A stretch of 64,000 nucleotides of DNA from Dictyostelium discoideum (lineage: Eukaryota), in the NCBI GenBank assembly GCA_000004695.1, contig CM000151.3, forward strand, positions 5,120,001 through 5,184,000, read 5' to 3'. Of the stretch, positions 1 through 64,000 are shown in pieces. Below the pieces are notes generated by a model, which was not told the origin of the DNA, searched no databases, and was given only the letters and a program-made list of their open reading frames with translations. Numbering within the stretch: the stretch's first letter is position 1; every line of letters starts with the position of its first letter. A program made the translations under genes and the position numbers.

Positions 1-1
1 A

Positions 2-331
2 CCATGGACAGTTTCAAAAGGTTATGATACATTTTGTCCAATTTCTGGATTTATACCAAAAGATAAAATTAAAGATTTAAATAATGTTGAATTATGGTGT
101 AGTGTCGATGGTCAAATCAAACAAAAAGGTAATACCAACCAAATGATTTTCGATGTTCCACATTTAATTCAATATATTAGTTCAATTATGACATTAGAAT
201 CTGGCGATTTAATTTTAACTGGTACACCTTCTGGTGTTGGTCCAGTAAAACCTGGACAAGTAATTAAATGTGGTATCACTGGTTTAGATACTGACATGCA
301 ATTCGATATCATTTTAAGAAAGAGAAATTAA
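2..331 (+). CDS. Fumarylacetoacetate hydrolase (FAH)-domain protein, C-terminal fragment. The 5' end lies outside the window.
   Basis: The open frame runs from base 2 to the stop at 329-331. The translation ...KGYDTFCPISGFIPK...DLILTGTPSGVGPVKPGQ... matches the conserved C-terminus of FAHD1-type oxaloacetate decarboxylase / FAH-family hydrolases. Confidence 0.7.
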   Translation, partial: PWTVSKGYDTFCPISGFIPKDKIKDLNNVELWCSVDGQIKQKGNTNQMIFDVPHLIQYISSIMTLESGDLILTGTPSGVGPVKPGQVIKCGITGLDTDMQFDIILRKRN

Positions 332-433
332 AATCCTTTTAAAATTATAAATTATAAATAAAAAAAAAAAAAATTAAAAAAGAAAAAATATTTTAAAAAA
401 AAAAATCAAGATTAATCAATTTATTATAATTTT

Positions 434-4359
<3,926 letters not shown>

Positions 4360-4589
4360 CTTTTTATATAATTATTAAGTATATTATTTTTATTTTAATT
4401 TGTGATTTTTTCCAAAATGAAAATAAAAAATAAGAATTCTTCCGAAAAAAAAAAAAAAAAATTAAAAAAATTAAAGTTGTATTCAAAAAAATAAAAAAAA
4501 AAAGAATCAATTAATTAATTCTGTATTTTTGTATCCTATAATTAATTTATTATAAAGAAAAATAAAAAAAATATATGTCGTATTAGTAA

Positions 4590-4632
<43 letters not shown>

Positions 4633-4807
4633 GATTTATAAAGAGGCACACGCAAATCTGTTATTTAATTAAATTTAGTGATCAAAAAAAATAATAATAA
4701 TAATAATAATAATAGTAATAAAAAAATAATAAAATAATAAAAAATATAAAATATAAAATATAAAGTGATAAATCTTTTAAAAGATTTTTTTTATTTTATT
4801 TTTGTGT

Positions 4808-4855
<48 letters not shown>

Positions 4856-6493
4856 AAAAAATAAAAACTGGCAAAAATCGATTTTTATATTTAATGTTAA
4901 TAAAAAAAAAAAATTAAATAAATAAAAATTATTGGTGCTGGGTTGTAATTTATTTGTTGTTTATTTGTTTTTTTTTTTTTTGTTTTATTGGTAATGATGA
5001 CAAAGGATTTTTTTTTTTTTTTTTTTTTTTTTAAATAAAAAAAAAAAAAAAAAATTATAATATTATTAATTATTAAATTGAATTATAATACCCCTCCAGA
5101 CATCATTAATATGAATAAAATTATAGATAAAAATGGTACAATTTTAAAATAAAAATTATTTTTATTTTTTTTTTTTAAAAAAAAAAGGAACACATTCATA
5201 TTTCTTGTGTAAAATAATTATGAGCAAGTGTGTGTTGGTGTTGAGTGTGAGTTTGTGATTTAAATTTCTTTTTTTTTTTTCTTTTTTTTATTTTATTTTA
5301 TTTTTATTTTTTTAGTTCATGACATATTTGTAGAACAAAATAGAGAACAAATAAAAATTAAAAAGTAAAAATAACAAAATAAAAACTAAAAATAAAAAAA
5401 ATAAAAAAAACTCTTTCTCTATTTAAATAAATGTGTTGTAATTTTATTGTGTTTGTGCGTGGGGGTGGTGTGTGTTGATGAAACCAAAAAATTGAAAAAT
5501 AATTGAAAATACATTGTATTTGATGAAATAATAACAATCATAAAGATTGAAGATAATGAATGTGCATATTACTCTTAAAAACAATGGGTAACACACACTC
5601 TTGTGTGGTTTTTTTTTTTATTTATTTATTTTTTTAATTTTTTTTTTATTTAATTTTGTTTATTTTTTTTTTTTTCCATAATCTATTTTTTCTTTTTTTT
5701 TTTTGGTTTTTTTTTTTATTTTTTTTTTGTGACTTACCTTTTTATAATCAATTTTTGCCCTGATGTAAATTCTTAGTTATTTGCGAAAAAGTTTCTTTTT
5801 TTGGAGAATGTGGTTTTTTTTTTTTTTTTTTAAATATTGCAATCCTAAATGAAATAGTGATTTATTTATTTATTTTTCCCTTTTTATTGCTAAAAAAAAT
5901 TATAAAATACAAAACAATTAAAATAATGTATTAAAAAAAAAAAAAAATAAAAAAATAAAAAAATAAATGAAAAAAAAAAAAATAAAAAATAAAAAAAAAC
6001 AAAAAAAGAAACTTTATAAATAAACAAATTTGGGTGATGGAATTTATATAAACAGTTTCATTTGACGTCAATTATTGTTATTTTTGTTTGAGTATCTATT
6101 GTTTGTTTGTTTTTTTGTTGTTGTTGTTATTGTTATTGTTGTGCCCTTTTTATAAATTTAAAAGAAGAAAAAAAAAATAAAAAAAAGTTCTTCTTTTGAT
6201 TATCTATAAATTTTTATAATTATTGTTATTATTATTATTTATTTGGTACCACACATAAACATAAGGTTTTTTTTTGTTTTTTTTTGTTTTTTTTTTTGTG
6301 TGTTTGTGTGTTTGTGTGTGTGTTATCTGTCCTTAAAATAAAATAAAAACACAAAAAAAAAAATGAAAATTAAAAAAAAAATTAAAAAAAAAAAAATAAA
6401 ATAAAATTTTCATTTTTTTTTCTTCATTTCCCAAACAAAATGCCACTTTAATTTGAAAAATAGTTAAAAAGGTGCCAAAATTTAAAAAATCGA

Positions 6494-7807
6494 ATGTTAA
6501 AAACCAATATAAATAAAATAATTGTGGGAGAATCTTCAAGATTTTTACGCGCACAAAATTCTTCTCTTACTAATGGTTTTCTAAAAATCCAACACACCAC
6601 CACCACTAAAAGAAGTTTCTGTAATTTTACTACCACCCCACAAATAAATAACAACACAAATAATAATAATAATAATAATAGTAATAATAACAGTTTAAAT
6701 GACAATTTTATTAATAACAATATAAAAAATAATGAATATTTAAAATTAAAAAGAGTTGTTGTAACTGGGATGGGTATTGTATCTCCATTAGGTGTAGGAA
6801 TAAAATATAATTGGGATAAATTAATAAATGGTGAGAGTGGAATTAAAAGATTTGAAGGATTTGAAGATAGTAGAATTGATTGCCCATCAAAAGTTGTAGC
6901 AAGAGTACCAAAAGGTGAAGGTATAGGTGAGTTTAATTCAAATACTATGATACCATCACAAGTGAAATTGGCAAGCTCTGATTTCATAAAATATGCAATC
7001 GTTGCAACTGATGAAGCTATTAAAGATTCAAAACTAGATAAATTCATTGAATCAAATGAAAAACTTCAAGAAAGAATTGGAGTATGTATTGGTTCTGGTA
7101 CAGGTTCAATGGAAGAAATTATCTCAGCAAATGAAAAGATTTCAAATAAATTAAATAACAATAACAATAACAGTGATAGTGGTAGTGGTAGTGGTAGTGG
7201 TGGTGGTGGTGGTAAAGTTTCAGCATATTTTATACCAAAAATTTTAATTAATGAAGCATCTGGTATAATTAGTATTTTACATAAAGCGAAAGGACCTAAT
7301 ATGTCAATTGTTAGTGCATGTGCAACTGGGTCTCATTGTATTGGCGAATCATTTAGAAAGATAAAATATGGTGAAGTGGACGCAATGATATGTGGTGGTA
7401 CTGAAGCGAGTATAAATTCAGTTTCAATGATTGGTTTCTCACGTATGAAAGCATTATCAACCAAATATAATAATCATATTAATCCATCATCAAGTAGTAG
7501 ACCATTCGATGAAGGTAGGGATGGATTTGTAATGGGTGAAGGCTCTGGAATATTAATATTGGAAGAGTATGAACATGCTTTAAAAAGAGGTGCAAATATT
7601 TATTGTGAAATCACTGGTTATGGTTCAACTGGCGATGCCCATCATATTTCAGCTCCAAATTCTGATGGAAACGGTCCGTTAAGGTCAATGAATTTAGCAT
7701 TACTAGAATCTGGTTTACCAAATTCCTCTCATATCGATTATATAAATGCTCATGCAACTTCAACGCCATTAGGTGATGGTATTGAATGTACTGCTGTTAA
7801 AAACTTT

Positions 7808-7858
<51 letters not shown>

Positions 7859-8119
7859 GAAATTATAATGAGCTCAAATAAAGGTTCAATTGGTCATTTG
7901 TTGGGTGCTGCTGGAAGTGTTGAATCAATATTTTCAATTTTATCATTATATAATAATATTATACCACCAACTTTAAATTTAGAAAATCCATCAAAAGATT
8001 GTCAGGGTATAAATTTAGTACAATTTAAATCTCAATCAAAACCAATTAGAAATGTTTTAAAAAATTCATTTGGATTTGGTGGAACAAATTGTTCTTTAAT
8101 TTTTTCAAAAATAAATTAA
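6494..8119 (+). CDS. Mitochondrial 3-oxoacyl-[acyl-carrier-protein] synthase (beta-ketoacyl-ACP synthase II / OXSM-like), single exon.
   Basis: The N-terminal presequence-like region is followed by the KAS motifs VVVTGMGIVSPLG, active-site Cys (SIVSACATGSHCIGE), HATSTPLGD and GHLLGAAG. The frame is uninterrupted from the ATG at 6494 to the stop at 8117-8119. Confidence 0.85.
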
Positions 8120-8178
8120 ATAAATTAAATTTTGGAAAAAGGAAAAAGGAAAAAAAAAACGAACAGGATATTTTTTTT

Positions 8179-8219
<41 letters not shown>

Positions 8220-8280
8220 AAAAAAACGAAATCAACGACCGAGTAATTTTTTTTTTTTTTTTTTAATTTTTTAATTTTTG

Positions 8281-8311
<31 letters not shown>

Positions 8312-8410
8312 ATTTCTCTTCTCTATCTCACTTTCCCAAAAAACTTAACCTTTTTAAATTATTTTATAAATATTTATTATAAAATAATAAAAAAAAGAAA
8401 AAAAAAAAGA

Positions 8411-10120
8411 ATGATTTCATCAATTCAATGGGTACCAAGAGGTGCATCAAATCCATTCCCAAAGAAATTTGACCCAAATGGTGAAGATATGGAAGAATTA
8501 AATGAAGAAGAAATTAAAGCAATGCAAGAAGAGGAAGAAGAAGATAGAATAATTGAAAAGAAATTTGAAAAGGGTGTACCAAGTGTTATGAATGACAAAG
8601 AAAAAGATTTTTATAAGAGATATAATTTTGATGATTATGATAGTGATGAAGGTGAACAAGATGAAGAGGAAAGAGATGAAAATGATCATAGTCGTAAAAC
8701 AGAAGAAGTTGGATTAAAATTCATTAATAGAGCAATGAAGGGTTTAATGTTTTATAAAGATACAGATTCAGATCCATACTTAACCAATAAGGAAGAAGAG
8801 GATATTGAAGATATAGAGGATGTTATTATTAGACCAACCGATTCAATATTGGTATCAGCAATTGTCACTGGTGAAGATGATTATTCGCATTTAGATATTA
8901 TGGTCTATGAAGAGGAATGCGATAATCTATACGTTCATCATGATATTATCCTCTCATCATATCCATTGGCATTGGCATGGATGGATCAAAACCCAATAAA
9001 TCCACAAGAGAAAGGTTCGTTCATGGCCGTTGGTACTTTCGAGCCATCCATCGAAATTTGGGATTTGGATGTTGTAGATAATTTAATTCCAACCGTTATA
9101 TTGGGTGGTAAAGAAGAGGATAGCGCCGATCCAATGAAAAAGCCATCCGCTAAAAAACGTGGTGGTAAACATAATAAATTCAAGGAAGGTAGTCATAGAG
9201 ATGGTGTTATGTCTCTCTCTTGGAATAGTCATCAACGTAATGTTTTAGCAAGTGGTAGCAGTGATAATACCGTCAAGGTTTGGGATATCACAACTCAACA
9301 ATGTCTCAACACCTTTACTCATCATAAGGATAAAGTATCTTGTTTACATTGGAATTCTCATGAGAAAACTGCACTTTTAATTGGTTCTCATGATAAACAT
9401 GTTAGTATTCTCGATGTTCGTGCACCAGATTCCGCATATAAATGGTCCGTAAAAGGTGAGGTTGAATCTTTATCTTGGAATCCACATAATCCAAAAGAGT
9501 TCATCGTTGGTACTGATGATGGTAGATTACTTTGTTATGATGCTACACTTGGTACTGCCGCTGCTCCAGTTTGGTCTGTTCAAGCCTCTCAAAAAGGTAG
9601 CGTCTCTTGTTTCTCCTATTGTCCTGGTCAAGTTGGTTTCTTTGCAACTGGTTCCTCTGATCATACTGTTAAACTTTGGAATTTAGAAACCTCCTCAAAT
9701 AAACCAACCCTCATTGAATCTAAAAATTTAGGTCAAGAAATTTTCACACTTTCATTCTTTGAAAATTCACCTTTCCTCTTAGCAGTTGGTTCTGAAACTC
9801 AAAGACCAAATGTAATTGACACTAAAAGATTTATCTCTGTACAAAATAGTTTTGGTATCGCTAGACCTGAAAATTCAAAAGAACCAGTTTTCATTACAAA
9901 TAATAAAAATAAAAATAATACTGAAGAAGAAGAAGAAGAAATTGAAGAAGATACTGATAGTGATCATAATGATGATGAAATTGAAGAAGAACAAGAAGAA
10001 GAAGAACAAGAAAAAGAAATTACACCTCCACCAAAACAAACTAAAAAATTAAATAATACAAAAAATAATAAAAAAGATGTTAAAAATAGAAAGAAAGTTG
10101 GTGATTCAGATGAAGAATAA
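8411..10120 (+). CDS. pwp1: Periodic tryptophan protein 1 homologue (PWP1), a WD40-repeat ribosome-biogenesis factor. Single exon.
   Basis: Strong similarity to PWP1 across YVHHDIILSSYPLALAWMD, IEIWDLDVVDNLIPTVILGG and DGVMSLSWNSHQRNVLASGSSDNTVKVWDI. There is an acidic N-terminus and a K/E-rich C-terminus. Confidence 0.85.
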   Translation: MISSIQWVPRGASNPFPKKFDPNGEDMEELNEEEIKAMQEEEEEDRIIEKKFEKGVPSVMNDKEKDFYKRYNFDDYDSDEGEQDEEERDENDHSRKTEEVGLKFINRAMKGLMFYKDTDSDPYLTNKEEEDIEDIEDVIIRPTDSILVSAIVTGEDDYSHLDIMVYEEECDNLYVHHDIILSSYPLALAWMDQNPINPQEKGSFMAVGTFEPSIEIWDLDVVDNLIPTVILGGKEEDSADPMKKPSAKKRGGKHNKFKEGSHRDGVMSLSWNSHQRNVLASGSSDNTVKVWDITTQQCLNTFTHHKDKVSCLHWNSHEKTALLIGSHDKHVSILDVRAPDSAYKWSVKGEVESLSWNPHNPKEFIVGTDDGRLLCYDATLGTAAAPVWSVQASQKGSVSCFSYCPGQVGFFATGSSDHTVKLWNLETSSNKPTLIESKNLGQEIFTLSFFENSPFLLAVGSETQRPNVIDTKRFISVQNSFGIARPENSKEPVFITNNKNKNNTEEEEEEIEEDTDSDHNDDEIEEEQEEEEQEKEITPPPKQTKKLNNTKNNKKDVKNRKKVGDSDEE

Positions 10121-10441
10121 AATAAAATTAAATAATAAAATTAAATAAAAAAAAAAAAAGATTTTAAAAATATAATTAATTTTTTTTTTTTTTTCCAAGG
10201 ATAGGATCTTCAAAAGATACAAAGGGATTTCTTTGTATCTTTTCTAGATGTGTTTTAAAATGTATTTTATTTAAAGTTAAAATTTATATTATTTTTTTTT
10301 TCATATTATTAATTTTTTTTTTTTTTTAAACTTCTTATATATTGGAACTGGGAGGAGGTAATGGATTTATTGGTCACATCTTTGATTTTTAGTAGAAAGT
10401 TTTTTGATGGTGGCTATTATCGAGTTTTCCTATTCTTTATT

Positions 10442-10496
<55 letters not shown>

Positions 10497-10842
10497 AAGC
10501 AAATAAATAATTAAAAATAAATTATCTAAACACTATTAAATTATTCAATTTTTACCTTTTTCCTAAATTAAAATTTGAAAAAATACCATGGAACATTTAT
10601 TATCCTATATAAATAATAACCTTAAGTTTGTTTCGATTGTTTTATTGGTGTCAAAATTAATGATTTGTTTTTTTTGGTGTGTGATTTGAAAATGATTGGG
10701 TTTTTTTTTTTTAAAATTTAATTCACCCACAAAATTACTTGTAAAAGTAAAATTAAAATTAAACCTTTTTTTTTTATTCCCTGCGTCTTGGTAAATTTGG
10801 ATTTGTCATTGGGATATTACTGATTTTTTACACATAAAAAAA

Positions 10843-10880
<38 letters not shown>

Positions 10881-10986
10881 TTTATTTTTTTTTTTTTTTC
10901 ATTTTTTTTTTGATCGTTCGAATCAACTCTTGTTGTTTGTTTGAAAATCAAATCAATTTCCTTTAAAGATAGTTTTTTAAAGAAAA

Positions 10987-11545
10987 ATGGCACCACCAAC
11001 AAAAGAATTAACAAATAAAGAGATTACAGCAATCAAGGGTATTTCAGTAAGTTTTTAATTACTATTTTTTTTTTTTTTTTTATAAATATATCCTCATTTC
11101 TAATTTTTTCACTATCTACTATTTTATTATTATTTTTTTGTTTTTTCTTAAAATAGAAATTATTTGATGATAAGAAATACAGTAAAGGTTTAAAAGAGTG
11201 TAATGCAATTTTAAAGAATCATCCAGAAAATCCAGATGCATCATGTTTTAAGAGTTTGATTTTATACAATTTAGAACAACAATATGAAGCACGTGAAAAT
11301 GCAATCAAAACCACCAAAACCTTACCAACCAACTCAATGGCATGGCATACATTAGGTTACATTTATAAATTGGATAAGAACTATCTCGATGCAACTACAG
11401 CCTTTAAAAATGCTTCAAAATTCAATAAAGAAAGTTCACAAATCTTAAAAGAATTAGCACCACTTCAATTATATTCAAGAGATTTAGAAGGTTTAAAGGT
11501 AAGAATTTTTTGTTTTTTTTTTTTTTTTATTTTTAATTTTCTACT

Positions 11546-11634
<89 letters not shown>

Positions 11635-14105
11635 TTAATAATAATTAATAATTTTTTATTTTTTTAATTTTTTAAGGAAACGTATGCAACATTATTAAAA
11701 TTACAACCAACTCATAAACCACATTGGACAGGATTAGTGACTACATATCAATTAATGGGACAAACTAAATCAGCATTATCAGTATTTGAAAGATATTTAG
11801 ATACACTCGAAGAGAAAGATTTAGTTGGTGTTAAAAAGACTGAATCACTTCTCTACAGAGTTATGCTTAACTTTGAATTGGAAGAATATGATCAAGCTCT
11901 TGATATTTTAGTAAAGAATGAAAAAACAATAATAGATAAACTTTGGGCAATGTCAAAACATGGTGATATTCTCTTAAAGAAGGGTGAACTCTCTGCAGCT
12001 GAAGCTAAATTTAAAGATTTAATTAAATTAAATCAAGATGATTTAAATGTTCACAAAAAACTTTGGGAATCAAAAAATATTAGATCTTTAGGTAATTTAT
12101 TATTTATATATATATAATAATTTTAATTATATTTATATAATTAACACATTTTAATTTATATAAATACTATATATATAGATAATTTAAGTGATGAAGAAAT
12201 TTCAACATTAGATTCATTATATAAAGAATTAAGTTCATTATATCCAAAGAGTTTATTAATTCAAAAGATACCATTATTATTTTTAAAGGATAAACAACAA
12301 TTTAGAGAACATGCAGTATTATACACAAAGAATTTCCTTAGCAAAGGTATTCCATCATTATTCAACAATCTCAAATGTTTATACAATAATAAAGAGAAAG
12401 TTGAAATTTTATCTCAATTATTTTTAGATCAATTAAATTCACTCAAAGAGAAACAACAATTATTAGGTTCCGATGAAAAAGAATCACCATCAACTGTCTT
12501 ATGGTGTCTTTATTATTTAGCTCAACATTTCGATAGAATTAATGATTATTCAACTTCTTTATCTTATATTAATCAAGCAATTGAACATACTCCAACTTGT
12601 TTAGATTTATATGTTGTTAAAGCTAAATTATATAAAGTAAGTAATCAATTAATTAATAATCATTATAAACACAGTGTGGTGATATATTAATATAATTTTT
12701 TATATTTATTTATTTATTTATTTTTAGCATCAAGGTGATTTACAAAAAGCTTATGAAGAATATGATAGAGCTCGTAATTTAGATTTAGCAGATAGATATT
12801 TAAATACTAAATGTGCATTATATGCCCTTAGAAATAATGATCCAGATACAGCTGAAGCAATCTTTTCATTGATTAAGGATGAAACTCAAACACTTTTATT
12901 CAACATTCAAGAATTCCAATGTATTTGGTATGAAAGAGAATTGGGTAAAACTTATTTAAGAGCTGGTGATAATGCTAGAGCAATTAAATTATTCAATTTT
13001 GTTGATAAAGTATGTACATTAATTAATCAATCAATTTTTTTTTTTTTTTTTTTTTTGTTTTTATTTTTATTTTTATACTAATTTTTTTTTTTTTTTTTTT
13101 TTATTATTTTAGAATCATCTTGAATACCTTGAAGATCAAATGGATTTCCATAATCATATTAATAAGAAATTAACAATGAGATCATATATTGAATTTTTAA
13201 GATGGGAAGATCAAGTTTATCAAAATAAACCATACATTGCCACTGGAAAAGCACATGTTAAAGCATACCTTAATCATCAAAATAAACCAGAAGTTATGGC
13301 ACCATTGAAAAAAGTACCAGCAATTAAGAAACCAGCACCAAAACCATCTCAATTGGAACCAAAGAAAGATCCAAACACTGGTCTCACCATTCCAGAGGAT
13401 GACGATTTGAATGGTAAAAAGTTCTTGGTTAAACAAGTTAATCTCATGGATTCAGCTCAACTCATTTTAGATAATCTCTTGAAAAATACAAATGATATTG
13501 AAATTTATTCATTAGCTTGCCAAGTTAATACACATCAAAGTAAGTTTAAATTTTTAAAATATTTTTTTTAAATATTTTTATTTTTTTACATATATATATA
13601 AACTAACCTTTATTATTTTTTAACAATAAAAAAAAAAAATATAGAGAAATATTTATTAGTATTAAAATCATTGGTTAAAATTAAATCAATTAATGAAAAT
13701 AGTCCATGTTATTATGAAAATTTAGTTGATTTAATGATTAAAGTATCAGAAGATAAAGAGGTATCAGCAATTGTTAAAGCAGCAGTTGAAAAACAAGCAG
13801 GTTTTTCATCAGATGTTGAATCAATTTTAGCAAACAACCAAACTTATCTCGAAAAACTTGGTGACAATGTTACCGCTCAACATCGTTTCGTTGTTGGTAA
13901 AATCATTGCCAAACTTTCACCATCATCACTTGATAAAGCATCAGAATTGATTTTGAATGTTCAAGGTGAAACAAGTTGGAAACAATGCGCTGACAACCTT
14001 CAATCTCTTTCTCTTGTATCTTCCGAACTCACTTCTAAATACAGAGAAAAATTACACGAACATTTCCCAATTGCTAACTATTTCCAACCAAAAGTTGAAA
14101 ATTAA
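10987..14105 (+). CDS. naa15: N-alpha-acetyltransferase 15/16 (NatA auxiliary subunit, TPR protein). Seven exons: 10987-11046, 11157-11498, 11677-12091, 12179-12636, 12728-13009, 13113-13539, 13645-14105.
   Basis: The exons were joined by eye using GTAAGT/GTAAGA/GTATGT donors and AT-rich (t)nAG acceptors. All phases are consistent. The translation aligns with NAA15 along its length (TPR repeats; ...PSTVLWCLYYLAQHFDRINDYSTSLSYINQAIEHTPTCLDLYVVKAKLYK...; C-terminal KYLLVLKSL...). The ATG is at 10987 and the stop at 14103-14105. Confidence 0.8.
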
Positions 14106-14434
14106 TTCAAAATAAAAAAAATAATAATAATGAATAATAAATAATAATCAATTTAAAAATAAACTAATCAATAAATAAATTTAACAAAAAAAAAAAAAAA
14201 ACTTTTCTAAACACTTTTTTTTAATTATTTCTTTTATTTGTACATTATTATTATTTTTTTGTTTTGTAAATTTGGTTAAAGGTAATTTATTTTTTAATCA
14301 AATAATTGAGTTAAAGAATCCAAATGAGATTTTAATTTTTAAGTATTAATATTAAAAGATAATTTTTTTTTTTTTTTTTTTTTTAATTTTTAAAAGATGG
14401 AATAGTCAAGTATAGTTGGAGTTATTTGAACTAC

Positions 14435-17400
14435 TTATGTTTTTTTTGTTGCGGTTTGTTTTGAGGTGTTAGTTGGATTGGGAGTAGATGTTGAAGTTGA
14501 TTTTGAACTAATTCTCTGAATGATACTATTAATACTACTTGATGATAATTGTAAATGAGTGAATAAATTCTTTGTAAATTCTTTATCTATCCAATTCTTT
14601 AATTGTACTGTTAATAAAGAATCAATACCATAGTCTTTTAATCTTGTATCTAAATTTAATTTTGATGGATGAATTGATAATAATTCAGAGATTGTAGAAA
14701 TGACTTTTGCTTGAGTAGAACCAGAATCACCCAATGAATCATCAGAACTAGCAGATGAAGTTTTATAATTTGTTAGGTGGTGATCCATTTTTCTCTTCAT
14801 TTGAGGTGCAGAAGATAAAAGATTATCAATATTGAAACTTGAAAGCATAAAGTTTGATAAATGGGAATTAGATGGTTGGAAAACTGAATCAAGACAACCT
14901 AAAATCTTTGATAAAGAAACCAATAAAATACCTTGACCCTCTAAGAAACTTGCGACTGATTTATCAGTGGCGGCAACACCACCAGCATCCAAACCACCCC
15001 AATTAATTGAAGTTGAAGCAAGACCAATACTCTTTCTATAGTTTGATAATGAATCCAATACTAAATTAGCACTACTATATGCACATTGTTTTGAACCACC
15101 AATGATGGCACCAATTGATGAAAAGAGAATAAAGTTTTCTAATTTCCAATCTTTTTCAATTGAAAGATTATGTAAATTAATTGCACCGACTGCTTTTGGA
15201 TTATGAGTATTATCAATTACGGTTTGAGTGATATTTTCTGGTAAAATGTATTCATAAACTGTTGCAAAATGTAATACTGATTTAATTGGTGAAACATTTT
15301 TACAACTTGAATAAACTTGATCAATTGCAGTACGAGTTGAATTTAAATCTGCAATATTTACAGATTTATAATGGAATCTAAATCTATCACCATATTTATG
15401 TTTAGTTTGATTAATTAAATTTTCAAGTTCCCATTTTAATGATGATCTTGATAAAATTATGAAATCTGTTACTTGTTGTTGTGATTTATTTGAATTTAAA
15501 ACAGAACCAGAAATAATCCATTTTAAAATATGAACAGCAATACCAGTTTGACCAGTGATTAAAATTGTATTATTTAAAGTATCACAAGTATGTTCCAATT
15601 TTTTAACTTTATTCAATTGAATTGGATTTTCTTTCTCTTGTAAAGCTGGTTTAAGAATATCTTGTTCAAAGTTTTCAAAATCAACTACAATTTTACCAAT
15701 ATGAACACGTTCATTAATATATTCAATCGCAGTTTTAACTTGAATTGCTGGGAAAACTTTAACTGGAATATTTTCAAGACTACCATCAGAAATTGCATCA
15801 AATACTTCTGTGAGGATATCTCTAATAATTTTTGAATTATATTTCGTAGCTCTATCTAAATCTATTGTATTGTAGCCAACATGATACTTAAAGTTTGAAA
15901 AATCTAATGAATCATTTTCAACCAATTGAGTGACTGATAAATCCATAATTCTACCAACTTGGGAAAGTGAACGGAAATTTGAAGATAAATAATCACCAGA
16001 GAGTGTATTTAAAATTAAATCTACACCTCCTTGTGCTGATTGTTGTTTAATTTCATCGCAATATTCAGTATCTCTACTATTGTAAATTGCAGTTATTAAA
16101 TCACCATATTTCTCTTGTAAATAATCGATTTTTTCTTTGGAACCCACTGTAGCATAAATTGAAGCATCATTACTAATTTCAGAGTTGCCATGTTTTTTCA
16201 ATTGATTTCTCTTCCATTTTAAAAGATTTAAACTTGCTAAACCAACACCACCAGTTGCAGAATGAACTAGGATTGATTCTTTATCGGCAATAAAAGCACC
16301 AATATGGAAAATTGAATAATAACTTGTTGCATAAACTACACAAACGGCAGCAGCTTCATTGAATGAAATATTTTCAGGTTTTAATACAATTTTATTTTGA
16401 TGAGTTGTAACATGTGAACTTAAAGAATGGCTTGCAAAACCAACAACTTGATCACCAACTTTGAAACGAGTAACGCCACTTGGTGCAACACGTGTAATAT
16501 AACCAGCACATTCTAAACCGAATGGTGGAGAATAAATATCACCTTTTGAAAAGACTTCTTGTGGTAATAAACCTCTATAGAAAAGACTATCTTTATAATT
16601 GATACCAGTTGACATAACTTTAATTTCGACGCAACCATGCAGTAATTTCTCTTTGCTTTGGAATGAAAAATCTAAATTACTATTTGAATACAAGAATAAA
16701 TTATTTGTATTCTTTTCATAATTATTTGATGGTGATAACAATTTTGGCTCTTTGAAAATCTTTTGAACAAAAATTTTATTATTTCTAACAATAGTTTCTC
16801 TATCACCAATTGTAGATAGATCAACTAAACGTAAGAATAATGTAAGATTATCAATTGAATCTTTATCTACATCAATTGAAAAGATATTCAATGACCGAAA
16901 TTCTAAAAAGTATCTAAAAGTACCAATTAATGATGATCCTAAATAATTTTTACCACCATTTTGAGAATCGTAAGTTAATAAAGCAAATCTAGTTGAAAGA
17001 TTATTTCTTAAAAGTATTTGATTAACTAATGTATATTGCATTGTAACTTGTTTATAATTTTCAATTGTTAATTCTTCAAGTGAAACTAAAAAGAAAATAA
17101 TATCATTTTTACCAACACCTGATTCAATTGTCTTTGTTAATAATTCACTATCATCAGCTTCAATAATTGTTGCATTTTGACAGAAAAATTCAGTAATATC
17201 AAAATATTCTTGAATATATGAAGTTGGATTTTCTTTTTGTTCTTTTGAAACTATGAATATACAATTACTATATGATGAATTTAATGATTTTGGATCAGAT
17301 GAGAAAGTTAATGACATTGATTCAATATCTCTCTTTTCAGCTTGAACTATTAAAATTGATGGAGGAGGTGGTTGTTGTTGTTCTTCATCATCTTTAGTAT

Positions 17401-20400
17401 TAAGATTTGTTTCAATTTTAGTGAAACCACAATATATAATTAATGATTTAATTTCTTGTTCACTTTTAATTTCTAATGATTGTTTGAAATCATTTGCAAA
17501 TAAAAGATTGAATGATAATACACCCTTTGGTGGTTCCATTAAAATTAATTGACCTTTTGGTAATAATAATTTATAAAGTTTTGATAAAACTTCATTTGAA
17601 TCAATTGAGTTTGTTGAAACTAATAATAAAGAAGTTATAATTAAATCATAATTTGAATTTAAATAACCATTACTCTCTAAATCATCTTGTAAATCAAAAC
17701 TACGATATTTAATATTTAATACATTTGAAATCGATTTAGTTTCTTCTGTAATTGAATCAATATTTTTGGTATTTGATGGAATTGTATATTCAATTTCAAT
17801 ATTATTATTATTTGATAAATTAATTAGTAATTGATTTAATTGTAATAATAATAATTTTGAAAGTTGATAATTTTGATAGATACTTGATAAATCAATTATT
17901 TTAATTAATTTCTTTTCGCCAATTTCAATTGAATTAATTAATCTATCAAATGAATTTACAATTGTTTTTGAAATTAATTGATTTTGATTTGAAATGAATT
18001 GAGAATTTGAGAAATTAAATGGTTCATTATTTAATTGATTAATTGTTTCTTCATTATTAGTATCATCATCAGCATCGTCAGAAGAGGCAGCATTATTCTT
18101 TGAAGAACAATTGTTTGAATTATTTCTTGGTGTATCATTTGGTGAACTTGGGTTACTTGGTGAAAAATGTTCACTTTCACCACCTTTTAATAATGAAACA
18201 ATACGTTTGATTGATTTTTCAACTAATTTAATTTCATTTTTAAATGATGATTTTACAATAATTGCTTGTTTTAAACTAGTTATATCAATTGATTGATCTA
18301 ATGAGTCTATTGGGTTTAAAATTGATTGAATCTTTTCTAATAGTTTTGCATTTTTTGAACCAATATCTAAAGTATCTACTGTTGAAGTTTTATAATCGAA
18401 TTCTATAAATTCAGATTTTATTGATTGGTTTAATAATCTAATTAAATAATAATTAAATAATTTATCATTTAATAATTTTTCAAAATTAATTTTAGATTCT
18501 GATGATTTCTCTTCAATTAATTGATTTTCAATTAAAGTTAATGGTGAATCTTTTGATTGCCAATGGTGTGAATAAACATTTTGTGAAGGATATTTAATTG
18601 ATTGTTTCTTTAAACGTATTAATGATGTACATTTAACATTTTTAATTGAAATTAATAATGTACCATCTTCTAATATGATATTAAGAGAACCATGAGTAGA
18701 ATTACCTTCAATTTTATCGAATTTAGCAAAGGCATAAATGAATTGAGGTCTTGTTGAAGGTACATTTGAAGAATAGAATTTCATATCTTGTAAACGATCG
18801 AAAACAATCTCTTGTGGACCTTCACTGAGTACTAATAAACCATGGAATGCACAATCAATAATTGAAGGATTTAAGAAATCTTTGTCAAACTCTGAACAAG
18901 GTGACATTGAAAGTTTAAAGAATGAACATCCATCACCAATTGAACATGATTCAACTCTTTGGAAAGTTGGACCATATGGTAAACTTAATAACAATAGCTT
19001 ATTGTAAACTTCAGACTTTGTAAGGGTGGTAAATGAACATTGACTTTTAAGTTTTTCAATATCCAATTTATTATTCTTTGGATTATGTTTGAATAATCCA
19101 ATACGACCATTTGAAGTTTTAGTCCATTTAGTTGAGTTTCTATTATCCTTTATAAAGAATTCAACTTTAAATTCACCCTTGGTAGTTGGTGTAATTGAAG
19201 TTTGTAAATGATGTTGAACACCATCTTTCAAAAAGAATGGATTTGAAAATTCTAAATTGAAAATGGTAATATCTTGACCATTGAATTGACGAAGAATATT
19301 ATCAATATAACCAGAACCCGGGAAAAGATATTTACCTTTAATTTTATGACCTTTTAGATATTGATGAGCAGATTTATCAATATCAATAAATAATTCCATT
19401 AAAGTATTACCTGCAAATTGATCATGACCTAATAAATTATTTGATGGACCACGTTTTACCATTTTACTTTGGTTTGGTTCATCCCAATATTCCTCAAAAT
19501 CCCATTGGTATCTTGGTAATTTATTTGTTGATTCTTTAAATGATGATATATCGCCACCTCCGGATGAAGAAGAAGTTGGTAATAATTGTTGACCACTTGC
19601 AAAATCAATTTCAACACCATTACAATATAGAGTTGAAATTGCTAATTTAAATTGTGTTAATTCTTCTTTCTTTTTATGTAATGGTGATACTATAATTGGT
19701 TTTGAAGTTATTGTTGAATTTGATGGTTTACATTTTGGAATGTAAAAACCTAAAGTTGGATGAGGACCAATCTCTAAAAAGATTGCATTCTTGTATGATT
19801 CATTTTCTTCAATGAAATTGAAAATGTTTGAAATGGCTTTGGTGAATTCAACAGGCATACGTAAATTATCATAAATGTATTGAACATTGTAGAAACCTTT
19901 ATGAGATAATTGTGAACCAGTAATTGTTGAAAAGAATGGTACACATGGTACATTTGATTCTGGTAAATCTGATAAATCTTTGAATATCTTTTCTTTAATC
20001 ATTTCTTGTTTTGATGAGTGGAAAGAACATGGTGTACCTAAGAAAGCACAAAAAACACCTTCAGCTGATAGTGTCGATTTAGCACCTAGCAAATCTTGTT
20101 CAGAACCAGTAATAACAATTGAATTTGGATCATTATAACAAGCTATTTCAATTTCTGGATATAATAAAGCACATTTTTCAAGATAAGCATCAGCACCGAT
20201 ACCAATTGATAATAATCTACCAGTTCCCATTGTTAAATTTTGAGCTAAGCCTCTATAGTAAACGATTTTAACAGCAGTTTCTAAACTGATGACATCAGAG
20301 AATAAAGCGGATGGAATTTCACCAAAACTATGACCAACTACAATTGATGGTGAAATACCAAATGATTTATAAAGTGCGACTAAACCAACTTGAATTAAGA

Positions 20401-21938
20401 AAATACTTGGTTGTGCTAAAATTGGATGATGAATTTCTGGTGAATCTTCACTTTCTAATGAAAGTAACTTTTGGAGTATAGAATATCCAAAATAATTAGC
20501 AAGTAATTTATCACAATGATCAATGGCATCTTTAAATACTGATTCAGTTTCATATAATGCTTTACCCATATCTCTCCATTGTGGGCCTTGACCAGTGAAA
20601 ACATAAATGACTGGAGTTGATGAAGCTGGTGCTGAAATTGTTGAAGTCAATGATGAAGTTGATGTAGTTTCATTTCTTTTATTTAAAAAGTCATCCCAAT
20701 CGGAAGCTGTTATAACTTTTCTCTTTATTAAATTTGATTTTGAAATTGTTTGATGTTTTACAAAATCTTTAAATAATATTGTATCTTTATAAATAGATTG
20801 GTTTGAAATTAATTTCTCTATATATTTATCTAATGAAATATTACAATTTGCTGAAAATGGTATTAAATATTCTTTTTTATCATCATTTGAAGAAGAGGAT
20901 GTAGAGTTATTATTTGTTGTTTTCAATAATTCATCATAATTAATTGGTGCTTCACTTAGAATCATATGACAATTTGAACCAGATAGACCAAAACAATTAA
21001 TACCCATATTAATTAATTTATTGATTGGGAACTGGATTTCATCAGTGACTACACGAATATTCCAATCTTCGAATTTGATTAATGGATTTGGTTTTTCAAA
21101 ATGAATATTTGGAACTAATGAACGATTTTTTAAAGAGAGTGCAACTTTGATTAATGATGCAATACCGGCAGCACTTTCAAGATGACCAATGTTGCTTTTA
21201 ACTGAACCAATGTACAATGGAGCATCGGGTGTATGATTATCTTTGAATATTCTTGATATTGCTTCAATTTCAATCGGATCACCAACTGGTGTACCAGTAC
21301 CATGAGCTTCTATATAATAGATATCTGATGGGTTTACACCAGATTTCTTTAAAGCAATTTCAATGTTTTCACCTTGAGCCTTCATTGATGGTTGAATGAT
21401 ATTGGTCTTTGCATTGTATCCATCAACATTTGAACTACCACCTTTGATAACACAATAAATACGGTCACCATCTTTAATTGCATCTGAATATTTCTTTAGG
21501 ATACAAACACCACCACCTTCACTACGAATGTAACCATCAGCACCAGCATCGAATGATCTACATTGACCTTTATGTCCTAACATATTTAATCCAGAGAATG
21601 TCATTGAAAAACATGGATCGAAAATACCATTGACACCACCAACAATTGCCATCTTACTATCACCATTTGCAATGGCTTGGCAACCAAGATAAACTGCGTT
21701 CAATGATGATGAACATGCTGTATCAAGTGTCATTGATGGGCCACGTAAATCAAAACTAAAACTTAAACGATTTGATATAAATGATCCTGCAGTACCAGGA
21801 GTTATATAAGGATTCACATATGATATATCTCTGAATTGACATCTTTGATAATCAGTATTCATCATACCAATAAATACTGCTGTATCTGATCCACGAAATG
21901 TTGATGGTTTAATATTTGCATCTTCAAATGCTTTTTTT

Positions 21939-21978
<40 letters not shown>

Positions 21979-22355
21979 CTTTTTAATTTATAATATTTAA
22001 TTATTATTATTATTATTATTTATAATTATTATATACCTTCCCAAAGTGTTGTCATTAAAAGACGTTGTTGTGGATCAATAATTGGTGCTTCTTTTGGTGA
22101 AATACCAAAAAATAATGGATCAAAATTTTTCCATTCTTCATCTTTTAAGACACCACCATATTCGTTATTTATATATTTTTGTTCATAAAAAGATCTTGAC
22201 CACTTTTCTGTAGGAATCTTTGAAATACCATCCATTTTGTTTGATAATTGATTCCAAAATTGATACGGATTATTTCCACCACCTGGAAAACGGAAACCCA
22301 TACCAATAATGGCAATATCATCATTATTTTCATCTTTAATATTATTAAATGTCAT
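14435..22355 (-). CDS. Type I iterative highly-reducing polyketide synthase of about 2.6k aa. Exon 1 is 22355..22037 and exon 2 is 21930..14435, separated by a 106-bp intron at 21931..22036.
   Basis: Domains seen in the translation:
- KS: [30 protein letters not shown]
- AT: VVGHSFGE
- DH: HxxxGxxxxP in [20 protein letters not shown]
- a degenerate methyltransferase-like spacer
- ER: [14 protein letters not shown]
- KR: [16 protein letters not shown]
- ACP: [17 protein letters not shown]
There is no C-terminal chalcone-synthase (Steely) domain. The donor GAAG|GTATAT and acceptor aaaaag|CA keep phase 1. Confidence 0.85.
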
Positions 22356-22610
22356 TTTTAAATAGTTATAAACTATTATTATTATCTAAGGATTTTTTTT
22401 TAAAAAATTTGACTGGTTTAAAATTAAATTTAATATAGAAAAAAAAAAAAAAAAGGAATTTGATTTTTTTTATAAACTAAAAACAAAAGTTGGAAAAAAT
22501 AAATTTACTAATTTAAATATTGAATGAAATTTAGTATAATTTTTATTTTTTTATTTAATTTATAATATTTTGAAAAAAAAAAAATTTTGATGGAGATTTG
22601 TGTTATTAGT

Positions 22611-22660
<50 letters not shown>

Positions 22661-23835
22661 CTCCTTTGGGGAGATTTTTATAAACAAATAGAGAGAAAAA
22701 TAATAATAGTTGACAATGCGACATCAATTTTGGGTGACAAAAGTGTTATGTTTTTTAAAGGTATTTCATATCGTATTGGTTGTTGAGGCTGATTTCACTA
22801 AAATTAGTTGACTTTATGTTGGAGTTGATAACTAGGCGAAGATTGTGGTGATTGTGGTGGGATTACTTTAATATTTAATTATTAATAAAAATCTTTTAGT
22901 AATTAAAATATATAAACATAAGTTTATAAAATGGTGCCCCTAAAGAAATTTAATTTAATTTGAAAATAATTAAAAATAATAATTTGCAGACAAACTCCAT
23001 TTTACAATATATTAAATAAATTGGTAAAATCCTATTTAATACATTAATATTTATTAAAATAAACTATAAGTTAAATTTAATACAAAAAAAATTAAGTTAA
23101 TAAACTGTACTTTTTAAAAATAAATAATTATACATATGGAACAAAATGATATATTGAATTAATTTTATTTATCAATGTGTTTAAGAAATGAATTATTATA
23201 TTTTTTTAGTTAATATAATTAATAAATTTAATAAGTTAATAGTATAAATAGTGTTTTATAAATAAATAATTGTAACTAAACAATTCAATTAATTATTAAT
23301 TGTTTTTACTTTAAAAATAAAATAAAAATTATTTTATACATAAATAAAAAGAACAAAATAAAAATAACTTTTAAATAAATTATTAACTTTAAATTTACAA
23401 TAGGAGAATATGTTGTTATAATTTTTATAAAAATAAAATAATAAAATTGAAAATAAAAAAAAAAATGTTATTTATTATTTTTTATTTTTTTTTTTAATTT
23501 CCCATATATACTAAACAAAAAAAATAGATGCAAAAAAATAAAAAAATATAATAAAAAAATAAAAGAATAAAAAAAATAAAATATACCTGGCAAACGGACA
23601 ATATAACCATTATAAAAAAAACCTTTATTATTATTTTTTTTTTATTGATATTATTATAAAAAAAAAAAAAAAAAAACAGTTTTAAAATAAATTATTTTTT
23701 ACATTTATTTATATACATTTTTACTTGTTTTTTGGTAGTAAATATTTGGATTGTGAATTTTAATGGAAGAAATTTAAATATATAGAATAAAGGAAAACAT
23801 TTAAAAAAATAGTAAAGATGAAAATGGACTACAGA

Positions 23836-24717
23836 TTATTTTTTTGGTTTATTCCAAAAAGTTTTTTTGGTGGGAGAAGAAGGTGCCGGAATTGAAGAAT
23901 TTGAATTTGAAGTTAAAGAAGAAGATGTTGGAATATCTAAAGATTTGGGAGAGGTACTTGGTGATTTTTCAAAAACTAAAGTTTCTTGGGCAAAGGAAAG
24001 TTTTGCTTCCATACGTGGGTTTTGAAGAAATTGAGAAGTTGGTGGTTGTTTAGTTGATGATGATGACGATGAGGGTTGGTGAACCAAATTACTTTGTTGT
24101 GAACTAAATCTTGTGAGTTCTTCAAACTTTTTAATGATTGCTTTAGTTGAATTTTTAATATCCAAACTTCTTGACCTTCTGTGGGAAACAGTATCACCAC
24201 CACCATCATTGGTTTCTGATTTATTTTCATCCTCATCTTTTGGAGTTGTAATTTTAATCTGTTCTATATTTTGATTAGTACTGGTTGGAGTGGTAGGAGA
24301 GGATTTAATTGTTGTTGAGGTTGCTGTTGTAGGTGTTGTTGCTGTAGTTGCTGCAACTGTCACTGATTCATTTGATTTGTGTAATGGTTGTATTTGTTTA
24401 TTTACTGGAGTTGTAACTTTTTGAGGTGCATTTATAAGAGTAGTTGGTTGAGTGGTTGTTTTATTTTGATTTACTATAGTTGAGGATGGTTTTACGATAT
24501 CATTAAAATTATTATTTGAATTTGAAATGACCACAGTGGGTTTTGGAGGGTTTGAATTTGATCTTGATTTTGGTTGAGCAGTGGCAGTTGATGTTACAAT
24601 TCTTGAAGGTATTGTTATTACCCTCTGGCTTGTTGATGGATTAATTGTTGTTGGAACTTTATAGGTTGATTGTGGTGGTTTCCCAATTGATGATAATGAT
24701 GATGAAGATGTTGTTGC

Positions 24718-24748
<31 letters not shown>

Positions 24749-25555
24749 GGTAGAGATGTTGAATTCGTAGTTACTTTTGAATTGGTGGACGATGAAGATG
24801 TTGTTGTTGCTGTTGCTGTTGTTGTAGTAGTTGTTGTTGTTAAAGGTGTAGGATTTGTAATTACTTTTGCAGTTGATTTAAAACTTAAATTTGAATCTGA
24901 ATCTGGATTATATGGTCTTGGGAAACTATATTTTGGATCTTCTAATAAAGATTTTTCATTATTATTATTATTTTTATTATTATTATTTTCTTCACTTTCA
25001 GGATTCCAAGGTCTTGGGAAAGATAAAAGTTCAGTTTCATTAAAGGAAATGATTTTACTTGATTGATAAGGTCTTGGGAAAGAAAATTTAGAATAGTTTA
25101 ATTGAGATTTCAATTGTTTCATTTCATCCTCTTCATTATCATCGCCACCTTCTAAATCATGTTCAAGTTGATCCTTTTGAGATACTACTAATGGTTCCTC
25201 TTCACCTCTATCATTTAAAATTACAACAGATGTTTGGTGTGGTCTTGGGAATGAAAAGTGTGAATCATTGTTGTTATTACTATTATTATTATTGTTATTT
25301 ACACAACCATTAATATTTGATTGTCCTGGTTGATATGGTCTTGGGAATGAAAAGTGAGATTCATCATTACTATTGTTATTATTTACACCACCATTAATAT
25401 TTGATTGTCCTGGTTGATATGGTCTTGGGAATGAAAAATGTGAATCATCATTACCATTGTTATTTATATTATCAACGGCAGAATCATCAGGTTGATATGG
25501 TCTTGGAAATGAAAAATCATCATATATATTACCACTATTTCCAAGATTATTATTA

Positions 25556-25587
<32 letters not shown>

Positions 25588-26781
25588 GTTATTGTTATTG
25601 TTATTATTATTATTATTGTTATTATTATTATTATTATTGTTATTATTATTATTATTATTTTTATTATTATTATTTTTTTCATTTAATGGTAAATGTAATT
25701 CAGGTGGTTTAAAACTTCTAAGTGGTGGTTCGTAATCACCTCCAGAATTTACAATTAATTCACTTTCCAGTATGTATTCTAATAAACCAAGGATATTTGA
25801 AGCAGATGGTCTACCTGATGGTGCAACTTTACAACATTCGGATACTAAACGTAATAATTCCTTTGGACAATCTGCTGGTACTTTTGAAAGGAAAAACTTT
25901 TGATCAACACCTAAATCTTCATTCCTAATTCTTGGTGTTAAATTCTCTCTTGTAATTAATTCAATTAAAACCATACCAAATGAAAACACATCACAAGATG
26001 CATCATATTCTTCACCTATTAATACTTCAGGTGCCTATAATAATAATTAATTTTATATAAAATATGTGAATATGTGGACAAAAAGAGTTTTTTTTAAAAA
26101 AAAAAAAAAATCTTACCATCCAATCATCAGTACCACAAATTGTCATTTTTGATTTTTCAGATTTATCCATTTTTCTAGCTAAACCCATATCGCATACTTT
26201 AATAACCCAATTCTCAGCAACTAATAGATTGGTTGATTTTAAATCCCTATGAATAACGCCATTCTCGTGTAAATATGCCATTGATGCTGCTATATCTCTT
26301 GCAATCTTTACCTTTAATTTCCATGTAATATCAATACTTTTATTTTTTATATACCAATGTAAATCACCACCTGATACTAACTCTGTTAATAAAAATAATG
26401 ATCTCTCTTTTTCTGCTATTCCATAGAATTTAATTACATTTGGATGTGATAACCTGTATTTGTTTTATTTACAATATTATTAATAATCTAAAACTTTTTA
26501 TATTCATTTTTTTTTTTTTTTTTTTTTTATAAATTGAATTTGAAAACAAACATTTTTAAAGTATAAATTTCTCTTTCTAAAAATTTAAGTAATATATCTC
26601 TGTTTGGGTCATTATCAGAGATTGTAATCTTTTTGATTCCAATCTCTTTTCCATTTAAAACACCTTGATATACTTTTCCAAAACCGCCACTCCCTATAAT
26701 TGATAAAGGATCAAATTTAATTTCATCATAGTCAACAATCCTTGACATTCTCTTATTAGAGTCTTGAAAAAGTTTAGACAT
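23836..26781 (-). CDS. Protein kinase (TKL-like) with a long low-complexity C-terminal tail. Exons are 26781..26552, 26453..26117 and 26034..23836.
   Basis: Subdomain I/II (IIGSGGFGKVYQG...IGIKK) is in exon 1. The catalytic loop HRDLKSTNLLV and DMGLAR are in exon 2. APE...DVFSFGMVLIELIT is in exon 3. Introns are 98 and 82 bp with GT...AG ends and consistent phases. Confidence 0.75.
24880..25520. repeat. Tandem degenerate coding repeat inside the kinase tail. It has about 7 units encoding (D/S)xFSFPRPYQP(G/D)...
   Basis: The plus-strand motif ggtcttgggaa(t/a)ga(a/g)aa(g/a)tg recurs roughly every 60-130 bp. On the minus strand it translates to SFPRPYQP / SFPRPW / YSFPRPYNP. Confidence 0.7.
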
Positions 26782-27274
26782 TTTTTTTTTTTCTTTCTTT
26801 GTTTTTTTTTCTATATGAATCTGTGTAATATCTAAAACTTTATTTTTTTTTTTTTTTTATATGAACCTGATTTTTTTATTTTTATTTTTATTATTTTTTT
26901 TTTTTATTAGTTTAAAATTACAACGTTGTTATTTACAAAGGGAAAAAAAAAAAGAAAAAATAAAATAAAATAAAAAAAAAAAAAAAGAAAAGAAAAGAAA
27001 AAAAAAAAAAATATGGTGGTTGAAATTAAATTTAAAAATAAAAAATTAAAAATAAAAATTAAAAAAAAAAAAAAAAAAATTAAAAAAAAACAAACCCCTA
27101 CCACACAATCAAAATCAGATGTAACTCGAGATCTATTTTTATTTTATTTTCAAATTAAAAAAGAAAAAAAAGCTGTGGTAAAAAAAAAAAAAACAACAAC
27201 AACAAAAATAAAACCAAATCGTATAATTCAATATTTTAACCCATTTATTTGATTTCTATGAAAACAATAATTTT

Positions 27275-27307
<33 letters not shown>

Positions 27308-27675
27308 CAAAGCAGGATTTTTTTTCCATTACCAAAAATTAATAAAAAAAAAAAAATCTAAAAAAATTAATTACAAAGTAGTTGGTTGTAAATATAATTA
27401 TTAATTTATATTTTTAAAATTAAAAAAAAAAAATTATCGCCCAGTTTGAATTTTAAAACCAATTTTATTGAACAAAAAGATATTTTACATCATATATTTT
27501 AAAATATTTATAATTGGGTGGTAATTTTGATCATCGGATATTGGGAGAAATAAATAAAAAAAAAAAAAAAAAAAAAATAATGTAATTTTGAATATATTAT
27601 TTAAATAAAATTTTTTTTTTATTATTTACAAGTTTTTTTTAATATTATTTTTATAATTATTTAAAATTATGGGTA

Positions 27676-28224
27676 TTAATTAATATTTATTTTAAAAGAA
27701 GAATTTGATAGATCAGATTTCTTATTGATTGTGATTATTAATAGACCATTTTCAAAATTTGATTTAATAGTTGATAAATCTAATTGATATAAAATACTAG
27801 TTAAATCCAAACATCTTTTAAAATTACCAAATGATCTCTCTGATAAATATTTTCTAAATTCTTTTTTATTCTCTTCTATTAAAGGTAGCTCATTGTTTGT
27901 TTTGGTTTTATCTGAGTGTTGTTGTTGTTGTTGTTTGTAATTATTATTGATTTTCTTTTCACCTTGAATGGTTAGAATCGAATCTTTAATATCGATTTCG
28001 ATATTATCTTTTGAAATACCTGCTAATTCAGTTTCAATTATTATGTTGTTATCTGTGATTGTAACATCCATTGATGGTATAATATCAATTCTTTTAATGC
28101 TGTTATTTCTAAAATTATTATTATTATTATTATTATTTGATTTTAGTCTTTTACATGAATAATAATTTGAATGGTTATTATTTTTATTATTAATTGAATT
28201 TAAAATATCGAAAATTGTTGCCAT
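27676..28224 (-). CDS. Small heat-shock protein (alpha-crystallin/Hsp20 domain), hspG-family-like.
   Basis: Alpha-crystallin domain signature (...[42 protein letters not shown]...[19 protein letters not shown]...[12 protein letters not shown]) in a single exon. Confidence 0.7.
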
Positions 28225-28479
28225 TTTTTTTTATTTTATTTTATTTTAATTTATTTTAATTTATTTTATTTTATTTTATTTGTTATTATTTTGTTTTGTT
28301 ATGGTTGTATTAAAAAAAAAAAAAAAAAAAAAAGTATTTATACTTTAAAAAAAAAAAAAAAACAAATTCTTTTTTTCAAAGAAACTAAGAGAGATTCATT
28401 GTTTATGTTTATGAAATTCCTTTTGTTTTGTGTGTGAAAAAATTTGAAATTTAAATGAAAAAAAAATGAAAAAGCTCAT

Positions 28480-28516
<37 letters not shown>

Positions 28517-28648
28517 ATTGGTAAAACTAAAAATCTATTAATAAATTTTGTAATTTTTTTTATTTCTTTTTATTTTTTTTATTTTTTTATTTAATTCTTT
28601 GTCATGATTATTTTTGTCTATTTTTGGATGTGTGTAAGTTTGAAATTT

Positions 28649-28655
<7 letters not shown>

Positions 28656-28702
<47 letters not shown>

Positions 28703-28705
28703 ATG

Positions 28706-28742
<37 letters not shown>
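28656..28742. repeat. Two poly(A) tracts of about 45 and 35 nt in the divergent spacer between the small-HSP and RidA genes.
   Basis: Visible homopolymers. Confidence 0.9.
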
Positions 28743-28748
<6 letters not shown>

Positions 28749-28813
28749 TTTATCTTTTTATTAAATAGAAATATTTAAACTATCAACACCACCACTATAA
28801 TTATAAAAAAAAA

Positions 28814-29239
28814 ATGTCAAAAAATGGAGAAGCATTTATTTTAGATGATCGTGCAAGAGCACTTGCAAATTATCCACATATGAGAAAAGCAGGTGACTTT
28901 TTATTTGTATCAGGTATTTCATCACGTAGACCAGATAATACTTATGAAGGTGTTCATGTCGATGAAAATGGTAAAGTTACACTCAACATTGAACAACAAA
29001 CTAGAGCAGTCATTGAAAACATTAGAACCATCTTAAAATCAGCAGGAGCTGATCTCGAAAATATCATTGATCTCACTGTTTTCTTAGTAGATATGAAAGA
29101 TTACAATGGTTTCAATTTAGCATACAATGATTATTTCAAAATTGAAACTGGTCCAACTAGAACCACCGTTGCTGTTCATCAATTACCAAATCCAAATCTT
29201 TTAATTGAAATTAAAGCAACTGCATTATGTAATAAATAA
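28814..29239 (+). CDS. RidA / YjgF / UK114-family reactive-intermediate deaminase (L-PSP endoribonuclease family).
   Basis: The 141-aa ORF contains family motifs (...GDFLFVSGISSR...TVFLVDMKDYNGFNLAYNDYF...PTRTTVAVHQLPNPNLLIEIKATA). Confidence 0.75.
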   Translation: MSKNGEAFILDDRARALANYPHMRKAGDFLFVSGISSRRPDNTYEGVHVDENGKVTLNIEQQTRAVIENIRTILKSAGADLENIIDLTVFLVDMKDYNGFNLAYNDYFKIETGPTRTTVAVHQLPNPNLLIEIKATALCNK

Positions 29240-29569
29240 AATAGAAAATAAAATAAAATAAAATAAATAAAAAAAAAAAATAATATAAAATTATAAAAAA
29301 AAAATAAAAAAAAAATAAAAAAAAAATAAATAAAAAAAATAAAAAAATAGTTGTATGTGGATATTTATGTTTGTGTGTGTGTAAAATTAATATTAATAGT
29401 CCGTTTTTTTTTTTTTTTTTTTTTTTGTTTTTTTTTAATTCGTATTGAAATACCGTTTTTAATTATTAAAAACTAAAGGTGGTTATATATTTTTTTATTA
29501 TTTTTTTTATATGTAACCAGGGTTTGCAATGTTTTGAAATTTATGATTACATTTATATATTTATTTATT

Positions 29570-29700
29570 TTACCATTTTACTTAAAAATTTATATACCCC
29601 CTCACCACACACTACCCCCCTTTATTAACTGTTTATTATTTTACTAACCATTGAAAAAAATTTTATAAAAACACCACACAAACACCATACAAACCCACAC
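29570..29700 (+). promoter_or_regulatory. Cluster of C/A-rich elements (CAE / G-box complement) about 300-430 bp upstream of the PRTase-like gene.
   Basis: The motifs cccctcaccacacactacccccc, acaccacacaaacaccatacaaacccacacataac stand out in otherwise ~85-90% AT DNA. In Dictyostelium such C-rich/G-rich boxes are the classical GBF-type sites of post-aggregative promoters. Confidence 0.4.
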
Positions 29701-30000
29701 ATAACTTAATTATTTGAAATAATTATTTGATTCTTGAAAATTTACGTTTTCTTGATACTATTATTAGCAAATCATTTAAACTTAAAGTTTGTAATTGTTA
29801 AATAATAAAGAAAAAAAATTAAAAAAATTAAAAAAATTATAAATAGATATATTTTTAAAAAAAAAGCCCATTCAAATAAAATCCAATTTCCAATTAAAAC
29901 CCATACAAAAAATATTACAATATTTAAAATTCTAAAAACCCAATAAAAATAAAAAAACCAAAAATAAAAAAAATAAAATTAAAATAAAAATAAAAAAAAA

Positions 30001-30302
30001 ATGATTTATACTTGTTTTTCATATAACCATAATTCAAAAGGAAAAGAAAATCTAGAAATTGATAATTATAATAAATTATTAATATTAAAAGGTTATTCTA
30101 ATATTAAAACTACTATTGAAAAACGAAATAAAGCAATTTCTACAATAAAATCGTTATTTGAAGAAAAATTAAAAGAAATTGAATCAATAAATGGAAACAT
30201 TGATTACATATTAGTATTACCAGGTCATCGTATTGGTTATTCAACTTTTCAATATAGTATAAATAAATTCTATCAAAACGATATCGAACAACAACAACAA
30301 CC

Positions 30303-30339
<37 letters not shown>

Positions 30340-30633
30340 GTACCAGAAATTAAAAAAAAGTTTTTATATGTTAAAAGAATTAAACAAACTGAACAACAAA
30401 AGAAAGAAGGATTTCGTTCGAAATTATCAGATAAAGAAGAGATAAAGTCTGTTTTATTACCAATCGAATTAAATAATAAATTCAATTTAGAAGGTAAATC
30501 AATTTTACTATTGGATGATGCAACAACAACTGGTAGAACTTTAAAAATATATGAAAAAAATTTAAAAAAATTATGTAAAAATAATAATATTAATGTTAAA
30601 ATTATAAAATTAGCAATTACAAAAACAATTTAA
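30001..30633 (+). CDS. Phosphoribosyltransferase (PRTase)-domain protein resembling bacterial ComF/GntX-type proteins.
   Basis: The C-terminal PRPP-binding loop GKSILLLDDATTTGRTL is preceded by ...IDYILVLPGHRIGYSTF.... It is a single exon with an internal poly-Q stretch. Confidence 0.55.
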
Positions 30634-30711
30634 ATCGAAAATCCATATAAAAAAAAAAAAAAAATCATTATTATTATAAAGGTACACGATAAATAATAAA
30701 AAAAATAAAAA

Positions 30712-30851
30712 TTATTCCGAATTTATTGAAATTACATTATCCCCTGATTTAATAGCTTCTAATTTAATATAATCACTATTTGTTTTCTTTGAAATTATAT
30801 TTTTTAGTAAATTAATACCACCACCACTACCACCACTAGTTGTTTTTGTTG

Positions 30852-30882
<31 letters not shown>

Positions 30883-32071
30883 TGATTTTGATAAATTTAC
30901 AGTTTTATATAATCTATACTTATTATAAAGTTTATAAGTTGCTGTTATGACTATAATGATTGAGAATGAGATTGTTATTGATAGGATAATTAGATTTTCT
31001 TTATATTCTGAATTACTATTTTTATGTTGTTGTTTATTATTATTATTATTATTGTTGTTGTTGTTGTTGTCATTTTTGTTATTATTATTATTAACAATAT
31101 CTATAGATTGATTAATTTTATATTGACATGGGTAACATGAATTTAAATTATTTGGATCTAAAGTGAAATTTGAAAAATTAATTTCAATAGTACTATCTTT
31201 ACCAATTATTGGTTTATATGATGGGATACTACAATCTGAAAATTTTACATTACTATTTGTAAAATTGAAAAATGCAGTTTCTTGAATTATAATTTCGTTA
31301 TCATCATGATATTCATCATCATCATCAGTATGATGATAGTCACTACCATCATTAATTGTATTATTATTTAATATTATTTCAATATTATTAAATAATAAAT
31401 TTTTAATATTTACAATATTAAATAATGTTGGCCTTATTTTAGTTGAAGATGGTAATGAAAAGTTTAAGTTTCTTTTAAATGTTAAATTTGTAAAATTAAA
31501 TTTATTATTATTATTATTATTGTTATTATTAATTGTTGATTCTGTTGTTGTTGTTACATTTGTTTTTATAATATTTATGAAACTATCTTGAAAATCTGTT
31601 ATATCAATTATAGTTGATTCTAAACCACCATTAATTGAAAATGATAAATTTTCATTAACAATTTCTAATTTACTTGTTGGTTTATATTCTTTATTATTAA
31701 GTTTATTATTATTTAATATTTCAATTTCAATTATTGAATTGTTTTTTTGACTAACTAAACTTTTTAATTTTTCAACTAAATGTTTTCAATAATAAAAAAT
31801 TAGTAAATTTACTATTGTAAATATATTACTAATTATATATATATATATATATATATATTGTATATATATATATATATATATACGTACAAGCATCGTTTAA
31901 ATTTACACATGGAGTATTAATTGAATCCCCACAGTTTGTTCCTTCATATGTCTTTGGGTTTAAATTTGAAACATAGATGGTTGTAGTTGAAGTAGTTGTA
32001 GTAGTGGTATAATTGACAAATAAATTTATTAAAAAAAAGATAAATATTATATTTATTGATTTATTGTTCAT
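30712..32071 (-). CDS. Predicted type-I membrane glycoprotein (hypothetical) of about 415 aa. Exon 1 is 32071..31888 (signal peptide) and exon 2 is 31775..30712. The 112-bp intron at 31776..31887 contains (TA)n.
   Basis: There is an N-terminal hydrophobic signal sequence (MNNKSINIIFIFFLINLFVNY). The donor T|GTACGT and acceptor tttag|TT keep phase 1. Exon 2 is a long open frame with many N-x-S/T sites, one TM helix (LIILSITISFSIIIVITATY) and a short cytoplasmic tail. Confidence 0.6.
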
Positions 32072-32314
32072 ATTTGTGTTTCAAAGGGTATGAAATTGTG
32101 AAAAAGATAATTTATTCACAAATATCCGAAACTTTTGAAATTATAAAAAAAATAAAAAAAATAAAAAAATAAAAAATAAAAAAAAAAAAAATAAAAAATA
32201 TATTCTTTTTTTTATTGATATTTTTTTTTTTTTTTTGTTAAAAACACGAATACAATGACATGCAAATCTATTAAAGTAAAAAAATAAAAAAACTCATTTG
32301 CACTTAAAAGATTT

Positions 32315-32345
<31 letters not shown>

Positions 32346-32431
32346 GTTAATTTATAATAATTATTATTTTAATGATGAATTTTGTTTAAAAGAACTCAGT
32401 CCAGTAATATAATAATAAAAATAATAAAAAT

Positions 32432-32474
<43 letters not shown>

Positions 32475-32511
32475 GTTTTTATTTATATTTTCATACTATC
32501 TTTTAAAAACA

Positions 32512-32835
32512 TTATGGATGAATAAAATTGTTATCATTTGTATTGTTTGTAGTGGGTGTTGACTTCACTTCTTTTGGTTTCACTCCTTGTGGTTCTTTAT
32601 CTTTGTAATCTTGGTCTGGATGATAAGTATGAAAATCTTCTCTTTGAATTTCTTCATGACCATTACTTGGGTGTACATACTTTTGGAAACTTGTAAAATA
32701 TTGTTCATTTCCAACATTTGGATTTTTATGTAATTCTCTTAAACCAAGACCAGAACCACCACTTTCATTTTGATTTGTTTTTGGTGGTTTACTTTGTTGT
32801 TGTAATTCTTCTTTTGTATTTATATTTAAAGGCAT
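32512..32835 (-). CDS. Small hypothetical protein of 107 aa. It is paralogue A of a tandem pair sharing the motif GLGLRELHKNPNVGNEQYFTSFQKY.
   Basis: M-to-stop ORF. A 65-bp core is nucleotide-identical to the core of 33248..33718. Confidence 0.5.
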   Translation of the reverse strand: MPLNINTKEELQQQSKPPKTNQNESGGSGLGLRELHKNPNVGNEQYFTSFQKYVHPSNGHEEIQREDFHTYHPDQDYKDKEPQGVKPKEVKSTPTTNNTNDNNFIHP

Positions 32836-33247
32836 TTTATTTTATTTATTTTTTAACTAAATGAATTAATTTAATAGTTTTAAAAAAAAAAAAAAATTAA
32901 AAATAAATATAAAAAAATAACATATTCTTAAATTAAAAATAAAAATAAATAAATAAAAAAAAAAATTAAAATAAAATAAAAATTTAATTACCCCCACAAA
33001 TTGAATCGGTACTTTTTTTAAAAAAAAATTTCCTTTTTTTTCGATGAAAAACTAATTAAAAGAAAAATAAAATAAAGGTAAAATTATAATTTAAAATAAT
33101 AATAAAATAATAATAAAATTATAATAAAATAAAATTAAAATACCAAATAAAAATAAAATAGATAATCAATTTAAAAGAAATATTAAAAAAAAAAAAATGA
33201 ATTAATTATTTTTTTTTTTTATTTTTAAAAGAAATAATAATTTTTAT

Positions 33248-33718
33248 TTATTTTGGAAGTGATTCATTATTATTTTGTTTTGGCAAATATTTTTGAAAAC
33301 TTGTAAAATATTGTTCATTTCCAACATTTGGATTTTTATGTAATTCTCTTAAACCAAGATTACCTTCACCACTGGCCGTGGTATTATCACCTTCAATTGG
33401 TTGATATTGTTGATTTGGTGTGTTGAATGGAGTTTTAGAGTCATTGCTATTAAAAGTTGTGGTTGTTTTTGATGTAGTTTTTCCAGTTGGATTTTCATTA
33501 TCAAATTGAGTATGTTTCTCTGTTTTCTCTGTTACTGAGCCAGTATTATCACCTTTGGTAACAGTAGATTCTTCATTCTTTTCCACTAATTGACCATTTT
33601 CATAAGAGAATACCTTGGAAGTACTAGATTCAAATGAAAAAACTTTTCCTTTTTCACTATCTAATTCTTGAGATAATTTTGGTTTAATTATATTTGTTTG
33701 TTCTTTTTGGTCATTCAT
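33248..33718 (-). CDS. Small hypothetical protein of 156 aa. It is paralogue B of the tandem pair, with the same conserved C-terminal motif.
   Basis: The ORF carries ...GEGNLGLRELHKNPNVGNEQYFTSFQKYLPK. It shares the block ttgtaaaatattgttcatttccaacatttggatttttatgtaattctcttaaaccaaga with 32690-32760. Confidence 0.5.
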   Translation of the reverse strand: MNDQKEQTNIIKPKLSQELDSEKGKVFSFESSTSKVFSYENGQLVEKNEESTVTKGDNTGSVTEKTEKHTQFDNENPTGKTTSKTTTTFNSNDSKTPFNTPNQQYQPIEGDNTTASGEGNLGLRELHKNPNVGNEQYFTSFQKYLPKQNNNESLPK

Positions 33719-33904
33719 TTTTATATTATTTTTTATATTATTTATTTATTTTTATTATTATTATGGTTTATAAAAGTCATGGAAAAAAAAAAAATTAAAA
33801 AATTAAAAAAAAAAAGATAGTAAATTTAAAAATTTAAAAATTAAAAATAAAATAAAAAAAAAAAAATTATGACTCTATTTATTAATCTTTTTTCTAAAAA
33901 TGGT

Positions 33905-33935
<31 letters not shown>

Positions 33936-34688
33936 AATTAAAAAAAAAAAAGTAAAAATTAAAAAAAAAAAGTAAAAAAAAAAAAAAAAAAATTAAAATT
34001 TTACAAATAAGGATTAGTAATTAAAGTTCATAAAAAAAAAAAAAAAAAATAAAATAAAATAAAAATTTTATTTAGGTAATTGATAAAATATTAAATATTT
34101 TTTTTATGACTATTTTTTTTTTTTTTTTTACTTTTTTTGTAAAAAAAAAAAAAAAAAAAAAAAACAAACCCGTTTTTGCAGATGATTTTTTTTGATTTAA
34201 ATGCTGAGAGAGGCAAAAATAAAAAAAAATAAAAAAAAAAAAAAAAAATAAAAAAAATAAAAAAAAATAAAAAAAAAAAAAAATATAAAAAAAAATAGAA
34301 AAAAAAAAATTGGCCCAACAAACACATTCGTGTGTAGGTTTTTTGTATTTGCATTTTAATATACTCTTATAATCCAATAAATTTTTGTGTAGTGTTGTTT
34401 TAATTTTATATTCATTTATATTTTATTTATTTATTTATTTATTTATTTTATTTATTTATTTTATTTATTTATTTTATTTATTTATTTTATTTATTTATTT
34501 ATTTATATAATTTTTTAAATAAATTTAGAAAATTTAACACACACTCACACAAAATAACAAATCATATCACATTAATAATAACAACAAAAATATACATAAT
34601 AAATATTATGTATATAAAAGAGAGTTTTATATAATAATAATAATAATAGTAATAATAATAATAGTAATAATAATCATAAACTAAATAA

Positions 34689-36675
34689 ATGAACGGATCA
34701 CCCTATTCATCATCATCATGGGTGAAATCTTCACTATCAACCAATTCATTAGGTTCATTATCAAACAGTTATGCAGCAGGTAGTGCAGGAGGTAGTGGTA
34801 ATAGAAGTACAGTTAGAGGTGATAGCAATAAAGATCAAAAGGTAATTTATCTATATATCTATTCATACATACACACCATATATTAATATATTCTTTCTTT
34901 TTTTTTTTTTTTTTTTTTTTATATAAAGTTGTTGGGATATTTACAAAAGCAATCTAAATCTCAATTACCAAATTCAAATGTTAAAATTTTTAAAAAGAAA
35001 TGGTTTTGGTTTGAATCTGATAGTGGAACATTATTCTATTCAGCCACATCAACAGGTGCATTATCAACACCATTAACACCATCATCATTATCAGAGAACA
35101 TAAAATCAATTAAAATTACATCACAAACTACAATTGAACAATCAATTTCATTTAGATTGGAATTAATAATTAAAGATAAAGTACGTATAAATAAATATAT
35201 ATAGATATAGGTGTTTTAAAATATTAACATTTCTATCTTTTTTTTATTTATAATCCAACCAAAATCAGAATAAAGTATATAATTTAAGAGCAAATGATGA
35301 ATTTACAGTTTTAAATTGGGTTAATACATTAAATCAATGGAAGAAATTAAATTGTAATTTAGATTTCACCAATGACACCACCACCACCACCAACAATAGC
35401 AATAATAGCAATAGCAATAATAATAATAAGCAATATAATTCAATAGAGAATCCAGATTATCTTGGGAAGTTTGGTGAAGTTGAAGGATTATTAAATGCAA
35501 TGTCAGTTTCAACATCACTTAATACGATGAAAACAGTTAAACCATTAATAAATAAAATTCAAAATGATTCTGAACAATTAAAATTGGTATTATCACAAGT
35601 TGAACAACAAATTGAATTCTTAAAATCATGTCAACTCGAATTAATTTCACATTTATCAAATGATAATAATAATAATAATAATAATAACAATAATAATAAT
35701 AATATACTACAAATATTACAACAACAACAACCTATATCATCAAAAAGAACAGTATCCAATGATAATCTTGTAGGATCAAATAATAGTAATAATCAATTAT
35801 CATTATCAATAGGATTACCTATTAATTTAAATACTTCCAATACCACTACTACAACAATAACCAATAATACAATTGAAGGTGAAAATGATGATGATGAAGA
35901 AGAAGATGAAATTAATCAAACAAGTGATATATTTTCATTATTACCAACTCATTTAACATTATATGTATTTTCATATTTAGAACCAAAAGAGTTATTGATA
36001 TTAGCACAAGTATCATCACAATGGCAAAAGTTAGCAGGTGATAATTTACTTTGGGTAAGATTTGTAACACATTTTATAACGCCAGCATCAATTTTTGATA
36101 AGAGTCATAATTGGAAATCGGTTTATTTAGCAAATACAGTAACATCATTAGGTTATTGCTCAAATTATTATTATTTAAAGAATCAACAAAAAGGTGGTAT
36201 TTGTACAAATAAAGAAAAGTATATGAATAGAGCGATCAGTATGTATGGTGTAACACCATTGACATCATTATCGTCATCGAAAGAGGGTTGGTTATATAAG
36301 AGGGGTGATGATTTACTTAGAATTTGGAAAAAGAGATATTTCGTATTGAGAGATAGTTCATTGTTTTATTTTAAACATCAAAATGATAATTTCCCATGTG
36401 GTGTTATCCTTTTGAATCATGGTACGAAATTAAAGAGAGCTTCAGCTTCAACCAGAAAGAATTGTTTCAAAATACTTCAATCTAAAAATTCAACAATTAC
36501 AATGGTACATAAAAAAAGAATGCCATATTATCTTTCAACTGATAAAGAAGATGATTGTAATGATTGGATGATATTATTAAATTCAATAATTAAATCAAAT
36601 ACTCAACATCAAAATAATTATGGTGTAATTACAATTTCTGGTACAAGTAATAATAATAATAATAATGTATATATA

Positions 36676-36731
<56 letters not shown>

Positions 36732-37539
36732 TAACAATAATAATAATGGTAGTCAAAGTTATAATTTACCACCATTATTAAGTAAATCACCATCATTTAG
36801 TAATGCATTAACAAGTAGTACAGGTATTAGTGGTGGTGGTGGTGGTAGTACTAAATCACGTAAATCACATAAGAAATCATTTTCATCGGGTGGGGGTGGT
36901 AGTGGTGGTAATAATAATTTTGAACAAATGCAACAACAAATACAATCTGTACATTTAACACCAATTTATCCAATGTTTGGTGTTGCATTATCAAAGATAT
37001 TAGAGAATCAATCATTAATAACAACTCAAACTCATTTAAAGATACCATTTATATTGTATATTTGTTTAAATTATATTATTTCAAAGGGTATAAAGGAAGA
37101 GGGTATATTTAGAGTATCAGGTAGTTTAAGAGAGGTTCAAGAATTACAAGAACATTTTGAACAAGGTAGAGAAATCGATTTGGATCAACATGATATTCAT
37201 GCAATTTGTGGTTTGGTTAAAACATTCTTTAGGAAATTACCTCATACATTGGTTGCTGCAGATTTAGATGAATATTCAACATCTGTACAATTGGCTGCAT
37301 CTCAAACTGAGGATGAAAAAATCCAAGAATTCAAATTCATTTTCGAAAGTATTTCAGAGAATTCATTCCATATCTTTGAACTATTATTATATTGTCTAAG
37401 ATTAATCGTTAGAAATGAATCTTTTAACAAAATGACCATTGAAAATTTATTAATTGTAATCATGCCCACTTTAAAATGTTCACCTGTATTAATAACAAAT
37501 GGAATTAAATATTATGATGAAATATTCATTAAAAAATAA
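34689..37539 (+). CDS. RhoGAP-domain protein carrying an F-box and two PH domains. Exons are 34689-34841, 34929-35180 and 35269-37539.
   Basis: - PH-1 spans exons 2/3 (KKWFWFESDSGTLFYSAT...VLNWVNTL).
- F-box: IFSLLPTHLTLYVFSYLEPKELLILAQVSSQWQKLAGDNLLWV.
- PH-2: EGWLYKRGDDLLRIWKKRYFVLRDSSLFYFKH.
- RhoGAP: GIFRVSGSLREVQEL...HAICGLVKTFFRKLP... with the Arg finger.
Introns are 87 and 88 bp with GTAATT/GTACGT donors, and the phases are consistent. Confidence 0.75.
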
Positions 37540-37593
37540 AATAAAATAAAATAGAAATAAAAATAAAAATAAAAATAAAAAAAAAAATAAATA

Positions 37594-37631
<38 letters not shown>

Positions 37632-39364
37632 ATATAATATATTTATTTTAAAAATTATTATTATTATTATTATTATCTTCGTCCCTTAAAAAAAAAGATG
37701 GTTCTTCTTTTATATAATTATTATTGTTAATGAACTTTGTTTCCTAATCGGGTAAAAAAAATAAAAATAAAAAAAAAAAAAAATTATTTTTAGATTTTTT
37801 TTTTTACAAATTGTGTGGTTTGTAAAATAAAAAAAAAATTTTATATGGAAAATAATTTTTTTCAATGTATACCCAATAGACATACTAATAACTATTTTCT
37901 AAATCAAAATTTAAAAAGTAAACCATTTTTATAATTTCTATTCAAATTATTAATATTAAATAAAAAAAAATAAAAAAAAAATAAATTTTTAATTATTTAA
38001 TTTTTAGAAAAAAAAAAAAAAAAAAAAACTATCATTATTGATTAAAAAAAAAAAAAAAACAATGTTATTTTAAATATTTTTTTTGTAGTTGTAATTGGAA
38101 ATAAATATAAATTTTTTAAAAATAAAAAAAAAAAAAAGAAATCTAAAAAAAAATTGTTTGTATTAAAAAAAAAAAAAAAATGTTGTATTAAATTACTTAA
38201 AAATTTCTTATCAATAAAAAAAAAAACAAAAAAAAAAAAAAAAAACATCTTTATTTTAATTATTATTTTCTATTACTATATTTATTTTCCATAATTTTTT
38301 TCAACTAAATATTTTATTTATATAAAAATTACAATTTTATAAAATATTAATTTAAATTTATTTTGGTGTGAAATTTTTATAATTTTTTAATTATAATTAT
38401 TTTATTCTTATAAAAATAAGAATGATATCATAGTTTTTTTTTTTTTTAAACTATATATATAATTTTTTTTAAAAACATTAAAATTTTGGAAAAAAATTTA
38501 TAATAAGAGATTTAATACTATTTATAATAGAGTCATCTCTAAAAAAAAAAATAATATAAAATAAAAAAAAAAAATAAAAAAAAAAAAAAACAAAAAAAAA
38601 AATATTCATATTCACACCAATTCTAGTAATAACCTATAGAAATAATAAAAATAATCAACAAAAAAATAATTATATTTTATATTATTATTATTATCATTAT
38701 TTTTATTATTATAATTTTATCAAAATAATTTTTTATATTTTAAAAAAAAAAAAAAAAAAAAAGCAATAGTTTCAATTTTCAAAAGAGATTACAGTGTGTG
38801 TTTATATTTTTAGAATCAAGGTTAAATTTATATTCAAAGGGTAAATATTATTATTATTATTTATTTTGTTCATTTATTTTTTTATTTTTACCTTATTTTG
38901 TTATTTATTTAAATAAAATAACAATTAGTAATTAATTTATTTAGTTTGTTGTGGTAGAGTCTATCTATTTATAATAATTGTTATCCATCAATTTTATTTT
39001 TTGTGTTTTTGATTTATTTTTATATCACTCTCTCTCTCGCTCACCACCCTCCACTTCAACTCAATTTGGAAAATCTCCAAATACTCAGATCATTACCAAA
39101 ATTGTGGAGATTTTTCATTGACCAATTTTATACTTTTTTTTTTTTTTTTTTTGTGCATTTTTTTTTTTTTTCCCACCCAAACAAAAAACAAAAATAAAAA
39201 CAAAAATTAAAAATAAAAATAAAATTAAAAATAAAAATTAAAAATATAAAAATAAAAATAATAATAATGAAAATAATAATATTAAAAATAAATATATAAA
39301 CACAATGATAGTGGGTGCAAATTTTTTTTTTTTTTTTTATTATAATTTTTGCAAAATAGTTTTT

Positions 39365-39420
39365 TTTTTTGTTTTGGTGTGTGTGTGGTGGTATGTGTAT
39401 AAGGGGGTGTGGGTGGATAT
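39365..39420 (+). promoter_or_regulatory. G/T-rich G-box-like element in the 3.6-kb gene-free spacer. A C/T-rich box lies at 39020-39060.
   Basis: The sequence is ggtgtgtgtgtggtggtatgtgtataagggggtgtgggtggat. An upstream box is ctctctctcgctcaccaccctccacttcaactc. Confidence 0.3.
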
Positions 39421-40096
39421 TGTTTTTTTGAATGGAACAATGTTTATTGTTTTTTATATCAGTTGTGGTATTGACAATATTTTTATTGGCAATATATGTA
39501 CACTTTATAATAATAGAATTATTTATATGTAAAAAAAAAAATAATAACCACATACGCAAGCAAACCTTCTCCTCACAAAAATGAATATGATAATAATCAA
39601 GTTTTAATCTGTGTTTATTTTAATTATCACAGTTTATTATATTCTACATCTTAATATAATTCGAAACCATTATCTTAATATCAATAATATTAATAATAAT
39701 AATAATAATTCCACATACCACAAAATAATAAATCACTCGAAAATTTTTTGTTTTATTATTGGTTTTTTTTTTTTAATAATAATTTTAATTTTAATTTACT
39801 TTTTTTATTATTTTTTTAAATATTTATTTAATAAAAAAATAAAAAAAATAAAAAAATAAATAAATAATTAAAAATAAAAAATTAATATTAATAATAAAAA
39901 AAAAATAAAAAAATAAAAAATAAAAAAAAAAAATAAATAAAAGAAAATTAGAATAAATATTTTTTTTTTTTTTTTTTTAGAAAATAAAAAATAAAAAATA
40001 TTTTAATAATATAAATAAAACTTCTTTTTTTAGATTACAAAATAATAATATTAATAATAATATCATATATAATAAATATAAATTAATTTTTATATG

Positions 40097-40141
<45 letters not shown>

Positions 40142-41131
40142 TAATAATAATAATAATCAAATTTATAATTTCATTTGTTTTTTGAAATTTATACCCATAT
40201 TTTTAAAAAATTGTAGGAAAATTAAAAAATTACCCAAATAAATCATTTTTTTTTTTTTTTATATTTATTATTTTTGTTGAATTTAATAATTGTGTGCCCA
40301 TTATTATTATTATTCTTTGTGTTCAATTTTTAGAAAAATATAATTCATTGGTTATTATTGATAAATACAGTTGTTTTAAAACACCATTCCAAAAATTATT
40401 ATATTTGAAAAAATAAATAAATCACTTAATCTATACAAAAAAATAATTTCACACAAATAGTTAAAAAAAAAAAAACACAAACACACTTTCTTTGTATCTT
40501 CAATTTCAAAATAACCCACATTTTTTTACCCATCTTCAAATAAAAAAAATTATTTTTATAACAATTTTCTATTCTCACCACCTACCCCAAACAAAAATTA
40601 AATCACCATTGATTTTTTTTATTTAAATTTATTATATGTTTTTTTTTTTTTTTAAAAAATATACATGTATTTTATAGTTGGTGGTTGATATTATAATTTT
40701 ACACATCTATTTAATTTTTTCATTTAAAAAAAAAGAATTTTTTATTTTATTTTTGTCTTTTATTAAATAATTAATAAATACCTATGCACACCATATATTT
40801 GTATATATTATCTTTATTTAAAAAATAAAATCAAAAAAAAAAAAAAAATAATAAAAAAAAACAATTATTAACCATAATTTTAATTTTTTTCCAAGATAGA
40901 TTAATTTTTTTTTTTTTAAAAGATTAAAAAAAAAAAATTATTATTAAAAAAAAAATAAGAATCAATTAATTATTAAAAAAAAAAAAAAAAAAAAAATTAT
41001 TATTTTTTTTTTTTATAATTCCAACAACAATAATTACTCAAAGAATTAAATAATAATTACTTCATGATAGTTTAAGAATTTTTTTAATTTTATAACAAAT
41101 CCTCAAAATTTCAATATATATATAATATGAA

Positions 41132-42094
41132 ATGCGTGTTCTTGTTATATTTATACCAAAATCATTCCCTAATAAATGTTTACACTTCAAAAAACTTGGG
41201 TAAGTATTTTTACTAAAAATAGTTGATTATCAAAAGTTAGTAAACAATTTTCTAATAAATTTTTTAATTTTTTAATTTTTTAAAAAAAATATTTCAGATT
41301 ATGGATAATTTTCCAAGCTTCAATAAAAGAAAAATCAAATCACCAAAAGTAAGTATTTAAAATTTTTAATTTATTATTTTTTAATTTTTTTTTTTTTTTT
41401 TTATTGACAATTTTTTATTTTTTTTTTTATTTTTTATTTTTTTATTTATTAGGGAAATCCTTACTGAACAACAACAACAACAAATAATAAATAACCATAT
41501 AAATAATTCAATTTCAAGTGAAAATCTTGTAATTCCATTAAATAATTATGAAGAAAGTCCAACCCAATCCAATATATCATCATGTTATTCATCACAATCT
41601 AATTTATCAAGCTATAGTAGCACTGGAAGTTTAAGTAGTTATTATGGTTCAAACTATTATCATGGTGCAAGTTCAAGTAGTATTAGTAGTATCAATAGTA
41701 ATATTGCAAATTCAAATTCAAGTAGTACTGGTAGAGATTCAACACCAACACCAACACCAACACCAATTCAAACTCCTTCATCAACTCCATCTAAAAAGAA
41801 AAGATCATGGAGAATTAGAACACCATCACCAAAGCCAAAATTGGAATCAAACAACAATCATCATCATAATCATCATAATTATTACAATAATTTCTCTGAA
41901 ATTTCAATTGAACTACCACCAACCCCAACATATCCACAAAAACCATCATTCTTATCAAATTCAAATCAAATTCCAAGACCAAAATCAAGACATTCTCATA
42001 CAAATTCTGCTGATAGTTATACTTCATCATATTCATCAACTTATCCATCTTCAACAAGATCTTCTCAAAAACAACCACCATATTATCAACAACC

Positions 42095-42128
<34 letters not shown>

Positions 42129-42152
42129 ATTAATAATTTCAATTTTAATGGA

Positions 42153-42242
<90 letters not shown>

Positions 42243-42962
42243 TCCAATAATATGAAAATTTCAACATCACCAAATAAACTATCAAATTCAAATCATTCAA
42301 CAAATTCAAACTTTTCACAATGTTCATCAAGTCATAGTTTATTAGATACCAATATTGGTGGTATCAATGTAAATACTCAAAATTTGGTTTCATTTACAAA
42401 TGAAACTTCAAACTCTGGTTCAACTATTATAAAGCCTGTTGCACTTAAATCTAGTAGCAGAAGCGTATTTAATAGTAGTAATAATCAACAATATCTTTTC
42501 TCTTCTTCGACTTTATCTTCATCTTCTTCGACTAAAACTAATAATAATTCAACAACAACCACCACTACCACCACCGCCAAAACATCATCAACTTCAACAA
42601 ATGATTACTCATCTATTAAAGGTAAAAGTTTAATAGATGATGATGCATCCTGCTCGATTTCTTCATTTAATGCAATTGAACAACAAGTTCTAATTCCAAC
42701 GGTCCTATCATCATCCTCTTCATCTCATGTTATGAAAAGAAGTAATGGTAGTTCAAATGGTGGTAACTCCACCATACAATCACCATCTTGTAATCAAATA
42801 TCGATCAATAAGAATAACTTGGTAGATATCGATGATGAGGATGAGGATGATGAGGACGATATCAATGGCCATTGGGAAAAAATTACAATACCATCTAATA
42901 TGTGTAGAGATCAAATCTCAATTAAAAATAATTTTGATGAATCGACAAAAGTAATTTGCTAA
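41132..42962 (+). CDS. Ser/Asn/Thr-rich low-complexity hypothetical protein. The proposed exons are 41132-41199, 41298-41348 and 41453-42962. The two 5' micro-exons are tentative.
   Basis: The large exon from 41453 to the stop at 42960-42962 is an uninterrupted frame upstream of the track ORF 41841..42962. The only phase-consistent 5' model joins two small exons via GTAAGT donors (phase 2 / phase 2). The ATG at 41291 gives phase-incompatible splicing. Confidence 0.45.
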
Positions 42963-43251
42963 TATACTTTATTTTAAAAAATATAAAAAGAAAAAAAAAA
43001 AAATAAAAATTTTAAAAAAAAATATATTTATTTTAAAAAACAATTATATAAACACATATGTGTTTAAAAAATTAATTAATTTTTTTTATTTTACAAATAA
43101 TTAAATTTATTTATATTTTTATTTATATTTTTTTGGTGTGTTAATATTTTATTTTATTTTATTTTTTTATTTTTTTATTTTTTGTACATTCAATTCTTTT
43201 TTTTATTTTATAAGTTCAAACAGAGTTTATCTCTTATTATAAAAAAAAAAA

Positions 43252-44865
43252 ATGAACATTTCAAATGATAAAAATATTTCAAAATTAAATATTAAAAATA
43301 ATAATGGATTTGGTAAAAGTTCTAATATTTTTGATATGGTTGCAGGAACTCCAAATAATATTTTTGATCCATATGATATTTGTTATGGAGAAAAAAGAAG
43401 TAATCAAGATATAAATGATTCAATGATATCATTAATGTAAGTTTTATTTATATATTTATTTTTTTTTTTTTTTTTAAATCTAATTTTTTAATATTTTTTA
43501 TTTTTTTTCAAAAAAAAAAAGAAATAATATTTCAAATTTATATCCATTAATAATTGGATTTTTTACAGTTTTCTTTGAAAAACCAATAAACTCAACAATT
43601 GATTCTGAAAAATTAAAAATAATAATTGAAAAAATGTTAAAATCTGACAATTCAACACAAGAGAAATCATTAAAAACAACAAATCAATGGATAAATTCAT
43701 GTGTAGAATTAATGATGAAAATTTATGAAAATTCAAATGATTTAAAAAAACTATTATTTGAAAAAAAAGATAAACTTTTAAATTCAAATTATAAAAAACA
43801 TGAATTTGGAGAAACAAGACATATTCTAGAAACAAATATAGAGAAATTAGAAAAATCAATTCAAGATCTTTTAATACTTTTATCAAATTCTTTAGAAAAT
43901 ATTCATGAAAATATTAATATTTATTTTGAATCAATTTTAATTTATATTGCTTTTATTCATAATGTTGATGTAATTATTAAAAATAATTGAAAAAAATTAA
44001 GAATAAATATTAAATAAATAAATACTAACATATACACATGTAATTTTTTAAAATTTAGTTGTTATGGGAAGTTTATGATATTGAACCAATTTTAATAACT
44101 GGTGCTAAAAAATCTGATAGATTAAGTGATGAAAATGTTTCATCGTTTAGAGAAAGATTACATGTTTTCATTTCATCATTTTTAAAAGATGTTGGTAGAA
44201 CATCAGAGAAAACAATGTTAAATCCATGTTGGAATGATATGTATAAAGTTTTATGTGAAGATTTAATTTTATATCCACAGAAATTAATAATATTCAATGA
44301 ATTAATTACTAATACTGATAGAACCACCGGTTTAAAACAATTCAATTTACCAGAAATTAATAATCAAAATTATATTTTCAGATTTGATGCAAAATATGTT
44401 GGTACTGATAATGAAAATAATAAATTAAAAGAATATATTACAAATTGTTATGGTATGTCATTCTATGGTAGTGGTATTGGTAGTGGTGGTGGTGGTGGTG
44501 ATAGTGGTAGTAGTAAATTATCATTCATATTAGAATCAAAAACCAAGAAATTCATATCCATTAGATTATATGGTATGAAAAATGAAAACATTGAAAATAT
44601 AAATATTAATATTTTCAATTGTGATGATAATAAACCACAACAATTGTTGGTTGATCAAGATACTATCAAACCTTTAACATTACAATTATCAAATTATTTA
44701 CCTTCAAATAATAATTTAAACTCAAATTTCGTTGGTTTCACAAATACAAAAAAAATTAAATTAAACAATGTTAAAAATTTAATTGAATTTAATTTTAATG
44801 GAAATGAAAATAAAAAATATTTCTTATACTTTATTGAAATTTTAGTAAGTTATCAAAAACAATAA
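43252..44865 (+). CDS. Hypothetical protein of about 479 aa with no recognisable domain. Exons are 43252-43436, 43522-43969 and 44059-44865.
   Basis: Donors AT|GTAAGT and GAT|GTAATT. Acceptors (a)11g|A and aaatttag|TTG. The phases are consistent and join track ORFs 43252.., 43634.. and 44059... A Gly/Ser-rich loop (GSGIGSGGGGGDSGSS) lies in exon 3. Confidence 0.55.
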
Positions 44866-45036
44866 AAATAAAAATAAATTAAAAATAAATTTTATATAAA
44901 TTTTTTTAAAAAACATTGGTATACCGATATATATATAATAACTTTTATTTTATTTTTTTTACTCTTTTTAAAAGAAAAAAAAATAATAATATCAAGTTTT
45001 TTCTTGTTTTTTTTTATTTTTTTATTTTTTTTTTTC

Positions 45037-46886
<1,850 letters not shown>

Positions 46887-46942
46887 TGTTTGGTTGGAAA
46901 TGAAACTTGTCAATTGAAATTTTTTCAAAGTTTTTTTGAAAA

Positions 46943-46999
<57 letters not shown>

Positions 47000-47309
47000 C
47001 CAAAATTGATCCAAACAAAAATGGAAAAAAAAAAAAAAAAATTATTTTAATAGTAAAAGATGGTTTTTTATTTTATTTGTTTATTTTTATTTATTTTTAT
47101 TTATTATAATGTCAAATTTGAATTTATTTTTTTGGAAAAATAAAAATTTAATAAAAACATAATATATTATTTAATTAATTGTTTTTTTAAGGGAATTTTG
47201 AGTTTGACAGATTAAGTGTATTAAAATAAGTTTTAACTTTATTTTTTTATTTTGTTTTTTTACATTTTTATTTTATTTTATTTTTATTTTATTTAATTTT
47301 ATTTTATTT

Positions 47310-47359
<50 letters not shown>

Positions 47360-47676
47360 CAAAAAAACGACCACCTTTTGAATATTTTTTTTTAAGCTTT
47401 TCCTTTTTTTTTTTTTTTTTTTTTTTTTTTTCCCAAACACATCCTTCTGTTTCACTGACACATCCCCCACATCCACAAAAATTTATTCCAACAAAGAGAT
47501 AGAAAACAATAGTACCAAAATTACTTTTTTTTTAAAATAAAAACAACAGAATACAACAAATTTAAATAAACTATTAAAAATAATTTTTATAGATAATACA
47601 AATATAAACAGTTAATTGTTATATTAAAAAAATAAAAAAAAAATTTATAAAAAAAAACTCTGAAAATAAAATAAAA

Positions 47677-47757
47677 AAATAAAATAAAATAAAATAAAAT
47701 AAAATAAAATAAAATAAAATAAAATAAAATAAAATAAAATAAAATAAATCAAAATAA
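47677..47757. repeat. (AAAAT)n pentanucleotide microsatellite of about 15 units. It lies in the divergent promoter between the PARN-like gene and the Cys-rich gene.
   Basis: Visible as aaaataaaataaaat.... Confidence 0.9.
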
Positions 47758-47777
47758 ATTCATTGTAATTTTAAAAT

Positions 47778-48603
47778 ATGGAAAAGGAAAAAAAGAAAAG
47801 TGGTGGTTGCTATTGTGGGCCACCAATAGAAGAGCAAATGGAGAATAAACAAGAAAATGAAATAAATAAAATAGATAATAATAGTGATAATAATAATAAT
47901 AATAATAAAGAGGAACTAGATACAACAAGATCAGAAAAAAGAAGAAAATGTTGTGATATGTGCCAATGTAATAACAATAAAAAAAAGAAAAGAAAGAATA
48001 AAAAGAAAAATAATGAAATTGATAGTAGCAGTGGTAGTGATGATGAAAGTGAATATAGTAGTGAGGAAGAAGATGAAAATGAAGATGAAGATGAAGATAA
48101 AATGAAAAGAAAAAAATCAAATAAAAAGAAATCTGATGAAGATAATAATAGTGGTAGTAAAAGAAGATCTCAATTAAATAATTATAACAATAATAATACT
48201 TTTAAAAATGAATCGGAAGATGAAATTTATGATTTTGAAGAGCAAAGTTTTGAAAATGATAGTGAATATAGTCAAAGAATTATCAACAATAGAATACCAC
48301 TAAGACCTGATAGAACAAGAGATGGATCACCCGATTCTTCATATTCATCATCAACTACAACAAATAAAGATTTCAATCATGGTGGTGGTCAACAAAAGAT
48401 TCAATGTTGTGATAAATGTTCAAAGGATAATAGACCAAATGGTAGAGCTTGTTTATGTCAAGTTCCATCGACTCACAGAAGAGGAATTTTAGGTGAAAGT
48501 GGATGTATTACTTGTGGTTGTGTTGGTTGTCATCCAACCGATGTATTGGAAACAAAATCATCAAGTAGTTTTATAATAACAAATAATAGCAATAGCAATA
48601 GCA

Positions 48604-48681
<78 letters not shown>

Positions 48682-49757
48682 GTAATAAAAACAATAATAA
48701 CAGTGATGTTGGTATTAATAAAAGTTCAAATAGCAACAATGGTAATAGTGTTGATGAATTAAAAAATGGTTGTTGTAGACCATGTATGAAAGCATTTTCT
48801 GAAAATGATAAAGCATGTTTATGTCAAGTACCAAGTAGTGTAAGATTAGGTGTTCTACCAGAAGGTGGTTGTAGGATTTGTAAATGTAAAGGATGTCATC
48901 CTGAAGAATTCACAAAGAAAAGATTCGATGGTAGAGGAGTAGGTAATGGAAAAAGAATTTTACCATATCAACAACAACAACAATCATCATCACAACAATA
49001 CCATCATATTGATTCTCGTAACCCTTATGATGATTTTTATGGTAGATATCCACCAATTCCACATCATTTCTATCCACCACCACCTCCACCACCTCCACAA
49101 TATAGGGGTCATCACCATCATCATCCACCACCACCTCATCACCATGCATATCCACATCCACCTCCCTATTCAGGTTACCCAGATATTCATCATCCACATC
49201 CACCACTTTGGGATGGATATGATTCAAGAGATCCAAGAGGGGTTTTAGGTGGTTATGGACCTGATAAGAAATCATCATACAGAGATAATGGTATGGTTGG
49301 TGGATTTGAAAGAGATCGTTCAAAAGAAAGAATAATCGATAATAGATCTGATTATAGTGATAGAGATTATTCAAGAGGAAGAGATAGAGAATTTGATGAT
49401 AGAGATTTATCTAGAGAAAGTACAAGATCAAGAGATCGTTCAAGAGAAAGAGACAGAACAAGATCAAGAGATCGTTCAAGAGAAAGATATACAAATGATA
49501 ATAGTACAAATAATAGCAATTATAATAATACTAATAATAGTAGTAATAACAACAATAATATAAATAATAAATATAAAGAAAATTACTATGGTGGTGGTAC
49601 TTATAGTGAAGATGATTTTGGTAAATCTCAAACAACTAAAGATTATGATTTATATGAGAAAGAAAATCAATATGAAAAAAAGAAAGAATCTGATTGGTAT
49701 TCTCCAAATTATACCTTTAGTAATAATAATAATAATAATAATAATAAAAGAATATAA
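47778..49757 (+). CDS. Cys-rich protein with two tandem 8-Cys modules. It also has a Pro/His-rich region and a C-terminal Arg-Ser/Arg-Asp (RS-like) domain. Single exon.
   Basis: Two copies of C(C)xxC-x9-10-ACLCQVPSxxRxGxLxExGC-x2-CxCxGCHP occur at about residues 210-250 and 330-370. They are followed by PPPPPPPQYRGHHHHHPPPPHH... and then RDRSRERDRTRSRDRSRER. The frame is uninterrupted to the stop at 49755-49757. Confidence 0.7.
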
Positions 49758-49794
49758 ATAATAATAAATAATAATTAATAATAAATAATAATAA

Positions 49795-49825
<31 letters not shown>

Positions 49826-50227
49826 TTAAAGAAAAAAAAAATCTTTTAAATTTTAATAAATCTAAATTGTAAATTTTAATTATTCAAACTTTAACTTTTT
49901 ATTTTTATTTTTTTTTTTTATTTAAATATCCATACATTTGAATTTATTAGTAAGTGAATTGACATTTATTTTCATTTTACCCTTTTTTTTTCCCCAACAT
50001 TTCAATCAAAAGGAATTTCATATGTGTACACCTCTCATTTTTTTTAATAAATAAAATAAAATAAATAATTTGGGTCACATAAAACAAAGATAAAAAAAAA
50101 AAAAAAAAAAAAATATTATTATTATTATATATTTTTTATTATTTATTATTCTTTTTTTATTTTTTTGTGATCAATGGAAAAATAGAAGAAGATTCATCTA
50201 TTGATGTTGAATTTAAAACGAGATAAT

Positions 50228-51282
50228 TTAATTAGCACCATCAACACTTGGTAAAATAACTTGTGGATCTGGGTACCAATAATTACCATTTGGATTAACA
50301 TTACCAACTCCCATTACATTTTCACAATTATTTAAATAAAATTGTTTCATCATTTTAATATCATGAATTTTTAATTGATACTCTTTTGCATTTGCAACTT
50401 TTCTACAAAATAATTTATCAAATAAAACTTTTCTAAACTTTATTTTATAAAAAAAAAAAAAATATATAAATATTTAATATTAATAATTTTAAAAAAGTAA
50501 AAATAAAATAATTATAAACTTACACCATTTTTTGATAAATATTCATGTGAACCAATTGAATAATATAAATCTTCATTACCTTTATCACAAATTAATATTG
50601 GTCTTCCTTGAGTTGTGAATTTATGAGAACCCAAGTATAATGAAACTTGATCAACCATAACACCATAATATTGTTTAATTAAATCAATAGATGTTGGTTT
50701 AACATTACCATTTAAATTATAGAATGAAATGATATTATTAATGATTGTTTCAGATGGTTCTTCAATATTTGTACCCAATAAAATTGTATGATTTGTATTA
50801 TTTTTAGTTTGTTCCATTATCAATTCAAATTTATTTAATAATTCTAGTGCATTACAATGTTTTAATAATAATTTAAAATCACCATAAAAAATAACTCTGA
50901 TATTGGTTTCTTTATACATTTTAACTAATTGTTCATTCTCTAATAGTTCTGATAAACCTTGTAAATATTGAATGAAATATGAGAGATAATCAGATGACTT
51001 ATCTTCAATTTTATCACACCACATTGGAACACAAATTGTTTTAATACCATGTTGACACATCATAACCAAATCATACAACAATTTATTAATTGAAACATTT
51101 GGAGCCATTGCTGTTGAACATTGATCAATATTCTCCATATCATTTTCATTATTAGAATTTAATTTAAAAGTTGATCCATCAAAAGCATAAACAATTGTAT
51201 TATTACCTGAAAGTTTTTCAATAACAATTTCACTAATTTCCTTATCACTTAATTTATTAAAATTTTCAAAACTAGTAACCAT
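50228..51282 (-). CDS. Hypothetical protein of about 322 aa. Exon 1 is 51282..50524 and exon 2 is 50437..50228.
   Basis: The donor GGT|GTAAGT and acceptor aaataaag|TTT keep phase 0. The intron is 86 bp. No domain was confidently recognised. Confidence 0.55.
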
Positions 51283-51835
51283 TTTTACTACTACAACTAC
51301 TACTACTATTAAATTATTAAATTTATTATTGTATAAATGAAAAAATTAAAAAAAAAAAAAAATAAAAAACTATTTTATAATTAAAATTAAAATATTATAA
51401 AATTATGTATTTTAAAATTTATCTATCAAAAAATTAAAAATATTTAAAAATTTTTATATAAAAAAAAAAAAGTGATTAACATTCTTATTTTAATTTGTGG
51501 AGATTAGTTCTATTTTTTTTTTTATTTTTTTTGACTATTATTTTTGGTTTTTATTGAAATAATTTAAACACTTTTTTTTAAAATGTTAAAATAATTTTTT
51601 TATAAAATAATTCATCAATTTAACACCTCTTATATTTATTATTTAAAAAATAATAATAATAATAATGTAATGAATATTACATTTTATAATAATCAATAAT
51701 AATAAATAATAAATAATAAATAATAAATAATAATAATAAATAATAATTTAATAATAATAATGAAACGTATCCAAATTGCGCATTTTTCGTTGTTTTTATA
51801 AAAAAGTCAGGTAAAATTTCAAAATGCAAAAATTC

Positions 51836-51924
51836 TGGTCCTACTGAGATTCGAACTCAGATTCTCAGATGTCTTCGGTGATGATTTTCAGAGTCTGATG
51901 TGCTAACCGTTACACCATAGAACC
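51836..51924 (-). tRNA. tRNA-Gln (anticodon CUG) with a 17-nt intron 3' of the anticodon.
   Basis: The minus strand reads GGTTCTA TGGTGTAACGGTTAGCACA TCAGA CTCTGA[AAATCATCACCGAAGAC]A TCTGA GAATC TGAGTTCGAATCTCA GTAGGACC A. It has a 7-bp acceptor stem (one G-U pair), D-arm, anticodon stem TCAGA/TCTGA, anticodon loop CU-CUG-AA, the T-arm GTTCGAATC box B, and a discriminator A. Confidence 0.8.
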
Positions 51925-52499
51925 AACATAAATAAATTCGCTCTGTATTTATAAAAAATTTATTTGGTATAAACTCTTTTTTAAAGAAAAAAAACTTGGG
52001 GGAAAAAAAAAACTAGAATATCTAAAAAAAAAAACCAGATATAAAGAAAATAGTTTAATTAAAAAAAAAAAAAAAAAAAAAAAATTATTTGGTTTTCCTC
52101 ACATTATCATTTGGACAGATTCCAATACTTTGCCAAATTTGGTAAAAATATTTTCAATTATTTGGGTGTGAAATAAAAAAACTAATTAAATATTTTTTAT
52201 ATTAATTTTTATTTTTATTTTTATTTATATTTTTTTATTTATTTTTTATTTTTATTTTTCATATTTTTTTTTGGTGATATTTAAATTTTTTTTCAAGGAA
52301 ATTTATTAACTGAGAAATTTTTCAGTTACCTTCTTTTTTTTTTCTTTTTTTTTTTTTATTTTTTTTTTTTTTTAAATTTTTATTTTTATTTTTTTATTTT
52401 TTATTTTTGTATCCCTTTTTCTCTTCTTTCTTTTTTTTTTCCCCCAACTTTTTATTTTTTTTATTTTTTTTTTTTATTATTTTCTAAATATTTTAAATA

Positions 52500-52813
52500 A
52501 TGAGTGAAAAGAAATGCAAACAATGTAGTGGAGAATTAGCATATGAAGGAGATATGGTTGTATGTACAATTTGTGCAACAGTTCAAGAGGAATTTGTCTT
52601 GGTAGCCGATCATCAAGATTTAAATGTTGTTAGTGTTGATAGAAGTACTTCAAAATATAATGGTAAAAGAACATACTTTAATAGAAATTCAAGTTCTCAA
52701 GAATATTATGAAAAAGTAAATATAAATTTTTTTAAATTTTTTTTTTTTTATAAAATTTTCCACAATGAACAAACACTCACCCACACATATTATTAAAGTT
52801 GTATACTAACATA

Positions 52814-52844
<31 letters not shown>

Positions 52845-53707
52845 TTTAATTAATTAGTTTGAAAATAAATTAAGTATTATTTGTAATTTATTAAAATTAG
52901 GTGAAAGTACAAAAATTCAAATGAGAAATCATTATTATTTAGCATATGCAAAATGGAGGAAAATAAAAAGAGTTGATAGAAATTTCGAATATGTTTGTGC
53001 AGCGCTAGCATATATTTCCACTAGAAAAGAGGATAAAGGATTATGTTTAATGGATATTGGAATTAGATTAAATTTAAAGTATTATACAATTGGTGTTTTA
53101 TCAATGAAAATTCAAAGTGCAGCAGGTATTAAAGTTGATATTTTACCAGAATTTGGATACATGGAAAGAGGTGTACAAATATTACGTAAACTTTATTTTT
53201 ATACACGTGAAGAATGTGAAGCCATTAAAAGATTGGCATCGGAATTAGTGAAATTTTCAAAAGTACGTGGAATTGCAGAGGGAAGAACACCAACAAGCAC
53301 CTATTGTTCAAGTTTATACCTTGCTCAACTTCATAAATTATCGACACTTAGTGACTACAATGCAGAGAATGATAGTGCAAGTTCGTACCTTGAAAATTCT
53401 CAAATAACAACATTGGTTCAGTCACCTGTAAAAAAGAGAAAATTAAAAACTAAAACTGCAAATTCCATTACAATGCAACCCTATCTAAATGATTTAAACA
53501 CTGAAATGAATGCACCAATCCATGCAACTCGTTTAAGAGTTAAAGAATTGGAAAGTCATCTTTTAGCTCATGCTCAATCAAATTCAATGTTTTCAACATT
53601 TGTAAATGAAAAGAACATTTATCAATGGATACCATTATTATTAAAAGATTTTTTCATTATGACTTCAGATATTAATAAAAAAGATAATCAAGATGATAAT
53701 AATCAAG

Positions 53708-53750
<43 letters not shown>

Positions 53751-54591
53751 TGATTCACAAGATGAAGCAAATTTAGAAAGAGAAATTGAAAATGATAATG
53801 ATGAATATGATAGTGATAGTGATGATAATGATAATAATAATAATAATAATATTGCTGTTGACGATGAGAATCTAAACAATAATAAAATTAAAAGTGTAAA
53901 TAATATTAATGTAAATGTAAATAATAATAATAATGATAATAATAATAAAAGAATTAAAAAAGATTATCAAAATAAAAGTAGTGATACTGGTGGTGGTAGT
54001 GATATTAATATGTCAATGGAAATTGGTAGTAGTGAAGATGAAGTTAGTAGTAGTTTTATGAATTCATCTGATTTTGGTGGTGGTGATGAATCATCATCAT
54101 CATCTTATAGTGGTCATCAATTAGGTTCAAAAAGTGGTAAAAAACATTTTTACAAAATGATAATTTCACAATCAAGTATTCCTCCACCACCATCTTATAT
54201 TTTATCACTCTATAAAAGTATTGAAAGAAAACTTTGTGTCATTCATGCAAAGTTTAGATTGGCCTATAATGGTGGATATGATAAAAAGAAAATCACACAA
54301 CAAGATCAACAATTCTTTCAACAATACAAGAGATACTATCCAACTCAACAATCAAAGAAACAAAATTTAGAAATTGAAAAACTTTTGATTAATAATATCG
54401 ATGAGTCAATCATTTTAGAAGGTTTCAAAGATTTCGATGAAATTGAATTGGAAAAATATCTCAAAGAAAATAGTGATCTCTTTAAAAAAGAAGATTTAAA
54501 TGAAACTGATATCTCTGATGATAATTTAAGTCTTTATTTAAAATCTCCCGATGAAAAATTATTTTTTCAACAAATCCAAGAAAATTATTAA
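52500..54591 (+). CDS. TFIIB-like transcription factor with an N-terminal zinc ribbon and cyclin folds (Rrn7/TAF1B-type, RNA polymerase I core factor; possibly Brf-related). Exon 1 is 52500-52715 and exon 2 is 52858-54591.
   Basis: The Zn-ribbon is C-x2-C-x12-C-x2-C (CKQCSGELAYEGDMVVCTIC). The 142-bp intron (AAA|GTAAAT...attaattag|TTT, phase 0) contains a TACTAAC branch-like box. Downstream are helical cyclin-like repeats and then an acidic N/D/S-rich tail. Confidence 0.5.
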
Positions 54592-54738
54592 TAATTTTTT
54601 TTTTTTTTTTTTTTACCAATAAATAAATAAATAAATAAATATAAATAAATAAATATAAATAAATAAATTTTCTTTTTTTTAAAAAAAAATCAATTATTTT
54701 TTGCTATTTATTATTATTTTAACAGTAAATATTAAAAC

Positions 54739-54866
<128 letters not shown>

Positions 54867-55280
54867 TTTTGGAAATCGACATATCTATTTTTATTTTATT
54901 ATTTTTTTTATTTATTTTAATTTTTTGATTTTTTTAATTTTTTTTAATTTTTTTTTCTCATTTAACATATGTTCCAGTACATGATCATTATTTTTATTAT
55001 TTTTATTTTTTTTTTTTTCCATTTTTTTTTTTATTTTTTCAAAATTTTTTTTTTTTTTATTTTTTTTTTATTTTTTTAATTTTTTTTTTTTTACTTTAAT
55101 TTTTTTCAACATAAATTCATACACCTCCTTTTTTAATTTTTAACCACACTTCATATAATAGAGAAAAAAAAAAAAAAAAAAATAATATTAATAAACTTAT
55201 CATAAACTCACTCACTGACATTCCTTCATCCTATGTAATTTGAAATTTATCCCTAATTAAAGAAATAGAATTATAATAGA

Positions 55281-59844
<4,564 letters not shown>

Positions 59845-60077
59845 AAAATAACAATAACAATAACTATAACCATAAAGAAATAAAAATAAAGAAAAAAGAA
59901 CAAAAAAAAAAAAAAACAAAAAATAAAAAAAAAGAATTAAAAAAATAAAAAAACCTTTACTTTAAAAAAAAAATAAAAAAAACAAATAAATAAATAAAAT
60001 ATTAATCTTTATTTACCCCCAAAAAAAAACACATCTTTTTTTTAAAAGTGAAGTTTCAATATTTTAAGACTTTACCT

Positions 60078-60700
60078 TTAAAAAAAAAAAAAATAAATAA
60101 ATAAAAAATAAAATATTATCAATATTTCTTTTAAACATGCATGTTTTGGAAAAGTGTATGGAATTATGATACCTTTTAAAATGATTTTACCGTCAATGAG
60201 AATTTCGATTTCTTTATTCTCTGAATTGTAAATTATTTTTACACATTTATCAACACCATCATTGATTTCATTGAAACTATTACCCAATGAATATTGATGA
60301 CTAGTTTATAGGGATTGGTTTGGAGTTGGTCTTTGAATAGAATTATGGTTAGAACAAGGATCACCCATTTCTTGATTGCTAAATGTATCAAATTCTATTG
60401 CAATTATACCATTTGCCATTTGATTATAGCCCAACTCACTCCCAGCTTGCTTAATTTCATTAATTCCATTTGTTTGAAGAATAAAAGCAAATCCATCAGC
60501 ACCTCTTCTTGAGACATTAAATGTAAATTCACATTGAAACCCATTATCTATTGTTACTTTTTTTCTACTCCAAATTGAACCAACTTTGCCTTGTAATGAG
60601 GGTGTTAGTTGAATAATCATATCACCACCTTTTTTGTTGGAAATAATTTGGCAGATCCATTTAGTTTATAACCTTTTTCTAAATTATAATTTTCAGAATA
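60078..60700 (-). pseudogene. Inverted, truncated and frameshifted copy of the L-type-lectin gene. It corresponds to about 62103-62690 of the intact gene.
   Basis: Minus-strand ORFs 60306..60620 and 60078..60287 are near-identical to the lectin domain of 61844..62767 but are interrupted. Upstream there is a TGA and an indel. The C-terminus fuses into spacer sequence (KHACLKEILIIFYF...). A plus-oriented remnant of the lectin stop (cagttttaaattaa) sits at about 60692-60706. Confidence 0.7.
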
Positions 60701-60850
60701 ATCAATCATCAGTTTTAAATTAAATAAAAAATTATATGGTTATTGGTTTTTAATAAAATTAGAAAACTTTATTGGAAATTATAATTTAGTTTTTTTTTTT
60801 TTAAATTATTATTTCGTTTTTTTTTTTTTTTTTAATTCTTTTAACTCATA

Positions 60851-61330
60851 GGTATCGCCAGTACCTCAAACAACCTTTTTGTATTCCTTTTAGATTTAAT
60901 TCATCAAGAATTTTTATCATTAATGAGTAAGTTTTTTTTTAAAAAAAAAACAAATTAATAACTCCAATATTATGAATCAGTTACACTAACAATAACAAAA
61001 AATCAACTTCAACTTCAACATTAACATCAACTTCAAACATCATCAATTTTTAATTATAGTTGGTAAAAAGGGTAAAACTGCAATCATTACAAATGTATAT
61101 ATTTTCTTTTTTTATAAAAATAAATAAATAAATAAATAAATAAAAAAAAAGAAAACTAATAAAAACAAAAAAAAAAAAAATTTACATTTAGATATTAGGC
61201 CAGATGAGATTAATGGTAGGTTTATCTCAAGGTCAATACATTTGTGATGTCTATCAACCACAACAATCCCAATGGATTAGATATGATTATTCAACTTTAT
61301 TGAAATAAAAGAACAAGATGATTTATCTAT
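60851..61330 (+). pseudogene. Decayed duplicate of the 3' portion of the USP10-like gene (exon 2-4 fragments with deletions).
   Basis: The segments ggtatcgccagtacctcaaacaacc...gtattccttttagatttaattcatcaagaattttt, ...ttggtaaaaagggtaaaactgcaatcattacaaatgtat... and ...tgtgatgtctatcaaccacaacaatcccaatggattagatatgat... match 58700-59760. Large internal deletions remove any ORF. Confidence 0.7.
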
Positions 61331-61356
61331 TTTATTAAATCAACTTTTTAGTTGGG

Positions 61357-61399
<43 letters not shown>

Positions 61400-61843
61400 A
61401 GAATTAAAACCAAAAAAAACTTTAATTAAAATAATAACAACCATAACCAAAAGAAATGAAAAAAGAACGAAAAAAAAAACAAAAAATAAAAAAAGAATTA
61501 AAACTAAAAAACTTTACTTTTATAAAAAAAAAAAAAATAAATATTTATCTTTATTTATTCCCAAAGAAAAACACCTTTTTTTTAAAAGGCAAAAGTTTAA
61601 ATTTTTATTTGAAAATTTACCTTTAAAAAAAAAAAAGAATATAAAATATTATCAATATTTCTTCTTTTTTTTTTTCCCCCAAGTCCCAAAAAAAAAAAAA
61701 GAAAACTTTTTTTTCTTTTTTTTTTTAGAAATTTAAAATTTTTTTGAAAAAATTATTTTTAGCTTTTAAAACACGTTGGTTAATATTTTTGTTTTTTTTG
61801 TTTAAATATTTTTTTTTTTTTTTTTTAACAAATAAATTTAAAA

Positions 61844-62767
61844 ATGATAGGTGAAAAAAGAAAAAGAATTGAATTAATTAATCTACAAGAAGTTTTGAAA
61901 GGTAGAAAAAGAAATGTGAATAAAGAAAAAGTAACAGTTAAAAAAACCAAATCAAAACCAATAAAAAATTCAAAGTCAGCAATAATAACAACTAAATTCA
62001 GTTGTGTTCCTACTACCGCCATTACTACTAAAAGTCAAAGCAAAAACTTAAAAGCCCCAACAAAAACCAAACCAACAATAGAAAATGAATTTATAAAAGA
62101 AAATGATGATATTGATTATTCTGAAAATTATAATTTAGAAAAAGGTTATAAACTAAATGGATCTGCCCAAATTGTAACAAACAAAGAATGTGGTGATATG
62201 ATTATTCAACTAACACCCTCATTACAAGGCCAAGTTGGTTCAATTTGGAGTAGAAAAAAAGTAACAATAGATAATGGATTTCAATGTGAATTTACATTTA
62301 ATGTCTCAAGAAGAGGTGCTGATGGATTTGCTTTTATTCTTCAAACAAATGGAATTAATGAAATTAAGCAAATTGGGGGTGAGTTGGGCTATAATCAAAT
62401 GGCAAATGGTGTAATTGCAATAGAATTTGATACATTTCATAATCGAGAAATGGGTGATCCTTATTATAACCATATCTCAATACAAAGACCAACTCCAAAC
62501 CAATCCCTATCAACTAATCATCAATATTCGTTGGGTTCTTATCATTCCAATTCAATTAATAATGGTGTTGATCAACGTGTAAAAATAATTTACAATTCAG
62601 AGAATAAAGAAATCGAAATTCTCATTGATGGTACAATCATTTTAAAAGGTATCAAAATTCCATACACTTTTCCTAAATATGCATATTTTGGATTTACTGC
62701 TTCAACAGGAAAGCAAAAACAAATCCATCAAATAAAAGGTTGTAGATTTAATTCAGTTTTAAATTAA
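61844..62767 (+). CDS. L-type (legume/ERGIC-53-like) lectin-domain protein. It has a basic Lys-rich N-terminal region and no obvious signal peptide.
   Basis: Lectin-domain blocks QVGSIWSRKKV, RRGADGFAFILQTNG, GVIAIEFDTFHNREMGDP..HISI, VKIIYNSENKEIEILIDG and YAYFGFTASTGK are present. ERGIC-53/VIP36 and legume lectins carry analogous blocks. Single exon from the ATG at 61844 to the stop at 62765-62767. Confidence 0.7.
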   Translation: MIGEKRKRIELINLQEVLKGRKRNVNKEKVTVKKTKSKPIKNSKSAIITTKFSCVPTTAITTKSQSKNLKAPTKTKPTIENEFIKENDDIDYSENYNLEKGYKLNGSAQIVTNKECGDMIIQLTPSLQGQVGSIWSRKKVTIDNGFQCEFTFNVSRRGADGFAFILQTNGINEIKQIGGELGYNQMANGVIAIEFDTFHNREMGDPYYNHISIQRPTPNQSLSTNHQYSLGSYHSNSINNGVDQRVKIIYNSENKEIEILIDGTIILKGIKIPYTFPKYAYFGFTASTGKQKQIHQIKGCRFNSVLN

Positions 62768-63277
62768 ATTTAATTAAATTAAATAAATAAATAAATTTTA
62801 TGGATAAGTTTTAAATAAATAGAAAACTTTGTTGGGGTTTATAATTTTGTTTTTTTTTTTTTTTATTATTATTTTTTAATTCTTTAAATTCATATTTTAA
62901 AAGCTTTATTAAATTATTATTTATACATATGTTGTGTTTCATTTGTTATAATTTTTCAAAGTTTTAAATTGATTAATTTATTATTTTAATACAATAAAAT
63001 TTTATTATTTATTATTAAATTTTTAATTATCTATTTGTTTGAGTTGATAGTATTATTATATCCAAATAATCTTTACCATAAACAACTACAACTTTCCACA
63101 AATTACCAATTTACAATAAACAAAAAGACCATACTCCGAATAGAAAAAAAAAAGAATATATAATTAAAATCATTTAATGATATAGGATAAAATTTTATTT
63201 AATTATAATTATTTAAAAGTTGTTTGATGTATAACAGAATTTTATTAATGTTTTATTTAAAAAAAAAAATATAAATA

Positions 63278-63315
<38 letters not shown>

Positions 63316-63367
63316 ATAAAAAAAAAAAATAGTATTTATAAATAGTTTTTTTTTTTTTTTTTTTTTT

Positions 63368-64000
<633 letters not shown>

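Follow-up and report, generated by a model that had tools for sequence, protein, structure and literature searches.

The pks17 locus

The feature described here lies in a 64-kb window (the whole stretch of DNA that was analysed) of chromosome 2 of Dictyostelium discoideum AX4, and it is pks17 (DDB_G0275077), an already annotated gene. Its spliced 2,604-aa product is an exact, residue-for-residue match to XP_643790.1 / Q869X2, “Probable polyketide synthase 17”, and the intron call is validated by this identity. The first-pass annotation had proposed a two-exon gene of about 2.6k aa, and its coordinates proved exact; the strand, which is the minus strand, is added here. The gene is built as follows:

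22355..14435, minus strand: whole pks17 gene, from the ATG at 22355 to the TAA stop at 14437-14435
22037..22355, minus strand: exon 1 (319 nt; codons 1-106 and the first base of codon 107)
21931..22036, minus strand: sole intron (106 nt, GT..AG, with a poly-T tract, phase 1)
14435..21930, minus strand: exon 2 (7,496 nt including the TAA stop)

The spliced coding sequence of 7,815 nt yields the 2,604 residues with no internal stops. Annotation of the gene dates from the 2005 genome, a survey of its family appeared in 2007 and the structure of Pks16, its closest paralogue, was solved in 2025.

Domain organization and active sites

A Pfam search gives Pks17 the order KS-AT-DH-(inactive C-MT)-ER-KR-ACP, in agreement with the order that had been read from the translation, and this HMM annotation recovers both the ER and the KR and no release domain. 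The domains, all encoded on the minus strand, are listed below:

21095..22322, minus strand: KS (residues 12-385, spanning the intron; PF00109 E=9e-75, PF02801 E=4e-38)
Residues 387-500: KS-AT linker (Pfam)
19613..20608, minus strand: AT (residues 548-879; PF00698 E=6e-49)
18605..19381, minus strand: DH (residues 957-1215; PF21089 and PF14765)
17150..18559, minus strand: inactive C-MT, or MT0 (approximately residues 1231-1700; Anamorsin_N match, paralogue alignment, AF2 and Foldseek)
15683..16633, minus strand: ER (residues 1873-2189; PF08240 and PF13602)
14993..15568, minus strand: KR (residues 2228-2419; PF08659 E=2e-26)
14486..14725, minus strand: ACP (residues 2509-2588; PF23297 E=5e-27)

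The catalytic residues of KS, AT, DH, ER, KR and ACP are all intact. Motif alignment places the KS triad C179, H316 and H356 in DTACSSS, EAHGTGT and NIGHLE, respectively, while the AT carries S641 in GHSFG, the carboxylate-binding arginine R666 and an xSFH motif at 741-744 with H744. The DH retains H968 in HxxxGxxxxP and D1132 in DxxxH, and the ER its NADPH motif HSATGGVG (residues 1996-2003). Alignment of the KR active site located all four of its Lys-Ser-Tyr-Asn residues (K2352, S2378, Y2391 and N2395), and its Rossmann motif, TGQTGIA, is typical of the family. The phosphopantetheine site of the ACP is S2544 in GIDSL, in a domain that is nearly invariant over the orthologue series.

The inactive methyltransferase region

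MT0 consists of a helical lid, a disordered Ser/Asn loop and a class-I methyltransferase core, in that order. Pfam detects it only through a weak match to Anamorsin_N, a methyltransferase fold, at residues 1517-1624 (30.3 bits, the cut-off being 27.1). The earlier suggestion that the SAM-binding glycine-rich motif has been lost was confirmed by alignment with MT-bearing paralogues: where methylating paralogues have ILE[FIAM]GGGT[AGC] as motif I, Pks17 has IIDLSSIYQ (1451-1459). The catalytic His is also gone (NVLH has become SLLLV), and the Glu in MEP, the other member of the His-Glu dyad, is kept. The 16-residue peptide that had been quoted for this region corresponds to residues 1561-1576 and is retained. 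Across the orthologue clade, no member has either the glycine loop or the C-MT histidine.

An AF2 model of MT0 (pLDDT 73.6, pTM 0.72) was matched by Foldseek to the C-MTs of CurJ, AprA MT2, DszA, PsoF, citrinin and LovB (E=1e-13 to 1e-10; target-normalised TM of approximately 0.6), and to Pks16 (9NJU). By this model MT0 keeps the lid and the class-I methyltransferase fold of a PKS C-MT. In the proposed mechanism the fold serves the KR subdomain as an inserted structural element; SAM could not bind to it, so that no methyl branches would be added.

The C-terminal end and the genomic neighbourhood

No thioesterase or alpha/beta-hydrolase was matched by Pfam at E<=1 in Pks17, in which only 16 residues follow the ACP domain, and the same search found neither a PF07993 reductase nor a chalcone-synthase domain (PF00195, PF02797). 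All three absences had been claimed before, the last as the lack of a Steely-type fusion, and all of them hold. Downstream of pks17, tblastn found no remnant of a thioester reductase, its best hit (E=0.12) falling inside the KS. What does follow the gene is the remains of a shorter extension:

14383..14434, minus strand: relic of an ancestral C-terminal peptide, non-coding, just past the stop codon

This relic reads VVQITPTILDYSIF and, beyond a frameshift, IPSFKN*. The C terminus of the D. citrinum protein is ...VAQTTPTTLDTSMFIPSFKN, and tblastn of the D. citrinum tail matches 14482-14393 (E=0.002). The relic is more decayed in pks17 than in pks16.

No tailoring or release genes were found anywhere in the 64-kb window, nor beside the pks17 orthologues. 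The absence of adjacent tailoring genes, as reported by the first-pass annotation, therefore stands for the whole window; “no adjacent” nevertheless needs to be qualified, given that pks16 lies approximately 16 kb away and that there is a stand-alone ketoacyl synthase of the FabF type 6 kb from pks17. Since Pks17 has no TE, TR or CHS, the acyl chain must leave the ACP by other means. That product release is unexplained remains a fair description: there is no release domain, no release gene nearby, and no account in the literature found of how this essential TE-less type I FAS frees its product.

An inverted duplication with pks16

On the opposite strand, pks16 ends 1,531 bp beyond the left edge of the window. 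Together the two genes form the arms of an inverted duplication, in which pks17 is a recent inverted duplicate of pks16. Two features of the window belong to the duplicated unit:

14215..22650, minus strand: core of the duplication common to pks16 (8.5 kb, 95.9% nucleotide identity)
13123..13913, plus strand: 3' exons of an intact NatA-auxiliary-subunit gene, also within the duplicated unit

The core aligns window positions 22650-14215 with 9670-18167 of the sequence that holds the pks16 locus (L001), and its upstream edge falls inside a 48-nt A/T run (22613-22660). A decayed NatA relic (50-85% aa identity) lies beside pks16, at 18269-18806 of L001. At the protein level the copies are 96% identical (2509/2605); their 96 differences are mostly derived in Pks17 and are concentrated in the KS N-terminus, MT0 and ER. 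Non-coding identity is approximately 72-76%, against 96% in the coding sequence, and the intron occupies the same site in both genes, with 132 nt in pks16 and 106 nt in pks17.

Upstream, the single-copy locus of D. firmibasis shares its flank with pks16 alone; downstream, it has the NatA/WD40/KAS genes in common with pks17. The ancestral upstream flank was thus kept by pks16 and the ancestral downstream neighbours by pks17. The absence of the ancestral upstream region from pks17 fits the reported difference in expression between the two genes. The pair thus offers a clean and datable inverted duplication, in which the ancestral flanks were split between the copies and asymmetric divergence followed.

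Phylogeny and evolutionary rate

Membership of the expanded Dictyostelium pks family, as first proposed, was upheld. Phylogeny placed pks17 in a slowly evolving FAS clade. In neighbour-joining trees the Pks16/17 clade has short branches, follows the species tree and stands apart from the other pks paralogues, the Steely-clade proteins forming a separate clade. The sources of the T. lacteum, H. album and C. fasciculata orthologues call these proteins “putative fatty acid synthase”.

In Cavenderia fasciculata, Heterostelium album and Acytostelium subglobosum, the proteins that match Pks17 best are also its nearest relatives there; they have the same KS-to-ACP order, the same dead MT motif and an ACP that is almost identical. 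Unlike Pks17, they carry a C-terminal thioester reductase of approximately 420 aa (PF07993 E=6e-54 and 3e-47, with TGxxGxxG and YxxSK), which in C. fasciculata shares one uninterrupted ORF with the ACP. The subclade without the reductase (Dictyostelium, P. violaceum and T. lacteum) has a bootstrap of 193-200/200, whereas its union with the reductase-bearing subclade reaches only 26-106/200.

The divergence of the two copies has been uneven, with 65 derived substitutions in Pks17 and 17 in Pks16 (p=9e-8). All 17 KS differences are derived in Pks17, and six of its changes fall at otherwise clade-invariant sites (T151P, I214F, T285I, N1888S, D1952N and E2132D). The KS contains a dense, fixed patch at residues 132-158 (TVTG to ITPG), and other isolates, as well as D. 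cf. discoideum, conserve the KS signature specific to Pks17. The overall dN/dS between pks16 and pks17 is 0.42; it falls to 0.14-0.27 in KS, AT, DH and KR, and rises to approximately 0.6 in MT0 and ER and to approximately 1.1 in the ACP tail, where there are only 5 substitutions; dS is only 0.04. Pks17 is the faster-evolving copy, but it is under purifying selection. The excess of derived substitutions implies that its product or chain length may differ from those of Pks16.

The role of Pks17

Pks16 has been described as the primary, vegetative fatty acid synthase, and pks17 as expressed at late culmination, in PMC12828403 (citing Narita et al. 2014, pmid 24521843); peptides unique to Pks17 were not found in vegetative cells (PMC12828403). 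It has been reported that pks16 is essential (PMC12625978), and the same source credits Zucko et al. 2007 with having proposed Pks16/17 as FASs from phylogeny. For the FAS function and the late-culmination expression, these two papers of 2025 cite Narita et al. 2014. Faster-evolving yet constrained, and differently expressed, pks17 is most readily viewed as an accessory, stage-specific FAS, and it is very probable that this inverted duplicate encodes an iterative type I synthase of the animal-FAS kind, like pks16 itself, whose product serves the amoeba as its cytosolic fatty acid synthase.

From the intact active sites of Pks17 and the structure of Pks16, the following mechanism can be proposed. 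The homodimer would load acetyl and malonyl units via the AT (S641) onto the ACP (S2544), and the KS (C179/H316/H356) would condense them; KR, DH and ER would then fully reduce every beta-carbon, so that a saturated long-chain acyl-ACP would be built iteratively. Release would most likely fall to a separate thioesterase or acyltransferase that acts in trans from a gene located elsewhere and, with less likelihood, to the AT transferring the acyl chain back to CoA. On this reading, a full reductive loop, a dead MT and a lack of tailoring genes are features to be expected of an FAS of primary metabolism. The original framing, an orphan secondary-metabolite PKS, was correct in its anatomy and missed the identity of the gene as the FAS paralogue pks17. 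In short, pks17 is a known gene and an ordinary finding, and the features that had drawn attention to it are the normal signature of the Pks16/Pks17 FAS pair.

It seems unlikely that Pks17 is instead a true secondary-metabolite highly reducing PKS, diverged from an FAS, that makes a culmination signal polyketide or an unusual lipid with the help of unlinked release and tailoring enzymes. Its asymmetric, faster evolution (65 vs 17 derived changes), the dense and fixed KS patch conserved among isolates, its new upstream regulatory context and the late-developmental, not vegetative, expression reported in PMC12828403 would all suit such an enzyme. However, Pks17 is 96% identical to the FAS Pks16, its full reductive loop is intact in every catalytic residue and its MT is dead; 64 kb of DNA hold no tailoring genes, a dS of only 0.04 leaves little time for a change of product, and PMC12828403 and PMC12625978 treat Pks17 as an FAS.

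Another notion, that pks17 is a redundant by-product of the inversion and duplication, drifting to loss with no function of its own, strikes us as highly improbable. An ORF that has stayed open through 2,604 codons although stops arise easily in so AT-rich a genome, a full set of catalytic residues, a dN/dS of 0.14-0.27 in the catalytic domains, the maintenance of a distinct Pks17-type copy by D. cf. discoideum and several wild isolates, and the late-culmination expression reported in PMC12828403 all speak against it, even though constraint is relaxed relative to Pks16 (dN/dS of approximately 0.6 in MT0 and ER and of approximately 1.1 over the 5 substitutions of the ACP tail), the vegetative proteome lacks Pks17-unique peptides (PMC12828403) and the post-stop relic is more decayed than that of pks16. 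A wider history can be put forward tentatively, as possible rather than probable: the dictyostelid FAS may at first have been reductase-terminated, as the Cavenderia, Heterostelium and Acytostelium proteins still are, the D. discoideum lineage may have lost the reductase and later, by a nonsense mutation, a conserved C-terminal peptide, and the essential FAS pair may now rely on a trans-acting release enzyme; in addition, Pks17 may be neo-functionalising. If so, Pks17 would serve culmination with a lipid or a chain length of its own and would not be a plain back-up. The features cited for a neo-functionalising Pks17 are its new promoter context and its fixed cluster of KS substitutions.

Comparison with known synthases

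The closest known system is Pks16 (DDB_G0275069), whose cryo-EM structure (PDB 9NJU) is matched by Pks17 from end to end. The two share domain order, intron site, dead MT and missing release domain, and both stop prematurely, ahead of the relic C-terminal peptide. The joint between KS-AT and DH is rigid in Pks16 and flexible in porcine FAS (PMC12828403).

Animal FASN (PDB 2VZ8, 8VF7) has the same KS-AT-DH-(pseudo-MT)-ER-KR-ACP order, a full reductive loop and a homodimeric form; sequence matches of Pks17 to its structures range from E=1e-156 to 8e-150, and Foldseek matches the MT0 core to the modifying region of human FAS. MT0, however, keeps an N-terminal lid and is closer to the true PKS C-MTs (CurJ, LovB) than to the FASN pseudo-MT. 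The analogy fails at release, because animal FASN has a C-terminal thioesterase and Pks17 does not. Nearer at hand, the Steely proteins StlA/StlB (Pks1/Pks37) are, like Pks17, members of the dictyostelid type I PKS family, and their N-terminal FAS-like module is 37-38% identical to Pks17; they have a terminal type III (chalcone-synthase) domain and an intact motif I (ILEIGAGTG), and Pks17 has neither.

As regards release, mycocerosic acid synthase (MAS) and the fungal HR-PKSs LovB/LovF resemble Pks17 in being iterative, fully or highly reducing type I synthases with no thioesterase of their own, and MAS is the third-best PDB sequence match to Pks17 (E=4e-160). MAS differs in that it has no MT domain and uses methylmalonyl-CoA, and LovB in its active C-MT and its C-terminal condensation domain. 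In these systems the product is removed by separate proteins, namely PapA5 for MAS, LovG for LovB and LovD for LovF, whereas no release partner is known for, or linked to, Pks17. The thioester reductase of the early-branching dictyostelid relatives provides a comparative handle on how a TE-less FAS releases its product.

Identity and structure of the gene

The large polyketide synthase (PKS) gene in the window is the already known fatty acid synthase (FAS) paralogue pks17. Its spliced product is identical to XP_643790.1, EAL69819.1 and UniProt Q869X2, that is, DDB_G0275077, "Probable polyketide synthase 17" of D. discoideum AX4, located on an 8.48-Mb contig. Pks17 is 96% identical (2509/2605) to its paralogue Pks16 and matches the cryo-EM entry of the latter (9NJU) end to end. 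What the first-pass annotation observed holds in all its details; it had read the anatomy of the protein correctly and had missed this identity (an exact match to Q869X2), which accounts for all but one of the features that it found odd.

Zucko et al. (2007) had put both proteins forward as FASs on phylogenetic grounds, according to PMC12625978 (PNAS, 2025), which also reports that pks16 could not be inactivated. For vegetative cells, PMC12828403, citing Narita et al. (2014), gives 29 Pks16-unique peptides and zero Pks17-unique peptides. What is said of FAS function and of pks17 expression traces to that study of 2014, taken here at second hand from the papers that cite it.

The window is very AT-rich (GC mostly 0.13-0.33). 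Two minus-strand open reading frames (ORFs), 22355..22029 and 21865..14435, are joined via a GT..AG intron with a long poly-T tract and define the ATG and the stop of pks17, so that the interval previously assigned to the gene, 14435-22355, corresponds exactly to its start and stop codons, on the minus strand. The spliced coding sequence of 7,815 nt encodes 2,604 aa and has a single terminal TAA.

Structure of pks17 (window coordinates)
22355..22037, minus strand, exon 1
22036..21931, minus strand, intron, 106 nt, GT..AG
21930..14435, minus strand, exon 2

A Pfam search recovered the ketosynthase (KS), AT, DH, ER, KR and ACP domains and found no thioesterase, PF07993 reductase or chalcone synthase (CHS) in Pks17, in agreement with the domain order first read from the translation.

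Pfam matches in Pks17 (residues)
12-385, KS (E=9e-75 and 4e-38)
387-500, KS-AT linker
548-879, AT (E=6e-49)
957-1215, DH
1517-1624, weak methyltransferase-fold match (Anamorsin_N)
1873-2189, ER
2228-2419, KR (E=2e-26)
2509-2588, ACP (E=5e-27), followed by only 16 residues to the C-terminus

Alignment with orthologues and paralogues places all the catalytic residues: C179, H316 and H356 in KS; S641, R666 and H744 in AT; H968 and D1132 in DH; K2352, S2378, Y2391 and N2395 in KR; and the ACP serine, S2544. The ER keeps HSATGGVG.

Genomic neighbourhood

The ORF products of the window are listed below. Across the whole 64 kb they include no thioesterase, acyltransferase, P450 or methyltransferase, which bears out the earlier remark that tailoring genes are lacking beside the synthase; such an absence is expected for a FAS of primary metabolism.

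Products of window ORFs
WRKY protein, FabF-type KAS II, WD40 protein, NatA auxiliary subunit, protein kinase
HSP20, Rid-family protein, F-box/PH/RhoGAP protein, CAF1 nuclease
Legume-type lectin, MOZ/SAS acetyltransferase, several low-complexity proteins
6494-8119, plus strand, the KAS II: stand-alone FabF-type beta-ketoacyl-ACP synthase II, 541 aa (NCBIfam PRK07314, 474 bits)

The KAS II lies between pks16 and pks17, which brings three fatty-acid-synthesis genes within ~30 kb, and its linkage to the FAS gene is also found in D. firmibasis (L002, 24813-26351). It is presumably the condensing enzyme of mitochondrial type II fatty acid synthesis. The protein has an N-terminal extension of ~85 aa.

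Elsewhere in the window, 55281-58381 (plus strand) shows an extreme strand-composition skew (GC skew down to -0.70), caused by coding sequence with long runs of poly-Asn, poly-Gln and poly-Thr; repeats at 991-1182, 46108-46256 and 54728-54867 are of the same low-complexity kind. The second ORF of the skewed interval ends with a motif resembling a ubiquitin-protease Cys box (GLINTSNTCFMNVILQSL).

Origin of the pks16/pks17 pair

The pks16 locus of another D. discoideum assembly (L001, with pks16 at 10001-17944) overlaps window positions 1..8499 at 99.6% identity, so that pks16, on the plus strand, reaches its stop codon 1,531 bp before window position 1. The two genes are convergent arms of an inverted duplication, ~16 kb apart. 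The pks16 segment recurs in inverted orientation at window 22650..14215, with 95.9% identity, and weaker duplicated pieces extend to position 13123, inside the NatA gene.

NatA-auxiliary sequences
Window 11256-14105, intact gene, beside pks17
L001 18269-18806, decayed relic of the 3' end, beside pks16

In D. firmibasis the FAS gene is single-copy, and its flanks are split between the two D. discoideum copies, which indicates that the pair arose by inverted duplication. Its upstream 10 kb is collinear with the upstream region of pks16 (162 tblastx hits) and not with that of pks17 (0 hits), and its downstream genes, NatA, WD40 and KAS, all convergent with the FAS gene, are the downstream neighbours of pks17 (80-96% amino acid identity); the pks16 side carries nothing of NatA but the decayed 3' relic. 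The duplicated unit comprised the FAS gene with ~0.3 kb on its 5' side and ~1.3 kb on its 3' side, and the ~14 kb that separate the copies would have been inverted. The ancestral promoter side stayed with pks16, and pks17 gained a new upstream context. This new context would fit the reported expression, vegetative for pks16 and at late culmination for pks17. The edge of the high-identity duplicated block falls on a homopolymer of 48 nt (poly-A in the orientation of the gene; window 22613-22660), ~260-300 bp upstream of the ATG of pks17.

Divergence of Pks17 from Pks16

Pks17 is the less constrained copy, yet one that is maintained, and not a pseudogene. Between the two genes, which differ at roughly 170 nucleotides, dS is 0.040 and dN 0.017 (dN/dS 0.42 overall), and the flanks and intron are only ~72-76% identical and rich in indels. 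By domain, dN/dS is 0.27 in KS, 0.24 in AT, 0.14 in DH and 0.27 in KR, and higher in the inactive C-methyltransferase, MT0 (0.62), and in ER (0.61). When polarised against D. citrinum and D. firmibasis, Pks17 carries 65 derived substitutions and Pks16 carries 17 (binomial p=9e-8).

In the KS, every one of the 17 differences arose on the Pks17 side, with a dense cluster at residues 132-158 (window ~21856-21776, minus strand) that alters TVTGSAGSFV; one of its changes, T151P, affects a position that does not otherwise vary in the clade. Several other isolates, and D. cf. discoideum, have the cluster fixed in their Pks17 copies, and it is found in no other PKS; ectopic conversion by a different pks gene was rejected as its source, given that the variant is confined to Pks17 copies. 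In the AT active-site helix, GHSFGE is followed by IPSALFSD in Pks17 versus VSSALFSG in Pks16. Here P646 is ancestral (common to D. citrinum and D. firmibasis) and the serine of Pks16 derived, while G652D is derived in Pks17.

Product release and the terminal reductase

That product release is unexplained, as the first-pass annotation put it, still stands: Pfam finds no release domain in Pks17, and there is no release gene next to it. The literature search on release by the Dictyostelium FAS returned nothing relevant, and neither PMC12828403 nor PMC12625978 describes offloading by Pks16/17. A C-terminal CHS or thioester reductase (TR) is present in 21 of the 40 D. discoideum PKSs (PMC12828403), and Pks16/17 are not among them. 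Beside the FAS gene of D. firmibasis, D. purpureum, T. lacteum, P. violaceum and C. fasciculata, no hydrolase gene is conserved, and a search for thioesterase, acyltransferase, P450 or methyltransferase genes of release or tailoring found none. Release in trans by an unlinked enzyme is what we infer for Pks16/17, and the main alternative is AT-mediated transfer to CoA.

The best-match proteins of H. album, A. subglobosum, C. fasciculata and one EukProt entry (P0017-P0020) carry a C-terminal TR of ~420 aa after the ACP, a domain that is itself near-invariant among the Pks16/17 relatives. The TR matches PF07993 (E=6e-54 in H. album, 3e-47 in C. fasciculata), with TGxxGxxG and YxxSK present, and in C. 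fasciculata (L004, 8001-17113) ACP and TR lie within one uninterrupted ORF of 2,367 codons. More than 30 other dictyostelid PKSs have a homologous TR at their C-terminus (30-36% identity, E down to 1e-60), which tends to favour a loss of the domain, over a gain, in the lineage to D. discoideum, D. purpureum, P. violaceum and T. lacteum. However, the joint clade of the TR-bearing proteins and Pks16/17 reaches a neighbour-joining bootstrap of only 26-106/200, since lineage-specific paralogues that evolve fast branch close to it; the TR-bearing proteins are therefore claimed only as the nearest relatives in their species, not as strict orthologues. No TR remnant was found by tblastn downstream of pks17 or pks16. 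For a "fatty acid synthase" with a reductase at its C-terminus, the predicted released product would be an aldehyde or an alcohol, not an acid.

A conserved peptide (...TSMFIPSFKN) closes the proteins of D. citrinum, D. firmibasis and P. violaceum, and the ancestral ~20 C-terminal residues (...TTPTTLDTSMFIPSFKN in D. citrinum and D. firmibasis) are readable just past the D. discoideum TAA. Since this stop precedes the readable tail in both genes, a shared nonsense mutation has truncated the two proteins. Read-through into the relic of pks17 was rejected, the relic being frameshifted.

Relics of the C-terminal peptide
Window 14383-14434, minus strand, after pks17, frameshifted
L001 17945-18007, after pks16, intact and in frame

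The inactive methyltransferase

The degenerate methyltransferase reported earlier, devoid of the SAM-binding glycine motif, is confirmed by alignment: motif I of the methylating paralogues, RILE[FIAM]G-GGT[AGC]SLS, has diverged at residues 1451-1459 of Pks17. The histidine of NVLH is also lost (SLLLV), and the motif LLxPxGQLxxxEP, which had been quoted for this region, is kept at residues 1561-1576. The degeneration is equal in every member of the Pks16/17 clade and is therefore old.

Additional methyltransferase Pfam matches in the P. violaceum orthologue (P0015; L006, 10001-20526) were considered as an active domain and rejected, their source being an N-terminal Methyltransf_10 domain with which this 2,991-aa gene model begins. 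In D. purpureum (L003, 3116-4592) and T. lacteum (L005, 3947-5060), Methyltransf_10 is encoded by a gene of its own, upstream of the FAS gene, so the long model is probably a fusion artefact with the upstream neighbour, not an active methyltransferase on the synthase.

An AlphaFold2 model of Pks17 residues 1231-1700 (pLDDT 73.6, pTM 0.72) matches Pks16 (9NJU, E=1e-48). Next come genuine PKS C-methyltransferases, which it resembles in both lid and core (E=1e-13 to 1e-10), namely CurJ (5THY), AprA (6D6Y), DszA (6CCA), PsoF, the citrinin CMeT (5MPT) and LovB (7CPX), whereas the modifying region of human FAS resembles the model over the core only.

What the first reader, a model, noticed from the sequence alone, without database searches (positions are those of the whole stretch)
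61844..62767. L-type lectin domain fused to a basic Lys-rich N-terminus, apparently without a signal peptide
ERGIC-53/VIP36 and legume lectins are secretory-pathway proteins with signal peptides. This ORF instead begins MIGEKRKRIELINLQEVLKGRKRNVNKEKVTVKKTKSKPIKNSK..., which looks like a nuclear-localisation-like basic region, and then carries a complete ConA-like lectin fold. A cytosolic or nuclear L-type lectin would be unusual. Alternatively, the gene may have an unrecognised upstream signal-peptide exon.
Basis: partly seen in the sequence, partly recalled or inferred. Interest (0 to 1): 0.5.

Follow-up and report, generated by a model that had tools for sequence, protein, structure and literature searches.

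The report
Signal-peptide-less L-type lectin of Dictyostelium
This is an annotated but unstudied Dictyostelium discoideum gene (DDB_G0275019) for a stand-alone legume-type lectin that lacks a secretion signal and instead has a conserved basic N-terminal motif; this is less odd than it looks, because the same lectin domain already sits on a nuclear/cytosolic enzyme (PNGase) in this amoeba.

Summary
Window 61844-62767(+) is a single-exon 307-aa ORF, D. discoideum AX4 DDB_G0275019 (Q86I39, "hypothetical"). It has three parts. Residues 1-45 are a strongly basic motif. Residues 46-95 are a K/T-rich linker modelled at low confidence. Residues 96-307 are a complete L-type lectin domain (PF18483, E 4.6e-33) that keeps every canonical Ca/Mn- and sugar-binding residue.

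No ortholog in six Dictyostelium species has an N-terminal hydrophobic segment. Conservation starts at the ATG, and the N-terminal motif is the most constrained part of the protein (dN/dS 0.06-0.27). An upstream signal-peptide exon is therefore unlikely.

The domain is not of the ERGIC-53/VIP36 or plant type. It belongs to a subfamily that forms the C-terminal module of cytosolic peptide:N-glycanase across Amoebozoa, Heterolobosea and early fungi. This includes D. discoideum PNGase, published as nuclear/cytosolic. Its nearest relatives are other dictyostelid proteins without a signal peptide.

My best reading is a nucleocytoplasmic, metal-dependent glycan reader, delivered or regulated through its N-terminal motif (bipartite-NLS-like). 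Localisation, expression and ligand are untested. An upstream tandem copy is a pseudogene. Interest is modest.

The parts
61844..62767 (+). Complete single-exon CDS of DDB_G0275019 (307 aa plus TAA stop)
   Evidence: ORF list. Exact match to XP_643809.1/Q86I39, and called as a single-exon gene in a D. discoideum assembly.
61826..61828 (+). In-frame TAA six codons upstream of the ATG. There is no AG dinucleotide between it and the ATG.
   Evidence: Read directly from the sequence and from the upstream in-frame translation.
61844..61978 (+). Conserved basic N-terminal motif, aa 1-45 (MIGEKRKRIELINLQEVLKGRKRNVNKEKVTVKKTKSKPIKNSKS). It fits a bipartite-NLS pattern, KR-x12-RKR.
   Evidence: Pattern match. 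Residues invariant across 7 sequences, including D. purpureum: M1 K5 R6 R8 I9 L11 N13 L14 E16 K22 N24 K34 K36 K41. dN/dS is 0.055 (vs ACTFIR) and 0.27 (vs D. citrinum), the lowest values in the gene.
61979..62128 (+). K/T-rich linker of variable length, aa 46-95, modelled at low confidence
   Evidence: pLDDT below 50. dN/dS 0.83-0.88, with many indels between species.
62129..62764 (+). L-type (ConA-like) lectin domain, aa 96-307
   Evidence: Pfam PF18483, E 4.6e-33. Confident AF2 model. Foldseek hits to 7ELV, legume lectins and ERGIC-53. dN/dS 0.41-0.54.
62318..62323 (+). Ala159-Asp160, equivalent to ConA Ala207-Asp208 (the sugar-binding Asp)
   Evidence: phmmer alignment to ConA; the ConA sequence was verified as identical to 1apn_A. 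D160 is kept in 9/9 family members.
62423..62473 (+). Metal-binding loop EFDTFHNREMGDPYYNH. Equivalences to ConA: E194=E8, D196=D10, F198=Y12, N200=N14, D205=D19, H210=H24.
   Evidence: Ungapped alignment to ConA residues 2-40. E194, D196, N200, D205 and H210 are kept in 9/9 family members and the aromatic at 198 in 8/9.
60133..60706 (-). Inverted, truncated pseudogene copy of the lectin gene. It corresponds to 62111-62688 and lacks both the N-terminal motif and the C-terminus. A 104-aa stretch of it is annotated as DDB_G0275151.
   Evidence: Inverted repeats I1-I3, 89-93% identical. One frameshift, and a TCA-to-TAA nonsense codon at 60306-60308. Annotation.
60818..61298 (+). Degenerate copy of the 3' part of the upstream ubiquitin-hydrolase gene (source region 58674-59731). 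It marks the start of the second unit of a roughly 2.1-kb tandem duplication.
   Evidence: Direct repeats D4, D5, D6, D10 and D12, 79-93% identical. The same fragment lies between the two lectin copies in strain ACTFIR.

Best explanation
DDB_G0275019 encodes a soluble, stand-alone L-type lectin that never enters the secretory pathway and acts inside the cell, in the nucleus and/or cytosol.

Shown here:
- Three-part architecture: an N-terminal basic motif, a linker modelled at low confidence, and a canonical lectin domain.
- No signal peptide or transmembrane segment in any ortholog.
- Full retention of the ConA-type Mn/Ca ligands (E194, D196, N200, D205, H210) and of the sugar-binding Asp160, Gly179 and Asn200.
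- The strongest purifying selection falls on the N-terminal motif.
- The nearest relatives are other dictyostelid lectin-domain proteins that lack a signal peptide.

Inferred:
- The N-terminal KRKR-x12-RKR element acts as a bipartite NLS, or as another partner- or degron-type short motif, that delivers or regulates the lectin.
- The flexible linker lets the lectin head reach its ligands.
- The head binds a glycan in a metal-dependent way. Candidate ligands are N-glycans on retrotranslocated glycoproteins, the free oligosaccharides that PNGase releases, or Dictyostelium's cytoplasmic glycans such as the Skp1 glycan. The Skp1 suggestion rests on my background knowledge only.

The gene belongs to a young birth-and-death family restricted to group-4 dictyostelids.
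For: - Domain and fold.
- Residue mapping to ConA. E194, D196, N200, D205, H210 and D160 are kept in 9/9 family members; the aromatic at 198 and Gly179 in 8/9. In PNGase-type domains the Asn is kept in only 5/26.
- No hydrophobic N-terminus in 7 orthologous sequences.
- Conservation starts at the ATG, and the upstream sequence does not align between species.
- Intact single-exon ORFs with the same motif occur in D. dimigraforme (288 aa) and in non-syntenic D. purpureum (303 aa).
- dN/dS is 0.055-0.27 for the motif, 0.83-0.88 for the linker and 0.41-0.54 for the lectin domain.
- The sequence matches a bipartite-NLS pattern.
- NJ tree: the family plus D. purpureum (bootstrap 80) groups with the dictyostelid GTPase/MORN-lectin clade (70). 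It is separate from the dictyostelid PNGase lectin clade (94).
- Cytosolic domain partners of this lectin domain: a transglutaminase/Rad4 PNGase core, and a GTPase domain with MORN repeats.
- DdPNGase carries a legume-lectin domain, and its EYFP fusion is nuclear with less signal in the cytosol (PMC3502110).
Against: - No expression, localisation or binding data exist; no paper in the library names the gene.
- The NLS assignment is only a pattern match. The most conserved residues (I9, L11, N13, L14, E16) lie in what would be the NLS spacer, which is not typical of a bipartite NLS.
- Canonical L-type lectins need Ca2+ and Mn2+, and free cytosolic Ca2+ is low. Full retention of the metal site could therefore point to an extracellular or lumenal site of action.
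- The lectin domain evolves fairly fast (dN/dS 0.4-0.5).
- Copies decay readily: the AX4 and ACTFIR upstream copies are pseudogenes, and the D. firmibasis gene has a frameshift.
- Dictyostelium exports other lectins that lack a signal peptide, such as discoidin I (background knowledge).
Confidence: 0.5

Rival explanations
1. The protein is exported without a signal peptide (for example, by my background knowledge, via multilamellar bodies, the contractile vacuole or lysis, as described for discoidin I and DdCAD-1). It then works outside the cell or in phagosomes, where the polycationic tail and the Ca/Mn lectin head bind bacterial or matrix glycans.
For: The metal-binding and sugar-binding set is fully retained, and it fits the Ca2+-rich extracellular milieu better than the cytosol. 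The specificity loop after STG (aa 290-293) varies between orthologs, and the family shows gene birth and death. Both are typical of proteins that face changing external ligands. There is precedent for exported Dictyostelium lectins without signal peptides (background knowledge, not tested here).
Against: Nothing in the sequence indicates export. The most constrained element is an NLS-like basic motif. The nearest relatives have cytosolic domain partners.
Confidence: 0.25
2. The gene model is incomplete: an unannotated upstream exon encodes a signal peptide and splices into the start of the ORF, for example at the AG of ATGATAG|GT. The protein would then be a normal secretory L-type lectin.
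For: An AG lies just after the ATG in both AX4 and D. purpureum (ATGATAG, ATGGATAG). An acceptor site there cannot be excluded from sequence alone. No transcript data were available.
Against: An in-frame stop lies 6 codons upstream, with no AG before the ATG. The ATG is kept in six species, and conservation begins at it. The upstream sequence is poly-A/T and cannot be aligned between species. Only 242 nt separate the neighbouring gene's stop from the ATG in D. dimigraforme. The D. purpureum gene lies among different neighbours yet starts with the same motif, two codons after a stop. Annotators in several genomes call the same start.
Confidence: 0.05
3. The gene is a lineage-specific duplicate on its way to decay. 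The Lys-rich N-terminus would be translated A-rich DNA with no specific role, and the protein would have little or no function.
For: The neighbouring tandem copy is a pseudogene in AX4 and in ACTFIR, and the D. firmibasis gene carries a frameshift in the assembly. The linker evolves almost neutrally, and the lectin domain has a dN/dS of 0.4-0.5. K-rich sequence arises easily from AAA-rich DNA (inference).
Against: Intact ORFs persist from D. discoideum to D. purpureum. All metal and sugar ligands are kept, and 14 N-terminal positions are invariant. dN is clearly below dS for the lectin domain (0.233 against 0.572 versus D. citrinum). The N-terminal motif has a dN/dS of 0.055-0.27.
Confidence: 0.1
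4. The lectin fold is used as a protein-binding or scaffolding module rather than a sugar binder, as happens with some ConA-like domains.
For: ConA-like beta-sandwiches are often reused for protein-protein contacts (background knowledge). No binding data exist.
Against: Every residue that defines metal-dependent sugar binding in legume lectins is kept (8-9 of 9 family members at each position). The related PNGase domains have lost the key Asn.
Confidence: 0.1

Closest known systems
C-terminal legume-lectin domain of D. discoideum peptide:N-glycanase (DDB_G0268168; Gosain et al. 2012, PMC3502110) and its orthologs in Amoebozoa, Heterolobosea, Mucoromycota/chytrids and Ichthyosporea
   Same: It has the same Pfam domain (PF18483) and occurs in the same organism. 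It has no signal peptide, and the protein has been shown experimentally to be nuclear/cytosolic. Its presumed role is glycan binding.
   Different: The PNGase domain is fused to a transglutaminase/Rad4 catalytic core, whereas the window protein stands alone behind a basic motif. The PNGase domains form a separate clade (bootstrap 94). Most have lost the Asn equivalent to ConA Asn14 (kept in 5/26 against 9/9 here). They share about 36% identity with the window domain.
Dictyostelid G-domain/MORN/lectin proteins (e.g. D. citrinum ACTFIV_010544, D. discoideum ACTFIW_000450) and short relatives P0131 and P0158
   Same: These are the nearest non-orthologous lectin domains (40% identity, 116 bits per domain; sister clade with bootstrap 70). 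They have no signal peptide, and Glu, Asp, Asn and His of the metal/sugar site are kept.
   Different: They have quite different N-terminal parts: a GTPase domain, MORN repeats, or an LFFKVFRN-type start. None carries the KRKRIELINL motif.
Legume-lectin domain of Methanocaldococcus jannaschii (PDB 7ELV/7EXO)
   Same: It is the closest solved structure by sequence (E 6.7e-20) and by fold (TM 0.83 on the target, 29% identity).
   Different: It is archaeal and is one domain taken from another protein. It has no equivalent of the basic N-terminal motif.
Plant legume lectins (ConA, PAL, pea lectin; PF00139)
   Same: They share the fold and the same spacing of the metal ligands (E-x-D-x-aromatic-x-N-x4-D-x4-H). 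They also share the Ala-Asp and Gly sugar-binding elements.
   Different: The plant proteins are made with signal peptides and are vacuolar or secreted. They score lower than PF18483 against the window protein (85.9 against 115.3 bits). The specificity loop differs (ConA Leu99-Tyr100 against Lys290-Gln291).
ERGIC-53 / VIP36 cargo receptors (PF03388)
   Same: They share the ConA-like fold (Foldseek E about 1e-11).
   Different: This is the weakest of the three Pfam matches (48 bits). Those proteins are type I membrane proteins with a signal peptide, a stalk, a transmembrane segment and sorting motifs. None of these features is present here.
Other intracellular or signal-peptide-less lectins: discoidin I and comitin in Dictyostelium, and the F-box lectins Fbs1/FBXO2 in mammals (background knowledge, not tested here)
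   Same: They are functional analogues: soluble lectins made without a signal peptide, some of which read N-glycans in the cytosol.
   Different: Their folds are unrelated (discoidin/H-type, bulb-type, and the Fbs1 sugar-binding domain).

Membership tests
L-type lectin domain superfamily (PF18483 Lectin_L-type_dom / ConA-like) | Profile match above the curated threshold | tested here: met
   PF18483 scores 115.3 bits against a cut-off of 78.3, E 4.6e-33, aa 96-298 covering profile positions 4-212 of 215.
L-type lectin domain superfamily (PF18483 Lectin_L-type_dom / ConA-like) | Beta-sandwich (jelly-roll) ConA-like fold | tested here: met
   The AF2 model of aa 100-307 has mostly pLDDT 85-95 and is all-beta. 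Foldseek against the PDB gives 7ELV at TM 0.83 on the target; 463 hits have E<=0.001, and every one of the 50 listed is an L-type lectin.
L-type lectin domain superfamily (PF18483 Lectin_L-type_dom / ConA-like) | Mn2+/Ca2+ ligands equivalent to ConA Glu8, Asp10, Tyr12, Asn14, Asp19 and His24 | tested here: met
   E194, D196, F198, N200, D205 and H210 align without gaps. Family conservation is 9/9, except 8/9 for the aromatic position.
L-type lectin domain superfamily (PF18483 Lectin_L-type_dom / ConA-like) | Sugar-binding Asp after Ala (ConA Ala207-Asp208), backbone Gly (ConA Arg228 position) and Asn | tested here: met
   A159-D160 in GADGFAF, G179 in GGELGY, and N200. The cis-peptide geometry itself could not be tested.
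L-type lectin domain superfamily (PF18483 Lectin_L-type_dom / ConA-like) | Demonstrated metal-dependent carbohydrate binding | not testable with these tools
   This needs recombinant protein, a glycan array and EDTA controls.
ERGIC-53/VIP36 cargo-receptor family (PF03388) | N-terminal signal peptide | tested here: not met
   The maximum 8-residue hydropathy in aa 1-70 is 1.20 and the longest apolar run is 3 residues. All orthologs give the same result.
ERGIC-53/VIP36 cargo-receptor family (PF03388) | C-terminal stalk, transmembrane segment and cytosolic sorting motif | tested here: not met
   The protein ends at the lectin domain (aa 307). The maximum 19-residue hydropathy is 1.02, and it lies in a beta-strand.
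ERGIC-53/VIP36 cargo-receptor family (PF03388) | PF03388 is the best-fitting profile | tested here: not met
   PF03388 scores 48.1 bits, against 115.3 for PF18483 and 85.9 for PF00139.
Cytosolic PNGase lectin module | Fusion to a transglutaminase/Rad4 PNGase core | tested here: not met
   No other domain is found in the 307-aa protein. PNGase orthologs carry PF01841 and PF03835.
Cytosolic PNGase lectin module | The lectin domain nests within the PNGase lectin clade | tested here: not met
   In the NJ tree the dictyostelid PNGase domains form their own clade (bootstrap 94), and the window family groups elsewhere. Deeper nodes are unresolved.
Dictyostelid signal-peptide-less lectin-domain clade (G-domain/MORN-lectin proteins, P0131, P0158) | Sister-group relation of the lectin domains | tested here: inconclusive
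   The grouping is recovered with bootstrap 70; adding H. album PPL_05203 lowers it to 43. The method was distance-based NJ only.
Classical bipartite nuclear localisation signal | Two basic clusters separated by 10-12 residues | tested here: met
   K7-R8, then 12 residues, then R21-K22-R23. D. purpureum has a 13-residue spacer. This is a pattern match only.
Classical bipartite nuclear localisation signal | Importin-dependent nuclear import | not testable with these tools
   This needs GFP fusion and mutagenesis.

The most novel reading that the evidence does not exclude
DDB_G0275019 would be the first stand-alone nucleocytoplasmic L-type lectin. It would be a canonical Ca/Mn sugar binder taken into the nucleus, and perhaps turned over, through a conserved N-terminal KRxRIxLxNLxE motif. 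That motif fits a bipartite NLS. From memory, it also fits a D-box-like R-x-x-L-x-x-L degron followed by a lysine-rich acceptor stretch. The protein would read an intracellular glycan, such as the free N-glycans or deglycosylation intermediates produced by the nuclear/cytosolic PNGase, or the Skp1 hydroxyproline-linked glycan.
Probability: 0.2. Interest if true: 0.6.

Novelty: new variant of a known kind. Interest (0 to 1): 0.35.

Why it matters
Very few lectins are known to work in the nucleus or cytosol, and none of them is a stand-alone legume-type lectin. If this protein does act there, it would be a simple, genetically tractable reader of intracellular glycans. The model organism already has a nuclear/cytosolic PNGase carrying the same domain, and it also has well-studied cytoplasmic glycosylation.

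This finding also corrects a common assumption. The L-type lectin fold is not confined to the secretory pathway. One whole subfamily of it is the glycan-binding module of cytosolic PNGase in many protists and early fungi, in the position where animals use the PAW domain.

As it stands, the gene is an annotated hypothetical protein with no data, so its value is that of a lead.

Tried and rejected
- **Literature.** Searches for DDB_G0275019, DDB_G0275151, Q86I39 and XP_643809 found nothing.
- **N-terminus against solved structures.** aa 1-96 gave no hit at E<=10. Pfam gave only a sub-threshold DUF1737 match.
- **AlphaFold database fold search.** The afdb50 library was not available.
- **Recent transfer from bacteria.** Bacterial multi-domain surface proteins head the representative search, but only because several domains add up. 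Per domain, the best scores go to dictyostelid proteins: 116, 107 and 103 bits, against 90 or less for the bacterial-type, signal-peptide-bearing singles. The tree also puts the family with dictyostelid sequences. The deep origin remains unresolved.
- **Hyper-polymorphic locus.** The protein is only 86-88% identical to the copy in another "D. discoideum" strain. This was rejected because the flanking genes are similarly diverged (92-95% against 90%). That strain is simply a distant lineage.
- **Frameshift in the D. firmibasis N-terminal motif.** I suspected this from the alignment. It was rejected because the motif is in frame with the annotated start. The real frameshift lies later, inside the lectin domain.
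- **Bootstrap runs.** A first run with Biopython timed out. A second produced NaNs from an uncapped distance. The numbers reported come from the corrected run.
- **ARAGORN tRNA-Ile at 60335-60425(-).** It is 91 nt long and lies inside the lectin pseudogene, so I treat it as a false positive.
Full report
**What is there**

The window is very AT-rich (about 14-31% G+C in 2-kb windows). The ORF at 61844-62767(+) translates to 307 aa. Its sequence is identical to XP_643809.1 / Q86I39, "hypothetical protein DDB_G0275019" of Dictyostelium discoideum AX4. It is called as a single-exon gene between a ubiquitin C-terminal hydrolase gene and a MOZ/SAS acetyltransferase gene. No paper in the library mentions the gene.

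**Lectin domain**

- Pfam gives PF18483 (Lectin_L-type_dom) at 115.3 bits, E 4.6e-33, aa 96-298. PF00139 (legume lectin) scores 85.9 bits and PF03388 (ERGIC-53/VIP36-like) only 48.1 bits.
- The best solved relative by sequence is the legume-lectin domain of Methanocaldococcus jannaschii, 7ELV, at E 6.7e-20.
- AlphaFold2 on the ortholog alignment gives a confident all-beta domain for aa 100-307. Residues 1-99 fall below pLDDT 50.
- Foldseek returns 7ELV (TM 0.83 on the target), then plant lectins, ERGIC-53 and VIP36.
Aligning the window protein to it maps E194, D196, F198, N200, D205 and H210 onto ConA E8, D10, Y12, N14, D19 and H24 without gaps. A159-D160 maps onto A207-D208.
- From the GGELGY/GRLLGL correspondence, G179 sits at the position of the backbone sugar ligand (Arg228 in ConA). 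The roles of these ConA residues are established knowledge.
- E194, D196, N200, D205, H210 and D160 are kept in 9 of 9 family members. The aromatic at 198 and G179 are kept in 8 of 9.
This looks like a working metal-dependent lectin.

**N-terminus and the signal-peptide question**

- Residues 1-80 contain 22 K+R against 5 D+E. The sequence matches KR-x12-RKR.
- No window of the first 70 residues approaches signal-peptide hydrophobicity in AX4, in other D. discoideum lineages, or in D. citrinum, D. dimigraforme, D. firmibasis or D. purpureum. The maximum 8-residue Kyte-Doolittle mean is 1.24 or less and the longest apolar run is 3 residues or fewer. Bacterial homologs with obvious signal peptides score 2.8-3.3.
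- An in-frame TAA lies six codons upstream, and no AG occurs between it and the ATG.
- In a five-species alignment of the 5' region, sequence identity begins at the ATG. A 3-nt insertion in D. citrinum keeps the frame. The upstream A/T tracts do not align between species.
- In D. dimigraforme only 242 nt separate the upstream gene's stop from the ATG.
- Reading the DNA directly shows that several annotated models are poor, but the underlying ORFs agree. D. dimigraforme has one uninterrupted 288-aa ORF. D. firmibasis has the same MIGEKRKRIELINL start upstream of its annotated ATG. D. purpureum has an uninterrupted 303-aa ORF that starts MDSKRQRIQLFNLEEL, two codons after a stop and among quite different neighbours.
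- Fourteen N-terminal positions are invariant across all seven sequences.
- Nei-Gojobori estimates give dN/dS of 0.055 and 0.27 for aa 1-45, 0.88 and 0.83 for the linker, and 0.54 and 0.41 for the lectin domain. The first value of each pair is against strain ACTFIR and the second against D. citrinum.
- The basic motif is thus real coding sequence and the most constrained part of the protein. An upstream signal-peptide exon is unlikely, although only transcript data can exclude an acceptor at ATGATAG|GT.

A full HMMER scan with the lectin domain found 4877 relatives. By summed score the top hits are bacterial multi-domain surface proteins. Per domain, however, the best are dictyostelid proteins. 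Looking these up led to three groups.

1. A D. citrinum 987-aa protein has a GTPase domain, a MORN repeat and a C-terminal lectin domain, and no signal peptide. It belongs to a group-4 G-domain family in which some members end in this lectin domain.
2. Short N-rich proteins P0131 and P0158, and H. album PPL_05203.
3. Tieghemostelium DLAC_04945, a ubiquitin-like/transglutaminase/Rad4 protein. This is the cytosolic peptide:N-glycanase, and it ends in PF18483.

A search with the Tieghemostelium protein showed the PNGase+PF18483 architecture in D. discoideum (DDB_G0268168) and in other dictyostelids. It also occurs in Physarum, Pelomyxa, Arcella, Naegleria, Acrasis, Mucoromycota, chytrids and ichthyosporeans. 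Animal PNGases carry PAW (PF04721) in the same position. Gosain et al. 2012 (PMC3502110) already described the legume-lectin domain of DdPNGase. They found the EYFP fusion mostly nuclear, with less in the cytosol.

An NJ tree of 73 lectin domains gives these bootstrap values:

| Grouping | Bootstrap |
|---|---|
| DDB_G0275019 family | 100 |
| Family plus D. purpureum | 80 |
| The above plus the GTPase/MORN-lectin clade | 70 |
| Dictyostelid PNGase domains, as a separate clade | 94 |

Deeper nodes are unresolved, so I cannot say whether the subfamily came into eukaryotes vertically or by transfer.

One difference is notable. The PNGase domains have mostly lost the Asn equivalent to ConA Asn14 (kept in 5 of 26), whereas this family keeps it in 9 of 9.

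**Local history**

- The gene is the second unit of a roughly 2.1-kb tandem duplication, 58674-60817 and 60818-62885. Each unit carried the 3' part of the hydrolase gene, the spacer and the lectin gene.
- In AX4 the first lectin copy (60133-60706) is inverted. It lacks both ends, and it has a frameshift and a TCA-to-TAA stop. Its annotation as the 104-aa protein DDB_G0275151 is an artefact.
- In strain ACTFIR the first copy is in direct orientation but has two frameshifts that the annotation hides as introns.
- Strain ACTFIW is annotated with two adjacent full-length proteins, P0014 (303 aa) and P0004 (308 aa). I did not read its DNA.
- D. firmibasis has a frameshift inside the lectin domain in the assembly.
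- This is a young, group-4-restricted birth-and-death family. The 10% divergence between AX4 and ACTFIR is matched by the flanking genes, so the locus is not unusually polymorphic.

**How it most likely works**

- Shown: a soluble protein with no route into the ER, a canonical lectin head, a flexible linker and a constrained basic N-terminal motif. Its nearest relatives sit in cytosolic architectures.
- Inferred: it acts in the nucleus and/or cytosol as a metal-dependent glycan reader. The N-terminal motif would serve as a bipartite NLS or another short interaction or degron motif. From memory, R8-x-x-L11-x-x-L14 also fits the APC/C D-box pattern and is followed by a lysine-rich stretch. That is a lead, not a test.
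- Candidate ligands are N-glycans on retrotranslocated proteins, free oligosaccharides released by PNGase, or cytoplasmic glycans such as that on Skp1 (background knowledge).
- I put this reading at about 0.5.
- The main rival (0.25) is export without a signal peptide, as for discoidin I, followed by action on bacterial or matrix glycans. The intact Ca/Mn site and the variable specificity loop fit that reading well.
- A missed signal-peptide exon (0.05), functional decay (0.1) and a non-sugar-binding role (0.1) are less likely.

**Verdict**

The gene is annotated but uncharacterised. Its architecture, a conserved basic motif joined to a stand-alone canonical L-type lectin, is a new variant within a known kind, namely the signal-peptide-less PF18483 proteins of Amoebozoa. 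Interest is modest (0.35).

Noticed in passing
window 58674-62885: A roughly 2.1-kb tandem duplication. Each unit holds the 3' part of the ubiquitin-hydrolase gene, the spacer and the lectin gene. The two units have decayed in complementary ways: unit 1 keeps the hydrolase and loses the lectin, and unit 2 does the reverse. The lectin segment of unit 1 is also inverted in AX4, but it is in direct orientation in strain ACTFIR.
   Followed up: partly
window 60306-60620 (-): The annotated 104-aa protein DDB_G0275151 (Q86I38) is a fragment of a lectin pseudogene. It ends at a TCA-to-TAA nonsense codon, follows a frameshift, and lacks both ends of the domain. The protein entry is probably an annotation artefact.
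   Followed up: yes
window 60335-60425 (-): ARAGORN calls a 91-nt tRNA-Ile(GAT) here, inside the lectin pseudogene coding sequence. It is very probably a false positive.
   Followed up: no
L006:4001-4909, L004:6001-6864, L005:5917 onward, L002:4632-5520: The public gene models of the orthologs are unreliable. D. purpureum DICPUDRAFT_147075 is annotated as 177 aa, but the DNA holds an uninterrupted 303-aa ORF. D. dimigraforme has a spurious 3' intron. D. firmibasis starts at an internal ATG and bridges a frameshift with an intron. ACTFIR_006967 hides two frameshifts as introns.
   Followed up: yes
proteins P0087, P0187, P0180-P0226 (not in the window): Cytosolic PNGase carries a C-terminal PF18483 L-type lectin domain in Amoebozoa, Heterolobosea, Mucoromycota/chytrids and Ichthyosporea. 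Animals have the PAW domain in the same position. Most of these lectin domains have replaced the Asn equivalent to ConA Asn14 with Thr or Ser.
   Followed up: partly
proteins P0036, P0297-P0312 (not in the window): Group-4 Dictyostelium has a family of roughly 750-1150-aa G-domain proteins with a MORN repeat. Their C-terminus is variable, and only some members (e.g. ACTFIV_010544, ACTFIW_000450, RB653_005831) end in an L-type lectin domain. The AX4 relative found (DDB_G0280583) has no lectin domain on record.
   Followed up: no
window 55330-55990 and 57370-57560: Long triplet-repeat (low-complexity) tracts lie inside the upstream ubiquitin-hydrolase gene. They coincide with the strong GC/AT skew seen at 56-58 kb.
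   Followed up: no
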